This document shows positions 1 through 64,000 of a stretch of 64,000 bases of DNA, in pieces. How positions within the stretch are numbered: position 1 is the stretch's first letter; every line of letters starts with the position of its first letter. A program made the position numbers and the translations under genes. This DNA comes from a bacterium (GTDB lineage: Bacteria > JAGOBX01 > DAONJL01): assembly GCA_035405645.1 (NCBI GenBank), contig DAONJL010000010.1:2836-66835 (forward strand), given 5' to 3'. The notes under the pieces were generated by a model, which had not been told where the DNA came from, did no database searches, and was given only the letters and a program-made list of their open reading frames with translations.

Positions 1-11700: not shown

Positions 11701-13025
11701 AATCTTATTGCTTTTCCTTCTATTAATATTGGTTCAAATGCCTGTATTCCTAATCTGTGTAATGTTGGTGCGCGATTCAATAATACTGGATGATTCTGTA
11801 TCACTTCATCCAATACATCCCATACTTCTGGTGATGCTTTATCAACAAGTTTTTTTGCGCCATTTATATTATTTACTATTTTCTTTTCAACTAATTTATT
11901 CATTATAAATGGCTTAAATAATTCAAGTGCCATTATCTTTGGTAGACCACATTGATTCATCCTTAAATCAGGTCCTATTACTATTACAGACCGACCAGAA
12001 TAATCAACTCGCTTGCCTAACAAATTCTGTCTAAATCTACCTTGTTTACCTTTTAACATATCTGCTAATGATTTTAATGGTCTTCCACCAGCGCCTGTTA
12101 CTGGTTTGCCTCGTCGTCCATTATCAAATAATGCATCTACTGCTTCCTGTAACATTCGCTTCTCGTTTCTTATTATTATATCTGGCGCATTTAATTCTAT
12201 TAATCGTTTTAATCTATTATTCCGATTTATTATCCTTCTGTATAAATCATTTATATCTGAAGTTGCAAATCTTCCACCTTCTAATTGAACCATTGGTCTT
12301 AAATCTGGTGGTATCACTGGTATTACATCTAGTATCATCCATTCAGGACGATTATCTGACGCTAAAAAAGAACCAATTAAATCTAATCTTACTGCTAACT
12401 TCTTCTTTTCTTGTTTTGATTTTGTTTTTGTAAATTTTTCTCGTAATTCTTCATATAATTCTTTTAAATTTATTTTTTGTAATAATTTTTTTATTGCTGC
12501 TGCACCCATATCTGCTTCAAATAAATCGCCAAATTTTTCAAGGCAATCTCTATATTCTTCTTCGGTTAATACCTGTCTTTCTTCAATTTCTGTTTTATCT
12601 GGTTTTTTACTTTCTGTTACTATATATCTCTTATAGTATAATACATCATCCAATGCATCCATTCTTAAATTTAATAATACTGCTATTGGTGATGGTGTAC
12701 CTTTATAAAACCATATATGTGATACTGGTGTAACTAATTCTATATGTCCCATTCTTTCACGGCGAACCTTCGAATGTGTTACTTCCACTCCACATTTTTC
12801 ACATTTAATTCCTTGATATTTTATTGTCTTGTATTTTCCACAATAACATTCCCAATCTTTTGTTGGTCCAAATATTCTTTCACAAAATAATGAACCTGTT
12901 TCTGGTTTAAATGTTCGATAATTTATTGTTTCTGGTTTTTTTACTTCACCATACGAACGCTCTCTTATATATTCAGGTGACGCTAATTCTATTTGAATTG
13001 CTGAAAATTCTAAAAAATTTTCCAA
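8733..13025 (-). CDS. rpoC: RNA polymerase beta' subunit with large trigger-loop insertion
   Basis: NADFDGD catalytic motif, Zn-finger [20 protein letters not shown]; TTG start. Confidence 0.99.
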
Positions 13026-13055
13026 GGTTTTACACCTCTCTTTTTCTTTTATTTT

Positions 13056-16000
13056 TTATATTAACATTAATGGTTCTTCTTTGCTCAATTTACTTATTTT
13101 TAATACATTGAAACTTTCATGACGACGCTTTGCCATCTCTTTTAAATTTATTAATTTCTTTTCACTATCAAAAATATTTATTCTTAATGCTAATCCTTCA
13201 AGTTCGTGAACTAAAACATTAAATGATTCGGGGATGCCTGCTGGAATTGATTCTATACCTTTTACAATTGATTCATATATTTTTGCTCTACCAAAAACAT
13301 CATCACTTTTCACTGTTAACATTTCCTGTAAAATATATGCTGCACCATATGCTTCTAATGCCCATACTTCCATTTCGCCTAATCGCTGACCTCCAAATTG
13401 TGCTTTTCCACCAAGTGGTTGTTGTGTTACTAATGAATATGGTCCTGTCGAACGTGCATGTATTTTTTCATCTGCTAAATGATTTAATTTCATTAAATAC
13501 ATTACTCCAACTGTAACTTTTTGTTTGAACTTTTCGCCTGTCTTGCCATCATATAAATCAACTTTACCATCTTCTGGTATTCCTGCTTTTCGTAATTCTT
13601 CTTTTATTTCCTCTTCTGTCGCTCCATCAAACACTGGTGTTTCATATTGTGTATTTAATTTTAAACCAGCCCAACCTAAATGTGTTTCAAATATCTGACC
13701 GATATTCATTCTTGATGGAACGCCTAATGGATTTAATATTATATCGACAGGTGTTCCATCTTCTAAAAAGGGCATATCTTCCACTGGAACTACTTTTGAA
13801 ATTATTCCTTTATTTCCATGACGGCCTGCCATTTTATCGCCTTCTTTTATTTTACGCTTTGTTGCTACATATACTTTTACTAATTTTTTTACTCCAGGTG
13901 GTAAGACATCTTTATTTTCTCTGCTATACACTTTTACATCTATTACTACACCTTCACAACCATGTTTTAATCTTAATGATGTATCCTTTACATCTCGTGC
14001 TTTCTCACCAAATATTGATTGTAATAATTTCTGCTCCGGTGTTACTTCTGATGAACTCTTTGGTGTTACCTTTCCTACAAGTATGTCACCTGCTTTCACT
14101 TCTGTTCCAATTTTTACTATTCCATTTTCATCTAATTTTGACAATATTTCTTCACTTACATTAAATATTTCATTTGTAATTATTTCTTCACCTAATTTTG
14201 TGTCTCGTGCTGCTGCCTCAAATTTTTCTATATGTATTGATGTAAATACATCATTTGCTACTAGTCGTTCACTTATTATTATTGCATCTTCAAAATTATA
14301 TCCTTCCCAAGGCATAAACGCTACTAATATATTTCGTCCTAATGCTAATTTCCCATTTTTTATACCTGGTCCATCTGCTATTATCTGCCCTTCTTTGACT
14401 TTATCTCCTAATCTTACTATTGGTTTTTGTGTTATACAGGTGAACTGATTTGAACGTTTATATTTCAATAATTTATATTTATCTATTTTCTTCTGTCCCT
14501 TTTTACCTATACGTTTTCCTGTTTCATCAAACTCATCTTCATTATAAACTTTTCCCGTATCTATCCATATCTCGTTACCATCTACTTTTACTACTTCACC
14601 TTTATTTTTTGCTTTTATACATAATCCACTATCTTCTCCTACTTTTGCTTCCATTCCTGTTAATACTATTGGTTCTTCTGGTACCATTAATGGCACTGCT
14701 TGGCGTTGCATATTTGAACCCATTAATGCGCGGTTCGCATCATCATTTTCTAAAAATGGTATTAATGATGTTGATACACTTATTAATTGTTTTGGTGAAA
14801 CATCCATATAATCAATCATCTTATTTTCTACTGTATCAAAATCTCCTTTATATCTTACTGGCACATATTTATTTATAAATTTATTTTTATCATCAAGTGG
14901 GGCATTTGCTTGTGCTATCCTTTTTGACCGTTCTGTAAATGCATCAAGATATTCTATTTTATCTGTTACTACTCCATTTTCTACTTTTCGATATGGTGTT
15001 ACTATAAAACCAAGTTCATTTATTTTGGCATACGAAGTTAATGATACGATTAATCCGATATTTGGACCTTCTGGCGTTTCTATTGGACATACTCGACCAT
15101 AATGTGATGAATGAACATCGCGAACTTCAAAGCCAGCACGTTCTCTTGATAATCCACCAGGTCCTAATGCTGATAGTCTTCTTTTATGTGTCATCTCAGC
15201 TAATGGATTTGTCTGCTCTAAAAATTGTGATAATGGACTTGTACAGAAAAATTCTCGTAATGATGATGCTAATGGTTTTACATTAATTAATGAATGGGGG
15301 GTTACTTCTTCTGTTGATTGTAAATTCATTCGTTCTTTTATTATCTTCTCCATTCTCGTTATGCCTATCTTAAATTGATTCTGTATTAATTCTCCTACTA
15401 ATCTTATTCTTCTATTTCCTAAATTGTCTATATCATCTTTCTCGCCTTTTCCATATCTTAAATTTATTAAATAATTTATTGTATTTATTACATCTTCTAC
15501 TCTTAATACTCTATATTCTGTATCAACATTTTCTTCGAATTTCTGATTAATCTTAAATCTTCCTACTTTACTAAAATCATATCTTTTCCTGTTAAAAAAA
15601 TTATTATGAATTTCTTCCTGTGCTCCTTCTATTGTAAATGGATTACCAGGTCTTAAATTCTCATATATGAATTTTAATGCTTCCTGAAATGTTAAATAGT
15701 TCTCTTTTTCTAATGTGTTTAATATTATTGCAGAAAAATCGCTGTCCTCCTCTATTATTTTTATCTCTTTTTTCCCTGTTTCCATTATCTTGTCATATAT
15801 TGCTGTATTTATTCTTTTTCCTGCTGGAAATAATATTTCACCTGTTTCATCATCTATTAAATCATCATATAAATATTTATTTAATAATTCTTCTTTTTTA
15901 ATTGAAACTGTTTTTGGTTTATAAAATAATTTTACTATATCATTATTTTTTGGATAATTTAATACTTTTAAAAATAATGTTGCTGGAAATTTTTTCCGCT

Positions 16001-16577
16001 TATCTATTCGTAGATATAATATATCATTATTATCAATTTCAAATTGTAACCATGACCCATACATTGGGATTATCTTACCTATATATGTTATTTTTGGTTC
16101 TTCTTCTATATCAAAAAATATTCCGGGTGAACGCTGAAATTGATTTACTATTGCACGCTCTGAACCATTTACTACAAATGTCCCTCGTTCCGTCATATAT
16201 GGTAACTCGCCTAAAAATACATTTTCTTCTATTATTCTACTTATTTTTCCATCTTCTTTTTTTACTATTAATCTTACTCTTATATTTATCGTTACTGCAT
16301 ATGTTCTTCCTCGCTCTAAACATTCAAATTCATCATATACTGGTTCGTTTATTTCATAATCTTTATATTCCATTATCATTCGTTTATTATAATCTTCGAT
16401 TGGAAATATTTCTCTTAATACTTCTTCCAATCCTTTTATCACTCTTTTGTTAGGATCAACTTTTTCTTGTAAAAATTCTTTAAATGAATTTAATTGAATC
16501 TCTAATAAAAAAGGGACTTCAAGTATATTTGGTAATTTTGAAAAACTTTTATATTTTATTTTCTCTATTCTATTCAT
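13056..16577 (-). CDS. rpoB: RNA polymerase beta subunit
   Basis: [32 protein letters not shown]; start set at MNRIEK (ATG 16577). Confidence 0.99.
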
Positions 16578-16644
16578 TATTTTTTTAGCCCCCTTGTTTT
16601 TTTTATAAAGGCACAATATTTTTCATATTGTGCCTTTTATTTTT

Positions 16645-17040
16645 TTATTTAATTTCTATTTCTGCGCCGGCTGCTTCTAATTTCTTCTTAATATCTTCTG
16701 CTTCTGCTTTTGGTATTCCTGCTTTTATACTTGTCGGAGCTGCTTCTACTTTGTCCTTTGCTTCTTTCAATCCTAAATTGGTTATTGCTCTTAATTCTTT
16801 TATTATGTTTATCTTCTTATCTGCTGGAAAACTCTTTAATATTACTTCAAATTCTGTCTTCTCTTCTGCTGCTGGTGCCGCACCGCCTCCTACTGCTCCT
16901 GCTACTGCACCTGCAAATGCTACTGGTGCTGCCGCACTTACTCCAAATTTCTCTTCGATTGCTTTTACTAAATCTGATAATTCCAATACTGTCATTTCTT
17001 CAATTGCACTTAATATTTCTTCCTTTGTTAATTTTGCCAT
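16645..17040 (-). CDS. rplL: 50S ribosomal protein L7/L12
   Basis: [33 protein letters not shown]. Confidence 0.99.
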
Positions 17041-17058
17041 TTTCTTTTACCTCCTCAT

Positions 17059-17583
17059 TTATTTACTCTCTTTTTTTTCTTTTATTGCATTTAATACATT
17101 TACTAAATTTCTTATATTTCCTGCTAATGCATTTACTAATTTATTCATTGGCCCATTTAACGCTCTCGCTAACATACTTAACAATTCATTTTTCTCTGGT
17201 AAATCTGCTATTTGTAATATTTCCGCACTTGAATAAAATCTGCCTTCTATTATACCACATCTGATTTTAAATAATTCATTCTCTTTTGTATATGACTTCA
17301 ATTCCTTCAATGGTGCAATTGTTTCTTCTTTACTTATTAAATATAATGTCGGTTCCTGTAAATACTCATAAATCTTTTTATCTGTATTATTTTCTTCTAA
17401 TACTATTTTCATTAATCTATTGCGGATTACTCTTATTACTGATTTGGTTTTGCGAATTCTACTTCTTAATATATTCATATCATTACTCTTTATCCCTCTA
17501 TAATCATTTAACACTAAACATTTGCTGTCTTTCACTAATTCTCGCAATTTTACTACCTCTTCTATATTCTTTCTATTTGGCAT
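17059..17583 (-). CDS. rplJ: 50S ribosomal protein L10
   Basis: Position between rplA and rplL; DYRG, LPEKNELLSML motifs. Confidence 0.96.
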   Translation of the reverse strand: MPNRKNIEEVVKLRELVKDSKCLVLNDYRGIKSNDMNILRSRIRKTKSVIRVIRNRLMKIVLEENNTDKKIYEYLQEPTLYLISKEETIAPLKELKSYTKENELFKIRCGIIEGRFYSSAEILQIADLPEKNELLSMLARALNGPMNKLVNALAGNIRNLVNVLNAIKEKKESK

Positions 17584-17599
17584 ATATTCTTTCCCTGCC

Positions 17600-17672
17600 T
17601 TTAAATCTTACAAATATTTTTTCCTCTTTTTATTTTCTGCCCAGACATTTTTCCCTCTGGCATCTGAGGTTT
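17600..17672 (-). promoter_or_regulatory. Possible structured leader of rplJ (L10-leader position)
   Basis: GC-richer 95-nt gap with TGCCAGA...TCTGGGCA stem flanked by GA dinucleotides and CCTC/GAGG; matches the location of known L10 leaders but the consensus is not clearly recognisable. Confidence 0.3.
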
Positions 17673-17678
17673 TTATTT

Positions 17679-18383
17679 TTATAAACTCCAGACCTCACTC
17701 ATCTGAAGTTTTATTCCTGGACTCATTGTCGAACTTATACTTACTTCTTTTATATATTGAAATTTACTTGCTATCGTTGTTGGCTTTGCATTTATTACTG
17801 CTTTTAATAATGCTATCAAATTCTTTTCTAAATCTTCTTTACTAAAACTTGCTTTTCCAAAATATGTTTTTATTACTCCATATTTATCTACTTTAAATTC
17901 TATTTGACCACTCTTTAATTTCTTTATTGCTTCTGCTACTTCAAATGTTACTGTCCCTAATTTCGGATTAGGCATTAATCCTTTTGGTCCTAATATTTTT
18001 CCTAATTTACTTACCACTTTCATTACATCTGGTGTCGCTACTATTGCATCAAACTCAAACCATCCCTGCTGTATCTTTTCTATATAATCATTCAAACCTA
18101 CATAATCTGCTCCTCCTGCTTGTGCTTCCTTTTCTTTATCGCCTTGAGCAAAAACTAATACTCGCACCTCGCGTCCTGTGCCTGCTGGTAATACTACTGT
18201 CCCTCGAACATTCTCCTCTGCCTTTTTTGGATTTATTCCCAATATTATTGATGCATCTATTGTTTCATTAAACTTTGCTGTTGCTAATTTCTTTACTATC
18301 TCTATTGCATCTTTTATTGTATATTCCTTACTCTTATCATATAATTTTAATAACTCATTATATCTTTTGCTGTGTTTCTTCAT
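17679..18383 (-). CDS. rplA: 50S ribosomal protein L1
   Basis: VRGTVVLPAGTG, LGPKGLMPNPK. Confidence 0.99.
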   Translation of the reverse strand: MKKHSKRYNELLKLYDKSKEYTIKDAIEIVKKLATAKFNETIDASIILGINPKKAEENVRGTVVLPAGTGREVRVLVFAQGDKEKEAQAGGADYVGLNDYIEKIQQGWFEFDAIVATPDVMKVVSKLGKILGPKGLMPNPKLGTVTFEVAEAIKKLKSGQIEFKVDKYGVIKTYFGKASFSKEDLEKNLIALLKAVINAKPTTIASKFQYIKEVSISSTMSPGIKLQMSEVWSL

Positions 18384-18406
18384 TTATTTCACCATTCCTT
18401 TTTTCT

Positions 18407-18847
18407 TTATTTTACTATTACTCCCATATTTCTTGCTGTCCCTTCTATTATTCGCATTGCTGCTTCTTCATCTTCTGTATTTAAATCTTTCAGTTTCATT
18501 TTTGCGATTTCTCGTAATTGTTCCTTTGTTATTGTCCCTACTTTTTCTTTTAGTGGATTTGATGAACCTTTTATTATACCTATTGTTTTCTTTATTAATA
18601 CCGATGCAGGTGGTGTCTTTAATTCAAATGTAAATGTTTTATCCTGATATACTGTTATTATTACTGGTATTATTAACCCCTGCTCCATTTTCGATGTCTG
18701 GGCATTAAATTGCTTACAAAATTCCATTATATTTACTCCTGCTTGACCTAATGCCGGACCTACTGGTGGTGCTGGATTTGCCTGTCCTGCTGGTATCTGT
18801 AATTTTATTATATTTGTTATCTTCTTCCCTTTTTTTGCTGCTGCCAT
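18407..18847 (-). CDS. rplK: 50S ribosomal protein L11
   Basis: [23 protein letters not shown]. Confidence 0.99.
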
Positions 18848-18871
18848 TTATTTTCCTCCTTACCTTTTTTA

Positions 18872-19582
18872 TTATTTCTCTTTTTCTATCTGTTCAAATG
18901 TTAATTCTATTAATGTATTTCGACCAAATATTTCTACTAACGCTTTTACTCTTCCTCGTTCTTCATCTACTTCCTGTATTATTGCTGAATATTCTGTAAA
19001 TGGTCCTGCTTTTATTATTACTACCTCATTTACTTCATAACTTGCTTCTGGTTTTTCTGGTCTTGTTATTGACTTTTGTAATATTGCCTTTACTTCGTGT
19101 TTTGGTAATGGTAATAATTCTTTTCCTGTATTTATAAAATTTGTTACTCCATTTATTGACCTTATCTCGTATAACACTCGTTCATCTACATACAATTTCT
19201 TTTGTCCTTTTACCATTCGTTCTTCTGTCTCTAATTGTATTAATACATATCCCGGAAATACTTTTCTTTTTATCTCCCGTCGATAGCCATTCTTTATTTC
19301 TATTACATTTTCTGTTGGTATTATTATTTTCCCTATCTTGTCTTTTAATCCTTTTTTTTCTAATCGCATTTCTATATTATCTTTTACTTTTTGTTCCTGA
19401 CCTGAATATGTATGTATTACGAACCATTCCTTTTTACTATCCTTTTCAAATAGTTCTTCTAAAAATAAATCATCTGCTTCTTTTTCTTCTTTTTTAACTT
19501 CTACTTTTTCTTCTTTTGATTGCCTTTCTGCTTTCTTTTGAAATTTTTCAAATAATTGTTTTAAATCAATTTCCTGCGCCAT
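18872..19582 (-). CDS. nusG: Transcription factor NusG with N-terminal extension
   Basis: WFVIHTYSGQE, FPGYVL, KOW GPF...EIFGR. Confidence 0.97.
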   Translation of the reverse strand: MAQEIDLKQLFEKFQKKAERQSKEEKVEVKKEEKEADDLFLEELFEKDSKKEWFVIHTYSGQEQKVKDNIEMRLEKKGLKDKIGKIIIPTENVIEIKNGYRREIKRKVFPGYVLIQLETEERMVKGQKKLYVDERVLYEIRSINGVTNFINTGKELLPLPKHEVKAILQKSITRPEKPEASYEVNEVVIIKAGPFTEYSAIIQEVDEERGRVKALVEIFGRNTLIELTFEQIEKEK

Positions 19583-19599
19583 TTTTTGCCACCTAATTT

Positions 19600-19815
19600 T
19601 TACTTCATAAATTTTATTAAATAATTTAATATCTGCGTAAATATTGCATCAACAAATCCTACATAAAACGCTGATACTCCTATCGCTATTAATACTGCTA
19701 TCGTCGAACCTATGATTTCATCTTTGTCTGGCCATTCTACATTACCTTTTTTTGGATGTATCTCCATCCACACTTCTTTTAAAAAACTTATTAACTTCTT
19801 TATTTTTTCTTTCAT
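19600..19815 (-). CDS. secE: Preprotein translocase subunit SecE
   Basis: FLKEVWME...VEWP then one TM helix; between tRNA-Trp and nusG. Confidence 0.95.
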   Translation of the reverse strand: MKEKIKKLISFLKEVWMEIHPKKGNVEWPDKDEIIGSTIAVLIAIGVSAFYVGFVDAIFTQILNYLIKFMK

Positions 19816-19825
19816 AATTTTTCTC

Positions 19826-19901
19826 TGGCAGGTCTGGAGGGACTTGAACCCACAGCCCCCGGTTTTGGAGACCGGTGCTCTGCCAATTGAGCTACAGACC
19901 T
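19826..19901 (-). tRNA. tRNA-Trp(CCA)
   Basis: 76 nt; AGGTCTG/CAGACCT acceptor stem, CT-CCA-AA anticodon loop, GGTTCAAGTCC T-loop, encoded CCA end. Confidence 0.97.
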
Positions 19902-19904
19902 TTT

Positions 19905-20072
19905 TTATTTTGTTTCCTTATGAATTGTATGTTTTCTTTCTTTTTTACAATATTTCTTTAATTCTAATCTATCTTTATGTACTTTTTTATTTTTATATAC
20001 ACTATAATTCCTTGATTTACATTCTGTGCATTCTAATATCACTGGTACTGTATTTTTCTTTCTTTCAGCCAC
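19905..20072 (-). CDS. rpmG: 50S ribosomal protein L33 (absent from ORF track)
   Basis: Hand translation from GTG: [55 protein letters not shown]; GGAGG RBS. Confidence 0.96.
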
Positions 20073-20137
20073 TTATTTTTTGCCTCCATTTTCTTCTTTT
20101 ATATAGTTTTTCTACTTTAAAAAATATTAAAAAAATA

Positions 20138-20166
20138 TTTATATTATATTTTTATTTTTTTGTCAA
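20138..20166 (-). promoter_or_regulatory. Sigma70-type promoter for rpmG-secE-nusG
   Basis: TTGACA-17 nt-TATAAA. Confidence 0.75.
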
Positions 20167-20207
20167 GATTTTTTTTAACTTTTTTTTAGAATTTTTTTTA
20201 CTTACTT

Positions 20208-21392
20208 TTATTTAATAATTTTTAAAAAATCATTAAATACTTTGCCACATATATAGCCACCATCAACCATTTGTTTTATTATTTTATATGCTTCTTCTTT
20301 TGACAAACCTTTCCTGTATGGTCTATCTTCTGTTAATGCTTGATATATATCACATATTGCTATTATTTTTGAATTTAAATCTAAATTTTCAACGTTTAAA
20401 CATTCTGGATATCCTTTACCATTTAATTTTTCATGATGATTTGCTGCCCATTTTGCTATTTTTTTAAAACCTTCTATTTTTTCTAATAATAATTTCGTGT
20501 AATATGTATGTTGTTTTATCTCATAAAATTCTATATTATTTAAACTATCAGGTTTATCAAGTATTTCATTTGGAACATATAATTTTCCTAAATCATGTAA
20601 ATATGCTGCTATTATCATTTGTTCTTTTTCGTCTTCTTGATATTTATAATATTCACACATCATTTCTACTAATTTCACTACCCCTTTTGTATGATTATAT
20701 GTAAATCTTGATTTGCTATCAATTATATCAACAAAAATACTGCATAATTCTCTTATTTGCTTCCAACTTAAATCATATTCAATTTTTGGTGCTATTCGAT
20801 TTAATACTAATTCTTTGTTATAAAATTTTAAATCACACCAAAATCTTTCACAATTGTATCTATTTAATAATGCTTCACATATTTCAGGATGAAATATTTT
20901 TCCTTTATTTTCTTCTATATAATTTTTTACTGAACTTCTTTCTGTAGGTTTCAATCTTTCTAAATCAAAATTAAAATCTAAATTATCTGCAAATGAAATT
21001 ATTAATGATAAAAATGGAATCTCTTCTTTTTTCTTTTTAAATAAACCACTTCCATCATAATTTTCATGATGATATAAAATTACATTTTTTCTTTTTTTTC
21101 TTAATAATAAATTCTTTATATTTTTCTCACCTATTTTACAATGCTCTGGTAATAATTCAAAATTTGTTTTATGATATTTTATTGCACTCATTGTCACGCC
21201 ATTATCATGTAATAATGCTAATGCAAATAAATCTTCTACATCTTCTGCATCTAATTTAAGGTCTTTTGCTATTACTAATGATATATACGCTACTCTTCGT
21301 GAATGATTTAAATTTACTTTAAAATAATCTATTTCTGCTAAATCAATTGCATAAGAAATTGATTCTAAAAATTGTGTATAATTAAATTTCAT
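20208..21392 (-). CDS. Tandem HD / HD-GYP phosphodiesterase-like protein
   Basis: HSRRV..LLHDNG and HTKGV..LHDLGK..HHEKLNGKGYP..DIYQALTEDRPYR. Confidence 0.88.
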   Translation of the reverse strand: MKFNYTQFLESISYAIDLAEIDYFKVNLNHSRRVAYISLVIAKDLKLDAEDVEDLFALALLHDNGVTMSAIKYHKTNFELLPEHCKIGEKNIKNLLLRKKRKNVILYHHENYDGSGLFKKKKEEIPFLSLIISFADNLDFNFDLERLKPTERSSVKNYIEENKGKIFHPEICEALLNRYNCERFWCDLKFYNKELVLNRIAPKIEYDLSWKQIRELCSIFVDIIDSKSRFTYNHTKGVVKLVEMMCEYYKYQEDEKEQMIIAAYLHDLGKLYVPNEILDKPDSLNNIEFYEIKQHTYYTKLLLEKIEGFKKIAKWAANHHEKLNGKGYPECLNVENLDLNSKIIAICDIYQALTEDRPYRKGLSKEEAYKIIKQMVDGGYICGKVFNDFLKIIK

Positions 21393-21396
21393 ATTT

Positions 21397-21993
21397 TTAA
21401 TACCTTATATTTAATGTTATTTTTATATTTGAATATTTATAATCATCAAAATCATTTAAATAATAATCATATTCAATGTTACTTGATAATCGCTTATTAA
21501 AAATAACTGATGTTCCAGTTGTTATTGAAAAATTATAATATGATTTGCTTTTATTTTCTAATGAATAATTAATAACAGAACCACTCGCCAGCCACTGTTC
21601 ATACTTATAATTTATATATGCTATATTTGCTCCTATTATTAAATCTAATTTAGGATATTTGCTTTTTATATTGTGATAATATTTTACTCCTATTGGTATA
21701 TTTAATACTTTTATTTTTGAATTTAATGGCCCATAATTTGGTGTTACAGAACTATCATATAATACTGATATATTGTATGTACCATCAGAATATGATGCAC
21801 CGAGTGAAAAAAATAATTCAAACTTTTCTAATAGTGAATATTCTGCTTCTATACCTATATACGGTGCATCATTTATTTTATCTTTTAATTCACTATTAGT
21901 TAATATAATTCCACCCACTTTATATGTTATTGCATTTATAGGTTGTAGCACTATTAATAAAAATAAAATAATTATCATTTCTTTCATTTGCAT
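21397..21993 (-). CDS. Small outer-membrane beta-barrel protein
   Basis: Signal peptide, alternating beta-strand pattern (IPIGVKYY, IGANIAY), C-terminal aromatic ITLNIRY. Confidence 0.7.
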   Translation of the reverse strand: MQMKEMIIILFLLIVLQPINAITYKVGGIILTNSELKDKINDAPYIGIEAEYSLLEKFELFFSLGASYSDGTYNISVLYDSSVTPNYGPLNSKIKVLNIPIGVKYYHNIKSKYPKLDLIIGANIAYINYKYEQWLASGSVINYSLENKSKSYYNFSITTGTSVIFNKRLSSNIEYDYYLNDFDDYKYSNIKITLNIRY

Positions 21994-22023
21994 TTTCTAT
22001 AAACACCCCCTTAATTATTTATT

Positions 22024-22551
22024 TTATTTCTTATATTCTTCTATCCCCGCAATCCTTACTATCTCGCCATAATACATTCTATGATAATCTTTTCCATTAT
22101 AATTTATTTCTATTTCTTTATCAAGAAAATTTTTATTTATAAAATCTTGATAATATATCTTCTTACATTCTATTATTAATTCTGCTTCATCAAATGATGG
22201 TGCTTCAACTTTTTTTGATGCTATTATTGTTAATCCTGTGCCTTTGACTTTATCTATTTGTCTGCCTGATTTCGAACCACATAATAATAATTTGTCTTTA
22301 TATTTTACGCTAAAGCCATTTAATGTAAATGTTTCATATTTTTCTAAAAATTGATATGTATATCTTGATGGTCTGACTACTATCATACTTATTGGCTTGT
22401 CCCACATTACGCCAAAGCCGCCCCACGCTACTGTCATAAAATTATAATGCTTACTTTTATAATCACCCGCACATAATAAAAACCAATCCTCACACCAATT
22501 CTTTATTGGTTTAATTATAAAATCATTTACTCCAATTTCGATTCGTTCCAT
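22024..22551 (-). CDS. Flavin reductase-like (flavoredoxin family) protein
   Basis: NFMTVAWGG, VRPSRYT, CGSKSGRQIDK, DYHRMYYGEI. Confidence 0.88.
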   Translation of the reverse strand: MERIEIGVNDFIIKPIKNWCEDWFLLCAGDYKSKHYNFMTVAWGGFGVMWDKPISMIVVRPSRYTYQFLEKYETFTLNGFSVKYKDKLLLCGSKSGRQIDKVKGTGLTIIASKKVEAPSFDEAELIIECKKIYYQDFINKNFLDKEIEINYNGKDYHRMYYGEIVRIAGIEEYKK

Positions 22552-22555
22552 ATTA

Positions 22556-23338
22556 TCACCTCTTTTTTATCACATAAAAATTACTATATGAAAAAGAATT
22601 TAATATTTTTATTTTATCAAATATATTATCCAGAATCAAATAAAAAGCAAATAATATTGGATTTTCGTCTAACAATTTATTACCATAAAAAAAAGTTATT
22701 CTTTTTTTTTCTATTATTTTTAAATTATATTTATCAATTATTCTTTTTAATTCTTTTTCATTAAATAATGAAATATGATCATATCCAACTTGACTATGAA
22801 ATTGTTTATAATCATCAAAATTAAATATTTTTTTTAGTCCAATTTTTTTTAATAATAATAAACTCATATTTTCTGTATTTGGTGTGCTTAATATAACTAT
22901 TCCATCGTCTGATAAAATGCGTATTATCTCATTAAAAATTTTTTCTGGTTCCTTTAAATGTTCTATTAATTCGGTTATTATAATTATGTCATAATAATTC
23001 TGTATTGGTAATCCTTTTTCAATATCAAAACAATAAAAAACAAATTTAATTGGATTTCTATCATTGAAATTAGACCTTGCATTTGCTATTTCTATTGCTT
23101 TTTCATTTATGTCAATACCTGTAAAAAATAATGAATATTTATTTTTGAATATATCATATATTTTGAATACATCGTGTCCTATTTCACAGCCTATATCACA
23201 TATTTGATATACTTTTTTTTGAACACTTCTTAAATACTTTCGAACAATATCTAATAATACTTTCTGTTTTTTATACCAGAAATATTGTACTGAATACGAA
23301 AATAATGATGAACGTTCTATCCCCTGTAAATCACTCAT
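22556..23338 (-). CDS. Class I SAM-dependent methyltransferase
   Basis: DIGCEIG, GIDIN, ELIEHL, ILSTPN; start set at MSDLQG behind AGGAG. Confidence 0.85.
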   Translation of the reverse strand: MSDLQGIERSSLFSYSVQYFWYKKQKVLLDIVRKYLRSVQKKVYQICDIGCEIGHDVFKIYDIFKNKYSLFFTGIDINEKAIEIANARSNFNDRNPIKFVFYCFDIEKGLPIQNYYDIIIITELIEHLKEPEKIFNEIIRILSDDGIVILSTPNTENMSLLLLKKIGLKKIFNFDDYKQFHSQVGYDHISLFNEKELKRIIDKYNLKIIEKKRITFFYGNKLLDENPILFAFYLILDNIFDKIKILNSFSYSNFYVIKKR

Positions 23339-23339
23339 A

Positions 23340-24725
23340 TTATTTACTTTCTCCTTCAAGCCATTTTTGATTTTTTTCTATCTGACATAGCACGATATAT
23401 GAACTCGTGCCACCAGCACTTCGGCGCCTGAATGTACTCGTATGATAATTTAAAAATTTATATATATCTCCTGATATTTCTTTTGCAAATTTTTTGAATT
23501 CACTTAATTTCAATTTATATAATTTTAAATTATTTGCTATACAATATTTTATTATTTCTCCTGTTATTTTATGCGCTTCTCTAAATGGTATCTTTTTACT
23601 CACTAAATAATCTGCTAAATCTGTTGCTTCTATAAATCCTATTTCAAGTACTTTCTCTATTCGCTTTTTATTAAATTTTATATTATCTATCATTTTCGTA
23701 TATATATCTATTATTTTTATTATTGTTTCTGTTGAATCAAATAATGGTATTTTATCTTCCTGCAAATCACGATTATATGCTTGCGGTAAACCTTTTAGAA
23801 TTGTTAGTATATTTTGTAAATTGCCAAATAATCTCCCTGTTTTTGCTCTTGTTAATTCACATACATCTGGATTCTTTTTATTTGGCATTATACTGCTGCC
23901 TGTTGTAAATGCATCATCTATTTCAATAAAATGAAAATATGGATTTGACCATATTATTAACTCTTCTGATATTTGTGAAAAATGAAGTCCAATCATTGAA
24001 AGAACAAATAAATAATGTGCAATAAAATCACGGTCTGAAACTGAATCAATACTATTTTCTGTAATACCATCAAAACCTAAAATTTTTGCTACATATTCTC
24101 TATCTATTTTATATGTTGTTCCTGCTAATGCTGCTGCTCCTAATGGACATAAATTTACTTCTTTATAACAGTCTTTTAGTTTTATATAATCTCTTTTAAA
24201 TTTCTCAAAATATGCTAATAACCAGTGTGAGAGTAAAATTGGTTGCGCAGGTTGTAAATGTGTAAATCCTGGCATTATTATCTTTATATGTTCACCTGCT
24301 AATTTATTTATTTTTATTAATAATTCTATTATTTGTTTTGATATTTCTTTTATCATATCACGAACATATAATCTTAAATCAAGCGCTATCTGATCATTAC
24401 GCGAACGTGCTGTATGTAATTTTTTCCCAACCTCTCCTATCATCTCTATTAATCTGCTTTCTATGTTCATATGTATATCTTCAAGTTCTATTTTATAATC
24501 AAACTGATTATTTATTATTTCTTCTTTTATTTTATTTAAGCCATCTATTATCATTTCTTTTTCTCGTTCTGTTATTATCCTGCATTTTGCAAGCATCTTT
24601 GTATGCGCTATACTTCCTTCTATATCATATAATGCTAACTTATAATCAAATGAAATTGATTCTGTAAATTCTAATACACTCTTATCTGTCTCTTTTTTAA
24701 ATCTACTATTTACTAATCTTATCAA
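23340..24725 (-). CDS. argH: Argininosuccinate lyase
   Basis: EDIHMNIE, HTARSRNDQ, PGFTHLQPAQP, GSSIMPNKKNPD; probable TTG start 24725. Confidence 0.97.
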   Translation of the reverse strand: MIRLVNSRFKKETDKSVLEFTESISFDYKLALYDIEGSIAHTKMLAKCRIITEREKEMIIDGLNKIKEEIINNQFDYKIELEDIHMNIESRLIEMIGEVGKKLHTARSRNDQIALDLRLYVRDMIKEISKQIIELLIKINKLAGEHIKIIMPGFTHLQPAQPILLSHWLLAYFEKFKRDYIKLKDCYKEVNLCPLGAAALAGTTYKIDREYVAKILGFDGITENSIDSVSDRDFIAHYLFVLSMIGLHFSQISEELIIWSNPYFHFIEIDDAFTTGSSIMPNKKNPDVCELTRAKTGRLFGNLQNILTILKGLPQAYNRDLQEDKIPLFDSTETIIKIIDIYTKMIDNIKFNKKRIEKVLEIGFIEATDLADYLVSKKIPFREAHKITGEIIKYCIANNLKLYKLKLSEFKKFAKEISGDIYKFLNYHTSTFRRRSAGGTSSYIVLCQIEKNQKWLEGESK

Positions 24726-24758
24726 TATAATCACTCCATTTCTTTTTTATTTTTTTAT

Positions 24759-24787
24759 ATACTAAAAACATACTTATATAAAGTCAA
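24759..24787 (-). promoter_or_regulatory. Putative promoter for argH operon
   Basis: TTGACT-17 nt-TAGTAT. Confidence 0.5.
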
Positions 24788-24904
24788 ATAATTTTAAAAA
24801 TTTTTATTATGCTGGATTTTTATTTATCACAAATTGAAATATTTAAGGTTGATATGTCAAATAAAAACTCTTATTTAAAAAAAGTATTAAAGGACACCTA
24901 ACTC

Positions 24905-25768
24905 TCATTTAAAATTATATGATAAATATAATACTATATTATTTTTCATTGCATAATCTTTTACATCATTTGAAGATATCTGATGGGTAACTAATACTGG
25001 AAAAATATTATCAAATACTTTATCTATTCTTTTTATTTTATTTTTGATAAATTTATCAATTTTATTTTTTGATAATTTTGATTTTACTTCGCCTATTATT
25101 ACTATTTCTTTTCCTTCTTTTTTACCTTTCCCATATATATTAACTTCTATATCATTATTCCAATTATCTTTCACATAACATCTATTTAATTCACCTTCTA
25201 TATCAATTCCATAATCTCGTTTTAATAAAGTTGGTAAAAATATATATGATTCATTTTCTAATTTATAACCCAGAGAATCAGTTATATCACCTACATATCT
25301 TTTAAAACTTTTAAAATCTTTTATAAAAATTTGTAATATTTTTTCTGTCTTTTTTTGTGTTTCTGCTAACTCTTCCACTCTCTTTTCTGTTCGTTTCTGT
25401 GCCTCTGCTAATTCTTTTACTTCTTCTGTTAATTTATCTAATCTTTTTTCACTTCGTTTCTGTGCTTCTGCTAATTCTTTTACTTCTTCTGTTAATTTAT
25501 CTAATCTTTTTTCACTTCGTTTCTGTGCTTCTGCCAATTCTTTTACTTCTTCTGTTAATTTATCTAATCTTTCTTCACTTCGTTTCTGTGCTTCTGCTAA
25601 CTCTCTTACTATTTCTTTTAATTCATTAAATTCGACTTTTGTTACTAATTTCTTCTCTTCTTCATATATAAATTCTAATATCTTACTAACGAGTTTCATT
25701 ATTACATTTGCTGCTTCTGCATTTATTGTTTCTTTTAAATCATTATATGTTTCATAAATATTTAACAT
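24905..25768 (-). CDS. Coiled-coil heptad-repeat protein with C-terminal PD-(D/E)XK-like domain (DUF3782-like, often mis-called chordopoxvirus fusion protein)
   Basis: (LTEEVKELAEAQKRSEKRLDK)n repeats; C-terminal EVNIYG...IIGEVKS. Confidence 0.7.
   Translation of the reverse strand: MLNIYETYNDLKETINAEAANVIMKLVSKILEFIYEEEKKLVTKVEFNELKEIVRELAEAQKRSEERLDKLTEEVKELAEAQKRSEKRLDKLTEEVKELAEAQKRSEKRLDKLTEEVKELAEAQKRTEKRVEELAETQKKTEKILQIFIKDFKSFKRYVGDITDSLGYKLENESYIFLPTLLKRDYGIDIEGELNRCYVKDNWNNDIEVNIYGKGKKEGKEIVIIGEVKSKLSKNKIDKFIKNKIKRIDKVFDNIFPVLVTHQISSNDVKDYAMKNNIVLYLSYNFK
25392..25610. repeat. In-frame 63-bp tandem repeat, about 3.5 copies
   Basis: Units start at 25392, 25455, 25518, 25581 (CGTTTCTGTGCTTCTGCTAATTCTTTTACTTCTTCTGTTAATTTATCTAATCTTTTTTCACTT), near-identical. 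Confidence 0.97.
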
Positions 25769-25798
25769 TTTTATCTCCTTTTATTCTTTTTATATTTC

Positions 25799-25826
25799 AT
25801 TATATTACAAATAATATTTCTGTCAA
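25799..25826 (-). promoter_or_regulatory. Promoter for the heptad-repeat gene
   Basis: TTGACA-16 nt-TATAAT. Confidence 0.65.
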
Positions 25827-26052
25827 GTTTAAGAAAATAATTTTGATAATTTCTCTGTTATATATATTTGCAGCACAACAAATATTTTTATTACTCTACA
25901 CTCAAATTTATGCAACTAATAATAATCATCAAAAGTTCTAAATAAATAAAAATTAAGTTTTATTTTTTTCAACTAATACTTTTAGATATTATTTTTAAAT
26001 TTACCATCATTGCTTAATCTTCTTATCTTTTTTTAAAAAAACAAAAAAAATA

Positions 26053-26081
26053 TTGCTTTTATAAAATTTATATGATATAAT
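26053..26081 (+). promoter_or_regulatory. Promoter for orphan cheY / radical SAM pair
   Basis: TTGCTT-17 nt-TATAAT with extended TG; ATG only 9 nt downstream. Confidence 0.65.
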
Positions 26082-26090
26082 ACAATCGTT

Positions 26091-26531
26091 ATGACAGAAA
26101 ATACTACTGAAAGTTATCCAAAAATACAAAAACCTGATGGTTCTAAATTTAATTTTCTTGTTGTTGATGACTCGAGTTTTATGCGCAAGCACTTAATTAA
26201 AATTATTCAAAATATAAATGGTAACATTGTTGGTGAAGCTGATAATGGTTTTGATGCTGTACATAAATATAAAGAATTAAAACCTGATTTAGTTACACTT
26301 GATATTACTATGCCAAATAAAGATGGCATTAAGACATTAAAAGAAATTTTATTTTATGACCCTAATGCTATTGTTGTTATGGTAACTGCTATCAGTCATT
26401 TAGATATGATTAAAACTGCAATGGAAATCGGCGCAAAACACTATATCAAAAAACCATTTAAACCAACTGATGTTGGTTATATTCTAAGTAAAGTTCTTAG
26501 AAATTATAAAGAAGTCGTTTTTATTCAATAA
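26091..26531 (+). CDS. Single-domain CheY-like response regulator
   Basis: LVVDDS, VTLDITMPNKDG, VMVTA, IKKPF; short N-terminal extension KPDG. Confidence 0.9.
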   Translation: MTENTTESYPKIQKPDGSKFNFLVVDDSSFMRKHLIKIIQNINGNIVGEADNGFDAVHKYKELKPDLVTLDITMPNKDGIKTLKEILFYDPNAIVVMVTAISHLDMIKTAMEIGAKHYIKKPFKPTDVGYILSKVLRNYKEVVFIQ

Positions 26532-26551
26532 TCATCTCAGGAGAAATTATT

Positions 26552-27433
26552 ATGCCCGCTTTTTTATTACTCACTGATAAATGTAATCTTAACTGTTCTT
26601 ATTGTTTTAATAATTCTTACCCAATTAAAAATAAAAAAAAGATTAATTCTTTTGATTGGATTAAAATATTAAATATTTTAGCCAAAAATAAAATAAATGA
26701 AATTATCTTATCTGGTGGCGAACCTTTATTATTAGGTGATGATTTAATTAAAATTATTTCAGAAGCAAATAAATTGAATATAAACTCATTATTATTAACT
26801 AATGGAAATTTACTTGAAGAAAAAATTCTACAAGAATTAAAGAAAGCAGGTTTAAAGAATTTAACTATTTCATTAAATGAATTAACATTTGCTGATGATG
26901 AGACGAAAATTGAAAATGTGTTACATTTTAAAAATAATATTCTTCAAGCATCATTATCTTTTTTTGATTTTATCTCTATTACTATTTTATTATCTAATAA
27001 AAATTTTAAATTTATAAATAAAATTTTAAGTTTTTTCAAAAACGAAAAAATTGCTATTATTATTCAGCCTGTTTTTGATAAAGATTTAGGTCTTTATAAT
27101 TTAAAGGAAAATGAATGGTCTGATTTAAAATTACAATTATCTGATTGGACTATTAAATATGAAAAATATAATTATGTCCAATTTATTTATAATTTATTTA
27201 ATAATATAAATGACTACACTAATCCAACCTGTTTTATGGGAAATTCTGCGTTTGTTATTGATTGGTATGCTGATGTTATTCCCTGTTTTCATCAGCCGCA
27301 AAAAGTTTGTGGTAATATTTTATTAGATAATGCTAATGATATATTCTTGAATCTTTTATATAATTCTGAAAATAATTTTGATGGCAATTGTTTTGGCTTA
27401 CATTGTATCTCTTTATTTTTTAATCAGATTTGA
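26552..27433 (+). CDS. Radical SAM protein with Cys-rich SPASM/twitch-like C-terminus
   Basis: CNLNCSYC, LSGGEPLL, LTNG; C-terminal CFMG..PCFH..CG..CFGLHC. Confidence 0.88.
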   Translation: MPAFLLLTDKCNLNCSYCFNNSYPIKNKKKINSFDWIKILNILAKNKINEIILSGGEPLLLGDDLIKIISEANKLNINSLLLTNGNLLEEKILQELKKAGLKNLTISLNELTFADDETKIENVLHFKNNILQASLSFFDFISITILLSNKNFKFINKILSFFKNEKIAIIIQPVFDKDLGLYNLKENEWSDLKLQLSDWTIKYEKYNYVQFIYNLFNNINDYTNPTCFMGNSAFVIDWYADVIPCFHQPQKVCGNILLDNANDIFLNLLYNSENNFDGNCFGLHCISLFFNQI

Positions 27434-28640
27434 TTAAAAAATTGTAAATCTCATTATACCAATTATAATCATAATTATATGCTATTTTGTGATAGATTAT
27501 ATTCTTTTCTTTTATATTTTTTAAATAACATAATTGAACCAGTAATTCATTAAATTCAAGCGAAAAAAAATTTTTTTGTTCGATTTTTAATATTTCTTTA
27601 TTTAATTCTATTATCCGTTTATATCTTTCTATTATTATTATTTTTTTTGTTACTCTTAATAATTCATTTGCCAAATAATTCAAGCCACCGCCTAATATTA
27701 TTATCAAATTATTTGTATTTATTTCATCAATTTTTTCATATTGTGCTGGATAATTAAATGGTTCTTCTTTTGAATTAAAATAAACATCATTTACTTTTAA
27801 TATATTTACATTATCCTGATTTTTTTCAATTTCAAATTTTATTAACTTTTCATATCTATATTGGTCTGGTAAATTTTTCTCTTCACCCCATTCTTCTATT
27901 TGATTTACTTTAATTATCTTTTTTTCTTTGTTGTAATTTTCTATTTTATCATTTTGAAAGAGTATTAATGAATTACAATAATTTATCATATCTCTATCGT
28001 GATATAAATGATATAATGCTAATTCTGCTTTATTATCCATTATTATTAAATTATAACCTGCTAATAATAATCTATTATAAAAATCGCTATCTTCTCTTCC
28101 CCAGCCAATAAATTTTTCATCAAATCCATTTAATCTTTCAAACATACTGCGATGAATTACTAAATTTCCAACACCTGATAAAGTAAATATTTTTTCAAAT
28201 TGACTGATCAATAATTCTTTTACTTCTTGCGTAATATTTTTTTTCGAAATTATATAATCACTGATTTCTTTATTTAATGCTTTTATTGTAAATGAATAAA
28301 AAGAATTAATTTTATCAGAATTAAAATTATTAAAAAATAGAGAAAAAAAATTATCAAAAAAAACACAATCTACATCTAACAAAAAAATCCAATCAAATTT
28401 ACTTTTTTTAAAACCAATATTAAATGCCCAACTTTTACAATATATTCCTCTATAATTTATATAATAATATTTTACAAATTTATATTCTTTTAAAATCTCT
28501 GTCAAATTTTCATTTGAGCCTAAATCAATTATTATTAATTCAATCTCAAAATTTTTATTATTCAAATTTTTTTTGATTTGATTTAAATTAACAAGTAAAT
28601 TATCTTTTCGATTACGATATGCAATAATAATCGAAATCAT
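27420..28640 (-). CDS. GT2 / galactosyltransferase-C-like glycosyltransferase with extra C-terminal domain
   Basis: SIIIAYRNR, LDVD, LNGFDEKFIGWGREDSDF; C-terminal IIILGGGLNY Rossmann-like segment. Confidence 0.85.
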   Translation of the reverse strand: MISIIIAYRNRKDNLLVNLNQIKKNLNNKNFEIELIIIDLGSNENLTEILKEYKFVKYYYINYRGIYCKSWAFNIGFKKSKFDWIFLLDVDCVFFDNFFSLFFNNFNSDKINSFYSFTIKALNKEISDYIISKKNITQEVKELLISQFEKIFTLSGVGNLVIHRSMFERLNGFDEKFIGWGREDSDFYNRLLLAGYNLIIMDNKAELALYHLYHDRDMINYCNSLILFQNDKIENYNKEKKIIKVNQIEEWGEEKNLPDQYRYEKLIKFEIEKNQDNVNILKVNDVYFNSKEEPFNYPAQYEKIDEINTNNLIIILGGGLNYLANELLRVTKKIIIIERYKRIIELNKEILKIEQKNFFSLEFNELLVQLCYLKNIKEKNIIYHKIAYNYDYNWYNEIYNFLIKSD

Positions 28641-28648
28641 TTAATTTC

Positions 28649-29581
28649 TTAAATTCTTTTTTGAAAATATTCTATTGTTTTTTGCAAGCCAGTAATTAAT
28701 GGTATTTTTGGTTCCCAATTTAATTTCTCTTTTGCAAGTGTTATATCAGGTCTGCGCTGTAGTGGGTCATCTGATGGCAATGGTTTGTATTCAAATTTTA
28801 ATTTCTTATTTAATATTTTTCCTATCTTTTCTGCTAATTCATTTATTGTTATTTCTTCTGGATTGCCTAAATTTACTGGTCCAATAAATTCATCCTGCTC
28901 CATCATTTTTATTAAACCATCTATCATATCATCAATATAGCAAAATGAGCGTGTTTGTGAACCATTACCATAAATCGTTATTGGTAAATCACGCAATGCT
29001 TGTATTATAAAATTACTTACCACTCGACCATCTTGTGGATGTAAATAAGGTCCATAAGTATTAAATACTCGAACAATTCTTATTTGCACTTTATTCTGTC
29101 TATAATAATCCATCATTAATGTTTCAGCAACTCGTTTTCCTTCATCATAACAACTTCTTATTCCTATTGGATTTACATTGCCCCAATAACTTTCTTTTTG
29201 GGGATGTTCTAATGGTTGACCATATACTTCTGATGTTGATGTTAATAATATTTTTGCTTTTATTCGCTTTGCTAAGCCAAGCATATTTATTGTGCCTATT
29301 ACATTTGTTTTTATTGTTTTCACTGGATTATATTGATAATGTATTGGTGAAGCAGGACATGCTAAATGATATATTTCATCTACTTCTAATAATATTGGTT
29401 GAATTATATCGTGTCTTATAAATTCAAAATTTGGATTATTTAATAAATCTTTTATATTTTCTTTTTGACCTGAAAATAAATTATCTACACATATTACTTC
29501 ATAATTCTTTTCTAATAATTTTCTGCATAAATTTGTCCCTATGAAACCTGCACCGCCTGTTATCAACACTCTTTTTTTCAT
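28649..29581 (-). CDS. UDP-glucuronate decarboxylase family NAD-dependent epimerase/dehydratase
   Basis: [39 protein letters not shown]. Confidence 0.93.
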
Positions 29582-29594
29582 ATCTTCACCTATA

Positions 29595-30767
29595 TCATTT
29601 TTTCTTATAATTTTCCTTTATTATTTTCTTTACTGTTCGTGCTATATAATATACTTCTTCTTCTGTTAAATATGGAGTAAATGGTAATGATACTGTATTA
29701 GCACAAAAATTTTCTGTGTTTTCAAGACCTCGTCCATCTATTTTTAACACATCTTTAAAATATGTAAATTGATGAATTGCTGGAAAATGCACTGCTGTCC
29801 CTACATTATTTTCTTCCATTAAATTCATAAATTCATTTCTTGTTATTTTTAATTCTTCTGGCTTTAATACTATATTATATATATGCCGACTGTGAACTAT
29901 ATTCTCTGGTATTTCTGGTGGTAATTGTATTGGTAAATCTGCTAATTCTCTATTATATATTTCCCAATATTTCTTTCGTATTTCAAGATTTTTCATTACT
30001 TTTTTTAATTGATGTATTCCTATTGCTGCCTGTATATCTGGCATATTATATTTATAGCCTTCATCAATTACATCATATAATCTTTTATTTCCACCTTTAA
30101 AATATCGTTTCCACGCATCTCTATCTATTCCGTGTAATGTATTTACTTCTACTTTTCTTGCTATTTCTTCTGAATTTGTTGTTAACATTCCACCTTCGCC
30201 ACATATTACATTTTTCGTTGCATAAAAACTAAATGCCGTTGCATCACTTATATTTCCTACTTTTAAATTATCTATTTTTGTTTCTGTTGCATGTGCTGCA
30301 TCTTCTAATACTTTTAAATTATACTTCTTTGCTATTTCTAATATTGTCTTCATTTCACACGGATAGCCTGCATAATGAACTGGTAAAATTGCTTTTGTCT
30401 TTTTTGTTATTTTTTCCTCTATTTTATTTTCATCTATATTATATGTTTCTTTATTTATATCTACAAATACTGGTATTGCACGATTATGTAAAATTGCTAA
30501 TGATGTTGAAACAAATGAATTTGCTGTTGTTATTACTTCATCGCCTTCTTTTATTCCTAATGCTTTTAATCCTAAATGTATTGCTGCGGTTGCTGAATTC
30601 ATTGCTAATGCATATTTACATCCTATAAAATTTTTGAAATCTTCTTGAAATTTTTGAACTCTATATGCTGTTGTTAACCAGCCGCTTTTTAATGTCTCAA
30701 TTACTTCTGCTATTTCTTCTTCGCCTATTTTTGGTTTTGCAAACGAAATAAATGTTTCTCGCTTCAT
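29595..30767 (-). CDS. DegT/DnrJ/EryC1/StrS (ArnB-like) PLP aminotransferase
   Basis: [30 protein letters not shown] with catalytic Lys. Confidence 0.93.
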
Positions 30768-30789
30768 CTATCTTCTCTTCTCCTTCACT

Positions 30790-31905
30790 CTAATTCTTAA
30801 AAAATTCTTTTATCTTTTCTGTTATATAATTTACTTCCTCTTCTTTCATTGTTAATGTTAATGGCAGGTTTATTCCACTATTTGCTATTATTCGTGCATT
30901 ATTATTTATCTTTTGCGAACTATAATACATTGGTAATTCAGTGATTGGTATTAAAAATGTTTCACCTTCTATTTTATTTTTACTTAAAAATTTTATAAAT
31001 GCATCTTTATTCCTTTTTTTATTATGCTGATATAATAATGAAAAATATGGATTAACCTTTTTTCTATCCAATAATATTGCTTGTAGAGTAATCTCTTCTA
31101 CTGAACTTAATTTTTTTAAATATTCTTCTTCTATTTTCTTTTTCTTTTTTATTATTTCATCTATTTCCTTTATTCTTATTAGCCCTATTATTGCTTGCAT
31201 ATTTGATAATCTATAATCAAATCCTATTTCTGAATAAAAATATTTTACTTTTTCTGATTTTGCTAAATCTCTTAAAAAAATTAACCGTTCATATATTCGT
31301 GAATTATTTGTTAATATTATTCCACCGCCTAAACAATTTAATATACTATTTTTATTTAAACTAAAACAACCTGCTATACCAAACGAACCAACTTTACCAC
31401 CACTTATTTCTGAACCAAGTGAATATGTGCAATCTTCTATTAAATGCAAATTATATTTCTGACATATCTTTTGTATCTCTTTTATTTTTGCTGGTTGTCC
31501 ATATAAATGAACTGCTATTATTGCTCTCGTTTTCTCTGTTATATTCTCCTCTATTTTACTTATATCTATATTCCAACTCTCTTTATCTACATCTATAAAT
31601 ACTGGTTTTGCTCCTAAATAACTTATTGCATATACTGAACTTATTGGCGTTAAATCTGGTAATATTATTTCTTCATAGGGTTTTATTTTTAATACTGTTA
31701 ATACTAAATGAAATGCTGCTACTTCATTTGTTACTGCTACTGCATATTTGCTATTATTATATTTTGCAAAACTTTTTTCAAATTCTTTTATATATTCATC
31801 ATTTATTATCTTTTCTTTATCTAACAAATATTCATTCATTTTTGCTATTACATTTTTATTTAATATATTTTCATTTATTATTATATTTTCTTTTATCTTT
31901 TTCAT
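30790..31905 (-). CDS. DegT-family protein with degenerate PLP site
   Basis: Family motifs (AVHLYG, EDC, GFDYRLSNMQA) but FSLNKNSILNCLGGG and TNEVAA replace the PLP-binding motifs. Confidence 0.85.
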   Translation of the reverse strand: MKKIKENIIINENILNKNVIAKMNEYLLDKEKIINDEYIKEFEKSFAKYNNSKYAVAVTNEVAAFHLVLTVLKIKPYEEIILPDLTPISSVYAISYLGAKPVFIDVDKESWNIDISKIEENITEKTRAIIAVHLYGQPAKIKEIQKICQKYNLHLIEDCTYSLGSEISGGKVGSFGIAGCFSLNKNSILNCLGGGIILTNNSRIYERLIFLRDLAKSEKVKYFYSEIGFDYRLSNMQAIIGLIRIKEIDEIIKKKKKIEEEYLKKLSSVEEITLQAILLDRKKVNPYFSLLYQHNKKRNKDAFIKFLSKNKIEGETFLIPITELPMYYSSQKINNNARIIANSGINLPLTLTMKEEEVNYITEKIKEFFKN

Positions 31906-31908
31906 TAT

Positions 31909-32082
31909 TCAATAAAACCCCGTTTGATTTAATTTTATATATTCCATTCCTTCTGCTATTGTTTTTAATATTTCTTCTGCTGATGAACTCTTTATAAACT
32001 GTATTATTTCATTTACAAACAAAATTATTATGACTATTATTGCTATGTAGAATAGTATATCTTCTATTTTCTTTTTTCTCAT
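31909..32082 (-). CDS. 57-aa single-pass membrane protein (absent from ORF track)
   Basis: MRKKKIEDILFYIAIIVIIILFVNEIIQFIKSSSAEEILKTIAEGMEYIKLNQTGFY; ATGA overlap with holA stop; fills the gap to the DegT start. Confidence 0.75.
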   Translation of the reverse strand: MRKKKIEDILFYIAIIVIIILFVNEIIQFIKSSSAEEILKTIAEGMEYIKLNQTGFY

Positions 32083-33077
32083 ACATATATTTCTTCAAAT
32101 AATAAATCTACATTTTTATAATAACTCGTCTTTATCACTTCATCTATTTTCCTTATATTTTTTATTATTCTTTTAAATATACTCAAATCTTTTATTCGTC
32201 TGATTTTCTGCTCTATAAAATATGCTCGTTTAATATTTATATTTAATTCTTTTTCTCCTGCTATCTTTTGCTGTGTTTCTATTCCTCTCGCTTTACAATA
32301 ATATAATAATTCTATATTATCTAATATTGCTAATAAATGCGCACTCGGATAATTCGCATCGCCTTTTACTTTATTTAATAATTTTATAAATTCATTATAA
32401 TTTCTATTCACTATTAATTCATCTATCATATTAAATATTATATCCAATCTTATATTTTCTATCATTAAATCTACATCTTCTTCTCTTATTTCGCCTTTTG
32501 TTTTTCCATAGTTTATCAACTTATTTAACTCTTCTCTTAAATATAAAAAATTATTATTTGTATACTCTATTAATTTACTGACAACACCTTCTTCATATTT
32601 GATATTCTCTTTTTTTAATTCACCTCTTATATAATTATTCAATTCTTTATTATTTAATTCTTTGAATTCTTCTATTTCAATATTTTGCTCTTCTATTTTT
32701 TTCATTATCTCTTTTATTTTTTTCTTCTCTTCTATTAAATTTTTTCCTTCAATTATATGTATTATATTTTCATACGGTGCATTCAGATATTCTAAAAATA
32801 ATTTATATTTTTTTTCTTCTTTTACTATTTCGTCAAAATTATTTAACACTATTGTTTTCCCACTCGCTCCAAATGGCAACACTTTAAATTCTGATAATAT
32901 ATTTTCTATACTCTCATTTTCACAATCAATTATTTTTAATGATAATGAACCAAATATATCTTTTTCTGTATATTTCCTGATTATCTCTTCTATTCTCTCT
33001 TTTTTTCTACTCTCTTCTTCTCCAACCAATATAAAAAAATTTTTCTTTTTTTTCATTCTTTTTTTAAATCGCTCCAA
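32079..33077 (-). CDS. holA: DNA polymerase III delta subunit
   Basis: FFILVGEEE, LPFG...IVL, ELNKL; follows lptE as in the usual lptE-holA pair. Confidence 0.82.
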   Translation of the reverse strand: MERFKKRMKKKKNFFILVGEEESRKKERIEEIIRKYTEKDIFGSLSLKIIDCENESIENILSEFKVLPFGASGKTIVLNNFDEIVKEEKKYKLFLEYLNAPYENIIHIIEGKNLIEEKKKIKEIMKKIEEQNIEIEEFKELNNKELNNYIRGELKKENIKYEEGVVSKLIEYTNNNFLYLREELNKLINYGKTKGEIREEDVDLMIENIRLDIIFNMIDELIVNRNYNEFIKLLNKVKGDANYPSAHLLAILDNIELLYYCKARGIETQQKIAGEKELNINIKRAYFIEQKIRRIKDLSIFKRIIKNIRKIDEVIKTSYYKNVDLLFEEIYV

Positions 33078-33595
33078 CCATATATTGCGCGGCGCACTAT
33101 TTTTATTGCTAATTCTTCTATCACTCTTTTTTGTGCTATAAATTCTGTTTCTATTGGTGGTACTCTATCAGAATATGTAGTTATTGCATATAATTTTTCT
33201 TCATTATCGCTCCATAATTTCTGACCATTCTTATTATCTCGAAATGTTATTTCTGCTTCTATACTTACTCTATATAATATTGGCAAATTCTGTTCATCAA
33301 ATTCGATTGCTTCTTTTATGTAATTTTTCACCACTCCATCTATAATTGCATCTGCTTCTTCTACTTTTGATACTACTATTAAACTCCCATCTAAATTAAA
33401 TTGTGTTACTATTTCCTGTGTTAATAGATAATTTATATTCGGATCATAGACATTTAATCCTATTTTAAAAACTGGCACATATATCTTTTTTATATTCTCT
33501 GGTAAGTTTATATGTTTATTTATTGTACCTTCCTGTGTTATTACACATCCGTATAAATATGATATACAAATTATTAATAATATTTTTACTTTCAT
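33053..33595 (-). CDS. lptE: LPS assembly lipoprotein LptE-like
   Basis: Lipobox LYGC, IYVPVF, ADAIIDGVVKNY, C-terminal LAIKIVRR; upstream of holA. Confidence 0.75.
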   Translation of the reverse strand: MKVKILLIICISYLYGCVITQEGTINKHINLPENIKKIYVPVFKIGLNVYDPNINYLLTQEIVTQFNLDGSLIVVSKVEEADAIIDGVVKNYIKEAIEFDEQNLPILYRVSIEAEITFRDNKNGQKLWSDNEEKLYAITTYSDRVPPIETEFIAQKRVIEELAIKIVRRAIYGWSDLKKE

Positions 33596-33602
33596 CTATT
33601 TT

Positions 33603-33671
33603 ATTATCTCATAAAATATTTATTATGTCAATTATTTTTTTATTGACTTTTTTTATAATTTAAAATATCAT
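33603..33671. promoter_or_regulatory. Back-to-back divergent promoters
   Basis: Minus: TTGACA(33626-33631)-17-GATAAT(33603-33608); plus: TTGACT(33643-33648)-17-TATCAT(33666-33671). Confidence 0.65.
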
Positions 33672-33697
33672 TTTAAAAAATTTTTTAAGGAGGTTTT

Positions 33698-34594
33698 ATG
33701 AAATTACAAAAAGGTTTAAAAGTTGTTTTAAATTTATGGGATGGTGTCCGTTTTGATGCTATTTTTAAAGTTCATCAATGGATGGGTCTTCCTAATATTC
33801 ATTATTTAATTAAAAATGGAACTTTTTATACTAATGTTTTTACTCACACACCTGTTCTTACTCCAATGGCTGTTGGTAGAATTATGAAAGATAAACACGG
33901 TAAATTTATTTCTATGTCTTTACACGAAAAATCTAATGGGCAGATTAAATCCTGTTTCGTCGGTTATCCAGAAGAAGGTATTCATCGTGTGCCTGATTGG
34001 ATACCACATTGTAATTACATTGGCGATATTTTATATAATCGCAAAGAAGAGCAAAGAATTCTAAAATACGGTACCCCTGCTGAAAAAGGTAAATTGATGT
34101 TTCATCGTATTCAATATCCTGATAAATTGAGAATGGATGTCGGTTGTAAAATGATTCCTAAATATGATTTCACTTTTGTTTATTTTGTTGAACCTGATGA
34201 ATCAGCACATTATTGCCGTGACCATAAAAAACATATCTATCATTATGGTAGTCCTTATGTCCATGCTATTAAAAACTGTGATAATCTATTACAGCATCTT
34301 ATTAATACTCTTGAATGGTGTGCAAAAAATAATTATATTCTTATTGTCGTTGCTGATCACGGTATGACTGATGAAGGCAGACATAGTGTCGCTAAATGGA
34401 ATGATGAAGAAGTTATGCGCGTGCCATTAGTTATCTTTGGAAAAGGCATTAGAAAAAATTGGATTGAACGAACACATTATTATACTCACGATATTACTTC
34501 TGGTATTGTTGGTTTATTTAATGACACTACCAAAGGCACTATTTTTCAATGGGCTATGGAAAAATATGCTGATGGTAATTTGAATAAAGATTAA
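33698..34594 (+). CDS. Alkaline phosphatase superfamily (nucleotide pyrophosphatase/phosphodiesterase-like) protein, no signal peptide
   Basis: WDGVRFD, Thr in TPVLTP, EPDESAH, ADHG metal-binding motifs; AAGGAGG RBS. Confidence 0.75.
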   Translation: MKLQKGLKVVLNLWDGVRFDAIFKVHQWMGLPNIHYLIKNGTFYTNVFTHTPVLTPMAVGRIMKDKHGKFISMSLHEKSNGQIKSCFVGYPEEGIHRVPDWIPHCNYIGDILYNRKEEQRILKYGTPAEKGKLMFHRIQYPDKLRMDVGCKMIPKYDFTFVYFVEPDESAHYCRDHKKHIYHYGSPYVHAIKNCDNLLQHLINTLEWCAKNNYILIVVADHGMTDEGRHSVAKWNDEEVMRVPLVIFGKGIRKNWIERTHYYTHDITSGIVGLFNDTTKGTIFQWAMEKYADGNLNKD

Positions 34595-35895
34595 TTTATT
34601 ATTAATTCTTTTTCTATTTCGCTGATATTTAGTTCTCCTAAGTTTTTGTCGCTATTTTCTTTTAGATATGTTATAAATTTATTATATACTTCTTCTTTTA
34701 ATAAATTCTCTCTATCCTCTTTGTATTTACTTAATTTTTCGATTATTTCTTTTATTTTTAATGTCATCAGATTTCTCGTTGCTACTATCTGTGTTTCTTC
34801 TTCTTCTTTTAGTATTATATATTTTAATTTTTTCAGTATTATTAATACTTCTTTTATTATTAGTTCGGGTATTTTTATTTTTTCCGTTATTTTGGATAAA
34901 TATAATATCTTATCATTTTTAAATGCTTCGCTTAGATAATTTAAAATAATAATAGAAATAATTTCAATTTCTATAAAAGAAAGATTTTTTGTCTTTAAAC
35001 CAATTTTCATCGTATAACTTTTAAAATTTTGAAATACATAAGCGCACTCTGCGCCTAATAATATTATTATCCAGCATAAATAGAGCCAAATTAAAAATAA
35101 TGGGATTTGTGCAAATACTCCATATATTGCATTATATCTGACTGATATAATTGTAAAATATGTATAAAATATTTGATTTTGTATAAAGATAAATCCAGTT
35201 ATTATACTTGCTAATAATGCTGGTATTAATTTTACTTTTGTATTTGGTATATAGATATAAATAAATGTCATTGTGAATACTATTACAAGATACGGCATAA
35301 ATTCTGGTATTATTGATAGTATTTTTATTATAATTACAGGTAATAAAAACTTTAATTCATTTGTTATTATTAAACTCATACTTACTATAAATAATGTTGG
35401 TCCTATTATTGTTACACTTAAATAATCCGGTATTTTTTTTAATATATTTCTTGATTTCCTGACTCCCCATATTTCATTAAATGTTTTTTCTATATTACTC
35501 ATTGTCGAGATTATTGTCATTATTAAAAAAATAAATCCTATTATTCCTATACTACTAAAATCTGTATTATTTACATAATAATTTATTTTATTGGCTAATT
35601 TTTCGCCTTGTTCGCCTAATGGCATTAAAAATTTTTTTATTATTTCATTATATTTTAATTGAGATGCAAAGCCTTTTATTACTGAAAAGCCTATCGCTAA
35701 TAATGGTATTATTGCTAATAATGTAGTATATACTAATGCTGATGCTCTTAATATACATTTATCTTCACGAAATTTTTTTATTAATACTACAATGAATAGT
35801 ATTATATTCTTTATTATTCTTAATATTATTTTTTTTTCATCTTCTATTATTTTTTCATATAAATCAATTTTGATTATCTTTTTTATTTTTTCCAT
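34591..35895 (-). CDS. YihY/BrkB family inner-membrane protein with C-terminal winged-helix-like domain
   Basis: RASALVYTTLLAIIPLLA, EKTFNEIWGV, YNAIYGVFAQIPLFLIWLY..IILLGAE. Confidence 0.9.
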   Translation of the reverse strand: MEKIKKIIKIDLYEKIIEDEKKIILRIIKNIILFIVVLIKKFREDKCILRASALVYTTLLAIIPLLAIGFSVIKGFASQLKYNEIIKKFLMPLGEQGEKLANKINYYVNNTDFSSIGIIGFIFLIMTIISTMSNIEKTFNEIWGVRKSRNILKKIPDYLSVTIIGPTLFIVSMSLIITNELKFLLPVIIIKILSIIPEFMPYLVIVFTMTFIYIYIPNTKVKLIPALLASIITGFIFIQNQIFYTYFTIISVRYNAIYGVFAQIPLFLIWLYLCWIIILLGAECAYVFQNFKSYTMKIGLKTKNLSFIEIEIISIIILNYLSEAFKNDKILYLSKITEKIKIPELIIKEVLIILKKLKYIILKEEEETQIVATRNLMTLKIKEIIEKLSKYKEDRENLLKEEVYNKFITYLKENSDKNLGELNISEIEKELIIN

Positions 35896-35938
35896 ATTTT
35901 TTTGATATTTCTATTGTATCTATAATTTTTATACTATC

Positions 35939-36319
35939 TTTTTGCAAACTTTTCTCACACTTTTTTACCACAAATAAAATGAATAACACGATTAAACACT
36001 AATTACAAATAACACTACTTCTTTTACATCCCACTAAAAACTCTGCACTCTGTTCTATTCACCCTGCACTCTGCAATAAAACAATTTCAACCCTTTTCAG
36101 CGGTAGGTTTTTTGTGGCATTATATCCGCAGGTTTTCACCTGCGGATATATAAATTACAACAACTTCGTTCTTGTTTTTTTTGCTAACTTTTCAACCACT
36201 TTTTTGCCACTAATAAAACGGATAACACGAATAAACACTAATTACAAAAACTACTCCTTTTGCCTCGCACTAAAAACTCTGCACTCTGTGAACTCTCTAC
36301 TCTGCACTTTTCACTCTGC
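35939..36319. repeat. Composite intergenic repeat: about 113-bp direct repeat, 30-bp palindrome, second direct repeat, plus ACTCTGC heptamers
   Basis: Copies 35939-36053 and 36178-36289; TATATCCGCAGGT-TTTC-ACCTGCGGATATA at 36121-36150; heptamers at 36040, 36047, 36061, 36068, 36276, 36283, 36299, 36313. Confidence 0.92.
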
Positions 36320-36327
36320 ACTTCTAT

Positions 36328-38670
36328 TTATATCTCTTTTATTCCTTTCTCAATATTTTCTACTACTTTTACTTTAAACACTGCGACCATCTTCCCTAAA
36401 TCTTCGGATATTCGCTTCATATTCTGAACTTCATTATTTACTATTTCTACTGTCTTGGCATTATTCTGTGATGCTTTATTTATTTCTTCCATTGCTGTTG
36501 CTATCTGCTTGCTGCCATTTACCATTTCTACCATTGATTGTTTTATTTGCTCTGTTATATTATTTACATTATCCATTGCTTTTACTATTTCTTCTACGCC
36601 TTTTGCCTGTTCTACTGTTGCTGTTTGCATCTGGCTTGATAATGAGTTGACTAATTCAACCTGTTTCATTACCTGACTGCTTGCTTTGTTTTGCTCCTGT
36701 ATTGCTATTGTTACTTGCTCAAATAATTTTAACATTTCGTCTACTCTTCCTATTATATTCTTTAATGCTTCCGCTACATTCTGTGATGCTTTTACTCCTT
36801 CTTCTGCTAATATTGCTCCTTCTTCTGTTGATTTCACTGCTGCACTTACTTCATTTTGGATTCCTTTTATTATTCCGCCTATTTCTTTTGTTGCTTTTGC
36901 ACTTCGCTCTGCTAACTTTCGCACTTCATCTGCTACTACTGCAAACCCTTTCCCGTGCTCGCCAGCGCGCGCCGCTTCTATTGCTGCATTTAATGCTAAT
37001 AAATTTGTCTGTTCTGATATATCATCAATTACTTCTATTATATTTCCTATGTTTGCTGCACTTGTCCCTAAATTACTTATCACACTCACCAATCGTTCCA
37101 TACTGCTCTTTATCTTCTGCATTCCTTCACTCGATTTCTGCACTGCTTCATTGCCTGCTCGGGCGGCTTCCCCACTTGCTTTCGCTGCTTTATTTACTAC
37201 CTCTATATTATCTGATATTGCTGCTATATTACTCATCATTTCTTCTATTGCACTTGATGCCTGGTCTACTGCTTTCTTCACATCTGTTGCACTATCTGAT
37301 ATATGCTTTACTGCATTTGCCATCTGTGTTGATGATGATGTCGTCTGACTCACTGCTGCTGATTGGGTCTCTATGTTATTCCCTATTGATGATATTGTAT
37401 TATTAAACTCTTCGATTGATGCTGAGGTTTGTTCCACACTTGAGGCTGTCTCTTCTGATGCACTCGATACTTGTGCTATTTTCTCGCTCACTACTTCACT
37501 TGATTTTAATACATTCTCTGATGCTCCTTTTACTTTACCTATTAAATTACCTATCGTTGCTATTGTCTTATTTACATCGGCTGCTAATTCTCCTATTTCA
37601 TCTTTACCCATTACTTTACAATTTGCTGTCATATCACCAACTCCTACTTTCTGTATTACTTCTACTATATTCATTACTGGTTTTAATATTCCATTCGTTA
37701 TTTTTAGTGATAATACTATTGCTATTATTATTGCTATGATTGAAATTATTATTACTGTTAGTAATGCTGTGTGGAATGTATTATCTATATTTTCATCAAC
37801 TTGATTTACAATATTATCCATTTTTTCAAATGTCTTATTCTGTAACTCTCTGCTTTCTTTATTTATCAATTCACCCATTTCATTATATAATTTTATTATC
37901 TCTTCGCATTCATCACTCATTTTTTCAAATACTTCAAATACTTTATTCATATTTGGCATTGTTATTTTATTATATATTGCTAGTGCTGCTTCACTATTTC
38001 CTTTTTTTAATTCTTCTTGTATATTTGCTACACTATGATGAAAATTATTATGTGCTTCCATTACTTGCTGAATATTTTCCAATAATACTTTATTCTTTAT
38101 ATTCTTCCCTTTTTCATTCAGCCATTTACCAAATGCACAGATTGTCGGGTCTGTTCCTCCTTCAAATGTTTTTCTGGTTATTATTGATTCTAATACTTTT
38201 CGAAGTAACATATAATGTGCTAATTTTAGCTTTTCTATATCTGCTAACATTGCAAATGGATTTATTATTTCACGATTCACTATTTCTTCATTCATTTTTA
38301 ATATCTTATTATTTACTTCTGCCCATGATGTTACTGTTGTATTATATTCTTCTAATATTTTCTTTTCTTCTTTATCAGCTAATTTCTCAAACTGTTTCAT
38401 TTCTTCCTGATATTTTTTTCTAAACTCATAAAAATTTTCAACAGTTTTTATTCTTTCTTCTTTTGTCTGAAATATATTTGTTAATGTTCGTAACCTTATT
38501 GTTAATTATGAAATTAATGCTTCTGCCTTTAAACCATGCTCTATTTTAGGCACTGAATTGGAAATATTATTAAGCATAACAATACTTACAATTGCAATAA
38601 TTAATAAAAGGCCAAGCACACTTCCGAACCCGCCAAATAATTTTGTTTTTAATTTTAAATTTTCTAACAT
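36328..38670 (-). pseudogene. Methyl-accepting chemotaxis protein (TM-4HB/CZB-TM-HAMP-long MA domain) interrupted by an in-frame TAA
   Basis: AGGAGG-ATG at 38670 encodes TM1; TAA at 38506-38508 (codon 55); same frame continues into the 690-aa ORF with CZB motif and [27 protein letters not shown]. Confidence 0.85.
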
Positions 38671-38719
38671 AAAAATTACCTCCTTAAATTTAATATGTTA
38701 CATAATAAAATGTCCACTT

Positions 38720-39796
38720 TTAATAAAAAATCCTGACTAATTCTTCTGGTATTTTTGGTAAAGGTAAAACTTTATCTACTGCACCAACTTCAATCGCTAC
38801 TTTTGGCATACCAAAAACAACTGCTGTTTCTTCTGATTCTGCAATATTATACGCACCTTTTTCTTTCATCTTTTTTAAACCAACAGAACCATCTTTTCCC
38901 ATACCAGTCATTATTACACCAATTGAAGCACCTTCATAAACATTCGCTACTTCACTCATTAAAATATCTGCTGATGGATTAAATAATTCTTTTTCATCTT
39001 TTGGTAATAAAATAATCTCTATTTCACCTCCTTTTTTCTTTAAAGAGAATTGTGTTCCAGCTTTTCCAATTAAAGCAAGACCAGGTTTTACAATATCGCC
39101 TGTGGCTGCTTCTTTTACTTTTATACTACAAACAGAATTAAGCCGTTCTGCAAGTGGTGCTGTAAAACCTACTGGCATATGCTGCACTATTAATAAACCA
39201 ACAGGAAAATCAGCAGGTAATTTTGTTAAAACTGTATTTAATGCAGGGGGGCCACCTGTTGAAGTCCCTATTGCTATTACATTATATTTTAATGTTTTTG
39301 CTACTCGTGGCTTTGCCTTTAAAGATGCAAAAAATGTTTCATCAAAGAATTTTTTTGTCTTTTGTTTTTGGATTATTGATGTAATAGAAATCTGCATTAC
39401 TTCGTGTATCTTTTTTACTAACTCATTTTTTATGTTCTGGATATTAACTGCTACAAAAGAACCTGGCTTGGCGATAAAATCAAGTGCTCCATTATCAAGT
39501 GCTTCAAATGTTATTTTTGAGCCTTCAATTGTTAATGAACTAACCATAATCACACGTGTTGGAGCTTCTTTCATTATTTGTTTTAATGCCTCTATGCCAT
39601 TCATCTTTGGCATTTCTACATCAAGCGTAATAATATCAGGTTTTAATTTTATTGCTTTTTCTACTCCTTCAACACCATTTGTTGCAAAATCTATTATTTC
39701 TATATCGTGTTCTGATGATAACATATTTGCAAGTGCCTGTCGCATAAAATTTGAATCATCTACAATTAGTAATCTTATCTTGCTTCTAATTTCCAT
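38720..39796 (-). CDS. cheB: Chemotaxis methylesterase (REC + CheB)
   Basis: VDDS, LDVEMP, IGTSTGGP, QHMP, MTGMGKDG; start set at MEIRSK. Confidence 0.97.
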   Translation of the reverse strand: MEIRSKIRLLIVDDSNFMRQALANMLSSEHDIEIIDFATNGVEGVEKAIKLKPDIITLDVEMPKMNGIEALKQIMKEAPTRVIMVSSLTIEGSKITFEALDNGALDFIAKPGSFVAVNIQNIKNELVKKIHEVMQISITSIIQKQKTKKFFDETFFASLKAKPRVAKTLKYNVIAIGTSTGGPPALNTVLTKLPADFPVGLLIVQHMPVGFTAPLAERLNSVCSIKVKEAATGDIVKPGLALIGKAGTQFSLKKKGGEIEIILLPKDEKELFNPSADILMSEVANVYEGASIGVIMTGMGKDGSVGLKKMKEKGAYNIAESEETAVVFGMPKVAIEVGAVDKVLPLPKIPEELVRIFY

Positions 39797-39861
39797 TCTG
39801 CGAGTACTCCTTAAAAACATTGAATTTTTAATTATTTAAATATTATCTATTTGCTTTATTT

Positions 39862-40719
39862 TCACTTCTTTATATAACCTAATGCATTTTTAAATTGCAC
39901 TAATTCAAATGCTGTTGATATCCTGAATAACGATTCACTATGTCCTAAAAAGAATATTCCATTTTTATTTAATGAATTATAAAAACTATCTATTACCTCT
40001 TTTTTCGTCTTTTCATTAAAATATATTAAAGCATTTCGACAAAATATAATATCAAAATTTTTTAATGAATTCATCTTTACTTTATCAAGAAAATTTACTA
40101 TTTCAAATGTAACATATTTCTGTATCTCATCTTTAATTTTATAACCTTCACTTACTTTTATGAAATATTTTTCAAGATATTTCTGTTCTGTTGAACGAAA
40201 CGAAAAATCGCGATATACACCTTTTTTTGCTTTTGCTATCATCTCATTTGATATATCTGTTGCGTATATTGTAAAATTATTTTTTATTTCTGGACTATTT
40301 GTTTCATTTAATAGCATAGCAATTGTATAAGGCTCCTCGCCACTTGAACACGCTGCTGACCATATCTTTATCCTTTTATCTATTGCAAATGATTTTTTTT
40401 TCTCATTTAACATTGGCATAAAAATCTCATCCCGCAATGCTATTATTTGATTTATTTCTCGAAAAAAATATGTCTCATTCGTTGTTAATTCTTCTATTAT
40501 CTTTTTTATCTCTTCATTTTTTTTTACATCATATTTTAAATAATAATAATAATCTTTAAAATTATTAAATCCTAAATTTTGGACGAACTTGCTTAATCTA
40601 CCCTCAATTATATATTTCTTACTTTCTGGATAATATAATCCTGTTATTTCAAGAATAAACTCACTTAATAATTTAAACTCTTCATCTGTCATCTTGTTGA
40701 CTTGAATATTTATTGACAT
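39862..40719 (-). CDS. cheR: Chemotaxis methyltransferase
   Basis: TTNETYFFRE, WSAACSSGEEPYTIAM, IIFCRNALIYF. Confidence 0.97.
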   Translation of the reverse strand: MSINIQVNKMTDEEFKLLSEFILEITGLYYPESKKYIIEGRLSKFVQNLGFNNFKDYYYYLKYDVKKNEEIKKIIEELTTNETYFFREINQIIALRDEIFMPMLNEKKKSFAIDKRIKIWSAACSSGEEPYTIAMLLNETNSPEIKNNFTIYATDISNEMIAKAKKGVYRDFSFRSTEQKYLEKYFIKVSEGYKIKDEIQKYVTFEIVNFLDKVKMNSLKNFDIIFCRNALIYFNEKTKKEVIDSFYNSLNKNGIFFLGHSESLFRISTAFELVQFKNALGYIKK

Positions 40720-40728
40720 ATCTTCTCC

Positions 40729-43107
40729 TTATATATTTCTTAATTCTAATAATGCTTCTCGTGCTAATTTTACTATTGTGTTGTCCGGATATGCGAGTGG
40801 CAATAAATGTTTGATTGCTTTCTGGCTCTTTATTTTTCGTAAGCCTATTATTGCTTTTCTCTTTATATTCGTATCTTCTTCAAATAGCATTTTTATCAAT
40901 ATATCTTCACATATTTCACATTTTTCATAATTACTTAATATATCTGCTATATGTCCTTTTAATGTTATTGAAAATTTATTATAATTATCTCTTATTATTT
41001 TTGGCAATACTTCTATTGGTTTGCTTAATAATTTATTTACTATATCGTGAAATTCACTATTTTCAAGTTGCTCAATTATAAATAATAAATATCGCTTTAT
41101 ATTTAACTTTCCTAAAATTTCTAATGCAGTGCGTCTTACTATTATTTCACTATCCTTTAATACTCGCTGTTTTATATCTTCTGTATAATTTTTCAATTCT
41201 AATTTCCCCATACATTCTATTGCTGCTTTTCGTATTATCCATTTTTCATTATTCAATAACCCTATTATATTTATGGAATATTTTTTTAATTTTAATTCTC
41301 CTATGTAATTTAATATTGCTACTATTATATCACTATCACCTGAATTTAATTTTTCTATTACTTTCTCCATTGGTATATTTGCTTTTAATTTAGTCAATGC
41401 TTCTATTGCTACTATCTGCACATTACCTGCTTCAAAATCTATATATTTTAATATATATGGTATTGCATTTCTATTATTTAATATACCAAGGGTCTTAATT
41501 GCAAAAAATTTTACCCACATATTTTCATCTTCCAGTGCTTTGATTATATATTCATATGCTGCTGGATTGTTTTGATAACCAAGCGCATTTGCTGTCATTT
41601 CTCGTATTTGCATATCATTATCAAATAATAATTTGCATAATGGTTCTATATATTCTTCATTTTTTATTAAAAAGCACAATTTAATTGCTGCTTTACGTAC
41701 ATTTCCATTTTCATCTGAAAATGCTCTTTTTACTATTGGTATTGTATCATCCATATTGTATAATCCAAGGATATTTATTGCATCTATTCGTTTATTATAA
41801 TCACTTGATTCATACAATTTTATCGCCCATTCTTTTATCTTATCTGATATTATTATACTAAAAGCACCTACTATTGCATGCCTGATTTCTTCATTACCTT
41901 CTTCATATAATTTAAATAATTTATCTATTGCTTTTTCTGCCTGTAACCAGCCAAGCGAATAAATTGCTGTTAAGCGAACATCTAATACTTCATCATTTAA
42001 TAATTCTATAACATTATCAACTGCTTCATCCAGACCAATATATCCAATTATTTTTGCACATCGCTTTCTTATCACATAATCACTATTCTTCAAATTTTTT
42101 ATTAATTCTTTTTCACATATCTTTTTTAACTCTATTATTGTTTTTTCTACTTCTTCTGCTAAATTTTCTATTTTTAAAAATTCTATCAAAAATTTACTGC
42201 TTTCTTCATCTACAAGCCAACTTAAAAAAGTAAAACAAGCACGCTGAACAAATTCGTCGTTTGAATTTGCCTGGGATATTAATCTCTTTATAAATGTCTC
42301 ACTTTTATTTTCTTCTATTATTTTTTTCAATAAATCAATCTCTTCTTCATCATTATACGATATTAATTTATTATATATTTGAAACAATGATGTGATTGCT
42401 GCTAAAAATAAATCTTTATCAATATTATCTTTTAAATATAAACTTAATGGTGCAATTGCTTTTACATCACCTATTTTGCCAAGGGCTATTATTATTGATT
42501 GTGCCAAAAATTCATTATTTAAATATGATATTAAATAATCAACAGCACTTGCATCTCCTATTTCACCTAATGCTATTATTGCTGGTATTTGAATAAACAT
42601 ATCATCTTTTTTTAATTGGTCTAATAATATATTTACTGCAACTTTATCTTTTATTTTACCAAGTGATTCAATTATTGCATAGCGAACATTTAAATCTTCG
42701 TCATTTATATATGGTAATAAAAATTGACTTGAATTTGGTGCTGCAATAAAACCAAAAATATTTGCAACTAATATTCGAATATCAGCATTTTTTTCTTTAA
42801 ATAAAGGCACTAAAAATGGTAATGCTTCTTCTCCTAATTTTACTATTGCATCAATTGCTGCACTATGAACTTCTATCTGTTCATCTTTTAATGCTTCGAT
42901 TAATTTATATATAGCACGAATATCCCGTAATTTACCTAATGAATCAACTATTGTTTTTCGAACTCGCCAACTTTTATCATCAAATGCTGCAATTAAAGCG
43001 TCTGTTGCTTCCCGCTCTTCTATATTACCAAGCATTTCTGCTGTCTGGCGCCTTAATTCTTCATTTTCGCTTTTTAAATTATTTATAAATATCTGTAATT
43101 CATCCAT
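40729..43107 (-). CDS. HEAT/PBS-lyase repeat protein
   Basis: Many D..W.VR..A...LG.. repeats over 792 aa. Confidence 0.92.
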   Translation of the reverse strand: MDELQIFINNLKSENEELRRQTAEMLGNIEEREATDALIAAFDDKSWRVRKTIVDSLGKLRDIRAIYKLIEALKDEQIEVHSAAIDAIVKLGEEALPFLVPLFKEKNADIRILVANIFGFIAAPNSSQFLLPYINDEDLNVRYAIIESLGKIKDKVAVNILLDQLKKDDMFIQIPAIIALGEIGDASAVDYLISYLNNEFLAQSIIIALGKIGDVKAIAPLSLYLKDNIDKDLFLAAITSLFQIYNKLISYNDEEEIDLLKKIIEENKSETFIKRLISQANSNDEFVQRACFTFLSWLVDEESSKFLIEFLKIENLAEEVEKTIIELKKICEKELIKNLKNSDYVIRKRCAKIIGYIGLDEAVDNVIELLNDEVLDVRLTAIYSLGWLQAEKAIDKLFKLYEEGNEEIRHAIVGAFSIIISDKIKEWAIKLYESSDYNKRIDAINILGLYNMDDTIPIVKRAFSDENGNVRKAAIKLCFLIKNEEYIEPLCKLLFDNDMQIREMTANALGYQNNPAAYEYIIKALEDENMWVKFFAIKTLGILNNRNAIPYILKYIDFEAGNVQIVAIEALTKLKANIPMEKVIEKLNSGDSDIIVAILNYIGELKLKKYSINIIGLLNNEKWIIRKAAIECMGKLELKNYTEDIKQRVLKDSEIIVRRTALEILGKLNIKRYLLFIIEQLENSEFHDIVNKLLSKPIEVLPKIIRDNYNKFSITLKGHIADILSNYEKCEICEDILIKMLFEEDTNIKRKAIIGLRKIKSQKAIKHLLPLAYPDNTIVKLAREALLELRNI

Positions 43108-43124
43108 TATTTTTTCTCCATTTT

Positions 43125-43622
43125 CTAATTTTTTATTAATTTTATTATTCTGGCTATATCAATTAATAATACTATTCTGTTTGGTAATTTTGCTACGCCT
43201 GTTATATATTCTTTTAATGCAGAACTCGTCATTTGCGGCGGTGGACTTATCTGATTCTTCGTTATCTTTACTACTTCTGTTATTCTATCAACTAATAATC
43301 CAACAAGTTTCCCATTTACCTCTACTACTATTATTCGCATATTTTTATCTCTTTCTATTTCTTTCATTTTAAATCTTTTCCTTAAATCAATTAATGGCAC
43401 AATTTCTCCACGCAAATTTATTACTCCAATAATAAATTCCTGAACATTTGGAACTGATGTTATTTCGGTTTGTCTGATTATTTCTTTTATTAATTTTATG
43501 TCTATACCATATTCTTCCTGTCCTAATATGAAGCCAACATACATTTCATAATCTTCTGATATTAATATTTCTTTTTCTTTTGCTTTTTTTATTTTTGTTT
43601 GTTCTGCAATTATGTTTTCCAT
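43125..43622 (-). CDS. cheW: Chemotaxis coupling protein
   Basis: GVINLRGEIVPLIDLR, VGLLVDRITEV. Confidence 0.96.
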   Translation of the reverse strand: MENIIAEQTKIKKAKEKEILISEDYEMYVGFILGQEEYGIDIKLIKEIIRQTEITSVPNVQEFIIGVINLRGEIVPLIDLRKRFKMKEIERDKNMRIIVVEVNGKLVGLLVDRITEVVKITKNQISPPPQMTSSALKEYITGVAKLPNRIVLLIDIARIIKLIKN

Positions 43623-43797
43623 TTTTGTTTTCTCCTTTTTATTTTATTTTTTATTTTATTTTTCTCTTTCATTAACTGTGAAAAATTATAATCTTAATTA
43701 AATGAAACAGCACCTCTTTCTTTCTATAAAAAATTTACTTTCACAACATATCTTTTTATTAACTCGCTTATCATATCCTGATCAGTCAATCACATAA

Positions 43798-54041: not shown

Positions 54042-54779
54042 TTAAATTATATCTATTGAACTCTTCTCTATCCATCCTATTTCTTTACCAAATACTTTTA
54101 CTCGATAATAATCATATCGCTCTTCAATTATATCAACATCAAGTCCTTCATATAATTCTGTGTTCTTTAAAAAAGTTGGACCCGGTCCACTCATTACATC
54201 AACTTTCTCTTCTATTATTACTCCTTTTTTATTTATTATTTCATACTCGTATCTTAAATATAACCATATACCTAATCCAATATTTATAAAAAATAAAATC
54301 ACAGTAAAATAAATCAAAATTGTTTTAAATAATTGTGGTTCTAAAAATAATATAACACTTAATAAAATAAAAAATAACAATGACGAACAAATAAATAAAT
54401 AAGTAATAAAATTTAAAGAATAACTAATTAAATCAACTTCATAAGGTCTTTTATTTTTTATCCTCGTATTCAAATATTTTATATTTTCAATAATATCTTT
54501 ATCAGAAGGATTTAATCTATTTGCTCGATAATAAAATAATAATGCTTTCCCTATTTTACCTGAATTATTATAACAATTTCCTATGTTATAAAAAACATCA
54601 GGATTTTTAAAACCACTTTCTATTATCTTATTATAAATTATCAAAGCAGAATCATACTCGCCATTTCTATAATATTTATTGCCTTCTTCAAAATATGCGA
54701 TTATTTTTTCATCTGCTGAAATAATATTATTAACTAAAAAATAAAATATACAAATAATTAAAAAAATCTTTCTTTTCAT
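54042..54779 (-). CDS. batE: BatE-like TPR + TM + SH3b protein
   Basis: Signal peptide, YNIGNCY TPR, two TMs, C-terminal GWI SH3b-like segment. Confidence 0.8.
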   Translation of the reverse strand: MKRKIFLIICIFYFLVNNIISADEKIIAYFEEGNKYYRNGEYDSALIIYNKIIESGFKNPDVFYNIGNCYNNSGKIGKALLFYYRANRLNPSDKDIIENIKYLNTRIKNKRPYEVDLISYSLNFITYLFICSSLLFFILLSVILFLEPQLFKTILIYFTVILFFINIGLGIWLYLRYEYEIINKKGVIIEEKVDVMSGPGPTFLKNTELYEGLDVDIIEERYDYYRVKVFGKEIGWIEKSSIDII

Positions 54780-56542
54780 TTCTTTATGTATTTCTCCACT
54801 TCAACTATTGTTTTTTCTGCTTCTTCATAAATTTCATTATATTTATTTTCTGGTAATGATGATTGACTGAATCTAATTAAATCACAATTCGCACATAAAT
54901 TTATTATTTTATTTATTAGTTCTTCTGGCACTTCTCTTTCTTTTAATAAATCTTTTATTGTTTCTGTGGTTAATCCTAAATTTGAAATATTAAATTTATC
55001 GCCAAAATACTTAAATAATGCTGTTGATATTTCATAGGCAAATTTGTTATAATCTTTTTTTACTAAATTTTTCTTTGCACCTTTTAAGATTTTATTTGCT
55101 GTTTTTAATGCTTTACGACTTTTTATTGTTACGAATTTTTTCTCTTTTATTCTATTAATTATTTTTATTATCGAACATAATATAAATACTATTAAACCAC
55201 TACTTTCTAATATTATAAAATTTTTTGATAATATTAAATATGAATAATTTTTTAATCTTTTCTTATCTTCTTTTATATATTTCAAACTCTCTTTGACCAT
55301 TATACTTTCTTTACTTTCAAAAGGAGTTGTTATGGTTCCTGATGTTGTTGATATGATTTGTTGCGCAATTATATCTCTGTCACCTGGTAAAACATTAAAT
55401 GAAAAAGTCTTACTAATTGCTCGCTCATAATTTTTTGTTTCTGGATTGAAAAATATATATTCAAAAGGTCCTAATTGGTATTCACCTTTTTTTGATGGAA
55501 CTACAATATATTTCAATTCTTTTTCAAATGTTATCTTTGTGCCAACTATTTCTTTTTTCTCTGTTATTGATGGTTCATATAAATTAAACCAATCATTATT
55601 TCTAACAACAGGAAGTTTTATACCTTTTACATTACCTTCACCATATAGTTTTACTAATGCTATTATTGACTCACCGACTTTTACTTCTTTTTTATAATTT
55701 TTTACTTCAAGTGAAATTTTTATTTTTCCAATCGAACCACTGAAATCTTTTGGCTGACCTTGTTCTGGTAATGATTTTACTATTATTTTAAATTTCTCAT
55801 TTGCTCGTAATATATTTGTTGATAAAGGTCTAAAAAACCCATCACCTATTATTGTTCTCACTACTGGCTCTTCTATTATATATTCGCCTGATTTTACTGG
55901 AAATAATGCAAATTTTAATATATTTTGAACATTATATTTTACGCCATTGTATTCTGTGGTTGTTATTTCTCTGTCATTATTTGTTTGAATTAAATTCTCT
56001 TTAATAAAATTATTAAAATCTGAAACTTTAATTAATTCTAAATTATCAATTCCTCTACGATAAAATAATTTTATTGTATATATTAACATCTCATCTACAA
56101 AACATTCTGTCTTTGATATTTCTGCTTTTATAAAAAAATCTTCTATTTTTACTGCTTCTTTTATTACTGTGATCCTGTGTGATTGTGATTGATATTTTTG
56201 ATTATCTATTATTAAATATGCTGGCTGAATTGTAAATTCGCCTATTTCTTCTGGTATTAAAACAAATGTATATGTTCGTTCATAAGAACGTGTCATTCGA
56301 CCATTTATTATTGATATTGATGACATTGTTGATGGTCCTGATTGCTGGATTAATCTAAATCCTTTAAAATCAGGCCTTACTAATTGTGCATTACCTATTT
56401 CATCTCCTGCTCTTATTTTTATTGTATAAATTAATTGTTCTGATAAACCTAATTTTGTCCTGTTCACTTCACTGATAAAATCAAGTGCATATAAATAACT
56501 ATATAAACAAATAAATAAAATAAAAATTTTTTTGTTCATCAT
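54776..56542 (-). CDS. batD: BatD-like protein
   Basis: Signal peptide, Ig-like repeats, LPEQGQPKDFSGSIG, C-terminal TM and helical tail. Confidence 0.85.
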   Translation of the reverse strand: MMNKKIFILFICLYSYLYALDFISEVNRTKLGLSEQLIYTIKIRAGDEIGNAQLVRPDFKGFRLIQQSGPSTMSSISIINGRMTRSYERTYTFVLIPEEIGEFTIQPAYLIIDNQKYQSQSHRITVIKEAVKIEDFFIKAEISKTECFVDEMLIYTIKLFYRRGIDNLELIKVSDFNNFIKENLIQTNNDREITTTEYNGVKYNVQNILKFALFPVKSGEYIIEEPVVRTIIGDGFFRPLSTNILRANEKFKIIVKSLPEQGQPKDFSGSIGKIKISLEVKNYKKEVKVGESIIALVKLYGEGNVKGIKLPVVRNNDWFNLYEPSITEKKEIVGTKITFEKELKYIVVPSKKGEYQLGPFEYIFFNPETKNYERAISKTFSFNVLPGDRDIIAQQIISTTSGTITTPFESKESIMVKESLKYIKEDKKRLKNYSYLILSKNFIILESSGLIVFILCSIIKIINRIKEKKFVTIKSRKALKTANKILKGAKKNLVKKDYNKFAYEISTALFKYFGDKFNISNLGLTTETIKDLLKEREVPEELINKIINLCANCDLIRFSQSSLPENKYNEIYEEAEKTIVEVEKYIKK

Positions 56543-56570
56543 AATAAGTAATACAAAAATTTATTTCGTG

Positions 56571-57257
56571 TTACCAATCTTTTTCTATTTCATCTAAATT
56601 CATCTTCTGTTGTCTCATTGCATTTTTTAATGCTTCTTTCTCTTGTTCACTATAATTCTCTAAAAATCGCTCTATCTCTTTTTTTTGCTTTTCTTTATCC
56701 TTTTCTTTTTCAGCCTGTTTTGATTGTGCCTGTTGCTGCTCTTTTTTTTCTTTGCCTTTTCCACTCTCTTCTTTTTTATCTTTTTTTTCGCCTTTTTGTG
56801 CTTTCTGCTCATCGGTTAACTGCTTTTTGTCTGCTTCTGTTTTTAACTTCTTTACATATTCTAAATTATATTTTGCATCTTTATCATCAGGATTTATATT
56901 CAAAGCATTTATATAATTATTTATTGCTTCTTCAAAATTTCCTGATTTAAAATATGCATTACCTAAATTATAATATGTCTTTGCAAGTAAATCTTTATCT
57001 TCTGTATTAAATAAAACATTTTGATACATCTCTATTGCATCGCTATATTTTTCTGTCTTGTAATAACTATTGCCTGTGTTATAATATATTTCTCCTCTAT
57101 CTTTTTTTTCTTTTAATGCTTTTTTATACTGTGATAATGCTTTATTATATTCGCCCTTCTTGAAATATTTATTCCCTTTGTCTATTAAACTTTTTACACT
57201 CGAAAAAAAATTTACAAAAAATAAAAAAACAGAAAATATAATTATTATTCGTTTCAT
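56571..57257 (-). CDS. batC: BatC-like TPR protein
   Basis: YYNTGNSYY, YYNLGNAYF, AKYNLE, charged Q/K/E tail ending EKDW. Confidence 0.85.
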   Translation of the reverse strand: MKRIIIIFSVFLFFVNFFSSVKSLIDKGNKYFKKGEYNKALSQYKKALKEKKDRGEIYYNTGNSYYKTEKYSDAIEMYQNVLFNTEDKDLLAKTYYNLGNAYFKSGNFEEAINNYINALNINPDDKDAKYNLEYVKKLKTEADKKQLTDEQKAQKGEKKDKKEESGKGKEKKEQQQAQSKQAEKEKDKEKQKKEIERFLENYSEQEKEALKNAMRQQKMNLDEIEKDW

Positions 57258-57264
57258 AAATCTA

Positions 57265-58296
57265 TTATTTTTCTATAAATTTATTATATTTTTGTGAAGC
57301 AAATAATTTTATCGGTAAAAATGTTTCGATTATTAAAAATAAAACTGTAAAAATTAAAAAATACTGGTAAATATCATTATGTCTAATATTTTGTTTTGAT
57401 TCAAGTATTTTTTTATCCATATTTTCTATCTGTGAATAAATCTTCTTAATTTCAAATTCATCTGGCGTAGCATTATAAAATGAACCATTTGTTTCAAGCG
57501 CAATTTTTTGTAATAATAAAATATCAAGTTTCGTCAATACCTGATTACCTGCTTTGTCTTCTTTATATTTTACTATATTGCCCTGTGCATCACGAATAGG
57601 AATTGGCACTCCATAACTTCCACCTATTCCTATACAATGAATTATTATACCATTTTTTTTCGCTTCTTCTATTGCCTCTAATACTGCCTGTTCGTGGTCT
57701 TCGCCATCTGTTATTAAAATTAATGTTTTATGTTTTGTCTGTTTATTATTAAATGCTTTAATAGCAGTAAAAATAGCAGAAGCAATAGAAGTGCCTGGTC
57801 TGGAAATCATATCAAAATCAATTGTATCAACAAACATTTTAGCAGCATTATAATCGTGTGTCAATGGACATAATAAATGCGCTGAACCTGAAAATATTAC
57901 TATACCAATTCTATCGCCTTTTAAATTATTTATTAAACTCTTTATTTCACTTTTTGCTTTTAATAATCTGTTTGGCTTTATATCTTCTGCTCGCATTGAT
58001 TCTGATACATCAAGTGCTACTATTACATCTATTCCTTTTTGTTGGATTCTTTCAACCATTGCGCCATATTGTGGTCTTAATAATGAAATAATTAAAAAGA
58101 ATAATGCAAAATAATATAATATCCATTTTATATGATATATTTTTTCATTTTCATAAAGTAAATTTTCTTTTATCAGATTTATCTCACCAAATTTTTTTAA
58201 TTTATAATTTTTATACTTGATATAAATAAATTCTCCAATAATAAAAATCGGTATAATAAAAAAATAAAACCAATAATTTATATTTTCAAATATCAT
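57265..58296 (-). CDS. batB: BatB-like VWA protein
   Basis: ALDVSESM MIDAS, IKPNRL, PLTHDY, ILITDGEDH. Confidence 0.88.
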   Translation of the reverse strand: MIFENINYWFYFFIIPIFIIGEFIYIKYKNYKLKKFGEINLIKENLLYENEKIYHIKWILYYFALFFLIISLLRPQYGAMVERIQQKGIDVIVALDVSESMRAEDIKPNRLLKAKSEIKSLINNLKGDRIGIVIFSGSAHLLCPLTHDYNAAKMFVDTIDFDMISRPGTSIASAIFTAIKAFNNKQTKHKTLILITDGEDHEQAVLEAIEEAKKNGIIIHCIGIGGSYGVPIPIRDAQGNIVKYKEDKAGNQVLTKLDILLLQKIALETNGSFYNATPDEFEIKKIYSQIENMDKKILESKQNIRHNDIYQYFLIFTVLFLIIETFLPIKLFASQKYNKFIEK

Positions 58297-58298
58297 AA

Positions 58299-59354
58299 TT
58301 ATGGTAAAGAAGAAAAAATTGTTTTGTTTAATAAAAATTCAAAAATAATTAATGCAAATGCTATATATAAAAAGTAAATAAATAATTCTGTATAATTCAT
58401 ATATTTCTTTACTTTTACTTTTGTTTTCTCCAATTTATTTATATCATCATAAACATTTTTTAATTCATTTTTATATTCTGCTTTATAAAATTTTCCACCT
58501 GTTTCGGCTGCAATATATTTTAATGTTTCAAAATCAAATTCACTATTTATTTGCTGATATATTAATTGCCCTGTTTGTGGATGTGGTATTAATGCAGGTG
58601 CTAATTCAAGTCTGCCTATACCTATTGTATATATTTTTATGCCTAATGTTTTTGCTAATGATACTGCTTGTGATATTGGTATATCATCAACTGTTTGTTT
58701 ACCATCTGTTAATAATATTATTATCTGTGTTTTTGACATTTTACTTTTTAATCTATTTAATGAACTTATTATTGCCATACTGATATTTGTTGCTGGACCT
58801 GCCATTCCTGGCTTTATATTTTCTATTATCAAATCATATATTTGATAATCAGTTGTTAATGGACATTGTGTATATGCATATTGACCAAACACTACCATAC
58901 CTATTCTATCGCCTTCGCGTTTCTTAATAAATTCTTTTATTACTTCTTTCGTTATATCAACTCTTGTTTTTTTATTCTTTAAATCCATATCAAGCGCTGT
59001 CATACTCATTGATGTATCAATTGCAAGAATAATATCAATGCCATAACTTGTTATTTCTATTTCTTTTCTACCTGCCTGTGGTCTTGCTAATGCTATTATT
59101 AATACTATTATTATTAAAAGCCGTAAGAATACTATATTTTTTTTCAACCATACTCTTAATGTTGGTTTCGCTCCTTCAAATAATTTTATGTTTGAATATA
59201 CAATAGCACCTTCCATTAAATTTTTCTTTCGCACATAAAAAAAATAATACAAGATAATTATTACTGGTATAAGTAAAAGATAATACGGTGCTGCAAAATA
59301 TATTTCATCAAATTTAAAATAATTATACAGTTGTTTGTTTAATAAAAATTTCAT
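58299..59354 (-). CDS. batA: BatA-like VWA protein
   Basis: ALARPQ, AIDTSMSM MIDAS, DRIGMVVF, CPLTTD, LLTDG, KIYTIGIG. Confidence 0.9.
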   Translation of the reverse strand: MKFLLNKQLYNYFKFDEIYFAAPYYLLLIPVIIILYYFFYVRKKNLMEGAIVYSNIKLFEGAKPTLRVWLKKNIVFLRLLIIIVLIIALARPQAGRKEIEITSYGIDIILAIDTSMSMTALDMDLKNKKTRVDITKEVIKEFIKKREGDRIGMVVFGQYAYTQCPLTTDYQIYDLIIENIKPGMAGPATNISMAIISSLNRLKSKMSKTQIIILLTDGKQTVDDIPISQAVSLAKTLGIKIYTIGIGRLELAPALIPHPQTGQLIYQQINSEFDFETLKYIAAETGGKFYKAEYKNELKNVYDDINKLEKTKVKVKKYMNYTELFIYFLYIAFALIIFEFLLNKTIFSSLP

Positions 59355-60279
59355 TTTTTATCTCTTCTATTAAATTTTCTGTTGTCTTTGTTATTTCATC
59401 TATTTCTTGATGTGTTGGTTTGTATTTAGCAAATTTTATCATATCTGTATTATATAAATATTCTTTAATTTCATTCATATAATTTATTTTTCGCTTTCGT
59501 AAATAATCAAGTAATTCTTCTTTTGTCATATCAAGTGCATTTACATTATATATTTTGCCAATATATTCTCTTAATATTTCTGTTATTTCAAAACAATATT
59601 CTTTTACTTTTTCCTGTGTTACTAAATCTTTTTCATATAATCTTTTTAATCTTATCTTTGCCCATTCATAAGGTGTATATTTCTTTTCTTCTATTTGTAT
59701 TTGCGCTGATTTATATTTTTTATAATATTTATAACCACCAATTATAATTCCTGAAATTATTATTATGATTATTAAATTTAGTAAATAATTTGTTTTTATT
59801 TCTACTACATTTTTTATATCTCTTATATCCTGTGATAAATCTGGATTTGTGCTGTAAAATCTTATATATAATCTTTTTGTATCTATTTCTTTTGTCTCAT
59901 TATTTGCTATATATCTTATTCTTATTGATGGTATTATAAATGTTGTATCTTCATAACTTGTTAAATAATATATTATTTTTTTTTCTTTGTAATTTGCATC
60001 AACTTCTTTTTCTTCTATATTATAATTTTTTATTGTGAAATTGTATAAATAATTACTTATATCTGGAATTTCAACTTTTATATTTTTTAAATATTTTATT
60101 TCTAAATGATATTGTACAATATCACCAATTAATGGTTTGGTTTTTGAAAAATAATTTTTTATTTCAATTGGCGATACTATTTTTCCATCATCTTTTTTAT
60201 CACTGCAATTAAACAACATAAAATAAAACAATATTAAATAAATTATATTTTTGAAAATTGGATTTTTTAATAATTTCAT
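59323..60279 (-). CDS. bat-locus accessory protein (probable lipoprotein, Ig-like domain + TM + helical tail)
   Basis: MLFNC lipobox-like, DIRDIKNV, TM, EILREYI...MTKEELL, DMIKFAKY; directly upstream of batA. Confidence 0.7.
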   Translation of the reverse strand: MKLLKNPIFKNIIYLILFYFMLFNCSDKKDDGKIVSPIEIKNYFSKTKPLIGDIVQYHLEIKYLKNIKVEIPDISNYLYNFTIKNYNIEEKEVDANYKEKKIIYYLTSYEDTTFIIPSIRIRYIANNETKEIDTKRLYIRFYSTNPDLSQDIRDIKNVVEIKTNYLLNLIIIIIISGIIIGGYKYYKKYKSAQIQIEEKKYTPYEWAKIRLKRLYEKDLVTQEKVKEYCFEITEILREYIGKIYNVNALDMTKEELLDYLRKRKINYMNEIKEYLYNTDMIKFAKYKPTHQEIDEITKTTENLIEEIKNEIFIKQTTV

Positions 60280-60387
60280 TTGAAGTATATTAAATATAAT
60301 TATAAATTGAATTTGTCAATAGTTTCATTTATTTTTTAAGATATTTATTTATTGATGAATATTATCAAAAATTTTTTTCTGATTGTC

Positions 60388-60416
60388 TTGACAATTAGTT
60401 GATTTTGCAATATAAT
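60388..60416 (+). promoter_or_regulatory. Perfect consensus sigma70 promoter
   Basis: TTGACA(60388-60393)-17 nt-TATAAT(60411-60416). Confidence 0.8.
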
Positions 60417-60452
60417 GTAATGGAAAAAAATATTTATAAAGGAGAAATTAAA

Positions 60453-62204
60453 ATGAAAAAAAATATTTTCCTTTTAATTTTTATTCTTTCATTTAATTAT
60501 CTTTTTGCTGTTTATAATGAAGCAGAATATACTGTGTATATTACTGGACCAACGATTGTTGTTCAAAATGTTTCGACTAAATTTCACGCAACAGTAAAAG
60601 ATAGTGCAGGCAAAATTTATTATGATAAAGATTTTTCAAGGACATTAAAAAAATTAGGTGAAACAATTATAACAAATACCATTACATTTACTGCAAGTGA
60701 TGGCTTGCAACATCAAATAGTTGGAACTTATGAAGTAACTGTTGTTGATACATCTGCTTTTAATTATGTTGCAATAATAACAGGTCCAAAAACAGTAATA
60801 CAAAATGTTTCAACCAAATTTCATATTACTGTTAAAGATGGGCTGAATAATATTTTCTATGATAGAGATTTTTATAGAACATTGAAAAAATTAGGGCAAT
60901 CATCAATAACAAATACAGTTACATTTGTAAATCGTGATGGTATTGAAACAAAAATAGTTGGAACTTATGATGTAACTGTTGTTGATTCTTCAACACAAAT
61001 AATTCCACAAACTGAAAATAATATAACAGAACCATTATTTTCAAATCCAGCAACAAAATCAAATGCATTAGAACAAATAATTGTTAATGCGATAAATTCA
61101 GCACAAACATCAATTGATGTGGCAATTTATTCATTCGCTGACTGGCCTGTTGTAAATGCACTTGTAGAAGCGGCAAACAGATTAGGTAAAGATAAAGTTA
61201 GAATTGTAACTGAATATGAAAATTATACATATTCAGGAACAAAGAATTATTATAACAAATTAGAAAATGCTGGAATAAAAATTATTACTGATGCAGCCGG
61301 TGGCGGTGGTAGTGGTTTAAGTCATAATAAATTTTTTATTATTGATAATCAAAAAGTAATTGTTGGTTCTGCAAATGCCACTTATACGAGTTATTATACT
61401 GATAATAATAATATGATTGAAATTAGTTCACCACAAGCAGTAGCAATATATGCAGCAGAATTTAAACAGATGTATGAACAAAAATTATTTGGTAGAGCAA
61501 AAAATTCATCGGCTGATCATACTTTTCAATATACACCAGAAGATTATAAAAATAATAATAATCTAATAAATATAAATACAGCATCAGTTTCAGACTTCAC
61601 AAAACTATATGGTATAGGCACAACAATAGCAACAAATATTGTAAATTATCGAAATGCAAATGGACCATTTAAATCAATTGATGATTTAAGTAAAGTATCA
61701 GGTGTAAAATCAACAATAATAAATGCAAACAGAAGATATATGTATGTAGATAGTGAAAATACAAAGACAAAAACAGGCGAAATATATTTTGCGCCAAAAG
61801 ATAATGTTGAAGCACAAATAATTAATGCAATAAATTCTGCAAAATATACTATTGAATTTGCTATGTTCACTTTTACTGATAATGAAATAGCCAATTCAAT
61901 AATAGCAGCAATAAATCGTGGTGTAAAAGTTTCTGGTATTTATGATGATTATCAGGCTGGTTCTAAATATTGCACTATTAATACCTTAAAAGAAGCAGGT
62001 GCAACTGTTTATACTGACGCAAGTGAAAATTTAATGCATAATAAATATTTAATAATTGATGGAGAAAAGGTTATAACTGGTTCATATAACTATACAGCAT
62101 CAGCAAATACTGCAAATGATGAAAATATAATTATTCTAAATGATAAATCAACCGCAGTAAATTACTATCTAAATTTTAAAAGTATAATTCCATCAAACTC
62201 ATAA
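60453..62204 (+). CDS. Secreted PLD-superfamily protein: 2x novel beta-rich repeat, PLD, ComEA-like HhH, PLD
   Basis: AGGAG-ATG 60453, signal peptide MKKNIFLLIF; HNKFFIID and HNKYLIID HKD motifs; ININTAS..LYGIG..NGPFKSIDDL. Confidence 0.88.
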   Translation: MKKNIFLLIFILSFNYLFAVYNEAEYTVYITGPTIVVQNVSTKFHATVKDSAGKIYYDKDFSRTLKKLGETIITNTITFTASDGLQHQIVGTYEVTVVDTSAFNYVAIITGPKTVIQNVSTKFHITVKDGLNNIFYDRDFYRTLKKLGQSSITNTVTFVNRDGIETKIVGTYDVTVVDSSTQIIPQTENNITEPLFSNPATKSNALEQIIVNAINSAQTSIDVAIYSFADWPVVNALVEAANRLGKDKVRIVTEYENYTYSGTKNYYNKLENAGIKIITDAAGGGGSGLSHNKFFIIDNQKVIVGSANATYTSYYTDNNNMIEISSPQAVAIYAAEFKQMYEQKLFGRAKNSSADHTFQYTPEDYKNNNNLININTASVSDFTKLYGIGTTIATNIVNYRNANGPFKSIDDLSKVSGVKSTIINANRRYMYVDSENTKTKTGEIYFAPKDNVEAQIINAINSAKYTIEFAMFTFTDNEIANSIIAAINRGVKVSGIYDDYQAGSKYCTINTLKEAGATVYTDASENLMHNKYLIIDGEKVITGSYNYTASANTANDENIIILNDKSTAVNYYLNFKSIIPSNS

Positions 62205-62209
62205 ATTTA

Positions 62210-63799
62210 ATGAAAAGATTTTTTCTGTTTCTCATAATAATATTATTATTCCCTTATCTTCTATTTAGTGAAGACATTTCTTTAACAGAACGCGAACAAT
62301 TTGCGTTTGAAATGTTTTATCAAAACGAAGAAATTTTTGGTCCTTATAAACAATATTTAAATAACGAAGATTTAGAACAGTTATATAGTTATGCAGAAGA
62401 ACGGCTTTCAAATATAGTAAAAGAAACAAGAGATTTCAGTAAAGAAGAAGCACATCAATATATATTAGAAAAAATATATGGAAGCGGTGGATTAAAATCA
62501 GAAATACACGAACAAATGCGTGAAATATTTAAAAGAAAAACTCTTCCTTCAAGTTTTGAAAATGATTTAAAAAATTTCTATTTAAAGTATGGTAAAAAAT
62601 ATCCTTTAAAAATTATTATCTCAACAATTATTGCTGTTTTACTTTTGATTTATATTATTTTTCATATAATAAAAAATAAAATAATTAAAGATATATTTGC
62701 AATAATTTTAATTTTGTTTGCTGCTTATCTTATTTATTTAATATTAAGCAATAAAGGATGTTCTTATCAAAAAATAAAAAAATATTTATCAAAACAAACA
62801 ATTATTTTACCAAAAAGTGATATTGGAAAAAATATATATTTTGTAAAACCATTAATAAATACTGCTTATACTTATGAATTAGTTGAAGATATAAATAAAG
62901 CAAAATATATAATTGTTGTTTCAATGTATTTAGCAGAATTAAGTAAATCTAATACAGCATATCAGGCTATGATTTTTGATGCTCTAATTAAAGCAGCAGC
63001 AAGAAATGTAAAAGTATATGTTATGTTAGATTATCCTGATATTGAGCAAAATTTAGATTTATATACTAAAAATAATGCTGTGAAAAATTTTTTAGAAAAT
63101 AACAAAATTATTGTTATCTGGGATTCACCACAAATTGAAAATCATGAAAAAATAATTTTAATTGATGAACAAATTTTATATGTATGCAGTCATAATTGGT
63201 CTTATGCTGCTTTAACTACTAATGAAGAAATTTCTTTTAAAATTTATTCTTATGAATATCCTCAGGAAATACTTAACTATTATTATACTCCATTTGAAAA
63301 CCAAATCAAATCAATTGTAATTTTAGAGAAATTAAATATTAAAACTGATAAATATTTTAAAACAGATGATTTTTCTTTTCTGACTTCTTATAAATATTTT
63401 TATAAACTTAAACGCGAGTTGATAACTACTAAAAAAAGTGTTAAAATTCGTATGTTTTTAATTCGAACTGTTTCTATGAATGAAGAAGATAAAGTTTTTC
63501 AACTTTTACAAATATTAAAAAAATTAAAAGAGAACGGAAAAGATATAGAAATAATTCTCGATGCTTCTATGTCAAAAGAAAATACACCTGTTTATGATTT
63601 ATTAAAGAACTATAATATTAATGTTCGATTTAATCATAATGAAAAAATAATGCATACAAAACTTGTAATAATTGATAATGAGAAAATATTTTGTGGTAGT
63701 CATAACTGGACTAATTCATCATTTAATACCAATCGTGAAGTATCAATTTATTGTAAATCTTCTGAATTAGCAAAATATATAGAAAAAAATATTAGATGA
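62210..63799 (+). CDS. Membrane-anchored PLD-superfamily protein with two HKD motifs
   Basis: Signal peptide, helical domain, two TMs, HEKIILID..CSHNWS and HTKLVIID..GSHNWT. Confidence 0.85.
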   Translation: MKRFFLFLIIILLFPYLLFSEDISLTEREQFAFEMFYQNEEIFGPYKQYLNNEDLEQLYSYAEERLSNIVKETRDFSKEEAHQYILEKIYGSGGLKSEIHEQMREIFKRKTLPSSFENDLKNFYLKYGKKYPLKIIISTIIAVLLLIYIIFHIIKNKIIKDIFAIILILFAAYLIYLILSNKGCSYQKIKKYLSKQTIILPKSDIGKNIYFVKPLINTAYTYELVEDINKAKYIIVVSMYLAELSKSNTAYQAMIFDALIKAAARNVKVYVMLDYPDIEQNLDLYTKNNAVKNFLENNKIIVIWDSPQIENHEKIILIDEQILYVCSHNWSYAALTTNEEISFKIYSYEYPQEILNYYYTPFENQIKSIVILEKLNIKTDKYFKTDDFSFLTSYKYFYKLKRELITTKKSVKIRMFLIRTVSMNEEDKVFQLLQILKKLKENGKDIEIILDASMSKENTPVYDLLKNYNINVRFNHNEKIMHTKLVIIDNEKIFCGSHNWTNSSFNTNREVSIYCKSSELAKYIEKNIR

Positions 63800-63854
63800 A
63801 TTATATAAACAAATATTTTTAAAATTATCCTTCCAAAAATAAATAAAAAATTTC

Positions 63855-63883
63855 TTGACAAAAAATAAATAATATGATAAAAG
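63855..63883 (+). promoter_or_regulatory. Promoter for tRNA-Asp
   Basis: TTGACA-17 nt-TAAAAG with extended TG. Confidence 0.6.
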
Positions 63884-63960
63884 TATTTTGTTAAAATGAA
63901 TTAAGTGTTATATAATTCAGTTTTGTGTCTTTGTTTTTATTTTATTGATATTTGAATTAC

Positions 63961-64000
63961 GGGGGCGTAGTTCAGTTTGGTTAGAACGCCTGCCTGTCAC
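63961..64000 (+). tRNA. tRNA-Asp(GTC), 5' half (truncated by window end)
   Basis: GGGGGCG-TA-GTTC-AGTTTGGTTA-GAAC-G-CCTGC-CT-GTC-AC. Confidence 0.9.

What the first reader, a model, noticed from the sequence alone, without database searches (positions are those of the whole stretch)
35939..36319. Direct repeat-palindrome-direct repeat element with heptamer arrays
Seen: two imperfect 112-115 bp direct repeats bracket a unique segment of about 125 bp carrying a perfect 13-bp GC-rich stem with a GAAA loop on the minus strand; each repeat ends in ACTCTGC heptamers and contains AACACGA-TAAACACTAAT. No ORF explains it. Known: REP/REPIN-like palindromes and short heptamer arrays mark non-autonomous mobile DNA and gene-shuffling sites. 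Inference: a scar or landing pad of an unrecognised mobile or cassette system, or a processed sRNA locus 3' of the MCP.
Basis: partly seen in the sequence, partly recalled or inferred. Interest (0 to 1): 0.65.

Follow-up and report, generated by a model that had tools for sequence, protein, structure and literature searches.

The report
Orphan three-hairpin REP-like mosaic repeat
The space between a chemoreceptor gene and a membrane-protein gene holds a decayed copy of a small hairpin-forming repeat that, in many other bacterial phyla, sits on both sides of one kind of single-strand DNA transposase gene reported to have no such partner; here it is flanked by locally duplicated pieces of a second repeat family.

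Summary
Window 35939-36075 and 36178-36320 are 85-88% identical direct repeats. They bracket a perfect 13-bp hairpin (36121-36150). The same 432 nt occurs in four other assemblies, so it is not an assembly artefact.

The "unique" middle is in fact the most widely repeated part. It is a ~95-nt module of three hairpins, with 9-11 copies in this genome, about 107 in a same-class relative, and 106 and 26 in Melioribacteraceae and Algoriphagus genomes. A covariance model built only from this genome's copies finds the module right next to homologues of a 147-aa Y1 (HUH) transposase. This is subclass 1.2 of Quentin et al. 2018, recorded there with no REP. With a second, cross-phylum model, 69 of 79 loci from about ten phyla carry the module. 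A copy points at the start codon in 50 of 74 loci, and an inverted copy starts a few nt after the stop in 53 of 77. Compensatory changes support 21 of 22 base pairs. Rfam has no family for it.

This genome's assembly lacks that transposase, so the window copy is probably an orphan. The flanking repeats resemble the interior of a second, TIR-bounded family tied to a TIRYT-type Y1 gene. Mobilisation by the Y1 enzyme is inferred, not shown.

The parts
36328..38400 (-). Upstream gene: 690-aa methyl-accepting chemotaxis protein. Its stop codon lies 7 nt before the repeat region.
   Evidence: ORF list and translation. The same gene is called in other assemblies.
36178..36320 (-). Direct repeat X1, read on the minus strand: GCAGAGT-type heptamer array plus TTTTTAGTG (36268-36321), ATT(C/A)GTG ~10-mer array (36208-36245), and block K1 GGCAAAAAAGTGGTTGAAAAGTTAGCAAAAAAAA (36175-36208).
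   Evidence: The same module types occur at C1:68k, C1:117k, C3:94k, C1:56k, C1:63k, C57, C64 and C28.
36081..36175 (-). Three-hairpin core module. hp1 36158-36174 (CAAGAAC-GAA-GTTGTTG, one G.G mismatch). Central hairpin 36121-36150 (13-bp perfect stem, GAAA loop). hp3 36089-36109 (AACC..GGGTT). A TTG(A/T)AAT-type motif follows hp1 and hp3.
   Evidence: R1 126.8 bits. R2 61.8 bits, E 2e-8, at C10:38916-39010, which equals window 36081-36175. Folding. Covariation.
35939..36075 (-). Direct repeat X2: heptamers plus TTTTTAGTG (36032-36076), 10-mer array (35969-36006), and K2 GGTAAAAAAGTGTGAGAAAAGTTTGCAAAAAG (35938-35969). No core follows it.
35896..35937 (-). 42-nt leader between X2 and the ATG of the downstream gene.
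34591..35895 (-). Downstream gene: 434-aa YihY/BrkB-family membrane protein (Pfam Virul_fac_BrkB).

Best explanation
The 432-nt gap is a mosaic of two families of small non-autonomous repeats. (1) The middle 95 nt (36081-36175, minus strand) is a copy of a three-hairpin module: a short hairpin with a GAA-type loop; then TTGAAT..(A/T)TA(G/A); then an 8-13-bp hairpin with a UGAAA-type loop; then a 25-35-nt variable linker; then a second short GAA-loop hairpin followed by TTGAA. This module is the conserved flank of subclass-1.2 Y1 (HUH) transposase genes. One copy points at the start codon and an inverted copy abuts the stop codon, which is a REPtron-like layout. In some genomes the module has spread to about 100 intergenic copies, often as inverted doublets. 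By analogy with TnpA-REP/REP and IS200/IS605 TnpA, the hairpins would form on single-stranded DNA, be bound by the Y1 enzyme, and be cut and rejoined next to the hairpin foot. That step is inferred. This genome's assembly has 9-11 diverged copies (about 70% identical to each other) and no subclass-1.2 gene. The window copy is therefore most likely an orphan that is no longer mobilised and is carried in the 3' region of the MCP transcript. (2) The two 112-140-nt direct repeats (X1, X2) are made of heptamer and 10-mer arrays. The same module types form the interior of a second family bounded by GGGGTCAGACGTCC and its diverged inverted copy (GACGCCTGTCCCC). The first of these is also the inverted repeat flanking this genome's 329-aa TIRYT-type Y1 gene. 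The X-core-X arrangement is a local secondary duplication, most plausibly slipped or unequal exchange between short-repeat arrays on either side of a fork-stalling hairpin. It is not a target-site duplication made when the core arrived.
For: The core is multi-copy in the window's own genome (nhmmer; model R1; model R2 gives 9 hits). It is homologous to elements in same-class genomes: G001 49 hits with R1 and 107 with R2, G002 10, G003 5. On G001 contig C210 a 147-aa Y1_Tnp gene (Pfam 78 bits) has tandem modules upstream and inverted modules downstream. Model R1, built only from this genome's nine copies, places 23 of its 24 hits with E<=0.01 within 600 nt of homologues of that gene, although only 24% of the searched bases lie there. 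With R2, 69 of 79 loci carry the module; a '+' copy lies <=150 nt upstream in 50 of 74 loci, a '-' copy <=150 nt downstream in 53 of 77 (median about 6-8 nt), and both in 38. Among loci not used for training, 43 of 53 are hit. Of the 79 homologues, 75 carry the subclass-1.2 motif Y...Q..HH (definition from PMC6006769). Structure: 87% of cells are paired against 70.5% in shuffles, covariation score 0.453 against 0.163 (0 of 500 shuffles as high), and slid controls give <=0.078. RNAalifold on an independent MAFFT alignment gives three hairpins with compensatory changes in 21 of 22 pairs. The module is dispersed in whole genomes of other phyla: 106, 26, 7 and 2 copies. Specificity: 36 of 37 unrelated genomes have no hit. 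The subclass-1.2 gene is absent from G000, G002 and G003. X family and the TIRtron: and PMC3733652. Local duplications: within-locus identity is 84-99% over 45-171 nt, against 70-87% over mostly shorter stretches between most loci (C1:68k and C57 share 92% over 48 nt). The duplicated boundaries differ from locus to locus, and the youngest duplication (99%, C1:68k) surrounds the most decayed core (45.6 bits).
Against: No binding, cleavage or transposition was tested, and no RNA or DNA read data could be used. The family's 5' foot motif is (A/T)TA(G/A), and ATAT in the window copy, not the canonical REP GT[AG]G. In G001, copies inspected lie inside a 350-420-bp element with GAGCGC... terminal inverted repeats; two of the three with both ends located show exact 9-bp target duplications. 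Amplification there may therefore be driven by a DDE-type transposase rather than the Y1 enzyme. G000, G002 and G003 keep modules without the gene, and G005 and G007 have distant homologues without the module, so the link is not one-to-one. The assembly is only 90.7% complete and repeats break contigs, so the gene could have been missed. G.U pairs outnumber A.C mismatches 143 to 51 on the modelled strand. This fits RNA as well as single-stranded DNA, and it is biased by how the model was built. The mechanism proposed for the X duplication is conjecture.
Confidence: 0.65

Rival explanations
1. The three-hairpin module works mainly as RNA. It would be a 3'-UTR stabiliser or attenuator, or a family of small RNAs. 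Here it would be transcribed by read-through from the MCP gene and would protect that mRNA or limit read-through into yihY.
For: 7 of 10 cores in this genome lie downstream of, and co-directional with, the preceding gene. G.U pairs outnumber A.C mismatches 143 to 51 on the modelled strand. In four loci the core is followed by a further hairpin and a T-run, and in five a TATAAT-like stretch lies about 90 nt upstream. REPs in other bacteria are known to act as RNA elements (PMC3733652 abstract).
Against: The window copy has no predicted promoter or terminator. The promoter-like matches elsewhere are barely above the shuffle background (6-8 found against 3.6-4.1 expected). The symmetric inverted placement on both sides of the Y1 gene argues for a DNA-level role. 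No Rfam family matches. This reading is not exclusive of the best explanation.
Confidence: 0.17
2. The module is passive cargo of conventional TIR/TSD MITEs moved by DDE transposases. Its position next to Y1 genes would only reflect where such MITEs originate or insert.
For: In G001 the near-identical copies sit inside a 350-420-bp element with GAGCGC terminal inverted repeats, and two of the three copies with both ends located show exact 9-bp direct duplications (CTCAAGTTT, CGCTTGTTC).
Against: It does not explain the precise, oriented abutment to the start and stop codons of subclass-1.2 genes in about ten phyla. It also does not explain the conservation of structure through compensatory changes. 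The window copy and the other copies in this genome have no such terminal repeats or duplications.
Confidence: 0.1
3. The repeats are a regulatory region for yihY. The helically phased ATT(C/A)GTG 10-mers would be binding sites for a DNA-binding protein, and the hairpin would be an operator or insulator.
For: The 10-mers repeat at about 10-nt spacing. TTATTCGTG occurs 77 times in the genome against 31 expected. X2 ends 42 nt before the yihY start codon.
Against: The same arrays occur beside unrelated genes (flagellar, hydrogenase, porin and others). No sigma-70-like promoter is associated with them. No DNA-binding domain could be tied to them.
Confidence: 0.05

Closest known systems
REP / REPIN / BIME elements with their RAYT (TnpA-REP) genes (REPtrons; E. 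coli, Pseudomonas; Nunvar 2010, Bertels & Rainey 2011, Ton-Hoang 2012, Quentin 2018)
   Same: Short intergenic hairpin-forming repeats, multi-copy and often downstream of genes. Inverted copies flank a low-copy Y1/HUH gene. Inverted doublets occur in some genomes. The structure is kept by compensatory change. The repeats are mixed with other short motifs into mosaics, as in BIMEs.
   Different: The unit is about 93 nt with three hairpins rather than one 20-40-nt palindrome. The foot motif is (A/T)TA(G/A) rather than GT[AG]G. The partner enzyme is subclass 1.2 (IS200-like, Y...Q..HH), which Quentin et al. 2018 list as 'REP: no'. In the window's genome the partner gene is missing and the copies are singletons.
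IS200/IS605 ends (IS608, ISDra2): subterminal hairpins recognised by TnpA on single-stranded DNA
   Same: The closest enzyme relatives are here: subclass 1.2 sits next to subclass 1.1. Hairpins adjoin the gene, and a short conserved sequence lies at the hairpin foot.
   Different: IS200/IS605 left and right ends lie on the same strand and are not inverted copies of each other. Those elements are multi-copy as whole units and often carry tnpB. Here the flanks are inverted, the gene is present in one or two copies, and only the flanks disperse.
TIRtron / TIRYT (Di Nocera et al. 2013; subclass 2.1 of Quentin 2018)
   Same: This genome's 329-aa Y1 gene (contig C34) has the YIHLNP motif. It is flanked by inverted GGGGTCAGACGTCC..., which fits the published GGGGWSAS consensus. 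That repeat is dispersed in 15 copies.
   Different: This applies to the flanking-repeat family (X), not to the hairpin core. The window region itself contains neither terminal repeat, only interior-type modules.
MITEs (TIR plus TSD, DDE-transposase dependent)
   Same: The G001 composite carrying the module has terminal inverted repeats, and two of three copies show exact 9-bp duplications. The g...V units in this genome are TIR-bounded and 170-560 nt long.
   Different: The window copy has neither terminal repeats nor a short target duplication. Its 112-140-nt flanking repeats are too long and too variable between loci.

Membership tests
REP/REPIN (RAYT-associated) | Dispersed, multi-copy, mostly intergenic | tested here: met
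   9-11 copies in the window's own genome, all in intergenic gaps. 107, 106 and 26 copies in G001, a Melioribacteraceae genome and an Algoriphagus genome.
REP/REPIN (RAYT-associated) | Imperfect palindrome kept by selection (compensatory changes) | tested here: met
   26 of 27 modelled pairs show double changes and the covariation score is 0.453 against 0.163 in shuffles. 21 of 22 pairs show compensatory changes on an independent alignment.
REP/REPIN (RAYT-associated) | Conserved GT[AG]G tetranucleotide at the 5' foot of the hairpin | tested here: not met
   The family consensus before the central hairpin is AATA(G/A)CC, i.e. (A/T)TA(G/A). The window copy has ATAT.
REP/REPIN (RAYT-associated) | Inverted copies flank a low-copy Y1 transposase gene (REPtron) | tested here: met
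   Met in relatives: 50 of 74 loci upstream, 53 of 77 downstream, 38 both, and G001 contig C210. Not met in the window's own genome, which lacks the gene.
REP/REPIN (RAYT-associated) | The partner enzyme is a RAYT (TnpA-REP) in the strict sense | tested here: not met
   The NCBIfam REP_Tyr_transpos model scores 24 bits against a cut-off of 80, while the IS200 model scores 60.9 against a cut-off of 55. The motifs fit subclass 1.2, not the RAYT subclasses 2.x.
REP/REPIN (RAYT-associated) | Cleavage and rejoining of the repeat by the enzyme on single-stranded DNA | not testable with these tools
   Needs biochemistry.
BIME (mosaic element) | REP-type hairpins combined with other conserved short motifs in variable order | tested here: met
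   The core is combined with K, 10-mer, heptamer, T-hairpin, g and V modules in different orders at 11 loci.
IS200/IS605 insertion sequence | Whole unit multi-copy; left and right end hairpins on one strand; often tnpB | tested here: not met
   The flanks are in inverted orientation. There are two genes in G001 and none in G000. No tnpB was seen next to the gene on L039.
MITE (TIR plus TSD) | Terminal inverted repeats and a short target-site duplication at the copy's ends | tested here: not met
   The window copy has none. The G001 composite has terminal repeats, and two of three copies show exact 9-bp duplications.
TIRtron/TIRYT repeat family (for X1/X2) | GGGGWSAS-type terminal repeat shared with the flanks of a TIRYT gene | tested here: inconclusive
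   The motif flanks the C34 gene and bounds g...V units whose interior has the same heptamer and 10-mer modules. The window's X1 and X2 carry no terminal repeat, and similarity to those interiors is only 74-80% over 58-66 nt.
Small RNA gene / Rfam family | Match to a curated family, or own promoter and terminator | tested here: not met
   No Rfam match at E<=10 in the window region, nor in 8 own-genome loci and 10 foreign loci. No promoter or terminator is predicted.

The most novel reading that the evidence does not exclude
The three-hairpin module is a previously undescribed, cross-phylum class of REP/REPIN-like element. Its cognate enzyme would be the subclass-1.2 Y1 transposase, which was reported to have neither IS ends nor REPs. 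That would turn an 'orphan' HUH subclass into a second, independent REPtron-type system with a composite three-hairpin substrate. It can spread to about 100 copies per genome and outlive its enzyme as orphan copies, as in this window. A bolder add-on: the recurrent long direct duplications around orphan copies are a by-product of how these hairpins are processed at replication forks.
Probability: 0.45. Interest if true: 0.7.

Novelty: new variant of a known kind. Interest (0 to 1): 0.55.

Why it matters
How REP-type repeats spread, and why bacteria keep single-copy 'domesticated' Y1 transposases, are still open questions. Only a few enzyme/repeat pairs, mostly proteobacterial, can be studied. 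If the link holds, subclass 1.2 gains a defined DNA partner. That subclass is common in Bacteroidota and was seen here in about ten phyla. The partner has a richer architecture: two GAA-loop mini-hairpins framing a longer hairpin, with a repeated TTGAA motif. This gives a ready in-vitro test system and a covariance model for annotating hundreds of currently unexplained intergenic repeats, some of which break metagenome assemblies. For this window the practical message is modest. The odd intergenic structure is repeat debris, not a new gene or cassette system, though its strong hairpin may still affect the MCP and yihY transcripts.

Tried and rejected
1. A sigma-54 or sigma-70 promoter reading of GCCAGAAAAGTTTGCAAAAA. 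The spacing does not fit TGGCAC-N5-TTGCA, and the scan finds no promoter there. The organism's clear promoters are ordinary TTGACA-17-TATAAT.

2. A long-range helix AAATTCAA/TTGAATTT enclosing the central hairpin. It is only weakly supported (45 of 82 sequences unpaired at one pair, few double changes) and was dropped. The two strands are better read as a repeated single-stranded TTGAAT motif.

3. A known RNA family. There are no Rfam hits. A weak Flavo-1 hit (32.8 bits against a cut-off of 42) lies beside the module in one foreign locus, not on it.

4. Empty-site alleles. Four other assemblies carry the same locus, but all 432 nt are identical, so this is uninformative.

5. A DnaA-domain-IV-like HTH in the C34 protein that might bind the TTATTCGTG 9-mers. 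Pfam finds nothing and PDB gives only a weak, wrong-domain DnaA hit (E 0.14). The idea is not supported.

6. BLAST of the X2/leader region. It gave about 160 weak hits that are AT-rich low-complexity noise.

7. Target-site duplication as the origin of X-core-X. This was rejected because the age of the duplication does not track core decay and the boundaries differ between loci.

8. Campbell-type integration of a circle. It predicts between-locus-level identity of the two X copies, whereas 95-99% is seen at three loci.

9. Integron attC or CRISPR readings. No cargo ORFs, no regular spacing and no associated genes were seen; these readings were not pursued further.

10. Read mapping and RNA-seq.

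11. Earlier scan notes contained nothing on this element.

Full report
**What is there.** The finding lies in the 432-nt gap between two minus-strand genes. Upstream is a 690-aa chemoreceptor (36328-38400, downstream of cheR and cheB). Downstream is a 434-aa YihY/BrkB-type membrane protein (34591-35895).

Read on the minus strand, the gap has this order:
- X1 (36320-36178): GCAGAGT-type heptamers, TTTTTAGTG, a run of ATT(C/A)GTG 10-mers, and a block K (GGCAAAAAAG..GAAAAGTTAGCAAAAAAAA).
- A 95-nt core (36175-36081).
- X2 (36075-35939): the same order as X1, ending in TTTGCAAAAAG.
- A 42-nt leader, then the ATG.

X1 and X2 are 85-88% identical over 112-115 nt. The core holds a perfect 13-bp hairpin with a GAAA loop (36121-36150) and two weaker hairpins. 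It folds far better than shuffled sequence, z = -5.9 as DNA or RNA. The same 432 nt are present without a single difference in two JGI metagenome records, one ENA assembly and one Logan assembly. The duplication is therefore not an assembly artefact.

**The middle is the real repeat.** The window lies in a 2.97-Mb, 24.5% G+C, 141-contig genome. Searches of that genome with the three parts showed the 'unique' middle to be the most repeated piece, with about ten further copies on seven other contigs, next to unrelated genes (flagellar hook-associated proteins, a hydrogenase, a porin-like protein and others). The copies are about 70% identical. They keep three hairpins through compensatory changes, for example AACAAC-GAA-GTTGTT against AACCAC-GAA-GTGGTT. 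I built a covariance model (R1) from the nine best own-genome copies. It recovers 11 clear copies in this genome.

The lineage is isolated: only three genomes share its class. R1 finds 49 copies in one of them (G001, 'bacterium isolate CTOTU18567') and 2-3 in each of the other two. It finds none in 37 unrelated genomes.

**Link to a Y1 transposase.** On G001 contig C210 several modules lie in tandem upstream of a 147-aa gene, and inverted modules lie downstream of it. The protein is a Y1/HUH transposase: Pfam Y1_Tnp 78 bits, NCBIfam IS200 60.9 bits, and the RAYT model only 24 bits against a cut-off of 80. Its motifs (EDHIH, GWQ, YIKNQEEHH) match subclass 1.2 of Quentin, Siguier, Chandler and Fichant 2018 (PMC6006769). 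[quoted passage not shown]

I fetched the 80 best loci encoding relatives of this protein from one-genome-per-species contigs. They are 42-60% identical and come from Bacteroidota, Neomarinimicrobiota, Nitrospirales, Verrucomicrobiota, Planctomycetota, Chlorobiota, Calditrichaceae, Lentisphaerae, Acidobacteriota and others. Of the 79 non-self loci, 75 have the Y...Q..HH signature.

R1 had seen only the window's genome. Even so, 23 of its 24 hits with E<=0.01 fall within 600 nt of the gene, where only 24% of the bases lie. The sequences show the same plan everywhere:
- a 5-7-bp hairpin with a (C)GAA(G) or UGAAA loop;
- UGAAU.UGAAUA;
- an 8-9-bp hairpin (A/G)CCNNGGG-UGAAA-CCNNGG(U);
- 25-35 variable nt;
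- a second hairpin AACCC-UGAAA-GGGUU followed by GAA.

**Structure statistics.** On 82 model-aligned copies, 87% of cells are paired against 70.5% in column shuffles. Double changes occur in 26 of 27 pairs. The covariation score is 0.453 against 0.163 (0 of 500 shuffles as high), and all slid controls are <=0.078. That alignment is fitted to the model, so I repeated the test on a plain MAFFT alignment of 39 copies from many phyla. RNAalifold predicts the same three hairpins, with compensatory changes in 21 of 22 pairs. The long-range helix I had first drawn is poorly supported and was dropped. G.U pairs outnumber A.C mismatches 143 to 51 on the modelled strand. This says which strand matters, but not whether it acts as RNA or as single-stranded DNA.

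**Second model and census.** I built a 93-position model (R2) from the cross-phylum alignment. It finds 9 copies in this genome, 107 in G001, 10 in G002 and 5 in G003.

In the 79 transposase loci it gives 228 hits at E<=0.01:
- 69 loci have at least one hit.
- A copy in the gene's orientation ends <=150 nt before the start codon in 50 of 74 loci with enough flank.
- An inverted copy starts <=150 nt after the stop in 53 of 77 loci, typically 2-14 nt after it.
- 38 loci have both.
- Among loci not used for training, 43 of 53 are hit.
- The most divergent homologues (42-45% identity) have none.

Whole genomes show that the module is dispersed well beyond the gene. There are 106 copies, mostly inverted doublets about 150 nt apart, in a complete Melioribacteraceae chromosome. 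There are 26 in Algoriphagus yeomjeoni DEN5, 7 in a Draconibacterium and 2 in an Ancylomarina. In the 37 unrelated control genomes R2 hits only one, a three-copy cluster on a single contig. Rfam 15 has no family for the module. Literature searches found no later description of subclass-1.2 flanks.

**Status in this genome.** Neither tblastn, nor a six-frame search with the G001 protein, nor a Pfam Y1_Tnp scan finds a subclass-1.2 gene in this genome, G002 or G003. G001 has two. This genome's copies are diverged, several have broken stems, and none forms an inverted doublet. They therefore look like orphans. The caveat is a 90.7%-complete assembly, in which repeat-flanked genes are easily lost.

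The copy-number contrast (107 against 5-10) would fit enzyme-driven spread, but there is a complication. Three G001 copies had both element ends located, and they sit inside a 350-420-bp composite with GAGCGC terminal inverted repeats. Two of the three show exact 9-bp direct duplications of the target and the third an imperfect match. That is the signature of a DDE-type MITE. At least part of that expansion may not be the Y1 enzyme's work.

**The flanking direct repeats.** The only Y1-type gene in this genome (contig C34, 329 aa, YIHLNPVKA) is flanked by inverted copies of GGGGTCAGACGTCCTTAAAGTCC. This fits the GGGGWSAS repeats of 'TIRtrons' (Di Nocera et al. 2013; subclass 2.1 in Quentin 2018). 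The motif has 15 near-identical copies. Seven of them are followed by a T-run, heptamers and 10-mers like those of X.

A second motif, GACGCCTGTCCCCAATAA (20 copies), is its diverged inverted counterpart: GGGGACAGGCGTC against GGGGTCAGACGTC, 11 of 13 identical. It lies 174-563 nt downstream of the first motif at six loci. This defines a small TIR-bounded family whose interior carries the X-type modules. The window's X1 and X2 contain neither terminal motif, and their similarity to those interiors is moderate (74-80% over 58-66 nt). The assignment is therefore likely but not proven.

**Why X-core-X.** Five of the 11 loci in this genome show direct repeats on both sides of the core. Within a locus the two copies are 84-99% identical over 45-171 nt. 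Between most loci, identity is 70-87% over mostly shorter stretches. The duplicated segment differs each time: at C1:56k it even includes the last 8 nt of the hydrogenase gene, and at C57 it covers only the 10-mers. The freshest duplication (99%, C1:68k) surrounds the most decayed core (45.6 bits), while the best core (79.6 bits, C57) has 98% repeats.

This pattern argues against a duplication made at insertion. It also argues against import of a foreign circle. It favours repeated local events. My best guess is slipped or unequal exchange between the short-repeat arrays that flank a replication-stalling hairpin. This is inference; I could not test it.

**How it most likely works.**
- Shown: homology of the window core to a structured module that brackets subclass-1.2 Y1 genes across phyla and disperses in genomes.
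- Inferred from IS608/ISDra2 and E. coli TnpA-REP: the hairpins form on single-stranded DNA at the replication fork, the enzyme binds them, and it cuts beside a short conserved sequence. The candidates are the (A/T)TA(G/A) foot of the central hairpin and the TTGAA that follows both small hairpins.
- From my own knowledge, not tested here: C(GAA)G loops, frequent in the first hairpin, are known to give unusually stable DNA mini-hairpins, which would suit a single-stranded DNA substrate.
- In the window, the copy is probably inert DNA. It is transcribed with the MCP gene, and its 13-bp stem may stabilise that mRNA or damp read-through into yihY.

**Verdict.** The window element itself is an ordinary orphan repeat. 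The wider pattern it led to appears to be undescribed: a conserved three-hairpin partner for a Y1 subclass reported to have none. I rate that as a new variant of a known kind.

Noticed in passing
G000 contig C34:22816-24018 (outside the window; locus L045): A 329-aa TIRYT-type Y1 gene (YIHLNPVKA). It is flanked by inverted GGGGTCAGACGTCCTTAAAGTCC, and a third copy lies 700 nt upstream. The motif has 15 near-identical copies genome-wide. G001 (L052) and G002 (L044) homologues each have their own short inverted flanks.
   Followed up: partly
G000 C1:56702-56724: The GGGGTCAGACG motif overlaps the 3' end of the hydrogenase large-subunit gene and supplies its stop codon (..GAG AGG GTC AGA CGT CCT TAA).
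   Followed up: no
G000 C1:56486, C1:62963, C3:97029, C22:2208, C57:4657 and others: The GACGCCTGTCCCCAATAA motif is preceded by a conserved TATAAT-like box, GAGGTG and a GTG/ATG start. This gives short variable ORFs (MTPVPNN...). Conservation is at the DNA level, so it is probably not a peptide gene.
   Followed up: partly
G000 C1:68690-68800 versus C1:63100-63200: A fragment encoding the last ~20 residues of an MCP-like protein (..EVKKVVDELNKGIGQFKIE*), together with the following X module, is duplicated 5 kb away. X modules follow MCP-type 3' ends three times, counting the window.
   Followed up: no
G000 C1:118060-118150 and C3:97440-97490: An unusually G+C-rich stretch with repeated GATTAAAAT(A)TTC lies just downstream of two core loci. 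It has no Rfam match and its identity is unknown.
   Followed up: no
G001 loci L010, L027, L031 (and similar copies in L023, L029, L032, L034, L036): A 350-420-bp MITE-like composite with GAGCGC... terminal inverted repeats, carrying an inverted doublet of the three-hairpin module. L010 and L027 show exact 9-bp target duplications (CTCAAGTTT, CGCTTGTTC); L031 shows only an imperfect match.
   Followed up: partly
G001 contig C229 (L046:1000-2200): A second subclass-1.2-like gene (44% identical) is flanked by a different family of GC-rich hairpins (..GCCCGCTTCGCGGGC.., CAGCCCTTTCAGGGC) rather than the R2 module. This suggests enzyme and repeat co-diverge.
   Followed up: no
L123:1867-2307, L104, L114: Three of the 79 subclass-1.2 homologues carry an in-frame stop. 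In L123 it replaces the Q of the catalytic Y...Q..HH motif. These are decaying genes still flanked by intact modules.
   Followed up: no
L123:1488-1575 (minus): A weak Flavo-1 RNA match (32.8 bits, gathering cut-off 42) lies about 130 nt from a module. It is a separate AGCGGAUAGC-repeat hairpin.
   Followed up: no
G000 C3:94047-97309: Two core copies in divergent orientation bracket a 3-kb segment with an HTH-type 207-aa gene and a porin-like 409-aa gene. This is a possible composite unit.
   Followed up: no
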